Assembly: GCA_963772455.1 (NCBI GenBank) | Contig: CAVYXJ010000010.1 | Span: forward strand, 402,724-466,723 | Direction of reading: 5' to 3' | Length of the DNA: 64,000 nucleotides | From: Candidatus Bathyarchaeota archaeon | GTDB lineage: Archaea; Thermoproteota; Bathyarchaeia; Bathyarchaeales; Bathycorpusculaceae | Part shown: positions 1-64,000 of the stretch, one piece after another | How the letters are laid out: the number at the start of each line of letters is the position of its first letter | Numbering within the stretch: the stretch's first letter is position 1 | Program-made: the position numbers and the translations under genes | The notes under the pieces: generated by a model | Seen by the model: the letters and a program-made list of their open reading frames with translations, nothing else | The model's database searches: none | What the model was told of the DNA's origin: nothing

Positions 1-79
1 CCAGAAAGAAATTGGCGAATACTACTACACCAAAACCACTAAGCCAGAAAAAGAAAAACAAGGACCAACTAAAAAATAA
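1..79 (+). CDS. 3' end of an upstream gene (partial; ...QKEIGEYYYTKTTKPEKEKQGPTKK*)
   Basis: Open frame from position 2 to TAA at 77-79; too short to identify. Confidence 0.35.
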   Translation, partial: QKEIGEYYYTKTTKPEKEKQGPTKK

Positions 80-379
80 ATTGACCTCGAATTTTTCAAA
101 GAGCAAAGTGAAAGTGAAATCTAAATTAATGGTTTTGTTAGTTCAAAATTATATATTTGAAAACGCAACGTTATATTTTTATTAAAACGGCATAAAGCAT
201 CTTATTCAGCACTATGAACGATATTTTTACATGTTTAAAGCAAAAATATCCATTGAGGTATGTGTTGGATAAGTTTTAGAACAAGAGTTTTCTTAGTGTA
301 ATGCAGTTAACTTAAAGAACAAGCAGCAAATATACTAAAGTTCGCAAACTTAAAACAGGGAAAGTGGTGTAGGCTACAA

Positions 380-1906
380 GTGGCTCAAGCAACCTTCGAA
401 GAAATTAGCGCATCGGACTTTTTCTACCGAAACCGAGACATCGCAGGCTTAACTAACCCATCCCGCGCAATCTTCGTAGCCATAAGAGAAATTGTAGAAA
501 ACTCATTAGATGCAGCGGAAAGCCAAAAAATTCCACCAGACGTATACGTACGCTTATCCTATGAGGGAGAAGCCACCAAGGAAACTCAAATCTACAAACT
601 TCGAGTTGAAGACAACGGAAGTGGAATACCACCCAGATTCATTCCATCAGCGTTTGGTCAAGTGCTCTACGGCAGCAAGTACAAACTCAAACAGGCAAGA
701 GGCACTTTTGGCTTAGGCGGCAAAATGGCAGTACTCTACGGACAAATCACAACCCACCAACCAGTTTTTGTGACATCAAGCACAGGGCAAGAGAAAATTT
801 ATAGCTTCAAATTAATGATCGATATCCAACGCAATAAACCCATCATTTTAGACCGCAAAGTCCTCATCAACAAGGACCAATGGCGTGGAACCATCGTTGA
901 ATTCACGTTGGAAGGCGATTACCTTAGGGCTATGCCCAAAATCATTGAGTACTTCAAGCAAACGGCTATGGTTAACCCCTATGCAAACATAACGTTTGTT
1001 GATCCTAAAGGCAGACTCTACAAGTTTGTCCGAGGAACGACCGTTATGCCTGAGTCACCCAAAGAAACCATGCCGCATCCATACGGCGTGGATGTTGAAC
1101 TCCTTCAAAGGCTAATCCAGATAACAACTAGCAATAATATGTCTGACTTTTTGAAAGTTCACTTTCACAGAGTAGGCGGAATAACAGCTCAAAAATTCCT
1201 TGATTTTGCAGGTATTCCTCCAAGCAAAAACCCCAAAAAACTATCACACGAAGAAATTGTACGGTTAATGCAGAACCTCAAAAAATACAAGGATTTCCTG
1301 CCGCCAGACGCCAGCTGTCTCTCACCTCTGGGTGAAGATTTGCTTAAAGCTGGTATCATTAAGGAGCTTAAGCCAGAATATCTTGTTGTGCATCAGCGTA
1401 AACCATCCACATATGCTGGTCACCCATTCATCGTTGAGTTAGCTATGGCATATGGAGGCGATGTGCCCAAGCGAGGCACTTTCGTGATTTACCGTTTTGC
1501 CAACAAAATCCCGCTGTTGTACGATGAGGCAAGCGATGTTTCTTACCGTGTAATAGCAGCCATGAATTGGCGTCGCTACAAAGTTGCGCCTGAAATGCCA
1601 ATTGCAATAGTCGTACACATCTGCAGTACTAAAGTTCCATACAAGACAGTGGGAAAAGAATTCATTTCTGACCGACCAGAAGTGCGAAGAGAAGTTGCAA
1701 ACGCTCTGCGTGAAGTTGCGCGTCAACTGCAACATTTCCTCTCAAAACAGGAACACGTGCACAATGAAAAGAAACGACTAGGTATTTTCAGCAAGTACCT
1801 CCCAAAAATCGCCGAATTCTCAACCACATTAGCTGGAGAAACGAGGAAACCTGACATAGAAAAATTACTAAAGAGTGTACAGAAGTATGGCGCAGAAGAA
1901 AATTAA
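380..1906 (+). CDS. top6B: DNA topoisomerase VI subunit B
   Basis: GHKL motifs (REIVENSLDA, EDNGSGI, RGTFGLG), RFANKIPLLYD and transducer KVPYKTVGKE; adjacent to top6A. Confidence 0.97.
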   Translation: MAQATFEEISASDFFYRNRDIAGLTNPSRAIFVAIREIVENSLDAAESQKIPPDVYVRLSYEGEATKETQIYKLRVEDNGSGIPPRFIPSAFGQVLYGSKYKLKQARGTFGLGGKMAVLYGQITTHQPVFVTSSTGQEKIYSFKLMIDIQRNKPIILDRKVLINKDQWRGTIVEFTLEGDYLRAMPKIIEYFKQTAMVNPYANITFVDPKGRLYKFVRGTTVMPESPKETMPHPYGVDVELLQRLIQITTSNNMSDFLKVHFHRVGGITAQKFLDFAGIPPSKNPKKLSHEEIVRLMQNLKKYKDFLPPDASCLSPLGEDLLKAGIIKELKPEYLVVHQRKPSTYAGHPFIVELAMAYGGDVPKRGTFVIYRFANKIPLLYDEASDVSYRVIAAMNWRRYKVAPEMPIAIVVHICSTKVPYKTVGKEFISDRPEVRREVANALREVARQLQHFLSKQEHVHNEKKRLGIFSKYLPKIAEFSTTLAGETRKPDIEKLLKSVQKYGAEEN

Positions 1907-3008
1907 GATAACTGAAAGAAAACAAGAGGTCCTCAGGAGTCTCAAGAGCTTTGGCACTTCGATTTACAAGCAACTCGACCAATGCGTTTTCCCTACAGTT
2001 AAAATGCCCAGCCGCTCTACGGAGAACATCAATTATGATCCAGCTCTGCGTCAATTCATATTAGGCGAAAAAAACGTTGACAGAAGCACACGAAACATTC
2101 GCCACATTAAACCATTTACTCAACTTGCTTGGGTTGCAATGTTTAGCAATGAACTCACTAGTCAACGTAAAACCTCAACTTTAAGAGATGTCTACTACTC
2201 TGCACAAGCCTACGAGATGACCTTTGCTGATCAGCAGGAATCAAACAACATAATCACCGACCTTGAAACACTCACAGGTTTTGCAAGAGAAGACTTCAAT
2301 ATTTTCCCCGAAGAACGAAGCGCAATTTTCGGAGATTTAGAGATTGGTTATACCGTTCCGGGCTATGAAGGTAAAACCGTGAATTTAACTAGTCATCCAG
2401 ACGGTGTACTCATTGGGCCAGCGGTTACCTCTGCAGAGTTCATAAAAACCACTGCTGATAAAGTCATAGCCATAGAGAAAGGTGCCCTGTTCACAAGGTT
2501 TATCGAAGAAAACGTCCATAACAAACATAAATCGCTTTTGATTTCGTGTGGTGGGCAAGCACCAAGACAAACCCGTAGCTTCATCCGTCGATTACATGAT
2601 GAGCTCGGGCTGCCAGTCTACATCTTGACTGATGGTGATCCATGGGGAATGCACATTGCCCAAGTCATTATTTCTGGTTCAGCCAACGCAGCACACCTCC
2701 GCGACCTAAACACTCCAGACGCAGTTTGGAGCGGCGTTTGGGCATCAGACATTGTGGAATACAAATTACCAACCGATCCACTTGATGAAGTAGACATTAA
2801 ACGGCTCAACGAATTAGCCCGAGATCCAAGATACCAAAACGACCCCATCTGGCAACGTGAAATCAAACTTGCCCTCAAGATTAAGCGTAAGACAGAATTG
2901 GAAGCTTTCAGTAGATACGGCTTAACTTACATAGTGGATGAGTATTTACCAACTAAACTCGATCAGAAACCCAAAGAGGAAGGCCGCGAGACAGGCAAGA
3001 AAGGATAG
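1887..3008 (+). CDS. top6A: DNA topoisomerase VI subunit A
   Basis: STLRDVYY catalytic Tyr region, TOPRIM IAIEK and TDGDPWG, C-terminal ELEAFS; ATG at 1887 overlaps the top6B end. Confidence 0.97.
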   Translation: MAQKKIKITERKQEVLRSLKSFGTSIYKQLDQCVFPTVKMPSRSTENINYDPALRQFILGEKNVDRSTRNIRHIKPFTQLAWVAMFSNELTSQRKTSTLRDVYYSAQAYEMTFADQQESNNIITDLETLTGFAREDFNIFPEERSAIFGDLEIGYTVPGYEGKTVNLTSHPDGVLIGPAVTSAEFIKTTADKVIAIEKGALFTRFIEENVHNKHKSLLISCGGQAPRQTRSFIRRLHDELGLPVYILTDGDPWGMHIAQVIISGSANAAHLRDLNTPDAVWSGVWASDIVEYKLPTDPLDEVDIKRLNELARDPRYQNDPIWQREIKLALKIKRKTELEAFSRYGLTYIVDEYLPTKLDQKPKEEGRETGKKG

Positions 3009-3130
3009 TAACAAGCTCAAGTTTTAATAATCCTTGATTTTAACTTGGAATGCTAACATAGCATATGAAAAATACTTCTTGCTTGTTATAAAAATGATTT
3101 TTTAATGAATGATTTATCTTTTTTTCTTTC

Positions 3131-3206
3131 GGTAAGACGCTATTGAGTATCCGCTGCGATGACTCTTCAGTCATTAAGAAATCCACTCCATAAGCGACGC
3201 CTACCC
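3131..3206. ncRNA. Candidate structured small RNA (75-nt irregular hairpin)
   Basis: On the minus strand: GGTAGG/CTTACC, CGCT/AGCG, GAGT/ACTC and ATGACT-GAAG-AGTCAT stems in an AT-rich intergenic region, with TATA-like elements about 30 nt upstream on either strand. Confidence 0.35.
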
Positions 3207-3348
3207 AATTATCCCTAAACACAACATTTTTTTATAAAAACATTCACATTTAATGTAAACTGAAACCAAAGTTTTTTTTGCTTAGACAAAGTTTTTATGC
3301 GCGTTTGAAACTCTTACAATTCCCCGTTAAGACAAAGGATGATTCAAG

Positions 3349-4170
3349 ATGGCCCTACAAAAAGGAGATTTCATATTAATCGATTATGTAGCGAAAGTTA
3401 AAGAAACAAACGAAGTTTTTGACACAACAAAAGAAGATGTAGCAAAAAAAGAGCATCTCCACAAAGAAGGACAAGTACATGAACCAGAACTTGTGGTTGT
3501 TGGTGAAGGCTGGGTTCTAAAAGCACTTGATGAAGCTTTAACAACATTGGAATTAAACAAACCTTGTACCGTTGAAATTTCACCTGAAAAAGGCTTCGGA
3601 CAAAGAGACCCAGAAAAAATCAAACGAGTTCCAATAAAACAACTCTATGCAAAAGAAATTAACCCAGTCATTGGAGCACGCATAGAATACCAAGGAAAGA
3701 ACGCAACTATTCGCTCCATAGGCGCAGGAAGAGTCCTTCTTGACTTTAACGCTCCTTTAGCCGGAAGAACCCTCATTTATGACGTTACAGTAACAAACAA
3801 ACTAGACAAAATCCCAGAAAAAATCGGCGCCTTAGTTCACCGCAGAGTACCAGTAGTTGAACAAGATAAATTCAAATTAACACTAAAAGGCTGTGACTTA
3901 ACAATAGATATGCCTGAAGAAACTTTCTATGTTGAAGGCATACAAATCGCTAAACGCGGTATAGCCATGGACATTCAAAAGTTTGTTCCTGAATTATCTG
4001 AAACAAAGTTTGTTGAAACCTTCAAAGCTGAACCTAAACCAGTCACAGCTACTCCAACTCCAACATCGACAACTCCAAAAACTGAACCAGAAACAAAAAC
4101 AGAAGCAGAAGCTACAGCAGAAACGAAACCTGCAAAAACTCCAAAAGCAGCAAAAGCTGCTAAGGCATAA
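3349..4170 (+). CDS. slyD: Long-type FKBP peptidyl-prolyl isomerase (SlyD-like) with Ala/Lys/Thr-rich tail
   Basis: KGDFILIDY, VFDTT, PEKGFGQRD, DFNAPLAG motifs typical of archaeal FKBP. Confidence 0.92.
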   Translation: MALQKGDFILIDYVAKVKETNEVFDTTKEDVAKKEHLHKEGQVHEPELVVVGEGWVLKALDEALTTLELNKPCTVEISPEKGFGQRDPEKIKRVPIKQLYAKEINPVIGARIEYQGKNATIRSIGAGRVLLDFNAPLAGRTLIYDVTVTNKLDKIPEKIGALVHRRVPVVEQDKFKLTLKGCDLTIDMPEETFYVEGIQIAKRGIAMDIQKFVPELSETKFVETFKAEPKPVTATPTPTSTTPKTEPETKTEAEATAETKPAKTPKAAKAAKA

Positions 4171-4306
4171 CTGTTCCAAACAGTTTTTTCTTTAATTTAA
4201 TTATCATTTTTTGAATTTTGCTGATGCAATTAGGCACATTTTTTTTCAGTTGAAAACAGATATTAAATCTTAAAGAATTTACACAATTCAATCTATCTAT
4301 CTGGAT

Positions 4307-5395
4307 TTAGTCTATTGTTCCTGTTGCCTTCGCTACTCTCTCACATGCTTCAGTGTTAAGGTTTAGCTTATGCAGGATTGTAAATCGTTCAGGTCTTATT
4401 TTCGGTGCTAACTCAAGTGCTTCTATCAAGTCTGTATCTTTTACACCTAATTCAGCGGCGGTCGTTGGTGCACCAAGTTGTTTAAGAGTTTTTTTTATAC
4501 TTTGCCAATTTGCTCTATAAAGATAAGCAGTCAAAATTGCGCCGACACCGCATTGTTCTCCGTGCATAGCTTGGTTTGATCTTACCCTATCTAATGCATG
4601 GCTAAAGAGGTGTTCAGAGCCACTACAGGGACGACTGCTTCCAGCAATGCTCATTGCAACTCCACAACTAATCAAAGCCTCAAGAAGAACTCGTAAGCCT
4701 TCATCTTGTCTATAAACAATTAAATCAGCGTTCTCAGTCACCAATTTAGCACTCATCAAGGCTAAACTTGCAGCATATCCACCATAATACTCGTTATTTT
4801 CCATGTGAGCCAGCTTCCAATCTTTCACAGATGAGAACTTGGAGATTACATCTCCGCATCCGCTAACCACAAACCGCCAAGGAGCCTTGGAAATCACTTC
4901 AGTATCCGCAATTATTGCCAACGGTGCTTGTGCTAAAATGGAGTATGGCTTGTCTGAACCTTTGATTGAAGCAAGGGGGCTTGCAATTCCATCATGAGAA
5001 ACTGTAGTTGGAATGCTGATGAAGGGAATGTTTTGGGTGCAAGAACTGATTTTTGCTGCATCAATAATAGTTCCACCGCCAACACCGAATAGAACTTGGG
5101 GTAATGTAGCCTCGATTCGTTGTTCAATTGATATTAAATCTTTTTCGGACATGGCTTTTATCTGAAGAACATCAACTTTCAAACCCGCTTGCTCAAGAAG
5201 GCAGCAAACGGTTTTTCCAGCTAACTCATAGCTCTTTGAACCGGCAATTACCAAAGCTTTTCCCTTAATATTTAATCGTCTTACAACTTCGGGAACTCGG
5301 CTTAGGGTGCCGTTTCCAACAATGACCTCACGTGGAAGCTGCATGTAATGGTAACTTAAACTCAAATTAGACCACTGTTTAACTTGCAAAGACAT
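4307..5395 (-). CDS. egsA: sn-glycerol-1-phosphate dehydrogenase
   Basis: GVGGGTIIDAAK, PTTVSHDGIASP, SRPCSGSEHLFSH, HGEQCG motifs; true start may lie slightly downstream. Confidence 0.95.
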   Translation of the reverse strand: MSLQVKQWSNLSLSYHYMQLPREVIVGNGTLSRVPEVVRRLNIKGKALVIAGSKSYELAGKTVCCLLEQAGLKVDVLQIKAMSEKDLISIEQRIEATLPQVLFGVGGGTIIDAAKISSCTQNIPFISIPTTVSHDGIASPLASIKGSDKPYSILAQAPLAIIADTEVISKAPWRFVVSGCGDVISKFSSVKDWKLAHMENNEYYGGYAASLALMSAKLVTENADLIVYRQDEGLRVLLEALISCGVAMSIAGSSRPCSGSEHLFSHALDRVRSNQAMHGEQCGVGAILTAYLYRANWQSIKKTLKQLGAPTTAAELGVKDTDLIEALELAPKIRPERFTILHKLNLNTEACERVAKATGTID

Positions 5396-5645
5396 AGTTC
5401 GGGATGGATGCTTTAAAACTTTGGGAAATATAGCACATTTACAACCAAGATATCTGAGATAAAAAGTTCAATTAAAGGAAAAAAAATAACACTAATGGTT
5501 CATCCATAAAATAAACATCTTTTGATGTGGTTTTAGGTCCAAATAATATTTGAAAAACAAATGCATAATCAAATTTTGCTTCTAAAATATGTCATGCTTA
5601 AATACCGATTATTCGTTTATTGGTTTTTAAGGAGACACAAAAAAC

Positions 5646-5924
5646 ATGCCCGCCATTGAAGTCGGCAGAATATGCGTAAAACAAATAGGTCGAGAAAACG
5701 GCAAAAAATGCGTCATCATCGACGTCATGGATAAAAGCTTCGTCTTAATAACAGGACCCAAAAAAGTAACAAGCGTTAAACGAAGACGCGTTAACCTTAA
5801 CCATATCATGCCCCTACAAGACAAAATTGAAATAAAAAGAGGCGCTTCAGATGAAGAAGTTGCCCAATGCTTAGAGGCTTCAGGCAAACTCAAAGAAATG
5901 ACTGAATCAATAAAAACAGCCTAG
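5646..5924 (+). CDS. rpl14e: 50S ribosomal protein L14e
   Basis: MPAIEVGRICVK..GRE.GKKCVIIDV.DKSFVLITGPK...VKRRRVN signature. Confidence 0.96.
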   Translation: MPAIEVGRICVKQIGRENGKKCVIIDVMDKSFVLITGPKKVTSVKRRRVNLNHIMPLQDKIEIKRGASDEEVAQCLEASGKLKEMTESIKTA

Positions 5925-5987
5925 TTTTAAACTTTAATTACTTCAAATTTCTTTTTCTTAAAGCCAGTTAGGAGAAAAAAGCCGAGA

Positions 5988-7019
5988 ATGCCCAGAACAA
6001 CCCCTCCATGGGAAATCAAACGTGAACTTTTAACCAAAACAGAGGACACTACCAACCCAAAATATGGCTGTAAACCATCTGAGCGACCGGCAAAAGAATA
6101 CATCAAATACGGAACCATTAATTTGGATAAACCGGCTGGTCCAACAAGTCACGAGGTTGCTGCTTGGGTTAAAAGGATCATGCATCTTGAAGCAATTGGA
6201 CATGGAGGAACCCTTGACCCTAAAGTAACAGGCATTTTACCCATTACATTAGAAGACGCAACAAAAATGGTTCAAGCCCTTCTCTACAGTGGCAAAGAAT
6301 ACATCTGCGTCATGAAACTGCACGGTGACGTTCGTGAAGACCAAGTTAAACGTGTTCTTGTAGAGTTTGAAGATGAAATTTATCAACGTCCACCACTTCG
6401 TTCTGCAGTTAAACGGCAACTAAGAACAAGGCGAATTTACTATAATGAATTTTTAGAGTTTGATGGGCGAAATGTGCTCTTTAAAGTTGGCTGCGAAGGT
6501 GGCACATACATTCGTAAACTCTGTTTTGACATCGGTGAAATCCTCGGAGTTGGGGGACATATGCAAGAACTTCGACGTTCACGTGCTGGACCTTTCATTG
6601 AAACCAGCGCAAAAAAAGTAACCTTGCATGATGTGGCTTATTGGTTTGGCGAGTATGAAGAGAAAAAGGAACAATCGATTTTATGTAAATTCATTGAGCC
6701 CATGGAAGTTGCATTGATGCAATTACCGAAAATTGTTATTCGCGACTCGGCTGTTGATGCAATATGTCATGGCGCTAATTTGACTGCGCCAGGTGTGCTG
6801 CAAGTTGATACAGGAATCATAAAAGGCTCGACAATCGCGATTTTCACCCTGAAAGGTGAGGCTGTTGCATTGGCGAAGGCTCTTGTTTCAACTCAGGAAA
6901 TCATGGATTTGAACCATGGAGCTGTTGCTGAACTTGCAAGAGTGTTAATGCCGCGGGGCACCTACCCAAAAGTCTGGAAGACTGGTAGCGCACATGAGCA
7001 AAAACCCAAAGCACGTTGA
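5988..7019 (+). CDS. cbf5: H/ACA RNA-guided pseudouridine synthase Cbf5 (TruB family, PUA domain)
   Basis: LDKPAGPTSHEV, GHGGTLDPKVTG, QRPPLRSAVKR, GTYIRKLC motifs and C-terminal PUA. Confidence 0.96.
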   Translation: MPRTTPPWEIKRELLTKTEDTTNPKYGCKPSERPAKEYIKYGTINLDKPAGPTSHEVAAWVKRIMHLEAIGHGGTLDPKVTGILPITLEDATKMVQALLYSGKEYICVMKLHGDVREDQVKRVLVEFEDEIYQRPPLRSAVKRQLRTRRIYYNEFLEFDGRNVLFKVGCEGGTYIRKLCFDIGEILGVGGHMQELRRSRAGPFIETSAKKVTLHDVAYWFGEYEEKKEQSILCKFIEPMEVALMQLPKIVIRDSAVDAICHGANLTAPGVLQVDTGIIKGSTIAIFTLKGEAVALAKALVSTQEIMDLNHGAVAELARVLMPRGTYPKVWKTGSAHEQKPKAR

Positions 7020-7615
7020 GCACTATTTTTCTTCTGCGCCTCAGTCCCATGAACGTTTCGGGCTTATTCGAACTAGCTTATGCGGTAAATCCTTCGAGTT
7101 TTTAACTGCATCAAGCGTTTTTTCGAAACGAAAAATTGATTGCGGTACTAGATTGCTCATTGAATCTATGATTCTCCCCACAACAGGATACATTCTTGAC
7201 TTAGGATGCGGATACGGAGCTGTGGGCATCTCTGTTGCAAAATTTAATCCTAAATTAAATGTGATCATGACAGATGTAAATGCACGTGCAGTGCGTTTAG
7301 CTAAGAAAAACTTAACATTAAACAGAGTATATCAATGCTGAGGTACGGTACGGATTCTTTTATGAACCTGTCGAAGATTTCAAGTTCAATTGCGTTCTCT
7401 CTAATCCACCTGTGAGTGCAGGTATGGAAACAGTAAAAGCAATTGTGACAGGCGCTCCAAAAGTGATGGCGCCAGAAGCAAGTTTTCAGATGGTTATACG
7501 ATCTAAAATAGGAGCAAAAATATTGCCCGCATTGTTTACAGAAACCTTTGGCAACTGTGAGGTTGTTGCACGAGAAAGCGGTTTTCGAGTACTTATGGGC
7601 AAATCGAAAGGTTAA
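6994..7615 (+). CDS. Class I SAM-dependent methyltransferase (RsmC/YbxB-like), frameshifted near 7330
   Basis: HYFS N-terminus, VFSKRKID.GT, LDLGCGYG, then SNPP in another frame; two ORF-track pieces join with one indel. Confidence 0.8.
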
Positions 7616-7921
7616 AGAATTCTTAAGTAAAATTTTTTAATGCCTTTCGAATTATTCGTCTTCTTGAAATTATAATTCCTGTAAATCTGAACCAAAGTAG
7701 ATCAAAAGTCTTATTTCTCGAATAAAAGTGGTATTTGCATTTTTATTGAAATCGGAACCAAGTTGTTACTTCTAATTATGTTTAGGTGTAGATGGTCAAA
7801 AAAGGGATTCTGTCCAATAATTCCACAGTTGAGACAAGAAATAATTTTTGCTAAAGTACCGCAAACTTGAAAAAGCTATTCTGCCATAACAGAAGAAAAC
7901 AGTGTTAGGCAGTGGACTAAA

Positions 7922-8155
7922 ATGAAGTTAAATAAAGTCGACGAAAAAGTCTTCAAAACCCTCAAAGAGGAAGGTAAGGAATTAACTCTTCAAGAATTAA
8001 CTGACAAAACGGGTGAACCCTGCAAAAAAGTTTTCAAGTCACTTAAGAAGTTTTTCGAGCACGAAATCATCGAGACCAAAGCACGCAAATATTCGTTAAC
8101 CGGCAAGGATCCAGCGGCAAAAGAAGAAGAACCCGAATCTGCACCTGAAGAATAA
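7922..8155 (+). CDS. Small winged-helix-like protein with acidic tail
   Basis: LTLQELTDKTGE..KKVFKSLKKFFEHEII resembles a wHTH. Confidence 0.55.
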   Translation: MKLNKVDEKVFKTLKEEGKELTLQELTDKTGEPCKKVFKSLKKFFEHEIIETKARKYSLTGKDPAAKEEEPESAPEE

Positions 8156-8162
8156 AAATTTT

Positions 8163-8239
8163 TGGAGCCTCGAGCGGGCCTTGCTCCCGCGGCCTGCTGC
8201 TTACAAGGCAGCCGCTCTACTGGGCTGAGCTATCGAGGC
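8163..8239 (-). tRNA. tRNA-Thr(UGU), encoded CCA, atypical D and T loops
   Basis: GCCTCGA/TCGAGGC acceptor, GCTC/GAGC D stem, GCTGC-CTTGTAA-GCAGC anticodon arm, GCGGG/CCCGC T stem with loop AGCAAGG. Confidence 0.9.
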
Positions 8240-8794
8240 ACCCAACCAACAAACCCAGATTACACCAACAAATAAACCTTACACAAATAAAAGTTACTAC
8301 TGTCGCAAAATCATTTTTTATTTGTTTTCTATTAAAAAAAATTTATTGAATGAACCAGACAGATAGAAAGGTCAAAATTTCATGAGGAGTTATGGACACG
8401 GTTGTTGTGAGAACATGATAGCTCTTAAAAGGTCCTGCAGACAACTTAACGTTTCTTTTAAAATAGTGTCTGGCCTATCTGAAATGGTGCAAAATATTCT
8501 CTTGTTGTTCTATAAAGAACGACAATCTTATATGACTGAGTGTAGCTAGTAAGGTTCCCCACATATGCAACTCGGCAACGAAATGTTTGCGCGAGTGAAG
8601 AAGCAAAAGAAGCAAGCGATGTATCAAAACCCCGACGACAACCTCACTGCAGCTCAACGATACACTTATATTAACGGAATCTGCTTCTATTGCAATTCAG
8701 CAATATGGGTTATACCATAAAAACTGATGCAACTCCCCACCTAATCAGTGTGGAGTGAAGGGTGAGTTGAGTTCCTGATCACTGGGAATTCACA

Positions 8795-8889
8795 ATGACA
8801 CCATGCATAGGCCAAACAACAACGACGCAACACACTATATACGAGAAATATGTGTTTCACCAAACGCCAAACAGACACTACCATTGGCC
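8795..8889 (+). repeat. 5' arm of the 23S pre-rRNA processing stem (pairs with about 11916-12002), including a BHB-like motif
   Basis: ccatgcataggccaaaca (8801-8818) complements tgtttggtctatgcatgg (11980-11997); cagacactac (8872-8881) complements gtagtgtctg (11925-11934); bulges aaa and ata flank the cgcc/agcg central helix. Confidence 0.85.
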
Positions 8890-11915
<3,026 letters not shown>

Positions 11916-12002
11916 CGAGTCAATGTAGTGTCTGAGCGATATTTGGTTGAGACGCATATTTCGGTGTAGTGTGATGTAGTGTTTGGTCTATGCATGGCGT
12001 AA
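11916..12002 (+). repeat. 3' arm of the 23S pre-rRNA processing stem
   Basis: Imperfect reverse complement of 8795-8889, followed by T-rich terminator-like runs. Confidence 0.85.
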
Positions 12003-12265
12003 CTGTCATATTGCTTAGAATTTTCTTTTTTTTTATTATTTTTGTTATTTTATGGATAGAGTAAAGAAAGATTTTTATTAAAAAATCATGTTGTATTTGG
12101 TTTTTCATTGTTTACTTATGGGTGTTAGTTTGTAGCCTTTTTTTTATTTGATAATCTGAGTAGTTAACTGTTGGGATTGAAGCTGGGAAAACAATTGTCC
12201 CGATTAGTTTAGTTGTTTTTGAGTAAAAGTTAAATCTTCATTACAGCTAAGATTCGCTGATTGAG

Positions 12266-12505
12266 ATGGATAGAGTGCCTCTTTGCCCTACATGTTTTAT
12301 TGAGATGAAACCTAAATGCAACAAAGAAAAAAAGGTAATTTATCATCAATGCCCCCAATGCGGGACCCTCATATTATTCACTCATTCGGGCATTAATCTG
12401 TTATTTAAAATAGACTTTTGTATGATTAGTGTGAGCAAAATGTTATTTTGCATACGAGTTTTGAAAAAGACATTCGCTTATGAAAAGGATCAGGAGATGA
12501 AATAG
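12266..12505 (+). CDS. Small zinc-ribbon protein (hypothetical)
   Basis: CPTC...CPQCG pair; C-terminal half unconvincing. Confidence 0.4.
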   Translation: MDRVPLCPTCFIEMKPKCNKEKKVIYHQCPQCGTLILFTHSGINLLFKIDFCMISVSKMLFCIRVLKKTFAYEKDQEMK

Positions 12506-12516
12506 ATTCTTAAAAA

Positions 12517-12744
12517 TCAGGCGTGGACAACAGTTTCAGTTATGGTTATGCCACTAATTTCAAACACAGTATCTCGAATGCGTCGTACATCCTCAAGGTC
12601 TTTTCCTTCTGCATAAAGAATAACGTCATAGTTACCCATAACAGAATGTGAAACTTTTACCCCTTGAATCTTAAGTGATGCATGAACAACATTCTTGGAT
12701 TCTCCTATCCTGGTTTTAATTAACATATAGAAAGGCACTACCAT
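12517..12744 (-). CDS. Lrp/AsnC ligand-binding (RAM) domain protein, stand-alone
   Basis: GVKVSHSVMGNYDVILYAE...I.GITITET pattern; no HTH. Confidence 0.85.
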   Translation of the reverse strand: MVVPFYMLIKTRIGESKNVVHASLKIQGVKVSHSVMGNYDVILYAEGKDLEDVRRIRDTVFEISGITITETVVHA

Positions 12745-12993
12745 AGTGTTTCCCCAATGTAGAATTATGTGAATGCCAAAATGTAAATCTTGCTGTATTT
12801 TTCACGCCATTGACAAGAATAGATTTGTATTTGGAATTGTCCCAAAGTCATTTGTAAGAGGCTAAGCGTGAAGGAAGTGATGTTGATTATGAAACTATCA
12901 ATGTAGCAGTTGTTTGACTCCTAATTAATCTCGACCTGAATCCTGTATTCATAAAATCTATTATGTTGTAAGTGAATGTGTTTTTGATCCAAA

Positions 12994-13128
12994 ATGAAGA
13001 GTCAAAAAGTTGAAACTTGCACATTGGAGTTTCCGATTATGGTTGACTTTTTTGATTTAGGCACTGTTGAACAGGTAGTTGAAGAAGCCTTCATTAAAGA
13101 ACCACGGAAACGAAAAAGAAAAACCTAA
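12994..13128 (+). CDS. Possible 44-aa protein with basic tail (MKSQKVETCTLEFPIMVDFF...PRKRKRKT)
   Basis: Manual translation; no recognisable family. Confidence 0.25.
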   Translation: MKSQKVETCTLEFPIMVDFFDLGTVEQVVEEAFIKEPRKRKRKT

Positions 13129-13207
13129 AAATCATAAACAAACTTTATTAAAAATTGAAAAAAAATAGAAATTGTAATCTAAAAAAAGTGAAGTTTTGGC
13201 GATTGCT

Positions 13208-13418
13208 TTATTCGCCCCAGTCTTCACCTTCAATCGTTAACTCTTGAAGATCTATGCATCCACCTCCATCACTTATTTTTTTGACTTCAAGTTCAAGACC
13301 GCAACCTGGACAACTTAGGATTTCTCCTTTTTCCAGATCGTTGGGGACATTTAGTTGGAATTCGCAGTCTGGACATTTAGCATTTGTTTTGTTTATTTGG
13401 ATTTTTTGGGTTAATCAT
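13208..13418 (-). CDS. lysW: LysW/ArgW amino-group carrier protein (one extra A in the 13402-13407 homopolymer breaks the N-terminus)
   Basis: Manual translation ...AKCPDCEFQLNVPNDLEKGEILSCPGCGLELEV...IEGEDWGE*: two CxxC plus the diagnostic C-terminal EDWGE. Missing from the ORF track. Confidence 0.92.
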
Positions 13419-13610
13419 TATTCTTTTCTCTTTTTGATTGTTAATTCTTTAAAGGAAAAGATTTCTTTTAAATATTGTGACATTTATGTCACAAATTATA
13501 CTATTTGTGTTCCATTTGGGACAATAGTACTTTTATCTATTTACTACAGAAAATTATTGAAGTAACTTCAGCAACAACTAAATTATGGTAACTAGATTAG
13601 ATAGCAGGTG

Positions 13611-14679
13611 ATGATGGATTAGGGTAATTTTCCATTTGGATATGGATCATTTTTATACAGCTCTTGAAGAGCGAGAGCACCCAGAAATTAAGGGAAGACC
13701 CGTCATTGTAGGTTCTGACCCAAAAGAAGGAAAAGGCAGAGGAGTCGTTAGCACAAGTAATTATGAAGCAAGAAAGTCTGGAGTGCGTTCAGGTATGCCT
13801 ATTTCTCAAGCATGGCGGCTTTGTCCACGTGCAGTTTATTTGCCGCCGAACTTTCAATTGTACATCAAAGTTTCTGACGAAATCATGGAAATAGCTCGTA
13901 AGTATGCTTGGAAGTTTGAGCAGTGGGGAATTGACGAAGCCTTTTTGGATGTAAGTGACAAGGTTTGGGACTGGACGGGGGCGAAGTTGTTGGCCCTTCA
14001 GATTAAGCAAGAAATTAAGGACAAAGAGGGAATCACAGCATCGATAGGTGTGGGACCAAATAAATTGGTGGCTAAAATTGCAAGCGATTATCAGAAGCCC
14101 GATGGTTTAACCATCGTCAAAGAAGAGGAAGTGGAAAAATTCCTTGATCCCTTACCTGTGCGCAAGTTGCTTTGGGTGGGGCGCAAAACCGAGCCAAAAC
14201 TTAAGGAACTGGGAATAAACACTATTGGCGACTTAGCCAGCTACGACCCAACAAAGCTCTCTTCGATGTTTGGAGCGATGGGTTTGCAGATGCATATTCT
14301 ATCTAAGGGAATTGACAAAAGCGAAGTCGAGGAACGTGTGGGCGTCAAAAGCGTTAGTCACGAAACCACGTTTGAAGAAGATACAGCAGACTCCACAATT
14401 ATTTTTCAAGCATTAGATGCACTCTGTGAAAATGTTTTAAGGGAAACCGTAGATCAACACTTGCTTTTTAAAACTGTAACTGTAAAAATTCGTTATCAAG
14501 GCTTTGAGACTCACACAAGAAGCAAAACCCTACCTTTCTTGACTAACCGTCTTCGCGACCTGCAAAAAACCGCCAACGAATTGCTTTTTACCTATTTACA
14601 AAAAGACCGAAAGGTCAGGTTGATTGGAGTGAGAGTTTCAAGTTTGGTTTCTGGAGAAAAACAGCGTACATTGGTTTAG
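13611..14679 (+). CDS. dinB: DNA polymerase IV (Y family); the start ATG is one base out of frame with RVIFHLDMD
   Basis: HLDMDHFY, STSNYEAR..GV.SGMP, GIDEAFLD, SIGVGPNKLVAKIASD..KPDG, C-terminal VRLIGV. Confidence 0.95.
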
Positions 14680-15227
14680 AGTTCAGTAATTTTTTTGGGT
14701 ACAAGAAGTTTTCCATATTCTTCTTCGCTGGCTACATCGCTCAGTGATTTTCTTGTTCGAACAATATTTAAGAGTTTACTGGAAAGGTCAATGTTGTTCT
14801 CTGGGTATCCGACTGCGAGCATTATTAGGACTTCAAAGTTTTCTGGGATTTTTAAAACGGTTTTAACTTCTTTTTCGTTGAAACTTCCAACACAGCAGGT
14901 TCCTAAACCCAAGCTGGTGGCAACTAAAACCATGTTCTCCATCGCCAATGCAACGTCGATGGCATACCAATCGGGCGAAGCTTTTTTGTCACCGCATGCA
15001 ACAATCACAAGCGGGGATTGGTTAAGGAACTTTGCCCAAGTACCCCCAGACAATGCTTTACGTTTTTCAGGATCAGTAACTGCGATGAAGTGCCAGGGTT
15101 CAATGTTTTTCGCTGAAGGAGCCAGCCGACCAGCCTCCAAAATTTTCTCGAGTTTTTCTCTTTCAACTGGCTTGTCTTGGTAGTTGCGGATTGAATGCCG
15201 TTCCTGAACAGCTTCAAAAACATCCAT
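14676..15227 (-). CDS. Nitroreductase family protein
   Basis: RHSIRNY, APSAKNIEPWHF, LGLGTC, LAVGYP motifs. Confidence 0.92.
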   Translation of the reverse strand: MDVFEAVQERHSIRNYQDKPVEREKLEKILEAGRLAPSAKNIEPWHFIAVTDPEKRKALSGGTWAKFLNQSPLVIVACGDKKASPDWYAIDVALAMENMVLVATSLGLGTCCVGSFNEKEVKTVLKIPENFEVLIMLAVGYPENNIDLSSKLLNIVRTRKSLSDVASEEEYGKLLVPKKITEL

Positions 15228-15327
15228 TTTAAGAGCTTCCTAACTAGAAAATAACCTTAAGTCTAATATTGGTTTTTACCTGTTAGTTTTTTGTTATATT
15301 ATCAAGTAGCGTCTTTTTCTTTGCTGA

Positions 15328-15984
15328 TTATTCTTCATATTTTGTTGGATCAGTGATGCTTGCTTCTTTGAAGGCTTTTTTGCGGTTGTTGCAGGATTCG
15401 CATTTGCCACAGTGTTTGACTCTATCACGATAACAGGACCATGTTAATTCAAAGGGTACGCCTAGTTCCGCGCCATCTTTGAATAGGTCAGATTTGCGTT
15501 TGCCGCTGAAGGGTGCTTGAATAATGATTTCTTCGCAGGTCCCCAATTGGGCAGCTTTCTCGAAGGCTTCGTAGAATTCTCGTCGGCAGTCAGGGTAGAA
15601 GGGTTCATCTGAGCCTTGGGCGCCATAAAAAATTGTGTTAGCTCCAACAGCGACGGCGTAGGCTACTGCTGTAGAAAGGAAAATTGCATTTCGAAATGGT
15701 ACAATGATTGGAGCAGTGAACTCCGAGGTCAAAGGAATTTCGGTATTGCAAAGTGACGTTACATCGTTAAAGATTTCTTTTAAGGCAGAGAGGTCAATAA
15801 TTTTTGTAGTTGTGCCTAATTTTTTGGCGATTTGTTTGGCACATTCAGTTTCTTTTACGGCGATTTGTCCATAGTTGAAGGTAATGGGGTAAATTTGGTA
15901 GCCTTGGTTTTTTGCCCAGTAAGCGACTGTTGCAGAGTCTGGTCCACCGCTAAGAACGATAACACATTTTTTTGGAAGTTTCAT
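15328..15984 (-). CDS. queC: 7-cyano-7-deazaguanine (preQ0) synthase
   Basis: LSGGPDS PP-loop, FNYGQ, VPFRN, YPDCR, TWSCY...HCGKCESC Zn site. Confidence 0.95.
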   Translation of the reverse strand: MKLPKKCVIVLSGGPDSATVAYWAKNQGYQIYPITFNYGQIAVKETECAKQIAKKLGTTTKIIDLSALKEIFNDVTSLCNTEIPLTSEFTAPIIVPFRNAIFLSTAVAYAVAVGANTIFYGAQGSDEPFYPDCRREFYEAFEKAAQLGTCEEIIIQAPFSGKRKSDLFKDGAELGVPFELTWSCYRDRVKHCGKCESCNNRKKAFKEASITDPTKYEE

Positions 15985-16518
15985 TTATTCTGCCTTCTGC
16001 ATTTGTGGTTTCTTGTATTCTCCGAACCATCTTTGGAATATTTCAGTTCTCTTTAATAACTTGAAAATTGGCCATCCGATGAGTACGCTTGCAATGGCGT
16101 TTCCAAGGGCAACGTATGCTATGGTGGGAAGAAGCGGTAGCCCGTAAAGGTAGGATAACATCCAACCGACTGTTGTGCCTAAAACTGCAGAATAAGCTAT
16201 GCAGGTTCCAATTACTGTGAAGTCTTTTTTGATGCGTTTGTAACCGTAGTAGACTAAAAAGGACATGGCAAACGAAGGTATAGTGTTTAGCAAGTCAATT
16301 GGACCTGCTGTTGAGAATATGTTACCAACGAATACTCCAAGTGTGTGACCAAAAACTCCCGCTAAACCAAGTAATGGAACAATAGCGAGCAAAGAGTCTG
16401 CTATTCGAATTTGAATTGGTCCATAAGAGAATGGTCCGAGAACAACAACTAGCGCTGCATAGAGTGCAGCATAAATCGCTATTAGAGCAATATTTTTAGT
16501 TCGTATTTTCAAGTGCAT
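15985..16518 (-). CDS. queT: QueT-family (COG4708) preQ precursor transporter, ECF S-component
   Basis: IALIAIYAALY....PFSYGPIQIRIA motif, 5-6 TM helices; stop codon abuts the queC start. Confidence 0.88.
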   Translation of the reverse strand: MHLKIRTKNIALIAIYAALYAALVVVLGPFSYGPIQIRIADSLLAIVPLLGLAGVFGHTLGVFVGNIFSTAGPIDLLNTIPSFAMSFLVYYGYKRIKKDFTVIGTCIAYSAVLGTTVGWMLSYLYGLPLLPTIAYVALGNAIASVLIGWPIFKLLKRTEIFQRWFGEYKKPQMQKAE

Positions 16519-16592
16519 TTTTCTCCCTACTCCCGGGTTTTATTTTGGTTGGCGGAACGGGTAGGAGAATTCACTCACCCGCCAATTGCCCC
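16519..16592 (-). promoter_or_regulatory. Candidate preQ-type riboswitch in the queT-queC leader
   Basis: TTGGCGG/CCGCCAA stem; loop TTCTCCTAC complementary to the SD region GTAGGGAGAA; A-rich linker AAAATAAAAC; mutually exclusive alternative hairpin. Confidence 0.6.
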
Positions 16593-16661
16593 ATTAATTA
16601 TTTGAGTTGCCTAAAAATGTTGTGAAAGATTTCATCGTAACTTGCGTTTGTTTGGTATATT

Positions 16662-16703
16662 TAAACTAATGTTAGTCAAGAAAGTTTGACTAAACTTAGT
16701 CAA
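16662..16703. promoter_or_regulatory. Tandem palindromic operator-like sites
   Basis: Perfect TTGACTAA-AC-TTAGTCAA (16686-16703) and degenerate TAAACTAA-TG-TTAGTCAA (16662-16679). Confidence 0.55.
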
Positions 16704-16768
16704 GAAACCTTTACGAAAATGCATTTATCAAGTGAAAAATAAAGCATGTCTATAGGAGAGCGAGGGAC

Positions 16769-16939
16769 ATGGCATTAAACCACTATGTAATAAATCATAG
16801 ACTTCTAATACAAATGCAAAAGAAAGGTTGCATTTTTTGCGCCATATGCCACCAACCTATTGTTGAAGGGCAGCGAGTGGCTTCAAGAAAATCTACAGCT
16901 GTACGTCATGAAGAATGTTATCAGAAATCATTTATTTAA
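16769..16939 (+). CDS. 56-aa zinc-finger protein (CxxC...HxxC)
   Basis: Manual translation MALNHYVINHRLLIQMQKKGCIFCAICHQPIVEGQRVASRKSTAVRHEECYQKSFI*; purine-rich RBS upstream. Confidence 0.6.
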   Translation: MALNHYVINHRLLIQMQKKGCIFCAICHQPIVEGQRVASRKSTAVRHEECYQKSFI

Positions 16940-17145
16940 AAATTCGTAGAAACGATAAAAAATGAATTGATAAGACCAATTGCTCCAAACTTGTAATCAC
17001 TGGCAAATTGCATGGATAACCCCGTCGCCAAGCTAACCAGATACCCTTTGCGAAATATTAATTAGGCTCTCGGAAAGATTAGATGATGCTACTTCCTAGT
17101 GGATGTTACATTCCGTGAAACGGAGTTTTAGGGAGAACAAAACCT

Positions 17146-17790
17146 ATGTCACAAAACAATACAACTAGCCAACTAGTCCTAAAAGGCACAACAACAATCG
17201 GCGTCGTCTGCAAAGATGGCGTGATTTTAGCTTCGGACACTCGAGTAACAATGGGATATTACGTTGCACACAAATTCGGCAAAAAAGTTTACAAAATAGA
17301 CGATCACATGGGTATGACCATCGCCGGAACCGTTGCAGACGCACAAAGAGTAGTTGATATATTGACCGCTAATGCGCATCTTTACAAAATTAACCTTGGT
17401 CGCCCAATGCCGATTAGTTCAGCTGCAAGGTTAGTGGCGAACCTTCTGTTTTCAGCTAGATATGTGCCCCTTTCGACACAGGTTTTAGTCGGAGGCATAG
17501 ATGAAACTGGACCTCACGTTTACAATTTAGATCCATACGGAAGTTTAACTGAAGAAAAATCTGTTTCAACTGGTTCAGGATCACTAGTTGCATACGGTAT
17601 TCTTGAAGACAAGTTCCGTGAAGGCATGACTATCAAAGAATTACTTCCAATTATAGCCAAATCTGTTAATGCAGCAATGAAACGTGACGTTGCAAGCGGC
17701 AACAATTACAACATTATTGTAATTGACCAATACGGTTACAAAGAATTGTCAGACAAGGAGAAATCTGACCTTCTCAAAGCAGGAAGTTAA
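17146..17790 (+). CDS. psmB: Proteasome subunit beta
   Basis: Propeptide followed by KGTTTIGV..KDGVILASDTR; STGSGS; RDVASG. Confidence 0.97.
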   Translation: MSQNNTTSQLVLKGTTTIGVVCKDGVILASDTRVTMGYYVAHKFGKKVYKIDDHMGMTIAGTVADAQRVVDILTANAHLYKINLGRPMPISSAARLVANLLFSARYVPLSTQVLVGGIDETGPHVYNLDPYGSLTEEKSVSTGSGSLVAYGILEDKFREGMTIKELLPIIAKSVNAAMKRDVASGNNYNIIVIDQYGYKELSDKEKSDLLKAGS

Positions 17791-17795
17791 GGACT

Positions 17796-19730
17796 GTGGC
17801 TAGAACACAAGAAAAACGAACGCAAGACAAAGATAAAATTGAAATTAGCCAATATATTCTTGAAAAAGTCCCCCGTGAAGCAGAGGTAACTAGAATTGAA
17901 TACGAAGGTCCAATGCTTGCGGTTTATACTAAAAAACCAGAAATCTTAGTTGATCAAAGCAGCATTGTTGCTGAAATCGTCGGTGTTATTCGAAAAAGAA
18001 TAGTTATTAGACCCGACCCATCCGTGCGCATTCCTGAAGTAGAAGCAGAGAAAATCGCACGTGAACTAATTCCTCCAGAAGCTGAGATAACAGATATTAA
18101 TTTTGACCCAAGTCTTGGCGAAATTATCATTGAAACCAAAAAGCCTGGTTTAGTCATCGGTAGAAATGGCGCTGTATTGCAGGAGATCATTAAGAAGACC
18201 AAATGGCGTCCTCACGTATTGCGAAGTCCGCCGATAAAATCCAAGATTGTTACTCACATGCGTCATTACCTTCATTCAGAAAGCAAGGAACGTGAACGTA
18301 TCTTGCGCACTGTTGGTGAACGCATTTTTAGACCAAAAACCTATGACGTTGGAGATGTTCGAATGACAGTTCTTGGTGGCGCTCAAGAAGTTGGTCGTTC
18401 AGCATTTCTAATAAAAACACGTGAAAGCAGCGTATTGCTTGACTGTGGGATTAATCCAGGTTCGAATAGACCTTTTGAGTCGTTTCCACGTTTTGACTGT
18501 CCCGAGTTCCAGATAGATTCACTTGATGCCGTAGTAATTAGTCATGCCCACCTTGATCACTGCGGTTTAACCCCTTTTCTCTTCAAATACGGTTATGATG
18601 GTCCAGTTTATTGTACTGCTCCAACATCAAATTTGATGACTATGTTGCAGCTTGATTATTTGGATGTTGCCAGTAAACAAGGTGTTACGCCGTTTTATGA
18701 CCAAAAAGATGTGCGCGAATGCGTTTTGCACACTATACCTCTTAGGTATGGTGTGGTTACTGACATTGCCCCCGACATCCGATTGACATTGCATAATTCA
18801 GGTCACATCTTAGGCGGTGCAATGGTTCACCTGCATATCGGTGAAGGTTTACACAACATCGTTTACACAAGCGACTACAAGTTTGCTCGAACAATGCTTT
18901 TAGAAGCTGCGGCAACTGAGTTTCCACGCATTGAGACCGTGATTACAGAGAGCACTTACGGTGGAACAGAAGATTTCATGCCCTCTAGAGTTGATGCAGA
19001 AGAAGCCATGACAAAAGTCATCAACCAAACTCTAGAACGCAAAGGCAAAGTTCTCATTCCAGTCCCAGCAGTAGGCAGAGCCCAAGAAATCATGCTTATC
19101 ATCGACGGTTACATGAAACGAGGCTTGATGAAAGAAGCTCCAGTATTCATTGAAGGTATGATCAGTGAAGCAACAGCCATCCATACGGCTTACCCAGAAT
19201 ATCTTGGTAGAGAAGTACGCCACAGTATCCTCCACGAGGAAGTTAACCCGTTCCAATCAGATTATTTTACCATCGTTGAACACCCAAGTGTTCGTCAAAG
19301 CATAATTGATGGCGAACCATGCATTGTTCTAGCAACTTCAGGCATGCTTGAAGGCGGACCAGTAATTGAATACTTCAAGAGTTGGGCGCACGACGACAAA
19401 AACACAATCATTTTTGTCAGTTACCAGATTGAAGGAACCATGGGCAAACGTGTACAAAAAGGCGTTGGGGAAGTAACCATGATGGATAACGAAGGCAAAA
19501 TGGCAGCAATATCCGTCAAGATGCAAACAGAATCAATCGAAGGTTTTTCAGGACACTCTGACAGACGCCAACTCGTAAACTACTTAACTCACTTAACACC
19601 TAAACCGGAACGAATCTTTGTTGTGCACGGCGAAAAACAGAAAACAATGAACTTCGCCAACTTCATGGATGCTAAAGCAGGCATACACACAGTTGTTCCA
19701 GCCATTCTTGAAACCTATAGGCTACTATAA
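17796..19730 (+). CDS. fttA: beta-CASP ribonuclease aCPSF1 / transcription termination factor FttA
   Basis: N-terminal KH domains, LGGAQEVGRS, SHAHLDH, ESTYGG, FSGHSD; conserved synteny with psmB. Confidence 0.96.
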   Translation: MARTQEKRTQDKDKIEISQYILEKVPREAEVTRIEYEGPMLAVYTKKPEILVDQSSIVAEIVGVIRKRIVIRPDPSVRIPEVEAEKIARELIPPEAEITDINFDPSLGEIIIETKKPGLVIGRNGAVLQEIIKKTKWRPHVLRSPPIKSKIVTHMRHYLHSESKERERILRTVGERIFRPKTYDVGDVRMTVLGGAQEVGRSAFLIKTRESSVLLDCGINPGSNRPFESFPRFDCPEFQIDSLDAVVISHAHLDHCGLTPFLFKYGYDGPVYCTAPTSNLMTMLQLDYLDVASKQGVTPFYDQKDVRECVLHTIPLRYGVVTDIAPDIRLTLHNSGHILGGAMVHLHIGEGLHNIVYTSDYKFARTMLLEAAATEFPRIETVITESTYGGTEDFMPSRVDAEEAMTKVINQTLERKGKVLIPVPAVGRAQEIMLIIDGYMKRGLMKEAPVFIEGMISEATAIHTAYPEYLGREVRHSILHEEVNPFQSDYFTIVEHPSVRQSIIDGEPCIVLATSGMLEGGPVIEYFKSWAHDDKNTIIFVSYQIEGTMGKRVQKGVGEVTMMDNEGKMAAISVKMQTESIEGFSGHSDRRQLVNYLTHLTPKPERIFVVHGEKQKTMNFANFMDAKAGIHTVVPAILETYRLL

Positions 19731-19753
19731 GCTAAAATAGAAACTTTAGAAAT

Positions 19754-20338
19754 TTACGCTGATGTAGGTAAAGGACTACTGGAGACCGGTGCAGGCGATT
19801 TTTCTCGCCAAATCCGTATAGTTTTTGGGCAAATAACTACTCGTTCTTCACCTAGTCGTGCAATGTCGCCGCCTATCGAATCAGAAAATTCATAGAGATC
19901 ATTTACTGCGGTCTTTACGTCTTCTATGCTTTTACTGGCGAGCGGAGTTACTCGTAAAATGATGATGTTGCCGTTTTTGACTTCGGTTTTTATAGTTTCA
20001 ATGTCGGATAGTTCACGCAAAGGCATTGCTTTTAAGTATGTTTTGTTTGGAGTTTCGGGTTTTTGTTCCGCGGGTGGTTGAGTGATTTCTTGTTTTTGCT
20101 CGACAGTTGGTGCAATGTTTTCTTGCGTTTGCTCTTGGACAAGTGAAGGGGCTTGTTGCGGTAGCTCTTGAGTCGATACTAAAGGTTCTTCTTTTGTTTC
20201 TTGAACGGGTGCAATGGGTTCTTGCGGTGATTCAGTCTCAATCGGAGCAGGAGCTTCTACTTTGGGTTCTTCTTGAGGAGGCACGGCTGGGTTTTCTTGA
20301 TCTGTATGTTTCTTTTTGCGGAATAGATTGAAAGGCAA
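19754..20338 (-). CDS. sepF: Cell division protein SepF (archaeal type) with long Pro/Glu/Gln linker
   Basis: N-terminal amphipathic PFNLFRKKK; C-terminal EVKNGNIIIL...IGGDIARLGEERVVICP. Confidence 0.85.
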   Translation of the reverse strand: MPFNLFRKKKHTDQENPAVPPQEEPKVEAPAPIETESPQEPIAPVQETKEEPLVSTQELPQQAPSLVQEQTQENIAPTVEQKQEITQPPAEQKPETPNKTYLKAMPLRELSDIETIKTEVKNGNIIILRVTPLASKSIEDVKTAVNDLYEFSDSIGGDIARLGEERVVICPKTIRIWREKSPAPVSSSPLPTSA

Positions 20339-20508
20339 TTTTTTCTCCCCTAAACCCTCTATTATTGATGCTTTAACAGTTAAGCGTTTCTTCCCTTTAA
20401 CTTTGACACAGAGCTTCAGTTTAGATTTGTTGGTACAAGAATATTTGATTTGTGCTAGAACTTTCTTTACTTTATGATTTTCTTAGCTAAAAGGTTCGCA
20501 AACAAGGT

Positions 20509-20862
20509 TTAAACAAAGAGAATTATAAGATTATTTACTATAACGATGAAAAGGAAAATCATTAAGCCTAAATAGACTACTTTCATCAACATGCTTGAGT
20601 ATCTGAATGACTTGCTTTCTTTATTTAGAGTTTTGTTTAAGCTTCTTTTAGCTAAAATATAGGTGAAACCTATCAGGAAAGTTGCTGAAATTTTTACGAC
20701 TAAGAACGCAATAATGTTTGTGCTGACAATGCCCGTCATTAATGGATTCAACTCTGTAGCTCCAAAATAGAGAACTCCAATAACAGTCGTTAGGCAATCG
20801 ATGGAACCCATTAGTATTAAAATGAAACTTGGAAATACATCTGACTTTATCCCGTAATACAT
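20509..20862 (-). CDS. Small membrane protein (DUF5658-like)
   Basis: D.LTT..G...GA.ELNPLM motif with 3 TM segments. Confidence 0.65.
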   Translation of the reverse strand: MYYGIKSDVFPSFILILMGSIDCLTTVIGVLYFGATELNPLMTGIVSTNIIAFLVVKISATFLIGFTYILAKRSLNKTLNKESKSFRYSSMLMKVVYLGLMIFLFIVIVNNLIILFV

Positions 20863-21150
20863 CGAAGCCTTCTCCTTCTCCCTGCTTCCCCTTTTTTCTC
20901 AAACATGTTTTGCTGTCAATGCATAAGAAGTAAATTACTGAACTCGATATATTCCTGATTCAAAAACAGCAAAAAAGCTCTCTTCAACGAGGCTTAATAC
21001 ATAATAGTGCATACACCAAAATAAACTTTTCCAATCTAAAAAAAGATATTCTTTTGCCAGTCGTTCTAAAATGACTGGTTGAAAGTCTCTGGTTTATGCG
21101 CATAAGCCTTATATTTTAAAGGGTTAACCTCTTTTGCTGAAGGATCCACG

Positions 21151-22224
21151 ATGCACAAAAGACTTTTGATTCCTGGTCCAACAGAAGTTAGCCAAGAAAT
21201 CCTAAGAGAACAGACTCAACCAATGATTGGTCACCGAGAAAAAGAGTTTGCCGAGTTTTACGGTGGAATAACAAGTAAACTCACCAAATTTTTCGAGTTG
21301 AAAGAAGACTGTAAACCCACAGTAACCACTTCTTCGGGAACATTATGGTTTGACATAATAGGTAGAAGCATCGTGAAACAAAAAGCGTTAGTGTGTGTTA
21401 ACGGCGCTTTCTCTCAGAGATGCGCGCAAACTATCGCCTCCTGCGGTAAAACAGCAGACATCTTAGATGTTGAATGGGGCAAAGCTGTTACGCCTGAAGT
21501 GGTTGCAGCTAAACTTGATGGTGGCAACTATGATACCTTAACAGTTTGCCATAATGAAACATCAACAGGCGTTAGAAGCCCAATTGCGGAAATTGGAGCA
21601 ATGGTGCACAAAGAATACCCGGAGGTTATTTATGCAGTAGATGCGGTTTCTTCAATGGCAGGCGATAAAACTTTACCCAGTGAAATCGGCTGCGACATCG
21701 TTTTCGGATCGACACAAAAATGTTTTGCTCTACCCCCAGGGTTAGCAATTGCCCTTGTCAATGATTGCGCAATTGAGCGAGCTAAACAAGTTCCAAACAG
21801 AGGAGCTTATACCGATCTTATAGACATTTTCGAGTTTGAAAAGAAACATCAAACCCCCTTCACCCCAAACATTTCACTTCTATACGCCTTAAACAGACGA
21901 ATGGACCTTTTACTTGAAGAAACTTACGACAAGGTATACCAACGTCATTTAGACATGGCAAACTTCACCCAAAAATGGGCAAGAAAACATTTTGCTATGT
22001 TCCCAGAATCTGGATCTGAATCAATTACAGTCAGCTGTATCCAAAATACCCAAGCCAAAAACGTAAAAGATCTAAACCAAAAACTCGCTGAAAAAGGATA
22101 CATGATCTCAGGTGGATACGGTAAACTGGCGGAAAAAACTTTCCGAATCGGGCATATGGGCGAATGGAACCTAAGCGGTATCAAAGAAGTCATAGACTTA
22201 ATTGACCAGATATGGGGATTATAA
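21151..22224 (+). CDS. Class V PLP aminotransferase (probable phosphoserine aminotransferase)
   Basis: LLIPGPT, HNETSTG, VDAVSS, STQKC, FRIGHMG; directly upstream of serA. Confidence 0.88.
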   Translation: MHKRLLIPGPTEVSQEILREQTQPMIGHREKEFAEFYGGITSKLTKFFELKEDCKPTVTTSSGTLWFDIIGRSIVKQKALVCVNGAFSQRCAQTIASCGKTADILDVEWGKAVTPEVVAAKLDGGNYDTLTVCHNETSTGVRSPIAEIGAMVHKEYPEVIYAVDAVSSMAGDKTLPSEIGCDIVFGSTQKCFALPPGLAIALVNDCAIERAKQVPNRGAYTDLIDIFEFEKKHQTPFTPNISLLYALNRRMDLLLEETYDKVYQRHLDMANFTQKWARKHFAMFPESGSESITVSCIQNTQAKNVKDLNQKLAEKGYMISGGYGKLAEKTFRIGHMGEWNLSGIKEVIDLIDQIWGL

Positions 22225-23127
22225 GTGGCCATTAAGATTCTGGTTAGCGACAAAATATTTGACGAAGGCATAAAAATTCTTCAGGAAAAAGGATACGAAG
22301 TCACCTGTGCATGGGATATGCCAAAGTCGGAATTGCCAAAAATTATTTCTGACTATGATGTGTTAATTGTGCGGTCAGCCACCAAAGTTAAAGGTGAATT
22401 GCTTGATAACGCTAAAAAACTCAAAGTTATCGGTCGTGCAGGTGAAGGCTTAGACAACATAGATTTCGAAAAAGCTCAAAAACTCGGCATTTCACTAGTT
22501 AATACACCACATGTTTCCTACATGAGCGTCGCAGAATTAACAATAGGCTATATGTTAGCTTTATCAAGAAACATTGTTCAGGGCACAACAAGTCTCCGAA
22601 ACGGGGAATGGGAAAAAGAGAAATTAATGGGTCATGAAGTCAACGGAAAAACCTTGGGCATCATTGGATGTGGCTACATCGGCAAAAATGTCGAGCGTTT
22701 AGCAATAGCTCTTGGCATGAAAGTTTTACCCGTTGAGGAATGTGTTTATGACCGGTTCGTTCCACTTGGCCATATGCTCCCCCAAGCAGATTTCATTACA
22801 ATTCACGTCCCGTTAACATCACACACACGTCATATGATTTCTGTAAAAGAATTTAACCTAATGAAAAATGGAGTAATGCTTATTGATTGTTCTCGAGGCG
22901 GAGTGGTCGATCAAGAAGCACTCTACCAAGCCTTAGTTTCAGGCAAAGTTGCCGGGGCGGCATTGGATGTTTTTGAAGAAGAACCACCAAAAAACAACAA
23001 ACTCTTAAAATTAAACAATGTTATCGCCACGCCACATATGGGTGCTCAAACAAGTGAAGCGCAGCTAAAGGCAAGCTTACAAATAGCTTATGGAGTTATT
23101 GAAGCGCTTAAAAAAACTGTGAGCTGA
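22225..23127 (+). CDS. serA: D-3-phosphoglycerate dehydrogenase (short form, no ACT domain)
   Basis: IVRSATKV, GRAGEGLDNID, GIIGCGYIG, AALDVFEEEP, TPHMGAQT. Confidence 0.88.
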   Translation: MAIKILVSDKIFDEGIKILQEKGYEVTCAWDMPKSELPKIISDYDVLIVRSATKVKGELLDNAKKLKVIGRAGEGLDNIDFEKAQKLGISLVNTPHVSYMSVAELTIGYMLALSRNIVQGTTSLRNGEWEKEKLMGHEVNGKTLGIIGCGYIGKNVERLAIALGMKVLPVEECVYDRFVPLGHMLPQADFITIHVPLTSHTRHMISVKEFNLMKNGVMLIDCSRGGVVDQEALYQALVSGKVAGAALDVFEEEPPKNNKLLKLNNVIATPHMGAQTSEAQLKASLQIAYGVIEALKKTVS

Positions 23128-23132
23128 AGTGT

Positions 23133-24410
23133 TTGGTTGACATAAGACCCTTTAAAGCCATTAGGTATACAAGTGAAGCTGGCGACCCAGAGGATTTGAT
23201 TACTCAACCATATGATAAAATTGATTTACAAATGCAAAAAGAATACTATGCGAAATCACCGTACAATTACTGTCGCTTAATTCTGCCCATAGAGGAAAAC
23301 AAGTATCAAGTTGCAAAAGAACGCATAATGCAATGGCTAAAAAAAGGCGTAATGTCAAAAGAAAACCAATCAGCAATTTTTGTTTCACGCCAAGAATTCA
23401 CCTTAGAGGGCAAAAAATATGTGCGAACAGGAATAATCGCTGCCCTAAAGCTCTACAATTATAGCGAAAACATGGTATTTCCACACGAAGGTACCTACAA
23501 AGCGCCTAAAGCTGATCGCTTAAATATGTTGCGCACTGTTCAAAAGGACCTTGAACCAGTATTTTTAATTTATCAGGACCAAGAAAAGAAAACAATTGCT
23601 TTTCTCGAGGAAATAGCTAAAACCGAACCAGTAACAGAAGTCACGGATTCCTTGAAAGTTAAGCATACTATTTGGAAAGTAACTGATCCTGAGAAAATAA
23701 GTCAGTTGCAAGCGGTGATGGGCTCCAAAACAATGGTAATAACAGATGGTCACCACCGCTATGAAAGCGCAATTGCTTATCGGGATGAAATTCGCGGTAA
23801 AGGCAACTATAACGAAGATTCAGCATTCAACTTCCACATGAGCTACATTGTGCCTGTTCAAGAAGAAGGCTTGGTCGTTTTGCCAACCCACAGGCTTCTC
23901 AAAGAATACAAGTTAACATCTGAGCTTTTGGAAGCATTCAAGTTTTTCTTTGAGGTTCATGACATTGAGCCAGATGTTAAGGGAATAGAGAATTTCTTAA
24001 AACAACACGTTAACGAACATGCTTTCTGTATCTACGATGGCTCAAAAGCTTATGGTTTAACGCTCAAACACGATAAAGCGGTCTATGACTTTGTGAACGC
24101 TAATGTATCGAAGGAAACAAAAATTTTTGATGTGGTAATCCTGCGTGATATAGTTTTCAAATTTATTTTAAAAACTGGTGAGTTAAACATGGACGAAAAT
24201 ATCCTCTACGTGCGTTGGACCCAAGCAGCAGTTGAGAAGGTTAACACTGGGGAAGCCAGCATAGCGTTCCTTGTTAATCCAATTAGCGCTAAAACAGTTG
24301 CAGAAATAGCGCAACAACACGAACTTTTGCCAGAAAAAAGCACGGATTTTTATCCCAAGATGGTGTCTGGTCTTATGATGATGGATATTTCTGCTAGCGA
24401 AAAACTCTAA
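23133..24410 (+). CDS. DUF1015 family protein
   Basis: IRPFKAIRY, QPYD, FPHEGT, ITDGHHRYE, PTHR, LPEKSTDFYPK motifs. Confidence 0.92.
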   Translation: MVDIRPFKAIRYTSEAGDPEDLITQPYDKIDLQMQKEYYAKSPYNYCRLILPIEENKYQVAKERIMQWLKKGVMSKENQSAIFVSRQEFTLEGKKYVRTGIIAALKLYNYSENMVFPHEGTYKAPKADRLNMLRTVQKDLEPVFLIYQDQEKKTIAFLEEIAKTEPVTEVTDSLKVKHTIWKVTDPEKISQLQAVMGSKTMVITDGHHRYESAIAYRDEIRGKGNYNEDSAFNFHMSYIVPVQEEGLVVLPTHRLLKEYKLTSELLEAFKFFFEVHDIEPDVKGIENFLKQHVNEHAFCIYDGSKAYGLTLKHDKAVYDFVNANVSKETKIFDVVILRDIVFKFILKTGELNMDENILYVRWTQAAVEKVNTGEASIAFLVNPISAKTVAEIAQQHELLPEKSTDFYPKMVSGLMMMDISASEKL

Positions 24411-24500
24411 AAGCTTTTTCTAATTTAGCTCTTTCTTGATGAAAAATATTATAAGTCATTGACAAAAAATAGAGCTAAATTAAAAAAAGAGGAAAGAAAA

Positions 24501-25250
24501 ATGACTGAATCAGAAAAAATTACATTACCAACTCCAATTCCACCCACAAAAAAATACATTGCAGAATTAATCGGAACAATGGTGCTGGTTTTGATGGGCT
24601 GCGGCAGCGCTGTTATTGCAGGCGCGAACCTTAGTGGTATAAATGGTAACGGAACAGTAGGCATCTCCTTTGCTTTCGGTCTTGCAGTATTAGCAATGGT
24701 TTACGCCATCGGCGCAATTTCAGGTTGCCATATTAACCCTGCAATTTCAATATCAATGTTTGTTGCTGGAAAATTAAACGGAAAAGACACGGCATTCTAC
24801 GTTATTTTTCAATGTGTAGGCGCAATAATCGGTGCGGGAATACTCTATGCAATAGCAGTTGGAAATCCAGCGTATAATTTAGCAATAAACGGTTTGGGAC
24901 AAAACGGTTATGACACTGCTTCGCCTGGAGGTTACAATATGGTTTCCGCTTTAATCGCTGAAATAGTCTTAACTTTCATATTCTTGCTTGTCATCTTCGG
25001 CTCAACAAGTGAACGTGCACCAAAAGGATTTGCGGGAATTTCAATCGGCTTAACTTTAGTGCTTATTCATCTTGTAGCAATACCTATTGATGGCACATCA
25101 GTAAATCCAGCTAGAAGCCTTGGACCAGCATTATTCGCAGGATTAACTTCAGGCAGTGTAGCACTAAGTCAACTTTGGCTATTCATCGTCGCACCAATAA
25201 TCGGCGGCATCTTAGCTGCAATAGTCTGGAAAATATTTAAGCAAAAATAA
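24501..25250 (+). CDS. aqpZ: Aquaporin (MIP family)
   Basis: SGCHINPA and SVNPARS NPA motifs, GLGQNGY loop; ATG at 24501 follows GAGGA. Confidence 0.93.
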   Translation: MTESEKITLPTPIPPTKKYIAELIGTMVLVLMGCGSAVIAGANLSGINGNGTVGISFAFGLAVLAMVYAIGAISGCHINPAISISMFVAGKLNGKDTAFYVIFQCVGAIIGAGILYAIAVGNPAYNLAINGLGQNGYDTASPGGYNMVSALIAEIVLTFIFLLVIFGSTSERAPKGFAGISIGLTLVLIHLVAIPIDGTSVNPARSLGPALFAGLTSGSVALSQLWLFIVAPIIGGILAAIVWKIFKQK

Positions 25251-25293
25251 AACAATAACTTCCTTTTCTTTTTTGTCTAAAAATTAAAAAAGA

Positions 25294-25440
25294 TTATTTT
25301 ACAAACTTTGTGGAATGTCTTTTGAAACGTTTCTTACAGACAAGACTGCAAAAATAATATGTTTCACCGTCATAAGAAATTTTGAATTTAGCTGTATTCT
25401 CGTCTAGAACTGTTCCGCAAACAGGATCTCTAAATGACAT
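25294..25440 (-). CDS. YHS/TRASH-domain small protein (48 aa)
   Basis: Manual translation MSFRDPVCGTVLDENTAKFKISYDGETYYFCSLVCKKRFKRHSTKFVK*; DPVCG and YYFCS..C motifs. Confidence 0.88.
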   Translation of the reverse strand: MSFRDPVCGTVLDENTAKFKISYDGETYYFCSLVCKKRFKRHSTKFVK

Positions 25441-25585
25441 TACTTGTAGGTAACCCTCATCCACAAGATTCTACTTTCTGCCTATTATGGTTAGTGGTGG
25501 CACAGGACAAAACAAAAACGATTTTACTCCTCAAAATGTGCACTTGACAAATAAAGCGTATTGAAGCGGAAAACATGAAAAATAG

Positions 25586-25849
25586 TTAGTCGTCTTCGGC
25601 GTCTTCTTTAGCTAATTCAACTGCAATTTGATCATCATGACCGACGGCGTTTTTACGTGTTTCTTTTTTGCTAGGACCTTCTTCTTCTCTCCCTCTCATG
25701 AAGCCTTCTTCAGCAGCAGTGATTTCATCATCGTCGAGCATTTCTTCTCTTTCTTTTGAGTTGTATATGTCTTCGGTTTCTTCTTCTACGTCAGGTTTGG
25801 GGTCTCCAGTGAATAAGTATGGTAGGGGTTTTTTTTTGGCTTTACTCAT
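25586..25849 (-). CDS. Small acidic hypothetical protein
   Basis: EDIYNSKEREEMLDDDEITAAEEGFMRG; coding-like composition and RBS. Confidence 0.7.
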   Translation of the reverse strand: MSKAKKKPLPYLFTGDPKPDVEEETEDIYNSKEREEMLDDDEITAAEEGFMRGREEEGPSKKETRKNAVGHDDQIAVELAKEDAEDD

Positions 25850-26350
25850 TTTCTTTTACCTCTCAATTTTAAGCTTTAAAGCTCATGCATATTCTAATTC
25901 AACTTGTTTTAAGAGCTTTTATGACTATGTGATTGAGCTTTGACAGTCACATAATTCATTCGTGTTTTTGTTGATTATATTAATCAAAACACAATCCTAT
26001 TTATCGTTGCTTGTATTTGGAGGCTCTTAGATATTTTTTGCAATAAGAACTTGGATTAGTTGATAAAACTCCCATCTTGCTATCTTTTTTTAATTCAAGA
26101 TATTTTTTATGTTTTTAATTCTCTTGATTTGTAAAAATAATGCAAAAAATGGAAAATCTGATGTTTTTAATGTCAAAATCTTTGTTTTTTCGCAAATAAC
26201 GGTTTTTAACGTATCCTTTATCTCAAAACTTGCTAAAGCTTTTTATAAGCCGAACAAGCCTTTTGAGTTGTCACATTAATCATGCTATCACCAAAGCTTC
26301 TGAAGCTTTTAGAGACATCATGAAATATCCTGTGGCAGAAGAAACAAAAT

Positions 26351-27511
26351 ATGCAAATTCAATCATTTAAGGACTTGCCATTATCAGGAGAAGTCCTAAA
26401 AAGTATAGCAGAACTCGGGTTTGATAGTCTTTTTCCAATTCAAGCTCAAGCAATTATTCCCTTGCTCGAAGGCAAAGATGTCATCGGGCAAGCACAAACC
26501 GGAACGGGAAAAACAGCCGCTTTCGGCGTACCCATGGTTCAACGATTAAATCGTGAAATCCGTGGAGTTCAAGGATTGATATTAGTACCAACCCGTGAAT
26601 TAGCCGTGCAAGTAGCAGAACAAATGGCGCTTTTTTCTAAATACGCCAAACTGAAAGTTTTAGCTGTTTACGGTGGAGAATCCATCAACAAACAAATCCA
26701 CGCATTAGCAAGCGGAGTCCACATAGTTGTTGGTACTCCTGGAAGATTAATCGATCTCATGGAAAGACGTGTATTGAATCTTTCAAATGTTAAAGTGGTG
26801 GTTCTAGATGAAGCTGATCGCATGCTTGACATGGGCTTTACCGAAGATGTTGAATTCATTCTCTCAAAAACACCCAAAGACAGGCAAACTAGCCTTTTTA
26901 GTGCAACCATTGAACAATCAGTAATGCGAGTATGCAACAGGTATATGAAAAACCCCGAGAAAATCTTGGTAAGCAAAGACGAAATCGCATTAACCCAAAT
27001 GAAACAATTCTACACTGTCGTCAACCAAAACGGCAAATTCGGAGCACTCTGTGACATCCTACATGATGATCGCGTTGACAAAGCAATAATTTTCTGCCGA
27101 ACCCGCAGAGAAACCAGCCGCCTCTCAGACCAACTTTATCGCAAAGGTTGCAGAGTACAAGCATTACATGCAGGCTTCACACAAGCACAAAGAGACCGAG
27201 CAATCTGCGACTTCAAAGCTGGACGATTAAACTTGCTCGTAGCAACTGACGTTGCAGCAAGAGGCTTAGATATCGGAGGAATAACACACATTATCAACTA
27301 CGACGTACCAAACGATGCACCAGTCTACTTCCATCGCATAGGTAGAACAGCACGCAAAGGCGAAGAAGGCACAGCAATTACACTAGTAAGCTACGGCGAA
27401 ATGTCAAATTTTAACCAAATCAAATCGCTGACCAAAACCAAAATCGAAGAAATCAAACCATCAACAACAACCGAACGCGGCGACGACTCGGGAATCCAAA
27501 GCTTTTACTAA
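26351..27511 (+). CDS. DEAD-box RNA helicase
   Basis: Q motif, AQTGTGKT, PTRELA, TPGR, DEAD, SAT, ARGLD, HRIGRTAR. Confidence 0.97.
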   Translation: MQIQSFKDLPLSGEVLKSIAELGFDSLFPIQAQAIIPLLEGKDVIGQAQTGTGKTAAFGVPMVQRLNREIRGVQGLILVPTRELAVQVAEQMALFSKYAKLKVLAVYGGESINKQIHALASGVHIVVGTPGRLIDLMERRVLNLSNVKVVVLDEADRMLDMGFTEDVEFILSKTPKDRQTSLFSATIEQSVMRVCNRYMKNPEKILVSKDEIALTQMKQFYTVVNQNGKFGALCDILHDDRVDKAIIFCRTRRETSRLSDQLYRKGCRVQALHAGFTQAQRDRAICDFKAGRLNLLVATDVAARGLDIGGITHIINYDVPNDAPVYFHRIGRTARKGEEGTAITLVSYGEMSNFNQIKSLTKTKIEEIKPSTTTERGDDSGIQSFY

Positions 27512-27612
27512 AAAGCTTTCTTTATTTTCTTTTTATTAATTAAATTTTCAAAAAATAATTATTAAATAGTGATTAGTTACAACTTCAATATAGGTTCTGA
27601 GGATTTCTTTAA

Positions 27613-28326
27613 ATGAACGACAAAAAAGAAATTCAAAGAAAAAAATCCGTCAAGCATCTCAAGTCCACGCTAAAAAATCTTAGTCAAAAAACTGATTCTA
27701 CCCAACTTCCTTCGGATTTAAATCTTAAGCGTTTTGAAAAGAGCATGAATATTGACTATGAAAAATGGCATGATGGATTAGGGTATGATTTAGATGCAAT
27801 AAAATCGGCTTCAGCGACGGAACGCAAAACAATTGAACAGATTTTAATTCAACATAATCCTCGGGATTGGAGAGACATTGAAGCCATGTCGCAAATCGCA
27901 ACAGCAAACGCTCGAAAAACAATTAAGAGGGCGATGAACGACCCAAACCCCAATGTCCGAATTGCCGTTACAAGATATGCTCCAAAATTAGTGTCTAAAA
28001 GAGACCGAAGCAAATCGCTGATTAACGCATTGCAGAATGCAGAATTATTTGGTGGTCTCTCACAAACTCTTGATGACATCGAAAAATATCATCCAAAGGA
28101 AATCAAGGAAGCTCTCATAAAGGGATTGTTAAGTCGCAAGGGAGAAGTCGCAACTCTCTTTGCAGCAATGCTCTTTTACATATACGGAAAAGCTGATGAG
28201 CCTTTTGATATGAACCAAAGACCTTTCTTTCTACGCTTTAACACTGAAAACAAAACAGAAAGATTAGCGGTATTCTTAGAACTATGCAAAACACTAAACA
28301 TTAAACCTGAAAAATATTTGGCATAA
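27613..28326 (+). CDS. Hypothetical helical (HEAT-like) protein
   Basis: 237-aa ORF; DPNPNVRIAV resembles a HEAT repeat. Confidence 0.6.
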   Translation: MNDKKEIQRKKSVKHLKSTLKNLSQKTDSTQLPSDLNLKRFEKSMNIDYEKWHDGLGYDLDAIKSASATERKTIEQILIQHNPRDWRDIEAMSQIATANARKTIKRAMNDPNPNVRIAVTRYAPKLVSKRDRSKSLINALQNAELFGGLSQTLDDIEKYHPKEIKEALIKGLLSRKGEVATLFAAMLFYIYGKADEPFDMNQRPFFLRFNTENKTERLAVFLELCKTLNIKPEKYLA

Positions 28327-28843
28327 AAACGTAAAATAAAAAGAGAACTGCCTTTGAGGACTATTTTTAATGTTTGGTATCATCTATTAGATCCGAATTG
28401 CAGAATTGCCAGAATCTTCGATATTAGGTCAGTTTCCGTAGTTAGGGCAGAAAGTGGCCGTCGATTGGAGAGTATTCAGTTTTATTAAAGAAACATTGCT
28501 GATTTTTTAGTCAGATTGTTTTGGTTTTCACTCAAGAAATTAGTATTTCTTGAGAAAACTCAATGCAACAAAGGTGTTATCGTTACAACAAAAAACAATA
28601 CTGCTAATAAAAAAGGAATAATAGCTCTAAAAGGGCTGTCCTTAATTATAACTTTAGTGAATAACCTAATAATTTGTGTTTTTTGTATTTTGTAATCTAT
28701 TTTGCTAAAGCGTCTATTTCTAATCATTTTATTAACTCTTACGACGTGCACGTTTGTTAGTATCTTCAATCTTTTTAAAAATTATGAATTCTAAATCACT
28801 AAAATTCTAAATTTTCCTAGAAAAACGGGAAAAGACCATTATT

Positions 28844-28889
28844 GGAGGATTTGAACCCTCGACCCCCAACTTAGGAAGCTGGTGCTCTA
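28844..28889 (-). repeat. att-like direct repeat: degenerate copy of the central part of tRNA-Arg(CCU)
   Basis: ggaggatttgaaccctcgacccccaacttaggaagctggtgctcta matches 29614-29660 with one deletion and one substitution. Confidence 0.9.
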
Positions 28890-28937
28890 AGCCATTTCGC
28901 ATGTTCTTAGGCGGGAAGGTTTTTATTCAGTACTTAC

Positions 28938-28957
28938 GTTTATTATGTGTAATAAAC
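28938..28957. promoter_or_regulatory. Inverted repeat, probable antitoxin operator
   Basis: GTTTATTA-TGTG-TAATAAAC just upstream of the antitoxin start. Confidence 0.55.
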
Positions 28958-28970
28958 ATGTACGGGAGTA

Positions 28971-29198
28971 GTGTGCGTGAGTAACATTACTGTAAGAGTT
29001 CCAGAGGAGCTAAAAGGGCGCATGAGACGCTGCAAAAGCGTTAACTGGAGCGATGTTGCAAGAAAGGCGTTTGAAGAGGCTGCAAGTAAAGAAGAGATGC
29101 AATGCGCTGCAGAGGCAATCAAAAAACTTCGATTGGAGAGCAAAGTTGAATGGGATGGCGCTAGGGAGATAAGAAAATGGCGAGACGCCGGAACGTAG
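28971..29198 (+). CDS. vapB: Ribbon-helix-helix antitoxin (VapB3-like)
   Basis: ITVRVPEELK..M....VNWS.V.R pattern; overlaps the toxin gene. Confidence 0.85.
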   Translation: MCVSNITVRVPEELKGRMRRCKSVNWSDVARKAFEEAASKEEMQCAAEAIKKLRLESKVEWDGAREIRKWRDAGT

Positions 29199-29599
29199 TA
29201 CTAGACTCTTCAGTAGTCGTCAAATGGTTTAGCACAGAAACAAAATCAGATGAGGCACTAAAACTCTTAGATTCCTATATACAAGGAACAGTTGAGTTGA
29301 CAATCTCGGAAATTCTAATTTGCGAGGTTGGTAACGCTTTAAGATACAAACCTGATTACGATACACAGAAATGGAAAACTGCCCTTACTCAACTATTCAA
29401 CCTCCACATGGATGTGACTCACCTGAACGAAAACCTCACATATAGAACAGGCGAGATAGCCTACGAGGGAAAAATAACGTTTTATGACGCTCTACCCATT
29501 GCGATTGCTGAAAACAAAAAAACAGTCTGTATTACAGCAGATGGAGAGACACAATACAAAAAACTCCAGCCAAAGGGATACCCTGTCGAACTTTTATAG
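29177..29599 (+). CDS. vapC: PIN-domain toxin
   Basis: VVLDSSVVVKWF, EVGNAL, ITFYDA, ITAD acidic PIN motifs. Confidence 0.92.
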   Translation: MARRRNVVLDSSVVVKWFSTETKSDEALKLLDSYIQGTVELTISEILICEVGNALRYKPDYDTQKWKTALTQLFNLHMDVTHLNENLTYRTGEIAYEGKITFYDALPIAIAENKKTVCITADGETQYKKLQPKGYPVELL

Positions 29600-29603
29600 T
29601 AAA

Positions 29604-29681
29604 TGGCGGGCGGGGAGGGATTTGAACCCTCGACCCCCAACTTAGGAGGCTGGTGCTCTATCCGTACTGAGCTACTCGCCC
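29604..29681 (-). tRNA. tRNA-Arg(CCU), encoded CCA
   Basis: GGGCGAGTAGCTCAGTACGGATAGAGCACCAGCCTCCTAAGTTGGGGGTCGAGGGTTCAAATCCCTCCCCGCCCGCCA; A6-C67 acceptor mismatch. Confidence 0.95.
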
Positions 29682-29977
29682 AACTATTCTTTAAAATGGT
29701 GCTTGATTCTGCCTTATCTAGGTCAATATTGGCATTGTGACCAATGTGACCATTCTCGTTTGATATGTTGGGATATGTTTCTTTGGGCATTTCATTAAGT
29801 TTTCTCTGAATGTAAGCTAAGGATTGCTGATGATATGTAAACTGTGGCTTACCATTCATTCTGCATTTGTAATGTCTAGCTCTTGCGTATTTGATGTCTC
29901 CATTCTTATTATAGAAAACTTGGATAGAATCTAACTTGGTGCAACCTTCACTCCAATCAAACACATTTTATTTTCAT
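29682..29977 (-). pseudogene. Disrupted zinc-finger ORF reading into the tRNA, possibly an Int(N)-type split integrase fragment
   Basis: MKIKC (29977-29963) plus EGCTKLDSIQV...ARARHY...KPQFTYHQQS gives CxxC if 13 nt (29962-29950) are removed; the frame continues through the tRNA. Confidence 0.4.
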
Positions 29978-30110
29978 GAAGATTCATCTCTATACTAGGA
30001 GCTCACCTGATTGCTAAAGGAACTATATAATGACCATTAAAACTAGTTCTTTAGAGCTATTGATTACTTTGCTCAAAGGTTATTTAAAGAAAGAATAAAT
30101 CTACTGTTAG

Positions 30111-30443
30111 TTGAGGGTTAGCTTGTCCCTAAGAAAGATGAAAGCAGGTTATGCAATTGTAGCAGGTATCGGTGTTTTAGTTGGAGTGTTAGGCATCAGT
30201 TCAATGGTGTATTTTTTTACTGTTAAACAAGTTATGGGGCATTCAAACTCTATCTATGGGAACTATTTTGTTGCTGGCTTAATTTGCATTGTTTTTGCTA
30301 TTGCTGTACTTAGAATTACTATTCCAGCATTTCTGCCTCTTAAGAAGACTAACTTACCCACCAACAGAACTTGTCAATATTGTGGAGCAATAGTGGATGA
30401 GGATGATTTATCTTGCAAGAAGTGCAAGAAACAACTTGATTGA
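30111..30443 (+). CDS. Membrane protein with C-terminal zinc ribbon
   Basis: Two TM segments followed by CQYCG...CKKC. Confidence 0.7.
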   Translation: MRVSLSLRKMKAGYAIVAGIGVLVGVLGISSMVYFFTVKQVMGHSNSIYGNYFVAGLICIVFAIAVLRITIPAFLPLKKTNLPTNRTCQYCGAIVDEDDLSCKKCKKQLD

Positions 30444-30571
30444 ATAATTAACTGTTCTAAGGTATAACACTGAGTCTACAAAATCTGCTATCATCGTTTT
30501 ATAATTATAAAGGACTATTTTTTGAGCTTAGTTTTTGTGAATTTAAATAGTAAGATATTTAATAACTGATT

Positions 30572-30763
30572 ATGGCATTTGAACTAATTCCTTTTCCAAT
30601 CTCAATCATCTTTGCATTGGTTTTTATAATTGCATGGGTAGCAATCTTATGGAAGTTAAGAAAAACAGGAAAAATCTACTCTATTTTGTTTAAGCTAAGT
30701 GTTATTGCAGGAGCAATTCTGATAGTTGCTTTCATTTATGGAATAATTGCAAATATGCTTTAG
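30572..30763 (+). CDS. Small 2-TM protein
   Basis: Two hydrophobic helices separated by a basic loop. Confidence 0.55.
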   Translation: MAFELIPFPISIIFALVFIIAWVAILWKLRKTGKIYSILFKLSVIAGAILIVAFIYGIIANML

Positions 30764-30854
30764 CAGCTTTAGTCTGTCAGCTTTCAATCACTAAGAACTA
30801 GTTTGAGCAAATCCTATATGTAAACTGATTGCATTAGAAAATAGGGATTAACTG

Positions 30855-31145
30855 ATGATGAGATTTAGGAGCATTATCATTGTTAATGCTGTATTGATTA
30901 TGTTTTTTATTGTTGCTAATTATGCTGTTTGGAATATGGTGAACAGTAACACTCATCTTGGCAATACTATTATGAATCCAATCAATGTTATTGAGTCTAT
31001 GTGGGGAGATGTTGTTGATGGCAAAGGTGAGAGGATTGGAGGACTTAGTATTATGCCTAACTTTCCCTTTTGGCTATTCTTTGCTACAATAGCAGTAAAT
31101 CTATACTTTATCTATAATCTGAGTAAAAAACCAAATATGCACTAA
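30855..31145 (+). CDS. Small 2-TM protein
   Basis: N- and C-terminal TM helices; NFPFWLFF..IAVNLYFI. Confidence 0.6.
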   Translation: MMRFRSIIIVNAVLIMFFIVANYAVWNMVNSNTHLGNTIMNPINVIESMWGDVVDGKGERIGGLSIMPNFPFWLFFATIAVNLYFIYNLSKKPNMH

Positions 31146-31328
31146 ATATGCTCTATCAGCTTAGTCAGACTTAGTTTATACATCTAATAAACAAAGGAGA
31201 TTGCTTAGATGTATAATGCTTGCATATGCTATAGTTTCTTCAGCCTTTTTCTTATGTATATCAGATTTTAGAATGGTTATTACTTATTTTATTTCTTTAT
31301 GAAATAATAACAAATTAATTCTAAATGC

Positions 31329-31556
31329 TTATTTATCAATTCCTGATGAAATGCCAGTTGAAAGGTGCAAATTGCTTATTTCATCAACATTATCATTCGG
31401 TAGTGCGATTTCTCTTTTATTCAGGATAATATCACTATTTACTGCAGCTATGCATTTGGCGTTATCAATTAGGATCGCCAGTTTCTTATAAGCTACAAAA
31501 TAATCAAGAAATCTTTCAGCTTCTTCATTTTCAAATACTTGTTTATTTTCCTTCAT
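31329..31556 (-). CDS. Hypothetical protein
   Basis: 75-aa ORF with ATG after GTGA; no family recognised. Confidence 0.35.
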   Translation of the reverse strand: MKENKQVFENEEAERFLDYFVAYKKLAILIDNAKCIAAVNSDIILNKREIALPNDNVDEISNLHLSTGISSGIDK

Positions 31557-32047
31557 TTAAATCACATTGAGTCATTCTTTGTTTATTGAATATTAAGACA
31601 TAACGTTTGTTAATATGCACGTATATACGTCCAATGGTCAAAAGAGACAATTATCAATTTCGAATAATTTATTAATTAAAAGAAGAAAGCAAAAACTCCA
31701 ACGAAAAACAATCTTTTTTCAATAAATCTCTAAAATCAAATCAGCCATGAATAAGTACAATATTCATATTTTTATATTAAACAAATTATGTTAAATTGTA
31801 GATATAATCTGATTCATTATTGGTGACTGTAAAGTAATGATGACATTTTCCGCAGTGAAATGCCTCAATAGTAAAACAGTGATTCTTTAACACTCTAGAA
31901 GGTTTGTTTACTTCTTTACCACAGCTAGGACAATGCGTCATATAATTCATTATTTCTTCGACAAAAATAGCTTATTAGACTTGTGAACTCAGAATAAGTA
32001 ATAATGTTGCTTAAAAGAAACCATTCTTGAGTAGAACAAGAAGAAAA

Positions 32048-32194
32048 AAATGTGGTTGAGTCTAAACCCCACTGCAACACCGCCTAGTCAAATAACGCTT
32101 GCCAAGACTTATCCTCGATCTGATCTCAGATTCATCCGGCAGACGCTTAAGGACCAATACTGCGTGTCACCGTGAAGCTTGTTCCTCAACCGGC
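32048..32194 (-). ncRNA. Candidate H/ACA-like RNA with a very long apical stem (~147 nt)
   Basis: TATA-like TTATAT about 30 nt upstream; basal stem GGTTGAG/CTCAACC followed by ACA and T7; continuous G-U-rich pairing along the whole length. Confidence 0.65.
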
Positions 32195-32315
32195 AACTAC
32201 AACATACCTTTTGACGGAATATAATGTTATGTTGGCACCTTAAGCCGCCAACTAGAAACAGTTGAATTAGATGCAAAAAACTTAAACAATAGCGCGCAGT
32301 CATTACGGTGCTGGT

Positions 32316-32438
32316 GCCGGGGTATCCGAGCCAGGTCTAAATGGGCGGCCAGATAACAATTTGCCCCTAAGATATGGAGGAGGACTTAAGATCCTCTGGC
32401 GCAGGCCTTCGTGGGTTCAAGTCCCACCCCCGGCACCA
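32316..32438 (+). tRNA. tRNA-Leu(UAA) with 35-nt non-canonical intron (32341-32375, position 22/23), encoded CCA
   Basis: GCCGGGG/CCCCGGC acceptor, GAGGA-CTTAAGA-TCCTC anticodon arm, long variable arm; BHB-like GTCT-AA^A...AGAT-AT^G, whose splicing restores the TCC/GGA D stem. Confidence 0.92.
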
Positions 32439-32621
32439 TTTAAAAATAAATTAATAAAACAATGTGGATTTTTTGTTATTTTGATAAAAATCCTTCAGTT
32501 TTATACCTTTATTTTTAAGGCTTCGACAGCTTTTCAAAATGTTTTTTTGCTTTCTGTCAGGAGCACATCTTAGCATTTCCACTAAAAAAATAATATTGCA
32601 ACCTTTTAGTATTCCAATCTG

Positions 32622-34016
32622 CTACTGTGTTTTTGGGTTCAATGGGAATTTTAAGGAAAAAGTTGTTCCTTTATTGATTGTACTCTCAACTGTAATGGTT
32701 CCACCGTGGGCCTCTATAATTCTTTTGCAAATTGCCAATCCAAAACCCATACCCTGAGCTTTTGTTGTAAATAATGGTGTAAAGATTTTGTCCATTACTT
32801 CAGGTTTCATTCCACTTCCAGTATCAGCAAAAGTTATTTCAAGTTTATCCCCATTTTGACGGCTATTTATCTCAAGTATTCCTCCTTTTTCCGACATTGC
32901 ATCTATAGCGTTTGTAATTATATTGGTAAAAACTCGGGTAATCTTGTTTGAATCTGCCATTATAGTTGGAGAACTTTGAATATGATCCACGATCTTGATG
33001 TTCTTAGGAATCTTTATCGTAAGTAGAACATAATCTATCATGGATTTAGGCGTGCACACTTCCACCTCTAAACGAATTTCCCGACTATAATCGAGTAAAT
33101 CATTGATTATTTTATTAGAGTACTCAATGGCATTTTCTATTATGCTAAGCATTTGTAAACCGCTATCTCCCACAAAACTACCTTGTTTTTTCCTTAGAAA
33201 ATAAGTTGCATTTTTTATTCCTGCTAAAGGATTGCGAAGGTCATGTCCGATCATTCCGGCTAATTCTCCAATTGCCGCTAACCGTTCTGATTTGAGAACC
33301 CTATTTTGAGCTTCAATAAGTTCTTTTGTTCGCTCTTCAACTAACTCAGCCAAATTATCAGCATGTTTCTTTAAAACGTCTTGTAAAGCTTGTCGATGAA
33401 CAAATTCTTCGTATGTTCTTCTTCTATACAAATGGATCTGATGAGCACTAAACCCAGCAATCAAGTATGATGCAATTAGACTGAAAACCATTGTGTACAT
33501 GATTGAAATCTCCGATTGATTGCCTAGAATTATTATTAAAATTTCGCCAATAACCATAACTGACGCCAGAATGCTTTGAAACAAAAATCTCAGTGGAACA
33601 ACTAAATAAAAAATAAATAATGACATAAGAGTTACAACTGAGTGAAATATGAAATTTTCAGGTCGTGACATGTTGATTATGCCACCGCCAATAATCAAAA
33701 TTAAAGTTGTCAAAAAAACAAGACGATCGTAGACGGAGTGATTTTTTATTTTTCCCATATAGGCTACTTCAAAAACTATGATGGAAAGAAGAATTAGGCG
33801 AATTGTTGCTAGGCCAAAAAACATTGAAGAATAACCGAAAAAAGCATAATCATTAAAGACAAAACCCAAGATTGGAATTGCGAATAGCAACGCTGCCTTT
33901 CTATATTGATTGATGTCTGATGATAGATAAAAATTACGAAAATTTTTCTCAAGGGTATAGTCTTTGTTTTTGCTATTATTAGAGTTACTGAAGGCTTGGT
34001 ATAGCTTTTCCAGCAG
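32622..34016 (-). CDS. Membrane sensor histidine kinase (HisKA + HATPase_c)
   Basis: H box GHDLRNPL, N box NIITNAIDA, DTGSG, PLFTTKAQGMGFGL; the frame extends to a CTG at 34016 preceded by AGGTG. Confidence 0.92.
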   Translation of the reverse strand: MLEKLYQAFSNSNNSKNKDYTLEKNFRNFYLSSDINQYRKAALLFAIPILGFVFNDYAFFGYSSMFFGLATIRLILLSIIVFEVAYMGKIKNHSVYDRLVFLTTLILIIGGGIINMSRPENFIFHSVVTLMSLFIFYLVVPLRFLFQSILASVMVIGEILIIILGNQSEISIMYTMVFSLIASYLIAGFSAHQIHLYRRRTYEEFVHRQALQDVLKKHADNLAELVEERTKELIEAQNRVLKSERLAAIGELAGMIGHDLRNPLAGIKNATYFLRKKQGSFVGDSGLQMLSIIENAIEYSNKIINDLLDYSREIRLEVEVCTPKSMIDYVLLTIKIPKNIKIVDHIQSSPTIMADSNKITRVFTNIITNAIDAMSEKGGILEINSRQNGDKLEITFADTGSGMKPEVMDKIFTPLFTTKAQGMGFGLAICKRIIEAHGGTITVESTINKGTTFSLKFPLNPKTQ

Positions 34017-34198
34017 TTTTCACCTTTTTAGGATCTCAATTTTTGTATTTGCTCTTGAACATTTTCCTTATCATTGGTAATTGGAAAATATAAGAATAAT
34101 GAATTTATTTTGTTTAGAGTTTGAAATTTTGCAACGGATGAACCTGAAATAATTCGAGTTGGCAATAGTCTTTTATCTTAAAGTAACCAAGAACTTGC

Positions 34199-34672
34199 AT
34201 GGATAAAGAAGAAGATTTGTTAGTAGTAGAAAGAGTTAAAGCAGAAACTTTCGATGATTTTTTGGGTTTAATCGATAAACTTGCTGAATTTGAAAAGCTG
34301 GCTCCACCTGATGAAGAAGCGAAAAAAAGGCTACGACGTGACTGTTTATCTGACAAACCCAAATATGAGGCGTTCATGGGAAAAATTGAAGATAAACCCG
34401 TTTCATATATAATTTATTTCTTTACTTACTCAAGCTTTCTTGCATTACCAACTCTTTTTCTTGAAGATATTTTTGTTCTTAACGAATATAGACGAAAAGG
34501 AGTAGGTCAAAAAATGTTTGATTTCCTAAAAAAAACTGCTAAACGCGAGGGATGCGGCAGATTAGAGTTTACGGTTTTGAAATGGAATACGACAGCGCAG
34601 GAATTCTATGAAAAAAATAAAGCCAAACGTTTGGAGTGGTTTTTATATCGTTTGGTAAACGAAGATTTTTAG
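34199..34672 (+). CDS. GNAT acetyltransferase (diamine acetyltransferase-like)
   Basis: LAEFEKL, LFLEDIFV..EYRRKGVG, VLKWN..A..FY. Confidence 0.9.
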   Translation: MDKEEDLLVVERVKAETFDDFLGLIDKLAEFEKLAPPDEEAKKRLRRDCLSDKPKYEAFMGKIEDKPVSYIIYFFTYSSFLALPTLFLEDIFVLNEYRRKGVGQKMFDFLKKTAKREGCGRLEFTVLKWNTTAQEFYEKNKAKRLEWFLYRLVNEDF

Positions 34673-35553
34673 ATTGGCTCACATGAAGGCTTAGCTGCTT
34701 TTCTCTGCAGATAAGAGTTAATTGCATCTATAAGGGCTTCACAGGCAAACCATCGTTCTTCCAAGGAAGTATCTGTCTCCAAGGTATGGACTATTCTGCG
34801 GAATTTCTTAATTTCATCCAGGACAGGTTCTTTTTTTCTGTCGAATTCAGCTTTAAGTTCCTTTTGTTTGGCACTAAAATCCAGCATAACCAATTCAAGT
34901 TCAGTTTGCTTATCGCTTAATTCCTTCACTATAACCATTTCTTTTTGTTCTCTTTTCTTCTTGGAGATGCCGTGGAAAAATCCGGTTTTCATCCGAATTA
35001 CCTCGTCCTGTTCTTTTTTCAGTTGATGTATTACCTTATAGAGACACTTGGTCTCTCTGTTTCTTTGACCCTTAATCGCCCCTGTTAAAGTTGCATATTC
35101 TTCTTTGATTTGTTTTAAGCGAGTTCTCCAATCTGAAAGATTATTTAGTTCTTGATCAAGTGCCGTTTCCTTTCGGCGTATTACTTCAAGTTGATCCTTT
35201 ATGCTGGAAAATATTTGTGCGCACTCATTCAAGAATTGATCATCTGCAACTATGTTCGGGTGTGACTTAAACTCGTCTAGAACAACAATTATGTTTGTTA
35301 GCCAACGGTCAAAATGCTCGCTGAATGGTGAAGAACCAAACTTCTGGCTACCCAAAGTGTGAAGTTGCTTAAGGGTTAATTGGGAGACTTCACTTTCAGT
35401 TGCAGGCTGCTTTTCTTCCCTTATTGGTTTTGTAGTGCCTCTGCCAACACGTTTTCTATCTTTTCGTTTTTCGCGAAGGGTTTTTTTGTATACGTGAATT
35501 GCGCCTTTAGGCGACTTTATGCGAGGCTGATATCCCATAACAAGAGTTATCAT
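34669..35553 (-). CDS. Coiled-coil hypothetical protein
   Basis: 294-aa Lys/Glu-rich helical ORF; start probably at MGYQP. Confidence 0.7.
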   Translation of the reverse strand: MITLVMGYQPRIKSPKGAIHVYKKTLREKRKDRKRVGRGTTKPIREEKQPATESEVSQLTLKQLHTLGSQKFGSSPFSEHFDRWLTNIIVVLDEFKSHPNIVADDQFLNECAQIFSSIKDQLEVIRRKETALDQELNNLSDWRTRLKQIKEEYATLTGAIKGQRNRETKCLYKVIHQLKKEQDEVIRMKTGFFHGISKKKREQKEMVIVKELSDKQTELELVMLDFSAKQKELKAEFDRKKEPVLDEIKKFRRIVHTLETDTSLEERWFACEALIDAINSYLQRKAAKPSCEPI

Positions 35554-35906
35554 TCTTTAAGTATTTAGTCTGTACCCTATTGGCTTGACTCTTAGGTTCT
35601 TTTTCTTTTCGACCCAGCCAAGATTTTGTTTCAATTGCTAAGACGGTGCCTAACAACGGGATAAGTTACGCCTGAGAAAATGACCAAGGCTGCAACTATG
35701 ATAATTACAATTGAAGCTATACTCAAAACTGTTTTTGATTTACCCATTTAATATATCTCCATTTCAAGTTTAATGGTCTAAGTCGTAAAATAATTCATGT
35801 TGTAGCGAAGTAACGATCACAATTTTTGCTGACTTAATAGCAAAAACTGGAAATGTAGGTATCTAAGTCGTAGTGGTGAGTCTTCAAATGATATTAAGTC
35901 AGCGGA

Positions 35907-36200
35907 TTACCAATTCCACGGAAACACTTGAGGATAGTAAATTACAGCTATAATTATAATGACTACGGCAATTAAAAGACCTGTTACTATGCCTCTTTTT
36001 GCGTTATACGATAATCCACGTTTGGGAGCAGATGATTTTTGAGCATTAAGGTTTGTATTGGTGACAGGCTGAGTTATTGGGGGTGTTGAACTATTCTGGG
36101 GTAGGGCTTTTCCGCAGAATGCACAAAATGGCACATTATCTTTATTTTGTTTACCGCAAAAAGGGCAAAACATTATTTTATCTCCAATACCACTAAGCAA
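35907..36200 (-). CDS. Zinc-ribbon protein with C-terminal TM helix
   Basis: MFCPFCGKQN...FCAFCGKAL, low-complexity linker, one TM. Confidence 0.75.
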   Translation of the reverse strand: MLSGIGDKIMFCPFCGKQNKDNVPFCAFCGKALPQNSSTPPITQPVTNTNLNAQKSSAPKRGLSYNAKRGIVTGLLIAVVIIIIAVIYYPQVFPWNW

Positions 36201-36392
36201 TTCAGGGCAATAAAGTTTGCTAAGAAAGTCCTTTGTTTTTCAACTTTTAACAACTATGAGATACTCAAAGGTGTGCTTGCCCTTACATACGCATTAGAAA
36301 AACAACAACAAATTAGCTTCGGAATATTTTACTTCACTTCAGATTCTTGTTTTTCAAGTTAGAATTATCAACTTTAAATCAATCATTTTAAT

Positions 36393-36511
36393 GCTCAGTT
36401 GGTTGGTGAAGCGCGCCTGTGAAACAGTTGATTAACCCCTTCTCCCTTTCAACCGGAGTTGTTCAATAGCGAAGAAGGAACAAACTCACCATTACGCTAT
36501 TTTCATCATCA
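36393..36511 (-). ncRNA. Candidate long box C/D RNA (~115 nt)
   Basis: Perfect box C ATGATGA (36509-36503) and box D CTGA (36398-36395) flank a GC-richer folded core. Confidence 0.55.
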
Positions 36512-36527
36512 AAAATTCTTTCGAATT

Positions 36528-36956
36528 TTACCCACGATTGCCATAGCTTTTATTCATACAATCTTGGCAATAATTTCGCTTAAACCTCTTTATTCGCCTA
36601 GGCTGAAAGAGTTTTCCACAAGAACTACATTTGATTTGGTTAATTGTCTTAGGATCGAGCAGTTTAAGTCTTCGCTCTATCTCATTTTTAACGTCTGAAT
36701 CGTTTTCACCAAGCAAAGCGTGTGTCAACAATGTTTTAGCTTGTTCTTCACATTTATCCCCGAACATCTTTGAAAAGACATTGTTTTTTTTCTGATCAAC
36801 ACTAATCTGAGAAGGAAGCATGCAGATAAAATTTGAAGGATAGCTCTTTGATTTATCTGAGTCAACTACGGCAAAGCGGTAGTGCCTGCCTACATAGTTG
36901 CCTTCAAGGCTATCTTGAGTAAATATTTGTAACTTGAACTTCACAATAACACCCAC
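36528..36956 (-). CDS. Hypothetical protein with C-terminal zinc finger
   Basis: KCSSCGKLF...YCQDC. Confidence 0.75.
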   Translation of the reverse strand: MGVIVKFKLQIFTQDSLEGNYVGRHYRFAVVDSDKSKSYPSNFICMLPSQISVDQKKNNVFSKMFGDKCEEQAKTLLTHALLGENDSDVKNEIERRLKLLDPKTINQIKCSSCGKLFQPRRIKRFKRNYCQDCMNKSYGNRG

Positions 36957-37191
36957 ACGTATAGATAGCGCTTAGCAAGCTAATATCTATAATCATTTAA
37001 AACCAGAATTTCACAAATAAATATCTTTGTATAAAAAATTAAGGCGAATAGAACAGCGACCGCAAAAACGAATGTAGTTTTGCTTTGTTGATTAATTACT
37101 TCAAGAGGTAAACGCTTATTTCATGTCTTTCTTCGTCAAGGTTGGGACTTTTTTAATTTGGTTGATTTGAACTGTATTTATGGATGCAAGT

Positions 37192-37211
37192 TGTATTACA
37201 AATGTAATACA
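37192..37211. promoter_or_regulatory. Perfect palindrome upstream of BRE/TATA
   Basis: TGTATTACA-AA-TGTAATACA just 5' of GAAAACGCTTTTATGTA. Confidence 0.55.
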
Positions 37212-37279
37212 GATGAAAACGCTTTTATGTAATCCTACCTTGAAGGCTCTAATTATCAAATCAAAAGGAGAACGTTAAA

Positions 37280-37861
37280 TTGATGCAAAGTAGTGCAAAA
37301 CGAGTTTCAATAATTGCAATAACAGCAGCCCTTTATACCGTATTTTTCTTCTTATCATTCGCAATTGGTGTACCAACTTTCACAGTACTTTATCTCCCAA
37401 TTATTCTACTAGGTGTCTTCCCGCTTTGGTTTGGATGGGCAGGATTAGTCGGCAGCATGATTGGAGCATTTATAGGCGGCGTTTACGTTGAAGGCTTGCC
37501 ACTTTACCTAGCTTGGGTAGAAATTACAACGGCGATAGTCATTTTCGGATTAAATTGGCTCCTTATTCCCAAATCAGCCGCCGAAGCCAAAACAACAAAA
37601 GGAATCATAATCCTCTCAAGCATCTATGCTTTAACCCTATTTGTTGGGACATGTTTTATACTCTGGCAGTTTACAGCTGTCGGTTTGTTCCCTGCGGAAG
37701 TTGCTTGGCCTCTATTGCCCGGTACTTTTGCTCTTAACTTACCCATTGCATTAATCGCGTGTCCAGCTTTGATTAGGGCTGTTACGCCTAAACTCAAAAG
37801 TTGGGCAATGTACTCAGGCAGCTTTGCAGAATGGCGAAATCGCTCCAAAAAAACTGCATAA
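37280..37861 (+). CDS. ECF S-component / QueT-like membrane protein
   Basis: IIAITAALY N-terminus, about 6 TM helices, PLWFGWAGLVGSMIG. Confidence 0.65.
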   Translation: MMQSSAKRVSIIAITAALYTVFFFLSFAIGVPTFTVLYLPIILLGVFPLWFGWAGLVGSMIGAFIGGVYVEGLPLYLAWVEITTAIVIFGLNWLLIPKSAAEAKTTKGIIILSSIYALTLFVGTCFILWQFTAVGLFPAEVAWPLLPGTFALNLPIALIACPALIRAVTPKLKSWAMYSGSFAEWRNRSKKTA

Positions 37862-37939
37862 TACCTCTCAACTCTTCTTTTTATCAAAATAGAAAATACT
37901 TTTAAGCTAATAGTCCTTAAGGCAATTTGAGCGGTAACT

Positions 37940-38461
37940 ATGAAAATCCAAATTCTAAAACTAACGCCTGAATCTCTCGTCAGATTACTCCAAGGCAAAG
38001 CAACCATGTTTGCAACTAACTTACCGTGTGACACCGAAATATTAGATATAAAACTGGATTTTTTCACCCAACAAGTTTCCATCGTTATTAGAAGTGAAAG
38101 TTTCGAGGACATTTCTGAAAATGTCCCACCTCCTCAGCTTCAATTATCTAAGTCCACTGAATTCAAAAGCACATCAAAACTAGCAACAGTCGTAAAGCCC
38201 CAAATTGTTGCTGAAACTAAGTCTATGGTTGCAAAGCTTCCTCAACCCCAACCTAGTAGAATGGCTTCTAAAATGGAAAACGAGTTTAGCCCCGAACAAC
38301 GCAAACTACTAAGTTTTACTGCGAAAGAAAACTGCGTAGTTGTTAAGCCAATAATGTTTCTGAAGGCCGAATGGGATGACATCAACGAGGTTGTACGGAG
38401 TTTAGGCGGTAAATGGGTTAAAGGCGATATAATCAGTTACTGGGAAATCCCATTGCAGTAG
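37940..38461 (+). CDS. Hypothetical protein
   Basis: 173-aa ORF with C-terminal WDDINEVVRSLGGKWV...WEIP. Confidence 0.7.
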   Translation: MKIQILKLTPESLVRLLQGKATMFATNLPCDTEILDIKLDFFTQQVSIVIRSESFEDISENVPPPQLQLSKSTEFKSTSKLATVVKPQIVAETKSMVAKLPQPQPSRMASKMENEFSPEQRKLLSFTAKENCVVVKPIMFLKAEWDDINEVVRSLGGKWVKGDIISYWEIPLQ

Positions 38462-38474
38462 GACTGTTGTTAAC

Positions 38475-38906
38475 TTGAGTAAGAAACGAAAAAACTTTAA
38501 ACAAGAAAACGCTAATCAGAATAGTAGTGAGCCAAAGATGGAAAAAACTGATAAACCTCTAACAAGAGACGCATTAGTCGCAATGCAAGTTATAGACGCA
38601 AAAGGACGACTTATAGGGAAAGTAAAGGATGTTGCTTTCGCCGTTGGAAAAATGGGTATAGCACTAACAATTGAAAACGATGATGGCGAAACTCAAAACG
38701 TTGCATGGGAAGATGTTCAAGCAGCTTCAGACTTCATACTTCTAAAACCTCAAGCCATTCATCAAACCGCATATCAACCTGCTCAAACAATAGCACAACC
38801 TGTTCAACAATCAACGCAACCGCTATGCCCAACATGTGGTAAGCCTCTGACATGGATTCCGCAATACCAACGATGGTACTGCTACAACGACAAAAAATAC
38901 GTCTAA
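38475..38906 (+). CDS. PRC-barrel protein with C-terminal zinc-ribbon-like motif
   Basis: MQVIDAKGRLIGKVKDV...WEDVQAASDFILLK; CPTCGKPLTWIPQYQRWYC. Confidence 0.8.
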   Translation: MSKKRKNFKQENANQNSSEPKMEKTDKPLTRDALVAMQVIDAKGRLIGKVKDVAFAVGKMGIALTIENDDGETQNVAWEDVQAASDFILLKPQAIHQTAYQPAQTIAQPVQQSTQPLCPTCGKPLTWIPQYQRWYCYNDKKYV

Positions 38907-39121
38907 AACCTAAAATCATCAATATTTTCTTTATTTTCTAGCATATATTTGACTAATTAATTTTAGAGACTAAAGCCTCCTTGATAAAAGAAAAAAAAAT
39001 ATTTTCTTTTCCATGAAAATCAAGTATTGGGTATTAAGAAATAAGTAAATAAAAATAATTTTGAGAAATCAAAAAATTAACCGCTTTATACTAAAATAAA
39101 GCGAGTGATAGTTTTGCAGAT

Positions 39122-39748
39122 TTAACTTTCTATAGGCTTTTCTAAAATGGTTATTGTTCCATTTTTTCCAAGTCGCAGCTGCTTTTCGCCCTTAAACATT
39201 GCCACATGGGCGTTCTTGATTTCTATGTATTCGCCAGCATGGACGCTATTAATCTGCTCATCCCAAAGACACAGGAGAATTTTTCCTGATTCATCGCCAA
39301 TTGTGGCATTAGAAACAACTGCGTTGTCCCTAAATTGAGTGTGAACTTTGGCCGGTTCCGCAGTTTGCAAAACTTCCGCTGTAACATTTATTTTTTTCAT
39401 ACCAACACGCAAATTTTCTATCTTGAAATGTGAAGGCGCTGGGTTTTGTCTAGCAATTTCTTTTCGAACCTTGCTCGTGTCCATTGAGTGGTCGAATGAA
39501 ACATCGGTTCTTGCAAGTGTTTCATCTGGAACTCGGAACTGTGCAACTACTTTAGTATCTTTTGTTATTAGGAAAATGGCTTGGGTAGTTACGTTTCCTC
39601 GATACTCCACAGTTAAATCTGAAACAGACATTGGTTTGCTTTGTTCTTTTGCATTAATTAGGGCTTGAAAGAGTTCGGTTGGGTAAACTTCATGCTGAGT
39701 AGCAATGAAGGCAAGTTGGTCTTCTAATGTGGGCTTTTTTGGTTTCAT
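39122..39748 (-). CDS. OB-fold single-stranded DNA-binding (RPA/SSB-like) protein with extra N-terminal domain
   Basis: C-terminal IENLRVGMKKINV..V...ATIGDESGKI.L.LW...IKNAHV..FKGEKQL.LG OB fold. Confidence 0.82.
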   Translation of the reverse strand: MKPKKPTLEDQLAFIATQHEVYPTELFQALINAKEQSKPMSVSDLTVEYRGNVTTQAIFLITKDTKVVAQFRVPDETLARTDVSFDHSMDTSKVRKEIARQNPAPSHFKIENLRVGMKKINVTAEVLQTAEPAKVHTQFRDNAVVSNATIGDESGKILLCLWDEQINSVHAGEYIEIKNAHVAMFKGEKQLRLGKNGTITILEKPIES

Positions 39749-40015
39749 ACTTTATTTTGTTCTCCTTTCAATTTAGCGAATAATCTTGAAAATAGCAAAC
39801 TAGTTAGCCCTAAAATTTACTTTTTCCTCGATTAACTTCCGCAATTTAATAGTAAGGTTACTTTAGCTATATAGGTGTAACTATAAAAAAACGGGTTTCT
39901 CATGGACAACTATCCTCCTTGTGGAAGGCACTCAAAAGCTGACGAGGGCTTCCAAAAAGCAAAAAGCATAGCTTCTGCATATGAATTATAGAGCGCTTAT
40001 TTTTGGAGTTATATT

Positions 40016-40891
40016 ATGACCGAAAACCTAAGAGACTTAACCAAAGTTGACTTAAAAAACCTCGATAAAATCTTCTATCCCAAAAACGAAGTAACCAAAG
40101 GACAAGTAATAGAATACTACGTTCGAATGGCGCCAAAGATTCTTCCTTTAATTGCAGATAGACCACTGGTCTTAACTAGGTATCCTGACGGTATTGAAGG
40201 TGACAAAGTCAGGTTTTTTGAAAAGAACGCTCCCGAAGGCACACCTAAATGGGTTAAAACCCAAATAATCTACTCCCCAACATCAAAACGAAATGTTTAC
40301 TACATAGTATGCAACGACTTGGATACTCTCATTTGGCTGGCAAACTTGGCTGCATTGGAAATCCATATGCCATTTTCCAAAATTGACGATTTAGACAAGC
40401 CCGACATGTTATTCTTTGATGTAGACCCCGAACCACCAGCAACGTTGAGTGATGCTGCTGAAGTTGCATTGCTGCTTAAAGACAAACTATTGGAATTGGG
40501 GCTCACACCTTACGTTAAAACTTCGGGCAAAAAAGGTTTACATGTCGTAATCCCCATAGTTGCCAAACACCCGTTTGAGAAAACGAGAGCTTTCGTGCAT
40601 AAAGTTGGAATCGAACTTGCAAAAGAAAACGAAATAGTAGTTTCTGAATTCAAGGATACAAAAAAACCAGGAAAAGTTTTTGCCGATTACTTGCAGAATT
40701 CTCCAATGCGAACTATGGTTGTTCCCTACAGTTTAAGGCCGACAACTGAAGCTACAGTTTCAGCGCCTTTAGAATGGAGCGAAGTGAAGAAAGGAATAAA
40801 CCCTTCCGACTATACTATTTCTACAGTAGTTAAACGCACGAGTAATCCGTGGAAAGATATTTTTGAAAAAAGATGTGAACTGGAGATTTAA
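40016..40891 (+). CDS. ligD: NHEJ primase-polymerase (LigD Pol domain, stand-alone)
   Basis: NLDKIFYP, LTRYPDG, FFEKN, LANLAALEIH, FDVDP, KTSGKKGLHV, DYLQN, PYSLR. Confidence 0.93.
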   Translation: MTENLRDLTKVDLKNLDKIFYPKNEVTKGQVIEYYVRMAPKILPLIADRPLVLTRYPDGIEGDKVRFFEKNAPEGTPKWVKTQIIYSPTSKRNVYYIVCNDLDTLIWLANLAALEIHMPFSKIDDLDKPDMLFFDVDPEPPATLSDAAEVALLLKDKLLELGLTPYVKTSGKKGLHVVIPIVAKHPFEKTRAFVHKVGIELAKENEIVVSEFKDTKKPGKVFADYLQNSPMRTMVVPYSLRPTTEATVSAPLEWSEVKKGINPSDYTISTVVKRTSNPWKDIFEKRCELEI

Positions 40892-40893
40892 TT

Positions 40894-41718
40894 ATGGAAC
40901 AAGAAAATATTGAAGACCCCCCTTCTGAAAAAACCAGTGCTTCAGCCCCAAGTAGATCCATTTGGTCAGGAAACATTACGATTGGCTTAGTTAATGTTCC
41001 CGTTAAATTGTTCTCAATGATTTACGATAAGGGTATAGCATTTCATTTTCTGCACAAAACTGATGGTCAACCATTAAAATACGTTAAAATGTGCACTAAA
41101 GACGACAAAATAGTGCCTTGGAACGAGGTAGTAAGAGGATACGAAGTATCAAAAAATGAATTCATAACATTCGATCAAAATGAACTCAACCAAGCTAAAC
41201 CCGAATCAGACAAGCGAATTCGCATAAGCAAATTTGTTGATTATTTCTCAGTTGACCCAGTTTACTTTGACAGAACGTACGCTTTATTGCCAGACAAAAG
41301 CAAAGATGCCTACGGGCTGCTTTTAAAGGCACTTGAAAAAACCAACAAAGCAGGGGCAGGCAGAATCACGTTACGAACGAAAGAATACCCAGCGCTTCTT
41401 CACACATACAAAGGCGCCTTAGTCTTAACAACGCTCCGATACTCATACGATGTAGTAAACCCAACAGATTTTGAACCCCTGCACAAACTTGAAACACCCC
41501 CGAAAGCGGAATTAGATCTTGCAGTAAAAATCGTAACTGACCTATCAGGGGAATTCGATATAACAGAATTCGAAGACACATACCAGAAAAGAATCAAAGA
41601 ACTGGTAAAACAAAAAGTTAAAGGCGAAAAAATTCACATTGAGAGACCTCCAGAAGTTGAAGCCAAGGGACTCATGGTTGCACTTCGAGAAACGCTCAAG
41701 CAGTTGGAGACGAAATGA
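40894..41718 (+). CDS. ku: Ku protein (NHEJ DNA end-binding)
   Basis: RSIWSG.I.IGLVNVPVKL, VRGYE, DPVYFDR.Y.L.P, FEDTY, LM.ALR; no basic C-terminal extension. Confidence 0.95.
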   Translation: MEQENIEDPPSEKTSASAPSRSIWSGNITIGLVNVPVKLFSMIYDKGIAFHFLHKTDGQPLKYVKMCTKDDKIVPWNEVVRGYEVSKNEFITFDQNELNQAKPESDKRIRISKFVDYFSVDPVYFDRTYALLPDKSKDAYGLLLKALEKTNKAGAGRITLRTKEYPALLHTYKGALVLTTLRYSYDVVNPTDFEPLHKLETPPKAELDLAVKIVTDLSGEFDITEFEDTYQKRIKELVKQKVKGEKIHIERPPEVEAKGLMVALRETLKQLETK

Positions 41719-43175
41719 GTCGCCACATTTACCGCCCAATGCTTGCAAAGGTTGCCGAAGAAGCTTTTTCAGATAAAGAATGGTTTTTTGAAGTAAAATG
41801 GGACGGATTTCGAGCAATTGCCTACATTGAAGAATCTTTCAGCCTCAAGAGCCGTAACGAAAAAGAACTTAAAGGCAACTTTCCAGAACTGCAGGAACTA
41901 AAAAAACTTGCCAAAAACATAGTTGTTGACGGCGAAATCATCGTTATGCGAGAAGGCAAACCCGACTTCCAATCGTTGCTTGAACGCGGGAAAGCTGTTT
42001 CTGAAGGAGAGATTCAAAGGCAAGAAAATCGGTTACCTGCAATCTACATTGTTTTTGACATCTTAGAGAAAGATGGAAAATCCCTAACTAAACTCCCATT
42101 GACTGAACGAAAAACAATCCTTAAAGATTCTCTAGTGGAAGGCTCAAACGTAATTTTATGTGATTTTATTGAGGAAAAAGGCGAAGCCTATTTTCAATCA
42201 GTTTTAGAAAAGGGCTTAGAAGGGGTAGTGGCAAAAAAGAAAGATAGTCTGTATGAAGAAGGTTTGCGGACTGGGAGTTGGCTAAAAATAAAAAAACTCA
42301 AAACATGCGATTGTATAATTTTCGGTTATACCAGGGGCAGCGAATCAAGAGGAGCAACCTTTGGAGCCCTTCTCATAGGCGTATACGACGAAAAAGGTAA
42401 GCCAATTTATCTAGGCAAAGTTGGAACGGGTTTCACGCAAGAGATGATTAGAATTTTAGTTGATAAATTTGAAAAAATAACAACAGAAGCTCCACCATTT
42501 AAGCCGGAAGTTGGCGATGTTGTGTATTGGCTTGAACCAAAACTTGTCTGTGAAGTTGCCTACCAAGTGGCTACGAGGGATCTAAGATTACGTATGGCAC
42601 GTTTCAAACGTTTAAGAGATGACAAACCACCTGAACAATGCACCATTGATCAAATAATCGAGATTAAGAAAACAGAAGTCGACGAAACTAATGATAAGAC
42701 AAGGCAGAAAAGTGAAGAAGAATCCGAAAAGCTTTCAGAATACTCTAAAAAACGCCACTTCGAAGAAACACCCGAACCCATAGCCACAATAGAAAAAAAA
42801 GACGGTAAACTAATTTATGTAATTCAAGAGCACCATGCAAGAGCTCTCCACTTTGACCTTAGATTGGAAAAGGATGGTGTGTTAAAAAGTTGGGCTGTTC
42901 CAAAAGGAATCCCTGAAGGTCCGGAAAAACATTTGGCAGTGGAGGTTGAAGATCACCCTTTTGAATACGCAAGTTTTGAGGGCACAATTCCTAAGGGGCA
43001 ATATGGTGCCGGGACAGTAAAAATCTGGGACAAAGGGCACTACGAGCCTAAACTCTGGGAAAAAGACAAAATTGAAGTTACCCTAAATGGTGAACGTCTC
43101 AATGGGCGCTACGTTCTGATTCGACTCAAGAGAGCAGGAGAAAAAGATTGGCTCTTGTTTAAAGGAAAAGAATAA
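41715..43175 (+). CDS. ligD: ATP-dependent NHEJ ligase fused to a C-terminal 3'-phosphoesterase domain
   Basis: EVKWDGFR, DGEI, FDILE, EGVVAK, WLKIK, GKVGTGF; then EY..KR.FE.TPEP, QEHHARALHFDLRLE, SWAVPKG, EDHP. Confidence 0.94.
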   Translation: MSRHIYRPMLAKVAEEAFSDKEWFFEVKWDGFRAIAYIEESFSLKSRNEKELKGNFPELQELKKLAKNIVVDGEIIVMREGKPDFQSLLERGKAVSEGEIQRQENRLPAIYIVFDILEKDGKSLTKLPLTERKTILKDSLVEGSNVILCDFIEEKGEAYFQSVLEKGLEGVVAKKKDSLYEEGLRTGSWLKIKKLKTCDCIIFGYTRGSESRGATFGALLIGVYDEKGKPIYLGKVGTGFTQEMIRILVDKFEKITTEAPPFKPEVGDVVYWLEPKLVCEVAYQVATRDLRLRMARFKRLRDDKPPEQCTIDQIIEIKKTEVDETNDKTRQKSEEESEKLSEYSKKRHFEETPEPIATIEKKDGKLIYVIQEHHARALHFDLRLEKDGVLKSWAVPKGIPEGPEKHLAVEVEDHPFEYASFEGTIPKGQYGAGTVKIWDKGHYEPKLWEKDKIEVTLNGERLNGRYVLIRLKRAGEKDWLLFKGKE

Positions 43176-43176
43176 T

Positions 43177-43919
43177 ATGCAAAACCTCCATTTAGGAACA
43201 ATTGGATTTAGCTATAATTTCTGGAAAGGAAAATTTTACCCAAACAAAACTTGTCAAAAAACTACTTGGCTTATTACTCCACGCAATTCAATACAGTAGA
43301 AATTGACAGCAGCTTCTACCGAATTCCAACATCTCAAACAGTAGAAAACTGGAAAAAACAAGTTCCAGAAGGATTTCTTTTCTCGTTAAAATTTCCCCAA
43401 ATAATAACTCACATAAAAATGCTAAAAGACTGCCAATACGAAACTAATATTTTTCTTGAAAGAGCAAGCCTTCTTGAAAAAAAACTTGGAGCTTTACTTT
43501 TGCAGTTTCCACCCAATTTCAGCACAAAACACCTCGCTGACATGGAGTTTTTCTTACAAAAACTGCCTACAATCCATCGTTACGTCGTTGAAGTCAGAAA
43601 CAAAAGCTGGTTAAACCAAGAATTTTATTCAATTTTAAAAGCTAATAACATTGCTTTGGCAACGTCAGATAGCCCACTAATGGCTCAAATCAACGAAGTA
43701 ACAGCCGATTTCCTATATTTTAGATGGGAAGGTGACCGAAAAAAAGTCAACGGTACTTTAGGTAAGGCTGAAGCCGACAAATCCAAGGATTTGAAGTTGG
43801 TAGCAGAAAAAATCAAACCTTTCTTAGATAAACAGACAACTCTCTTTGGGTACTTTGGCAAATACTACTCAGGCTACCCCCCCTCAGACATCGTTAGCCT
43901 TCAATCATTAATCAAATAA
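43177..43919 (+). CDS. DUF72 family protein (frameshift near 43250)
   Basis: MQNLHLGTIGFSY..WKGKFYP then YS.QFNTVEIDSSFY, FSLKFP..ITH, LLQFPP, VEVRN. Confidence 0.9.
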
Positions 43920-44018
43920 AGGATATTCACAAATTTCAGCGGGCATTACAAATTAAAAGTCAGGAATGGATTTTAAGCCACAAAACCAATAACAATACGC
44001 AGGAAAGAGTGATCTCCT

Positions 44019-44630
44019 ATGTTCTTTAGACAAATTCAACAACACAGCGACAATTTCTCGTACATTATAGCCGATGAGGATACACTTGACGCAGCAGTTG
44101 TAGATTCAAGTTATAATGCTGACGAAATAATAAAAATAATAAAAAACGAGAAAATTACAATTAAAATACATTGTTAATACACATGGTCACTCTGACCACA
44201 CCGCTGGAAATATAGAACTTCAATCGATCTTTGGAGCAAAAATAGTTGCTCATAAACAAACTAAAATTCACCCTGACCTCCTCAGTGGATGAGGGCAAAA
44301 CACTTAGAATTGGAAAAATATCATTAAAAATTATTTACACACCCGGACACACCGCCGATAGCATCTGCCTCCTTGTTAACGACCAGAAACTGCTAACGGG
44401 CGACACCTTGTTTGTCGGCGAATGTGGAAGAACCGATTTTCCCGGTGGCAACACAATAAGTATGTACGAGAGCCTCAATAGACTTCAAAAACTAAGCGAC
44501 AACATGAAGTTTATCCTGGACACGACTACGGATTAAGCCATCATCAACAATCAGGGGAAGAAAAAAAATCGAACTACACTCTGCAACCACGGAGCTTAAG
44601 GAATTTATCGAGTTTATGAGTCAGCCTTAA
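44019..44630 (+). CDS. MBL-fold metallo-hydrolase (glyoxalase II-like), several frameshifts
   Basis: DNFSYI, NTHGHSDH, TPGHT, TGDTLF, YPGHDY recovered across frames. Confidence 0.82.
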
Positions 44631-45522
44631 CAAGTTTTCTTCTTCTTGGAAATACGACGATTATTACTAAAACAACAATAAACAAGACGATGAATGGATA
44701 AATTTCTGGATGAATCAAGATCTCAAATATGATAATCAAAAACTGAACTACTGAATTATTTGCGTAAGTTTGGGGGGATGAGTTTTGCTGCGAAACAGGC
44801 AATCCATTGTAAGTTATGCTTTTGGGCAAAATTACCTGATTAACCAAACTATTTACTGGGTAAAATGTGGATGAGTATGTTTTCCAGTTAAAAACTGTAG
44901 CTACACCATAGACATCAAGATTGGAGATCTCTATAGTTGGACTTCTCATGTTATAGACTGGATACATCAAATCTTCCGTGTAGTTGCTATGTCCTAAACC
45001 TAAACTATGTCCCAGTTCATGGATAGCAACATTCTGCATGTCTCCTTCATTCAATGTGTCGCCATGGCGAGTGTGTGCGGAAAGTCTAACTGTACAATTA
45101 ATTATAGTGTTTTGGTAGTTTGCAGAGATTTGTGATAATCCAACTTCGTCTGTTGTGTTACTAAAGGGGGACTCAAGCCAATTGATATAAATATCATAAC
45201 CCGGCTGCAAAGTGCTAGAAATTGTCGGTTGAATTCTAAGGCTTGATAAATATGAATAGTCTGAGTAGTTAGAAGCAAAAGTGGCGATCGCATCGTTCCA
45301 CTGACCAATAGCGCGAAGTGAAGTTTTAAGAAAAGTAGAGTCCCACCAAGATTCATTATTTGCTGGTACGATAAGGGCGTTTAATATTGGGTGGTTCCAA
45401 ACAAATCCTTGAAGCTGCAAAGAATATGTGTCTTGACTTTGACCATGAACCAAGCTATCGCTAACATAACATCCTGCCAAAAGCATACTTGCAATCCATA
45501 AAAACAACAAAAATCTGCGCAT
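44614..45522 (-). CDS. Secreted/membrane-anchored matrixin-type zinc metalloprotease
   Basis: Signal peptide, HELGHSLGLGH, Met-turn LMYP, C-terminal TM. Confidence 0.9.
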   Translation of the reverse strand: MRRFLLFLWIASMLLAGCYVSDSLVHGQSQDTYSLQLQGFVWNHPILNALIVPANNESWWDSTFLKTSLRAIGQWNDAIATFASNYSDYSYLSSLRIQPTISSTLQPGYDIYINWLESPFSNTTDEVGLSQISANYQNTIINCTVRLSAHTRHGDTLNEGDMQNVAIHELGHSLGLGHSNYTEDLMYPVYNMRSPTIEISNLDVYGVATVFNWKTYSSTFYPVNSLVNQVILPKSITYNGLPVSQQNSSPQTYANNSVVQFLIIIFEILIHPEIYPFIVLFIVVLVIIVVFPRRRKLVKADS

Positions 45523-45969
45523 GGCGCTTCCTATAATTAGAAATGAAGTCGCCTCCTTTAAGTTTTCTTTGTCTTCAACATTTAAAGTATAACAAGAGCC
45601 TTTAGAAACCTAACCTTAGACCAAAGTACTATTTACAGACAGATAGCCAAAAAGTTCTCTTTAGCTTTAATTTTCAGAGGTGACTTAGGCGAGATAGTTT
45701 AGATACTTTTTTATTAATCTTGTTCTAAACAGTGGGTTTAAACAGACTTACTCTAATCCCTAAAAGAGTACAAACCTTAAAAGGTTCCAAAAATGTATAT
45801 GTGAGACTGTAATGAAAAATAGATTTATCTTCCCTAGCGTAGCTCAATTAGCAAAGTTTAAGGTTATTAAGACTGGTATACCCTTCAAAGCCCAATCAGA
45901 GATAAATCCTATGGTTCACTCATTTACTATCATGTTATTCAGTGAACAATTCAATGGGGCTGGATATCA

Positions 45970-47309
45970 ATGATAGTTTTTGACATTATTTCTATAACAT
46001 TGCTTGCAGTATTACTCTTTTGGACTCTCTACAATGGCTCAATTATATACGTGGGCATAAAGAATAAGCGCAAACAACCAACCTTCTTATCAGATAAATC
46101 AATAGAACTTCCAAAAATTTCATTGATCATCCCAACGAAAAATGAAGAAACCGTCATCCGACGATGCCTCGACGGAATACTGAATATCGATTATCCAAAG
46201 GACAAAATGCAAGTAATAGTTGTGGATGGAAAATCCGATGATAATACATTAACAATATGCTCAGAGTTTTCAGAGAAATATCCTGAAAACATCAAAATTA
46301 TTTCAGAGAAAGACAGCAAACGGTAAACCAGGTGCTCTTAACCTTGCCCTGCCCTACATTAATGGCGAATTAGTTGGTGTTTTTGACGCCGATAGTCTAC
46401 CTGAAAAAGATGTACTTGGCAAAAGTTGCTTTCTACTTCAAAGATCAAAAACTGAAGGCTCTACAAGGTAGAACAACTTCATTGAATGAAAAAAACAACG
46501 CTCTAACAAGAGTTATCGCTATTGAAGAAAGAGCTTGGTTCCAAGCATTGATGAGTGGAAGAGAAAAACTCCAATTATTCGTTCCTTTAACAGGTAGTTG
46601 CCAATTCGTAAGAGCCAATGTACTTAAAGAATTAGGCGGCTGGGATGAAAACTCGCTGACCGAAGATGTTGAATTAGCTTTACGTCTTGTTGAAAGAAAC
46701 CATCATATACAATATGCTCCAGACGTTTGCTCAGGACAAGAAACACCCAACAACATAGGCAGCTTAGTGAAGCAAAGAGTTCGATGGTACCGAGGATATA
46801 TGGAAACCGCCATAAAATATGGGCGACTCCTTGATAACGTGAATAAACGGACAGTTGATGCTGAAATTTCTATGGCAGGACCATTTATGATGGTTGTCTC
46901 ACTTTTAAGTTACATAAACTGGTTTTTTGTTGCATTGTTCCTATCTCAAAGTAACCCAATCATCGACTTCACAGGGTTAGTTATTGCATTAACCGCTGTC
47001 TCACTTGTTTCAGTCGGCATCGCCTTAACTGCGTCTGAGAAACCAATTAAATTAAAAAACCTTCTCTGGATACCTTCGATTTATTTATACTGGCTTATTC
47101 AGATGTTCATTGCTGGTTGGGCATTCTTAAAACTTGTATTTAGACGAAAAAGAGTTTGGACAAAAACAGTTAAAAAAGGATCTCATGGACTCTTTATGAG
47201 TCCGATTAAAATGATTTTTTATATATTAGGATTAATATATTTTGAATGCCATAGAAAAAAAGAGATTTTTATCAAAAGATATAAACTAGATAAATTGTTG
47301 CGAAATTAA
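45970..47309 (+). CDS. Processive GT2 glycosyltransferase (cellulose synthase-like), frameshifted
   Basis: IIPTKNEE, KPGALN, FDAD, LTED, QRVRW motifs across frames; several TM helices. Confidence 0.88.
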
Positions 47310-47536
47310 TTAATAATCTTTTTTTGATTTATTACCATAGTTTTAAATTTCACATATCCGTTAAAGCTATTAGTTATTCTAACCGTATGGTTGGTCGGTT
47401 AAGTGGAGAGGGAAATAGGAATTAAAAACCAAAATAGATAGTTTCATTAAGAAGTCTAACTTAATGAAGAGCAAAAAGTTTAATCCATTCGCAGTCTTTT
47501 ATAACTGCATTTTCTAACATTTCTTTAAACAAATAC

Positions 47537-48984
47537 GTGATAAAAAAAGCTTTTGTGGGGCATGGTCTATTGAAACTTAACATGAAATCAGGCTCAATTT
47601 TGGCCATTGCAATAATAGTAATCATGATAATTTCGGTTTTTGCATCGATTTCAACAAGTACACCAAATAAACCAAATATTATTCAACCTGTAGTAAACAA
47701 TTCAACAAGTACACCCTCACCTACAAGCCAACAAACTACAAGTCCAACTCCAAAACCGTTAGTACTCCAGGATAGCGGTTCTGATTGGAATCCCATTTCA
47801 ATTATAACAGACATTATTGAGCCAACTCCTAAACCTGCCGGCTTGATAGAATCAAATCCAAACGTTAACACTCCAGTGTGGAAGACTGTGGCAGCAAATG
47901 CTTGGCAATACTTCCAACCTGATATTGGTGTAGATCCTACTACTGGGCTTCCTAGAGGAAGTTTGGTTTTCCCTATTTCACTGATTGGGATTTAGGTGTC
48001 TATATTCAAGCTATCATCGATGCAAATCAAACTGGTTTAATAGGTAACGATGGCGATTGGGGTTCGAATTCACGAATATCGAAGGTTCTAACGTTTCTTG
48101 AAACTCGGGAACTAAACAATGCTAGTTATCCATTCTGGTTCTACCAAGCCGCGGATGGAAAAAACTATCTTGAAGCCTCATCCCACTCAACAACCAATGT
48201 TGACACAGTTGATAGTGGCAGGTTGTTTGTCGCGCTCAACAATCTTAAATCTTTCAATAATAGCTTGTCACCCCGCATTGACAACTTTGTTTACAATAGA
48301 GGTCCGCAAAATAGATCAGATTATGCTGCTTTAGTGCCAAGCGTTCTAAACGACTGTAAATCATCAACCAGCATCTATACTTATTATTACGCTAGTGGTT
48401 TTGCAAGCTTTTGGCCCAGTGAATTGGCTGGCGCAACCACAATGGTGCTTAATAATATTAATAATGCTGGTACCACCACATCCGGATTGTATGGGGTTTC
48501 TTTGCCTAACGCGTCAATTTCTTGTGAGCCACTTCTTTGCTCAGTTTTTGAGCTCAACAATAATCCTAAGTTAATGGGGCTATCAAGGCAAGTTTACTTA
48601 GCCCATGAAGCAAGGTATAACGCAACAGGGCAATACGTGGCTTTCAGCGAAGGAAACACTATGACAGGGTTCATTTATGAATGGGTTGTGTTGCCAAGCG
48701 GAGAAACTTGGAAAATAATGAATGCTGGAGAGACATCTTACTTAAACATGAATCCTATTATTTACACCAAAATTTCAATGAGTTTTCTGGCTCTTTACAA
48801 TACATCATTTGCACGAAACATGACTATTTATCTTGAGCAAAGCCTTCCGGATTCTGCAAGTGGATACTATGCAGGAGCAGATTATGGTTCAATTGGAAAT
48901 GCACTTTTAATTCTATCTATTGATAGCAACTCTAACGGAATGATTTTAGGTGCCGCCAAATATGCAATAAAGAATAGTTCATGA
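47537..48984 (+). CDS. Secreted DUF3131-like glycoside hydrolase/transglycosylase (one frameshift near 47965)
   Basis: N-terminal TM, Thr/Pro linker, AWQYF....D..TGLP, FTDWDLG, VDSGRL, CEP, AFSEG, GYYAG. Confidence 0.65.
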
Positions 48985-49114
48985 TCAGTAATTCCTTTGA
49001 TTTTTTTTATCTTTGCCTCTTAACGATTTATCTTTTATTAGCGTAAGGGATTTAGGTTGGCGATTGACAGATTTATAAATCTACAATTTCCTTTGCATTG
49101 CTGGAGGTTATTAA

Positions 49115-50626
49115 GTGATTAGGGCTCGTAATTTAGTTGTTTGGGTTCGCCAAAATGGTCACTTAATGCTTCCGTTCTTGGCGTTTGCCATACCGTTAAT
49201 CGTGCGAGCAATACCCGAAATCTTGATGGGACCATATTTGGTTGGTTTTGACAATGTTGGGTATTATGTTCCAAATACTATTACTTGGCTGGGAAACGGA
49301 GTCAGTTTCTGGTCTCTAATGTCATCAGCTCCTCTATTTTACCTGCTTCTAATGGGAATTACTTCAACCGGAGCCCCAATAGTTTTGACTCTAAAAGTAT
49401 TAGGTCCTTTACTTCTTGGGATTCTTGGATTTGTGAGTTATAGCTATTCAAATAAAGTACTCTCATGGTCACCCAAAAAGAGTTTAGTCTTAGCATTAAT
49501 GTCAACCTTGTATTTTGTCGCGTTAAGAATATCTTGGGATATGTTCCGAAGTGAACTTGCATTAATATTTCTTTTTTTAACACTGATATTTCTTAAAAAA
49601 AACGGGAACACTCTGAGAAATGGAATTTTGCTTTCATTAATGATGGCTTTAACCGTTATTTCTCACCAACTTATCGCTATCATCATGTTTGTTATTATTA
49701 TAGCTACAATCGCAAGTTTTTCCTTTAAAAAGAAAAAAACCGAATTGCGTCAGATTATTGTTTGTTCAATCCCCGCTTTTTGTTTGTTTGCGTTAATAAT
49801 TTACATTAATTATTTCGTTTTTTCATCGCCTATTATGGGTTATACAGTTGACTATGCCGGAGGGTTCGAATCACTTGCAGTTGCTTCTCATCCTGAATTG
49901 ATTTTCAATACTTTGGGTTTTCTTGCCATCTGTTACTTGCCCCTGGTACCATTGCTTTTTTTTGGTTTCAGACGTTCTAAGCGTAATATTCAACTTATTG
50001 CTTGGATGTTTTGGATTCTCATCCCCTTATTAATTGTGATGATTAGTCCTACCACCTTCTTCCTTGGTGGTGTCCTTCCATTCCGTTGGATTTTGCTCTT
50101 AACTTATCCGCTGTCTTTTTACGCCGTTGAGGGTCTTTTTGCAATTAAATGGAACTGGTACAAAATAGTTTACAAAATCGTGGTAGGTTTCATAATCGCG
50201 TTTTTAAGCGTGGGTTTTCTAGTTTTACCTAATAGCGGAGCGCTCGAGTACTTCGGTAGCTATCCAACGTATATTCCTAAATCAATGTTGCAGAATACTC
50301 TACAACTAAGCGACTGCCAAAACACCGCTAATGCTCTACTTTGGGCTCAGAACAATATTCCCAGCAACGGTTACCTACTTGTTCATGAAGCATTTTATGG
50401 TTGGGCAACACTTAGCTTCAATAACAGTAGATTAATTCCATACTTCTTCGGAAGTCCAACGGATGCTTTAAACAAATTACAACAAGAAGATAACTCCAAC
50501 CCACTTTTCCTAATTTGGTGGGTTAATGGCACTGGGTGGTACGGGCAATCAAATGTCCCTTCAACATTTAAGGAACTTTTCCAAAGTGGAAATATTGCCA
50601 TCTACCAATATTCAAAAACTAGCTAA
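49115..50626 (+). CDS. Polytopic membrane protein (GT-C-like)
   Basis: About 12 TM helices, GFD..YY in the first loop, soluble C-terminal domain. Confidence 0.65.
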   Translation: MIRARNLVVWVRQNGHLMLPFLAFAIPLIVRAIPEILMGPYLVGFDNVGYYVPNTITWLGNGVSFWSLMSSAPLFYLLLMGITSTGAPIVLTLKVLGPLLLGILGFVSYSYSNKVLSWSPKKSLVLALMSTLYFVALRISWDMFRSELALIFLFLTLIFLKKNGNTLRNGILLSLMMALTVISHQLIAIIMFVIIIATIASFSFKKKKTELRQIIVCSIPAFCLFALIIYINYFVFSSPIMGYTVDYAGGFESLAVASHPELIFNTLGFLAICYLPLVPLLFFGFRRSKRNIQLIAWMFWILIPLLIVMISPTTFFLGGVLPFRWILLLTYPLSFYAVEGLFAIKWNWYKIVYKIVVGFIIAFLSVGFLVLPNSGALEYFGSYPTYIPKSMLQNTLQLSDCQNTANALLWAQNNIPSNGYLLVHEAFYGWATLSFNNSRLIPYFFGSPTDALNKLQQEDNSNPLFLIWWVNGTGWYGQSNVPSTFKELFQSGNIAIYQYSKTS

Positions 50627-50761
50627 AAATTACTTCAACAATCCGATACTCGTGAAATATTGATGCAGGTTATTTGATTTGCTCAATATGTCCAAGTAAG
50701 GCAAATGTTAAATTCAATCATGTTGTAAACCTTTGACAAAAGGAAAGTCTGACAATTAACT

Positions 50762-51054
50762 TTGATAAATTTACGCCGTTACTTCAAGATTATTCGGGAT
50801 TTTGTTGTGAAATCTGTTAAGGAAAATTGGGGGTTTCCATTTATTGTGGGCTTTCTTGCTCTTTTGCTTATTTCAGCAATTCTTTTAGCCTCAGCGAAAT
50901 GGAAATGGTAGATCCTAACGTTCTAATGGCAGACTTTGATAACATTATAGCAATAATCGCTTATTCTCTTCTAGTAATTGGCGTTATATTGCAGCTCGTT
51001 TGTTTTTTCAGAAATAGAAAAAAAATTGAGGTTACATCTGATGGGGCAAATTGA
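50762..51054 (+). CDS. Small 2-TM protein (frameshifted)
   Basis: KENWGFPFIVGFL... continues in another frame as IAYSLLVIGVILQLVCF. Confidence 0.5.
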
Positions 51055-51751
51055 ATTATCATTCGTTATCCCAGCTTACAACGAAGAAGTCTTTATCGAA
51101 GATACACTCGGCGCGTTAGATTTGATTGTAAAAGAAAAAATGACCCAATACGAAATCGTAGTGGTTGATGATGGAAGCCAAGATAAAACTTTTGTTAAGG
51201 CATTAAATTATGCAAAAAACAACAATCATGTAAAAGTTATCCATTATGCCAACAACAATGGAAAAGGATTCGCAATAAAAACTGGGGTATTAGGATCCAT
51301 TGGTGATGTTGTTATTTTTATTGATGGTGACATGGAAATAGATCTAAACACAATTTCTAAGTATGTTGAAGCTTTGGAGAATGCCGACATGGTTATTGCC
51401 ACCAAGTGGCATCCAAACTCGATTGTTTATATGCCTCTCTCCCGGCGATTTCTCAGCCGAACATTCAATGTATTAGTAAGACTACTAATTGGTTTCAATC
51501 TTAAAGATACTCAAGTTGGATTAAAAGTAATGAAAAGAAGTGCTGTTGAAAAAATCTTTCCAAGATTAGCGGTAAAACGTTACGCTTTCGATGTTGAGCT
51601 GTTAGCGTTAGCTCACTTATATAATTTAAAAATTATTGAAATGCCCGTTAAACTCAATTTAGAGTCAACATTTAAGCCAAAAGATGCTTGGCGAATGTTT
51701 GTTGATTTGATAGGAATTGCATACCGACTAAGAGTGATTAAATGGTATTGA
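51041..51751 (+). CDS. GT2 dolichol-phosphate glycosyltransferase-like (copy 1)
   Basis: VIPAYNEE, VDDGS, GKG, DGD, DTQVG, FDVE. Confidence 0.92.
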   Translation: MGQIELSFVIPAYNEEVFIEDTLGALDLIVKEKMTQYEIVVVDDGSQDKTFVKALNYAKNNNHVKVIHYANNNGKGFAIKTGVLGSIGDVVIFIDGDMEIDLNTISKYVEALENADMVIATKWHPNSIVYMPLSRRFLSRTFNVLVRLLIGFNLKDTQVGLKVMKRSAVEKIFPRLAVKRYAFDVELLALAHLYNLKIIEMPVKLNLESTFKPKDAWRMFVDLIGIAYRLRVIKWY

Positions 51752-51796
51752 ACATCAAATTACCCAAAAACAATTTAGGCACTTAATCTTTCTAAG

Positions 51797-52882
51797 GTGA
51801 ACTCAATGAAAATACTTTGGCTTAATTGGCGTTGTTGGCTTAACCCTGATATGGGCGGTGCTGAAGTTTTCACTTATGAAGTAGCCAAGCGTTGGGCTGC
51901 TTCCGGTCATGATGTAACTTTGTTTTCTTCAAAATTTCCAGGCTCTAAATCGGAAGAAACAGTTGATGGAATACGAATCGTTAGAGCGGGTGGTAGATTC
52001 ACAGTATATCAGCAAGCAAAAAAGTTTTATTCAAAGCGTTTCAAAAAAGAACACTTTGACATAATTATCGATGAAATCAATACGCATCCTTTTTTTGCCG
52101 CAAAATTTGTAAAAAATGGCGAAAAAGTCATTGCGCTTATACATCAGCTAGCAAGAGAATTCTGGTTTTACGAAATGCCTTTTCCGGCTAGTTATTTAGG
52201 GTATCACTTTTTTGAGAATAGATGGTTAAAACAATATGTTAACGTACCGACAATAACCGTATCTGAAAGTACAGGTAGCGATTTGTTAGATTTGGGATTT
52301 AAAAATGTGTCTATTGTATCTGAAGGTTTGAATTTCAAGCCATTGAATTCACTGCCAGAAAAAGAATCAAGACCAATTGCAGCTTTTTCAGGTCGTTTGA
52401 AACGGGCTAAGCGACCAGACCACGCGATCAAAGCGTTTGAACTTGTACGCAAGAAAATTCCGAATGCCGAGTTATGGGTTTTTGGTGATGGCCCATTTAG
52501 AAAGAAACTTGAAGATACTTCAGGAGCCGGAGTTCGTTTCTTCGGAAACTTGAATAGTGATGAAAGAAGAGAGTTGTTGAGAAAAAGTTGGGTTTTAATC
52601 GTTCCTGGATTACGTGAAGGCTGGGGTTTGAATGTTATTGAGGCTAATGCACTTGGCGTACCTTGTGTTGCTTATTGTGTGCATGGACTGAAAGATAGTG
52701 TGAAAAATGGTGAAACAGGATTACTAGTCAATTCAGGAAGCATAAAAGGTCTTGCTGAAAGTGTAATCAGTCTTTTGCAGGATCAAGACAAATTGAAAAG
52801 GCATAGCTTGAATGCTTTAAAATATGCGAAAGAATTTGATTGGGATAAAACGGCTGATCAAATTATGGCTAAAATATGCTAA
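51797..52882 (+). CDS. GT4 glycosyltransferase
   Basis: GGAE, GRLKRAKR, EGWGLNVIEANALG. Confidence 0.92.
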   Translation: MNSMKILWLNWRCWLNPDMGGAEVFTYEVAKRWAASGHDVTLFSSKFPGSKSEETVDGIRIVRAGGRFTVYQQAKKFYSKRFKKEHFDIIIDEINTHPFFAAKFVKNGEKVIALIHQLAREFWFYEMPFPASYLGYHFFENRWLKQYVNVPTITVSESTGSDLLDLGFKNVSIVSEGLNFKPLNSLPEKESRPIAAFSGRLKRAKRPDHAIKAFELVRKKIPNAELWVFGDGPFRKKLEDTSGAGVRFFGNLNSDERRELLRKSWVLIVPGLREGWGLNVIEANALGVPCVAYCVHGLKDSVKNGETGLLVNSGSIKGLAESVISLLQDQDKLKRHSLNALKYAKEFDWDKTADQIMAKIC

Positions 52883-53997
52883 ATAAGGGATTACCAATCT
52901 TGGATATTACTTTCATTATCGCAGACCAAAAAGAAGTTCATGAGGGTGTTGTTCGCCCATTTGTAAATTTTGCGAAGGCATTAAAAAACAATTATGAAGT
53001 TTCATTGCTACTTGTAAATTGTAGCAGCATTTTCTTCGAAAATATGAAAAAAGTATTCCCTAAAGTAATTATATCTCAAAACGAGAAAGATGCTATTAAA
53101 AAAATTAAAACTCTAAATCCTGAATTTATTTTCACTGATGATAACCTGAATAGTCTTGAGATTACACAAAAAATAAAGAAAAAAATGAACTTAAAAGCAA
53201 TCTCTTATGTGCAAATACTATACGGATCACATGCCATCGCGAGTTGTTTTGAGAATAGTTCGTTCACACTCAAGGAAAAGCTTCTTTTTAATTCGATAAA
53301 ATTTGTGCCATTTTCGTTTTTTAGTGCTCGGTACTCGAAGTTGCTTAAGTCTTATGATTTAGTTATTGCTAATAGTAAAATTACTGCAACTCTCTTGCAT
53401 TCGCTTTATAATATTGAAGTTACTGGAATTGTTTATCCTCCGATAGATACGGAGATTTTTCAACCGAGCGATAAAAAATCAAAACTTGAAGTAACACTTT
53501 ACTTGGGTTCACATTTGGGTGATGCTCCAAGACATTTTGTTAAAGAAATAATCGCGGTCTTAAGAGAAGAAGACGTTTTAGTTAATCTTTTTGGAAATGA
53601 AAGATTAGTTTCAGAAGTTGTTGACAAGGATGATGTTCTTATTTTGTATCATTCGAATCTCAGTGATATTGAATTAGCAAGAATGTATTCAAGAAGCAAA
53701 TTAACGATTTGCCCTCAAAAATGGGAACAATTTGGTCTTGTGCCAGTAGAATCAATGTCTTGTGGAACTCCCGTTTTAGCCTTTAATTGCATGGGCTTCC
53801 AAGAAACAATAAGTGATTTCACAGGGTGGTTAGCGAATAATGAAGCAGAATTCTTACGAATGTTGAATAATGCTCTCAAAAAGGAAACATTTACCATTCA
53901 AGAATTAAGGCGCATAGCTATTGAAAAATTCTCTATCGAATCATCCGGAAAAACGCTTCAAGAACTATTAGAAAAATACATTAATCCGAAAATATAA
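52876..53997 (+). CDS. GT4 glycosyltransferase
   Basis: IANS, VYPPID, EQFGLVPVESMSCGTPV. Confidence 0.9.
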   Translation: MLNKGLPILDITFIIADQKEVHEGVVRPFVNFAKALKNNYEVSLLLVNCSSIFFENMKKVFPKVIISQNEKDAIKKIKTLNPEFIFTDDNLNSLEITQKIKKKMNLKAISYVQILYGSHAIASCFENSSFTLKEKLLFNSIKFVPFSFFSARYSKLLKSYDLVIANSKITATLLHSLYNIEVTGIVYPPIDTEIFQPSDKKSKLEVTLYLGSHLGDAPRHFVKEIIAVLREEDVLVNLFGNERLVSEVVDKDDVLILYHSNLSDIELARMYSRSKLTICPQKWEQFGLVPVESMSCGTPVLAFNCMGFQETISDFTGWLANNEAEFLRMLNNALKKETFTIQELRRIAIEKFSIESSGKTLQELLEKYINPKI

Positions 53998-54019
53998 TGC
54001 GCTTTGAAAGGTTCTCAAG

Positions 54020-54619
54020 ATGTCTTGGAGCGAATATGAAAAATGGTCATTTAGCATTGTAAAAGACGTCTTGGCACACCTTCAATTCCTTTTATACTGT
54101 ATTCTTTTCGGATTATCTAAGAAAACACTCGAGATAGGCAGCGGAACAGGACTGCAGAGTTGTTTCATTAGTTACTTTGGTATTGAAGTCATTTCTATTG
54201 ATCGTGATTCAAGAGTTGCAAAAATGGCCTCAAATATCTCAAGGTATTACAATGGAAAAGATGTTAGTTTTGTGGTTGCTGACGCTCGGTATCTTCCGTT
54301 TAAAGAAAAAACATTTGGGTTAAGTTTTTCTCAAGGCTTACTTGAACACTTGGATAATACAACTATAGTTGAGATTGTTTCCGAAGCAACGAAAGCTGTA
54401 AAGGGAAAAATAATTTTTAGTGTTCCATCAGTCAATTTTCCTGAGCAAGATTTTGGAAATGAAAGATTACTATATCCTTGGGAATGGAAAGCTATTTTGG
54501 TCCATTTCAAAGTCAAAGCAGCGTATTACAAGTTTGATTTTCAGTCATTTAAGTACGCGCTTTTTAAGGGCAACGTCCCGAAGCCATGGCATATCCTGAT
54601 TAAGGTTTCATCTAACTGA
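54020..54619 (+). CDS. Class I SAM-dependent methyltransferase
   Basis: LEIGSGTG, ADARYLPF, GLLEH. Confidence 0.88.
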   Translation: MSWSEYEKWSFSIVKDVLAHLQFLLYCILFGLSKKTLEIGSGTGLQSCFISYFGIEVISIDRDSRVAKMASNISRYYNGKDVSFVVADARYLPFKEKTFGLSFSQGLLEHLDNTTIVEIVSEATKAVKGKIIFSVPSVNFPEQDFGNERLLYPWEWKAILVHFKVKAAYYKFDFQSFKYALFKGNVPKPWHILIKVSSN

Positions 54620-54719
54620 AATTTTCATCACCTATTATTTTGTTTTAAAATTTATTATTATGGCAAATTTTAATTACTATCTTTTTAATAGGTAAATTGG
54701 TTTTGGGTTAGAGCGTATC

Positions 54720-57500
54720 TTGAATTCATTGGACCTAAAGAAGATTCGAATAATTGAAGTGATAATTATCTTTGTTTTAGGTTTGATACCGCTTTTTTGG
54801 TTCAAAAGTGGATATTTTTTTGCAAATGGAGATGATTTTCCTCTTTTCTTAAACACTCATCAAACTTTGACCAATGGGGTGTATTTGTGGTCACCAAATT
54901 ATCTAGGATATGCAACCCCTATGCCAGCTTACTTGCTTTTTCAATATACGGGGGCTTTTTTGAGTTACTTGGGGCTAAGCGTAGGTGCAGTGCAGACTGC
55001 TCTTGAAGTATTTCTATTCTTGGTTGCAGGTTTTTCAATGTTTTACTTAACCACGAAAATCTACCCTGCATCCAGAATTTCCCCTTTTATCGCTAGCTTG
55101 TTCTACATGTTTAATTTCTTTTTCCTAATTAACATGCGTAACATGGGGTTCATGTGGACCTACGCTTTTCTACCACTTGTCTTGACTTTATTCTTCAAAA
55201 TTATGAATGCCGCTTATCAAGGTGACAAAAAAAATACTGACAAGAATGTTATTTATTTTGCGTTAGCATCGGTTATGGCTTTCTCTTTTGCTAGCATTAA
55301 CCCCGCAAACATTGCTATATTTCTGATTGGATTGTCTTTAATGGTTTTCTATTTTTTGTACAAATTTAAAAGTCAACTGAAACCGTTTCTTTTCTCGCTG
55401 ACAAAAATTGTTGTATTAACCCTTCTCATTAATTTATGGTGGCTAATTCCAGTATTAAACACATTTATTTTTTCAGGTCAATCCTTGAATTCTCAAGTAA
55501 GTATTGACGCTTGGAGTTGGACCCATGCTAGGGCATCTTTTTTGAATCTTTTCTGGCTAAACGGTTCATGGAATTGGTCACCCAACTATTATCCTTATGC
55601 AAGCGATTACTCCAACTCTATTTTTACAATTTTAGTTTTCCTACCTTTTTTCTTGCAGGGTCTGCCTTGCTTTTTAAGAGTAACAAGGCGCGTTTTAATG
55701 CTTATTTGATGGGCTTTGTCCTTTTGTTTCTCTTTCTTGCGAAGGGTTTGCATGACCCACTTGGTTCAATAAACCGATTCCTCTATGAAAATGTCCCCCT
55801 TATGGGTCTTTTTAGAGAACCTGTCTCCAAGTTCACGATTATAATGTTGCCCTTCTTAGCTTTACTCGTTGGTTTTGGAAGTGAAAAAATTGCCAACATT
55901 AAAGTTAGAAAAATTAATTTTCATTTGTCAAAAGTTTTTGTCTCGTTATTATTAATTGTAATTATGCTTGTTTCAGTTTATCCGATTCTGCAGGATTCTA
56001 TGAATACAAATACTGGGGCGATTCCATTTTCATCTCATGTCAAAGTTCCAGATTATTGGTATCAAGCAACAGATTGGGTGAATAACCAACACGGCGACTG
56101 GAAGGTTCTATTGACACCTCTCGACGACTTCTATCAAATTCCTTATTCATGGGGTGCATAATGAGTCAGATGGATATTATGGATCTGATCAGTTGATGGA
56201 GCGGCTTTTTGAGAAACCAATAGTTTCCACAGCCAATCTAAACGGGTATGTTGGCAATTCTAATTCATCTTTAATTTTGATGCAAATCCGAACTGCGGTG
56301 AAATTCGATCGCATTGATGAATTCAAGGCTTTTTTGGATCTATTGAGTATTAAATATATTGTACAGCGTAATGACGTGAACGATACTAAGCTTGAGCAAT
56401 TTGAACTGCGTAATAATGTAAACATTACCACTTATGGGCGAGATTTGGTGAATCCTGGAGAAATGAGGGCTTTTTTTAATATTCAGCCTTATCTTAAGTT
56501 GGAGAGAAGCTTTGGTGAGCTTGACATTTATGAATATGTTGAAGCCAAACCGTCAATGTTTGTTCTTTTACCTTCCGCTTTGGAGAAAACTGACATTAAT
56601 ATTGGTAAATCAACAAATCTTGATAAGGTCTGGAATTTTTCCTTTCAAAACGACGTTTCTGATTGGAAGAAATCAACGCTTCCTGACCAATCTCAGGCAA
56701 CATGCTTGATAAATCAAAAAAATGGCAATCTCATAGCGGATATGTCCAATTTGACAAGTAGTTGGATAACGGTTAATTCACCACTAATGCCTGCTCACAG
56801 CGAAGTTAGTTACTTAGTTAACGCTACGTTCTCCGCTAAAAACAATCAGAAAGTCACCGTTGCAATTGCTGAATACTCAGAAAACATGACACTCTTACAT
56901 ACATCGTCTTTTGCGGAGATTAAATATGGTAATGGTACATTTACTCAATGGTTTGTTTCCTTCAGATTTGAACCGAAAAATGAAAACACGAAGTTTTTCC
57001 AACTTCAAATATGGAATTATTTTAATGCTACAGAAACTGGTCAAAGTTCTTTAATGTTGGACAATGTTAGTGTGCTTGGTACTTCTTCATCTCTTAAGAT
57101 GAGCGGTATTGAGAATCTTTACGAAAATGCTTCTGAAAATTCTCAAATTTTAATTGTTCAAAATGTTAGTCCTGCCAAAATTGTAGCCACGATAAATGCT
57201 ACTCAACCTTTTATTTTGGTGAATAATCAGGAGTTAGATAGATTTTGGGTTGCTTACTTCAACGGTGAGCAGGCTCCGTACATTTCACCCTATCTAGGTT
57301 TGGGAGGGTTCTTGATTAATGGTACTGGTGAATTTACAATTGTTCTTGAGTATAAACCCCAACTTTGGTTCAACTATAGTATGGCAATCTCAGGTGTGAC
57401 TGTGTTGCTTTTATGTTTGGGCTTATTGTATGTGTCTAAAGATAGGATCAAATTTTTGCTGGGCAATCTTTCAAAGAGATCAAGGAATACAGTTGAATAG
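54720..57500 (+). CDS. Large GT-C-like membrane glycosyltransferase (AftD/DUF3367-like) with a possible carbohydrate-binding domain; two frameshifts
   Basis: GDD in the first loop, ASLFYMFN, N.WW.IP, FREP.SKF, VPDYW, IKYIVQRND; three ORFs concatenate. Confidence 0.7.
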
Positions 57501-57802
57501 AAATTTTGTTAAGAAATTATCAGTTTTAAGGAATTGTTGAGCATAAGATAGATTTTTGGTCTTCGGTATGCATTTTATTTATTATGTTCAACATAGGAAG
57601 TCTTTTTAAGTAAACACCATGTTTATGGGTTAATTGGAACCTTTATATCGGTGGTTCAAATTAAAATGCAAAATAGCACTTCCAGCCAACTTAATAGAAC
57701 TCAGCCAACAAAATTAAGAAGAAAAGCTGCAAGTGTCGGTTTGTGTATTTTTCAGTCACTTGGTTTTTGGAAATATTCCAACAGTCATAAGATGGGGGCT
57801 GC

Positions 57803-58582
57803 TTGATGAGCCAAGTTGAGCTATCTTTTGTATTACCAGCTTATAATGAGGAAGATTTTATTGAGGAAACTCTCTTCACCATTGAAGCCATTGTCAAAGA
57901 TACAAACTTGAAATATGAAATAGTTGTAGTGAATGATGGTAGCCTTGACGGGACTTTGGCCAAAACTACAGGATATGCAAAAAGACATGGGCACATAAAA
58001 GTGGTCACTTACACCAAGAACGTAGGAAAGGGGTACGCTGTAAAGACTGGTTTTTTGGAAGCAAGTGGGGAGATAGTTGTTTTTGCAGATAGTGACATGG
58101 AAATTGATTTGGATACAATTTCAAATTACCTTGAAGCTTTGGAGCACGCGGATATTGTTATAGCTTCTAAGCGCCATTCAGATTCGCGTGTGGAAGTTTC
58201 TTTATCGCGTAAAATCTTGAGCATTAGTTTTAATGGCTTAGTTCGACTTCTTACGGGGGTACCTCTAAATGATACTCAGTCTGGACTTAAAGCAATGAAG
58301 AAAAATGCGTTCTTAGATATTTTTCCTCGATTGGCAGTTAAACGCTATGCTTTCGACGTTGAATTGCTTGCAGTAGCTAATCTTTATGGTTTAAAAGTTG
58401 CTGAAATGCCTGTTAACCTCAAATTAGATTCATCTTTTAGAGCAAAAGAGGTTTGGCGAATGTTTGTAGACTTACTTGGAATAGCTTATCGTCTAAGAGT
58501 CCTCCATTGGTATCAAAGGGAGGTTCAAACCAAGGATCGCCTGCAAAATTGGGTAGGCTTTTTTTTCAAAGAGGAACATTGA
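57803..58582 (+). CDS. GT2 dolichol-phosphate glycosyltransferase-like (copy 2)
   Basis: Closely similar to 51041-51751 (shared DMEIDL.TIS.Y.EALE.AD, IFPRLAVKRYAFDVELLA, WRMFVDL.GIAYRLRV). Confidence 0.92.
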   Translation: MMSQVELSFVLPAYNEEDFIEETLFTIEAIVKDTNLKYEIVVVNDGSLDGTLAKTTGYAKRHGHIKVVTYTKNVGKGYAVKTGFLEASGEIVVFADSDMEIDLDTISNYLEALEHADIVIASKRHSDSRVEVSLSRKILSISFNGLVRLLTGVPLNDTQSGLKAMKKNAFLDIFPRLAVKRYAFDVELLAVANLYGLKVAEMPVNLKLDSSFRAKEVWRMFVDLLGIAYRLRVLHWYQREVQTKDRLQNWVGFFFKEEH

Positions 58583-58765
58583 TGATAATTTCATGTTCTG
58601 AATTAATACACAATTGGTTCGATTATTTGATTAAGACCTGCTATGCCGAAAAATATTGAAAAATAGAAATATCTCCATTGGTTTAAGACGATTGAACAAA
58701 ATGACCTCTTTCAGGGGCGAAAATTCAAAAAACTCCAATAAAATTTGATCGGGAGATGATTTCAG

Positions 58766-59900
58766 CTGAACATTATTGTCTTTCACTGGAAAGATGTTAT
58801 GCATCCATTTGCAGGTGGAGCAGAAAGGTTATTGCATTCCTTGATGAAAGAGGCTGTAATATCTGGACATTCTGTCACTTGGTATTGCTCAAAATATGGA
58901 AACTCCAAATCTGATGACCATTTGGATGGAATAAAAATTGTTAGGCAAGGCGGTCAGTTTTCAGTATATGCGCATGCAATGTTATTCTATTTTAAAAATA
59001 GAAAAGAAGTCGACCTGATTATTGATAATATAACAGGTGTTCCATGGTTTACCCCCATGTATTCTGCAAAGCCTAAAATCGCAATTATTTATCATCTGGG
59101 CAAAAAAGAAACATTCTTTACTGAATTACCTGCGTTAAAAGGAACAATAGGCTATTTTCCAGCTTTTTTGGCTTGGCGCGCCGAGTGTCTAATTCCCAGA
59201 CACTATATAAGAAAATTCCATTTATTACTTTTTCAGAAGACACAAAAAACGACCTTATTGAAATTGAAATCTCTAAAAATAATATCTATGTCGCCCAAGA
59301 GGGAATAGACCTTGAATTGTACAATCCAGGAACTGAGAAATCATCATTTCCGCACCTTATCTATGTAGGACGTTTAGTTAGGAATAAAGGGGTGGAGCAT
59401 TTAATCAGAGCCATGTCGCTGGTGGTAAAGAAATTTCCTAATGTAAGCTTATCCATTGTGGGTGCAGGACCATTTGAAGCACGATTAAAAGAATTAACTG
59501 CAAATTTAGGTTTAAGTGATCACATAGTATTTCATGGATTCGTATCCGAGAAAGCCAAAGTGAAACTTCTGCAAAAAGCTCATGTTCTAATTCATCCTTC
59601 TCTTCGTGAAGGTTGGGCTACGCCGGTAATTGAAGCAAATGCGTGTGGAACACCATCAATAGGTGCTGATGTAATCGGTATAAATAGCACGATTCGTGAT
59701 GGCGTTACTCGGTTTTCTGTTTCCTTACGGAAATTCAGATGAATTATCTAGACAGAATAATAACAATGTTGGGTGACAAAAAGGGTCAGCAAGACATGCG
59801 GGGTGAAGCCTTGAATTGGGCAAATAAATTCGACAAAAATCTTACTAATAAAAAGTTTATTAAAATACTTAACCAATTAGCCTCTTCAAATCACGAGTAA
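58766..59900 (+). CDS. GT4 glycosyltransferase, frameshifted
   Basis: HPFAGGAE, YVGRLVRNKG, EGWATPVIEANACGTP; paralog of 51797-52882. Confidence 0.85.
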
Positions 59901-59901
59901 G

Positions 59902-60444
59902 GTGGATATAACGGCTAAAAATGATAATATCAAAATCCGTTTGTTTACTTTTTCTGATTTGCCCGCAATCGTTGAGTTAATTAAGAGTTCTAAGTACTCA
60001 ATGCCATACGCTTTCTATAGCATGACATCTGCTGAGATTCTTCATGTTCTTTCTATGCGTTTGAAATATGAAAAATATGTTGATCGTTTTAAGAGATTCG
60101 CGGTTAAGCGTTCTGTAAGATTCCTTTTTACCAGCGATTATGATCGAGTTGTACTAGTACGAAGATGCAAGTAAGCAAATTTTGGGTGCGGCTTTTTTAT
60201 CTAACACTTTGAGGATGTTTCAAGTATAGATATAATTGTTGTTAACCCCTAGTTTTCGTTTTCGTGGGGTGGGGAGTAAATCTTGGGTGGAGCTCTATCT
60301 TTTGTTAGAATTAGAAATGGATCAGAATTAACTGTTTCAGCTACAACCGATAATGAGGATGCTTTAAGGCTTTATTCAAAATTCTCTTTTGAGGAAAATT
60401 TCCGTATAACTGAACTTAAATTAAATGTTCGGAATCAAAAATGA
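59902..60444 (+). CDS. GNAT acetyltransferase, frameshifted
   Basis: IRLFTFSDLPAI, FRFRGVGS, DNEDALRLYSKF.F across frames. Confidence 0.65.
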
Positions 60445-61595
60445 GAATTGCCATTTATCATTACCCCACTCTAACATTGGGTGGCGACACTTTCATTTTT
60501 GATTTGGCTCCTACCCTTGCTAATAGCGGTCATGATGTTCATGTAATAACTTCTGATCAGTTTCCATTTACAAGAATTTAACTCTACGAGATGTTAAGCA
60601 AACGCTAAATCCAGCATTGCTTCACGAATGTGAATTTGTGAAAGTTCTTCCGAAATATAGCTCGCTTAAGGAAATTAAATCAATTTTGGGTATTTGTGAT
60701 GTTCTGTATGCAAAGAATGAGTTATTTGAATTAATGCAAAATGTTCTATTAAATTATAGGATCGATGTTCCTGTTGTATGTGGAGTCCATACCGCGATAT
60801 ATTACCCTTTTAGTCCAACATTTCGATCCCGAATTCATAATGTGTTATACATGAATGACGTTTACGGGTTATTACTTCGAAAGTCCACTGCGGTACATGT
60901 ATTGAACGCTTTTGATTATAATCTGATGAAATCCTACTACAAAGTTGATGAGAAAAATTTTCTAATCTCTCTTGGTGTAGACACTAACATATTTCGACCT
61001 CTCGATGTTTTAAGTCAGGACAGTAAGTTGAAAATTCTTTTCCTCGGCAAGATTGATGAGCAAAAAGGCTTCGACATACTATGCATGGCAATTAATCAAT
61101 TAAGTGCTTTGCCAGAATTTAATCAAATATCTTTTACATTAGTGGGCACTGGAAAATGGTCTGCAGTTGCCGATAACCTTGCCCAGACTTACCCTAACAT
61201 TGTGCATATTAATTTCGTTCCTCAGCAAGATATTGTTAATTTATACAACTCTCATGATGTTTTTGTTCTTCCTCACAGTAGGAGGAGCAATTTCATATGT
61301 GTGTTTGGAAGCTCAAAGTTGCGGGCTTCCAGTAATAGTGACAAACATCCCTGAACCAAACGGAATAATTAAGCACACCAAAAATGGTTTGCTAATACCC
61401 TCCGAAGACCCAATCGCCTTATCAAAAGCTATACTATATATGAATGAAATGAAGAAAGATTCTCCAAGTGCTTTCAGAAAAATGGAAGAAAATATTCAAG
61501 GGTAAACACAGAAGAGCTTTTTTTCATTAAAGCTGGAAGCAGAACGACTAACCGAATTATTTGAAACCGTTTCTTGTATTGGGAAGGAACGATAA
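60441..61595 (+). CDS. GT4 glycosyltransferase, frameshifted
   Basis: MRIAI..., GVDTNIFRP, FLGKIDEQKG, LEAQSCGLPVI. Confidence 0.85.
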
Positions 61596-61596
61596 A

Positions 61597-64000
61597 TTGA
61601 ATCGTAGATCCCTGATCATTATAGGTCTTATCTATTCGTTGGTTTTATCGTTAGTAATACTTCGAAATATGATATTTTCTCATGGCATTATACTGTACGG
61701 GGATATGACTTGGGCAGTAGTTCCAGAAGTTAATTCTTTACCTTTCTACGCTTGGCAATTTCAAATGAGCGCGCCGCAAATCGGTAGTTCTATCATTCCA
61801 ATTTACTTATTTATGGCCTTAAATGTGGAACTTTGAAAAGATTCTGTTGATTTTCACTTTATTTATCGCAAGTTTTTCTGGTTTTTACATGGTTTACTAT
61901 TTCACAAGAAATTCAACAAACAAATTTAGAATAGTTGCTTGTCTCACTGCTGCAACCTTAATGGTTTTAAATCCTTTTGTTTATGATGGATTTTTTCTAG
62001 GTCATCTTAGCATGGTATGGGGATTTGGTTTATCCCCTTTGATTCTTGTCATGTTTATTCGTAGTTTGGAAAATGATCAAAACTGGAAAAGGTTTGCAGT
62101 TTTAGGGCGCGGTTCTTTTAGCCTTCGCCTCGATTGATTTGCATTCAGGAATTTGGAATATTTTGTTCATCGGTAGCTATCTAATTTATCATATTTTCAT
62201 TAAGAAAAAGCGCTCTGGACATTATCAAATTAATAAGAAAGCCATTGTTATTTCTAGCTGTTCTCATAGGTCTTACTGCATATTGGTCATTTCCTCAGTT
62301 GTTATCACCTCAACAAGGGCATCCATTTTTTGCTTACACTGTTGATTCTTTAACGAATCTTTACGCAAGTAGGCTTTGTTCATAAATGTTGTAAGGTTAT
62401 CTGGAAGTCCACTTTATACTGCGTTAGATTCAAATTATTATGTTAATTTTGGTGCAACTGGTCTTTTATTACTGTTGACATTTATTCCTGCATTATTCTC
62501 TTTTTCAGCTATTCTTCTTAAGCCAAAGAATAAAATAATAGTTTTTTTTGCGCTTTCGTTGCCAGTTTTGCTGTTTCTCAGCCAAGGAAGCTCTGGTCCA
62601 TTAGGTTTTATTTATAAATGGTTAACATTTGAATCACCTATCGCCTCTTTCGGCTGGTTATTAAGAGATTCAAGCCGTGCAGCAGGCTTACTTTCCGTTA
62701 TTTTCTCTTTTCTCTCAGCTATTACAATCTACGAAGTATGTAATCGAATTTCAACTTTAGATATATCAACTTACATTGGTAGAGAAAGAAAGCGGAAAGT
62801 TCCAAAAATGTTGGTTCAGAAAATACTAAATATCTTATTATCATTGGATTGGTTTTTTTGTTATTTAGTTCGGTTATTACTGCCTTAGAACCCATGGTAA
62901 GAAGTAACTTTTCTGATTACAACGATAAATTTATGGCTTCGGTTCAGTTGCCTAAAGAATATTCTGATCTTAATAATTGGTTAAGAAATCAAGATGGTCA
63001 TTTTAAAGTTTTGTGGATGCCCTATGATCGAGGACAGTTCGATTACATTTGGAACAATAATGCAACTATTTCCAATCTCGGAGTTTTCGCAGGTTCACGA
63101 CCATCAATTTATGTGACTTACTCAGGAATTGACGCAAGCCGTTTCTTAAGCTACACATATTACGATAGTTTGCTTAAGAATAAAACAAATAATTTTGGGA
63201 AAATGATTAGTATCATGGACATGAAGTATGTATTACTTCACGATGACTACAAATCCAAAAATGAATCTACTTATGATAATTTCTATTTAGTAAATTCCAG
63301 TATTATCAAACAATCCGATTTAACCGAAACTTGGGTCAATGGGTCCATGCAATTATTTGAGATACGTAATGCAAACAATCCTCTATTCATTCCACAATAT
63401 GCCTTATCTATTGTTGGAGGATTAGATGGATATGTTTACCTCAATAATTTAGGTTCTTTCAAACCAATAGAATGGGCAACATATTATACTGAACAAACTC
63501 CTCAAATTAATGAGGATCAATTGAGAAGTAGTCAGGTAATTTTTTTCTTCAACAAAGATTTTACTGATTTTCTTTTCAGCACTATTAACAAAGATTACAT
63601 AATCCAAGTTGCGATACCAGATAACCCTCAAGACTTAACCCAAAACTACATGCCTGACAAAGAAAATTCCCAATCCACACTGGGCTTCATATGCAATTTC
63701 AGTCGTTGACTTTACGAATGTACATCCAATCAAGTTAAGAATTTTAGCTATAACATTCCATCAAGCTTTGACTATGACCAAGGTTTCATCATAACAAACG
63801 CGACGAAAGTCCAAATGGACTCTATTTTATATCTCAAATACAGATGCATTGATCTATGAGTAAGAAGCTATAATAATAATAACATCGGAAAATAACCTTC
63901 AAAGTTGATGGTCAAATAATAAATTCCTTCGATGCCTATAGCGAACAAGATAAGGGTTATACCTGGGTAAATATTGGGAATCGCACTCTTGATCAAGGTT
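61597..64000 (+). CDS. Second large GT-C-like membrane protein (multiple frameshifts, runs off the window)
   Basis: GD first loop, AATLMVLNPF, LRDSSR, LPKEY..LNNWL.NQ.G.FKVLWMP, MKYVLLHDD; paralog of 54720-57500. Confidence 0.65.

Follow-up and report, generated by a model that had tools for sequence, protein, structure and literature searches.

The window analysed here, a 64,000-nucleotide stretch of a Candidatus Bathyarchaeota archaeon genome, carries on its minus strand two genes of 7-deazaguanine metabolism preceded by a short leader. queT (15985-16518) encodes a QueT-family membrane protein of 177 aa (Pfam PF06177, 5.6e-23), and queC (15328-15984), which abuts it, encodes a 218-aa member of the 7-cyano-7-deazaguanine synthase family (Pfam PF06508, 1.4e-63). 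The leader occupies 16516-16592, 5' of queT-queC, and its quoted sequence was read back identically from the minus strand. Beyond queC, after a gap, lies a nitroreductase-family gene (nitroreductase/BluB-like). Such a gene was considered as part of the unit and rejected, because only 13 of 122 homologous loci have one close to the motif.

All parts of the leader are encoded on the minus strand. A 7-bp stem, P1, is formed by UUGGCGG (DNA TTGGCGG; 16579-16585) and CCGCCAA (16549-16555), and is assigned from covariation and RNAalifold. Inside its loop lie L1, GUGAGUGAA (16570-16578), with a near-invariant G-U-G; the loop segment UUCUCCUACCCG (16558-16569), made up of the anti-Shine-Dalgarno sequence UUCUCCUAC and CCG, which is the 5' strand of a second helix, P2; and L2, UU (16556-16557), a near-invariant U in both the A5 and A6 alignments described below. 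The A-rich linker L3, CCAAAAUAAAACC (16536-16548), stands between the stem and the tail and ends in a near-invariant AAA-CC tract. The tail is the 3' strand of P2 (16521-16535), assigned from duplex prediction and covariation, and consists of CGG, a GA bulge and GUAGGGAGAA with the Shine-Dalgarno (SD) sequence; the ATG start codon of queT (16516-16518) follows 2 nt 3' of it. The two strands, TTCTCCTAC(CCG) at 16569-16558 and (CGG..)GTAGGGAGAA at 16535-16521, are complementary, with an RNAduplex energy of -11.3 kcal/mol (row L001, the window leader).

The TATA-like box that the original prediction had placed upstream of the leader is present as TTTTTAGG (16617-16610, minus strand), 24 nt 5' of the P1 stem, and an AT-rich box recurs at a fixed spacing in homologous loci. 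Across 120 of them, the A/T content is 78-90% at positions -34 to -29, counted from the first G of GGCGG, compared with about 60% nearby, and the starts of TATA-like hexamers peak at -34 (35 at that position and 84 within -36 to -32). Given this fixed box and the usual archaeal distance from TATA box to start, the RNA should begin just 5' of P1, with a predicted start some 5 nt upstream of GGCGG, close to 16588; the motif would then constitute the entire 5' UTR of the queT-queC mRNA. Among the sequencing runs none contained half of the sampled words. RNA-library contigs that fall on the region (88% likeness; two runs, each with 5% of sampled words) are short, derive from relatives and inform neither on the transcript start nor on strand or level, and DNA carry-over is possible. 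One matches 16499-16583 apart from a single difference and is divergent beyond, and another extends from 16519 to 16722, past the predicted start. A scan for promoters and terminators of bacterial type, a scan type not relevant to archaea, stayed at shuffle level.

As a lone sequence the window leader is indistinguishable from chance, and the weight rests on comparison. Its nested minimum free energy (MFE) is -21.3 kcal/mol, against -21.44 +/- 3.1 in shuffles, and the resulting z of 0.05 is uninformative because nested folding cannot model pseudoknots. Searches with Rfam at the gathering score returned only LSU rRNA and two tRNAs from the 64-kb window, with no riboswitch and no preQ1 match. 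At E <= 10, positions 16400-16800 (401 nt) gave chance-level matches to unrelated families and none to a preQ1 model, and at E <= 1 the loci of seven relatives gave no preQ1 match. No family of Rfam 15 corresponds to the motif, and with these scans of the window and its relatives the suspicion that the leader lies outside the preQ1-I, preQ1-II and preQ1-III models is borne out.

Of 61 related genomes, 52 contain QueT, and the same leader stands directly 5' of queT in 27 of the 30 relatives' loci that were fetched. Leaders L001-L025 belong to the same genus, and L026 and L027 to other families of the same order. In the remaining three loci (L028-L030) a smaller leader of another kind precedes a QueT paralogue of about 31% identity. 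A degenerate pattern derived from the 27 leaders, 26 of which it recovers, was scanned against one genome per prokaryote species and yielded at least 119 matching stretches. Among the 119 pattern matches listed, 99 are true instances of the motif, and the other 20 are chance occurrences inside GC-rich bacterial DNA. Record titles, given for 80 of the matches listed, assign 68 to archaea, all with the motif, and 12 to bacteria, all chance. The archaeal titles among the matches listed are mostly Bathyarchaeota/Bathyarchaeia MAGs; others are three Methanomethylicota/Methanomethylicus, three Promethearchaeota/Hodarchaeota, several MAGs labelled Nitrososphaerota and some named only 'archaeon'. The fetched loci and the pattern matches together gave 122 distinct leaders (alignment A2).

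P1 varies in a compensated manner in A2. The outer pair of its 5-bp core is GC in 101 leaders, AU in 14 and GU in 7, the closing pair is GC in 108 and CG in 14, and neither is unpaired in any of the 122, even though the search pattern would have allowed A-C, G-G and C-C at these two variable pairs. The three central core pairs are invariant, the pattern having fixed them. In many leaders up to three extra pairs flank the core, the first of which is UA in 61 leaders, AU in 14, UG in 4, CG in 2 and other combinations in 41. On the separately collected set A6, RNAalifold predicts P1 unaided.

P2 required a different approach. In the pairing matrix of a MAFFT alignment any register allows the C-rich tracts to pair with the G-rich ones, and the register of P2 cannot be read from it. 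For this reason a covariance model, R1, was built from 19 seeds of the same length with the pseudoknot as its structure. Of the 122 leaders, 100 were aligned to R1 and 98 matched (alignment A5). Over P1 and P2, 94.2% of the cells in A5 are paired, compared with 84.5% in shuffles (reached in 0 of 500), and slid controls are 37-56% paired. Double-sided changes amount to 160 cells, part of which reflect a one-base slip of both strands (UCCC/GGGA vs CUCC/GGAG), against 43.3 +/- 5.6 in shuffles (reached in 0 of 500). They touch twelve pairs, compared with 8.9 (reached in 2 of 500), including all 10 variable pairs of P2. The distal P2 pairs show true substitutions (GU 20, GC 19, CG 14, UA 11, AU 8), and two pairs beside CCG co-vary as well. 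For example, the six leaders with a loop C-to-U change next to CCG (L018, L032, L037, L075, L103 and L105) all carry A in the tail, where most leaders have G. A second set, A6, gathered by R1 from whole genomes (67 sequences, 66 distinct), behaves likewise: the 66 distinct sequences are 92.1% paired, compared with 83.1% when shuffled, and have 90 double changes against 26.0 +/- 3.7. These figures are to be read with the make-up of the sets in mind: the covariance model fitted both A5 and A6 to the pseudoknot, part of the conserved core in A2 and A5 was set beforehand by the search pattern, the leaders are related to one another, and some species may occur in both sets. The CCG:CGG pairing is invariant, so covariation speaks neither for nor against it, and it is absent in a subtype represented by L026, L122-L124 and L220.

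The loop of a leader also matches its own tail best. The mean RNAduplex energy of the loop with its own tail is -12.8 kcal/mol, compared with -11.2 with the tails of other leaders and -9.0 with its own tail shuffled. Variants matched within a leader include UUCUCC/GGAGAA, GCUUCCC/GGGAGGC, CACCUCC/GGAGGUG, CCCACCUCC/GGAGGUGG, CCACCUC/GAGGUG, CCCACC/GGUGG and, in L102, GUCUCUUGC/GCAGAGAGAC; in others the pairing runs past the SD core with letters that are not of SD type (UUGCCUCC/GGGGGGCAA, GUCCUCCC/GGGAGGGAC and, in L089, CAUCUC/GAGAUG). Several of these variants depart from the SD and anti-SD consensus, which argues that the pairing itself is conserved and not just two ribosome-related motifs. 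P2 as a whole is an interrupted 12-14-bp helix with bulges (13 pairs in the model), and the duplex of loop and tail has -9 to -17.6 kcal/mol in all leaders except L048 and L064 (about -5).

The original prediction had proposed an H-type pseudoknot (Fold A), in which the loop segment reaches over an A-rich linker to pair with the Shine-Dalgarno region. In the upstream regions of queT collected here, both stems are conserved and covary beyond shuffles, in two sets, and the strength of this covariation indicates that Fold A is real. An accidental complementarity of SD-like and anti-SD-like stretches without function would accord with the single-sequence z of 0.05 and with the many registers in which C-rich and G-rich tracts can pair. 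Set against the more than 180 loci in which the motif is kept, the compensatory changes, the fixed promoter spacing and the near-exclusive gene context, it is barely credible.

R1 was also used to scan archaeal samples of the class of the window genome, of its phylum and of the phylum of a motif-bearing Asgard genome. In the class the motif was found in 89 of 151 genomes, in 70 of 95 high-quality genomes and in 51 of 79 genera. The phylum sample gave 26 of 151 genomes, and outside the class only three families contain it (9 of 15, 3 of 3 and 2 of 2 genomes). In the phylum of the Asgard genome it occurs in 9 of 121 genomes. The motif is about 65-75 nt long; R1 spans 65 positions, and the leaders range from 56 to 76 nt. 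The window genome has one copy. In genomes with two to three copies, whenever a fetched copy has a readable ORF behind it, that ORF is QueT-like.

The unpaired nucleotides at the junction of the two helices are near-invariant. The G-U-G of L1 is present in A6 as G in 66, U in 63 and G in 62 of 67 sequences. L1 is 9-13 nt long and in most relatives goes on as GAGUGGG, a potential partner of the anti-SD. The two positions of L2 are U in 96 and 98 of the 98 leaders of A5, and in 63 and 66 of the 67 sequences of A6. L3 has 4 to 16 nt, depending on the relative, and its closing tract in A6 is AAA in 65-66 and CC in 66 of 67. Judged from sequence comparison, the near-invariance of the junction nucleotides across two phyla is conservation of the kind seen in aptamers.

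The original prediction had also put forward an alternative state, Fold B (CGGGU/ACCCG), that would free the SD. Fold B is pairable in 95% of leaders with 0 double-sided changes, and its third pair (11-35) is broken in exactly the 14 of 122 leaders that have a compensated P1. When the RNA start was set 3 nt before GGCGG, near the promoter-predicted start, the MFE structure contained P1 in 93 of the 122 leaders, Fold B in 16 and neither in 13. With no double-sided change, and present in the MFE structure of just 16 of 122 leaders, Fold B is not supported as the SD-freeing alternative. Another candidate is a GUGGG/CCCAC hairpin formed by L1 with the anti-SD inside the P1 loop. It is pairable in 85% of leaders, its covariation does not exceed that of shuffles (8 cells vs 5.4, reached in 60 of 500), and in example MFE folds with P1 (such as L081, L057 and L008) it is present and leaves the SD free. 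The hairpin is plausible as the ON state.

P2 is long and might form without a ligand, in which case the leader might act as a constitutive damper or be targeted by some other factor. The pseudoknot would in that case be bound by a protein or RNA (ArcTGT, ArcS or an unmodified tRNA), or would simply hold translation low. The stability of P2, which should suffice for it to form alone, agrees with such a role, as do a loose resemblance, by impression, of L1 (GAGUGG) to a tRNA D-loop and the lack of covariation in either candidate switch helix (Fold B and GUGGG/CCCAC). We nevertheless regard this as unlikely, since the element is small and fills the entire predicted 5' UTR, it precedes transport and biosynthesis genes of one small-molecule pathway, and the near-invariance of the junction nucleotides extends over Bathyarchaeia, three further families of the phylum and Asgard genomes, as in known aptamers. 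A damper, in particular, does not need invariant unpaired bases. A sensor of a small molecule is the preferred reading of the leader.

The genes behind the motif are nearly uniform. Among the first ORFs (at least 90 aa) behind the motif in 112 cases, Pfam identifies QueT in 105 and a radical-SAM domain in 4, and one is DUF5591 and two belong to a membrane family of 229-234 aa. The four radical-SAM ORFs have QueE models as their best NCBIfam matches, all below the curated cut-offs, and the DUF5591 ORF, a fragment, resembles archaeosine synthase subunit alpha (ArcS-alpha-like). A member of the membrane family, L152, is distantly related to QueT (hhalign 96.4%, E 1.2e-9). In the second set QueT follows in 52 of 56 cases, and the other 4 are members of this same family of distant QueT relatives. 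In 52 of 122 motif loci a QueC homologue comes directly after QueT or QueE on the same strand, and L048, L064 and L104 are leaders of queE-queC. The predicted tie to 7-deazaguanine genes is therefore confirmed by 105 of 112 and 52 of 56 QueT genes, the remainder being QueE-like, ArcS-like or distant QueT relatives.

The window genome, which is 92% complete, encodes QueC only as the operon copy and has two TGT/ArcS-like genes (ArcTGT-like and ArcS-like). No QueD and no QueF were found in it, and the search for QueE returned just weak radical-SAM matches of 21.3 and 33.9 bits, compared with 90-105 bits for motif-linked QueE-like genes elsewhere. Owing to the incompleteness of the genome, QueE is best described as not found rather than absent. 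With QueD and QueF not found and the QueE matches weak, the organism probably salvages a 7-deazaguanine through QueT. The retention of QueC suggests that it may import CDG besides, or instead of, preQ0.

In the pathway described in PMC5372724, preQ0 is the product of QueC, the last free intermediate on the way to archaeosine and the end product before insertion into tRNA. As such, preQ0 fits leaders of queT alone, of queT-queC and of queE-queC, and in this pathway (PMC5372724) it would be the single metabolite an excess of which sensibly represses queT, queC and queE alike, which points to preQ0 as the ligand. The same fold might instead serve CDG, preQ1, archaeosine base, queuine or guanine. 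The 7-deazaguanines cannot be told apart by gene context alone, and a genome seemingly without QueD and QueE that has QueC after QueT could import and sense CDG. Repression of queC by its own substrate CDG would be illogical, however; with no QueF found in the window genome, free preQ1 is not expected there; and the queE-queC leaders (L048, L064 and L104) are best explained by end-product feedback through preQ0. We therefore consider another ligand unlikely and take preQ0 as the most plausible one.

A pseudoknot that hides the SD, is conserved in many archaea and belongs to no catalogued family is probably a new metabolite-sensing switch. Taken together, we think that the leader probably represents an uncatalogued class of cis-acting translational OFF riboswitch whose ligand is a 7-deazaguanine, most plausibly preQ0. 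Its parts would be P1 with a GGCGG/CCGCC core of 5-8 bp, L1 (GUGAG...), P2, L2 (UU) and an A-rich L3 running to AAACC(C), arranged as an H-type pseudoknot. Free 7-deazaguanine, most plausibly preQ0, would bind at the junction of P1 and P2 in a site lined by L1, L2 and L3. Binding would lock P2 and hide the ribosome-binding site, so that less transporter and less QueC would be made from the mRNA. In the ligand-free state the anti-SD would be free, or held by the G-rich L1 in the GUGGG/CCCAC hairpin within the P1 loop, and the SD would be open. What the analysis shows is the fold, together with the conservation, position and gene association of the leader; ligand binding, the nature of the ligand, the OFF direction and the alternative state are what we infer from them. 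The earlier proposal of a new riboswitch class thus stands as to fold, conservation, position and gene link, and is not supported as to Fold B as its alternative state.

The motif is a covarying, structured element in the 5' UTR of genes of a single pathway, as riboswitches generally are. To our knowledge few riboswitches are known in archaea, and those are shared with bacteria. A full-text search, with most subscription papers and supplements outside its scope, returned no report of a preQ0 or preQ1 riboswitch in archaea. Somewhat short of an even chance, in our estimate, is the fuller proposition that this is a class seen so far only in archaea, the first such class, and a sensor of the archaeosine precursor preQ0 whose pocket has no relation to that of any of the three preQ1 classes of bacteria, controlling uptake by QueT and synthesis by QueE and QueC not just in Bathyarchaeia but also in three more families of their phylum and in part of the Asgard archaea. 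If true, it would be an abundant and compact archaeal RNA sensor (89 of 151 sampled genomes of the class) and a fourth solution for the recognition of 7-deazaguanines. It would also offer a handle on archaeosine biology, namely the salvage of precursors in uncultured Bathyarchaeia (the window genome apparently retains QueT, QueC and ArcTGT without QueD or QueE), and possibly a small regulatory part for archaeal genetics.

Among known systems, the preQ1-I riboswitch (RF00522) is the closest in plan. It is a very small aptamer with a P2 of few base pairs. PMC8752633 describes it as P1, an A-rich L3 and a P2 of anti-SD and SD, with the ligand completing the stack between the helices. In the motif it is at this junction that the near-invariant unpaired bases lie, namely G-U-G of L1, UU of L2, and AAA and CC of L3. 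The motif likewise is an H-type pseudoknot in which the P1 loop pairs with the 3' tail, anti-SD with SD, both helices covarying here; its A-rich L3 directly follows P1 and ends in a near-invariant AAA; and it precedes genes for 7-deazaguanine transport and synthesis, as do preQ1-I riboswitches according to PMC8752633 and PMC5372724. In contrast to preQ1-I, it is not matched by the covariance model, and its L2 is UU, whereas preQ1-I has a specificity cytidine at the 3' end of L2; the base that follows L2 in the motif belongs to the P1 pair with compensated C-to-G changes. The motif is also about twice as long, with a P2 of 12-14 bp with bulges and an L1 of 9-13 nt, its likely ligand is preQ0 and not preQ1, and it is seen here in archaeal records only.

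A smaller leader of about 40 nt, motif B, precedes the QueT paralogue in the same genus (7 loci). It has a 5-bp stem, a loop containing CCG, an A-rich run and CC(C)GG by the start codon, and it shares the end AAAACC(C)GG with the motif. Motif B has no Rfam match, and it is nearly invariant, so that its covariation cannot be judged. Its pattern gave 4 matches in 121 genomes of the family, of which 1 looks real, and motif B therefore seems narrow. Since motif B looks even more like preQ1-I, it adds to the case that the motif itself might be a very divergent member of preQ1-I and not a new class, as do the common topology, with an A-rich L3 after P1 and a P2 of anti-SD and SD (preQ1-I features described in PMC8752633), and the common genes, queT often lying behind bacterial preQ1 riboswitches according to PMC5372724. 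Such membership is nonetheless quite improbable. No preQ1 model matched at E <= 10 on the 401 nt or at E <= 1 in the seven relatives' loci, L2 is UU with no cytidine before the 3' strand of P1, and an L1 of 9-13 nt and a P2 of 12-14 bp make an element of 65-75 nt. With no model match, no specificity cytidine in L2 and a far longer L1 and P2, the motif is not assigned to preQ1-I.

The other comparisons are more distant. Embedded-hairpin and HLout architectures belong to the bacterial classes preQ1-II (RF01054) and preQ1-III (RF02680), and are not seen in the motif. These two classes resemble it as pseudoknotted preQ1 sensors that sequester the SD and differ from it in that neither of their models matches it. 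preQ1-II was first found before queT/COG4708, as cited in PMC5372724. Fluoride riboswitches are among the few classes reported from archaea, and are present in both bacteria and archaea according to PMC9495176. Like the motif, they are small pseudoknotted aptamers in archaeal leaders; unlike it, they are shared with bacteria and have unrelated sequence, ligand and genes, whereas the real instances of the motif that bear record titles (68 of 80 matches listed) are all archaeal.

The genome that contains the window, which is 92% complete, encodes QueT, QueC, one ArcTGT-like gene and one ArcS-like gene of the 7-deazaguanine/archaeosine pathway, while no QueD, no QueF and no convincing QueE were found in it. 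Together, this gene complement suggests that the organism salvages CDG or preQ0 rather than synthesizing its 7-deazaguanines de novo. A nitroreductase/BluB-like gene lies on the minus strand 100 nt downstream of queC (window 14676-15227). Because a homologue occurs near motif A, the queT-leader pseudoknot, in only 13 of 122 loci, this gene is probably outside the regulated unit. The RNA genes of the window comprise an archaeal LSU rRNA gene on the plus strand (8885-11922) and two minus-strand tRNA genes (8166-8239 and 29607-29681); no SSU rRNA was reported within the 64 kb. The 3' end of the LSU gene likewise lies near queT at L006, a locus from a relative.

At six loci (L072, L083, L152, L159, L161 and L165), the first gene behind motif A encodes a member of a family of 229-234-aa membrane proteins that has no match in Pfam or NCBIfam. 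Profile comparison identifies the L152 member as a distant relative of QueT (96.4%). These proteins, which occupy the position of QueT behind the motif, may represent a new branch among the transporters of 7-deazaguanines.

Approximately 130 nt upstream of another QueT homologue, the leader at locus L199 (G054:C3:86110-86460) reads GGCGG-GUUGAGCU-CCGCC, followed by UUUACCCC. It echoes the P1 stem and the AAACCCC tract of motif A but does not match R1, the covariance model of that motif; this leader could be either a degenerate variant or a distinct one.

A second type of leader, motif B, is smaller than motif A and is located upstream of a QueT paralogue. It was recorded at seven loci (L028:1440-1506, L029, L030, L191, L195, L196 and L198), almost without sequence variation, and a pattern scan of 121 genomes sampled from one family found it to be scarce. 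Genome G030 carries both types, motif A at L197 and motif B at L198. Motif B consists of a 5-bp stem (GGUAG/CUACC) with UUUCCGUA in its loop, followed by UUAAAAAACC(C)GG adjoining the start codon. It has no match in Rfam, and its architecture looks like that of a minimal pseudoknot resembling preQ1-I, the bacterial riboswitch class (RF00522).
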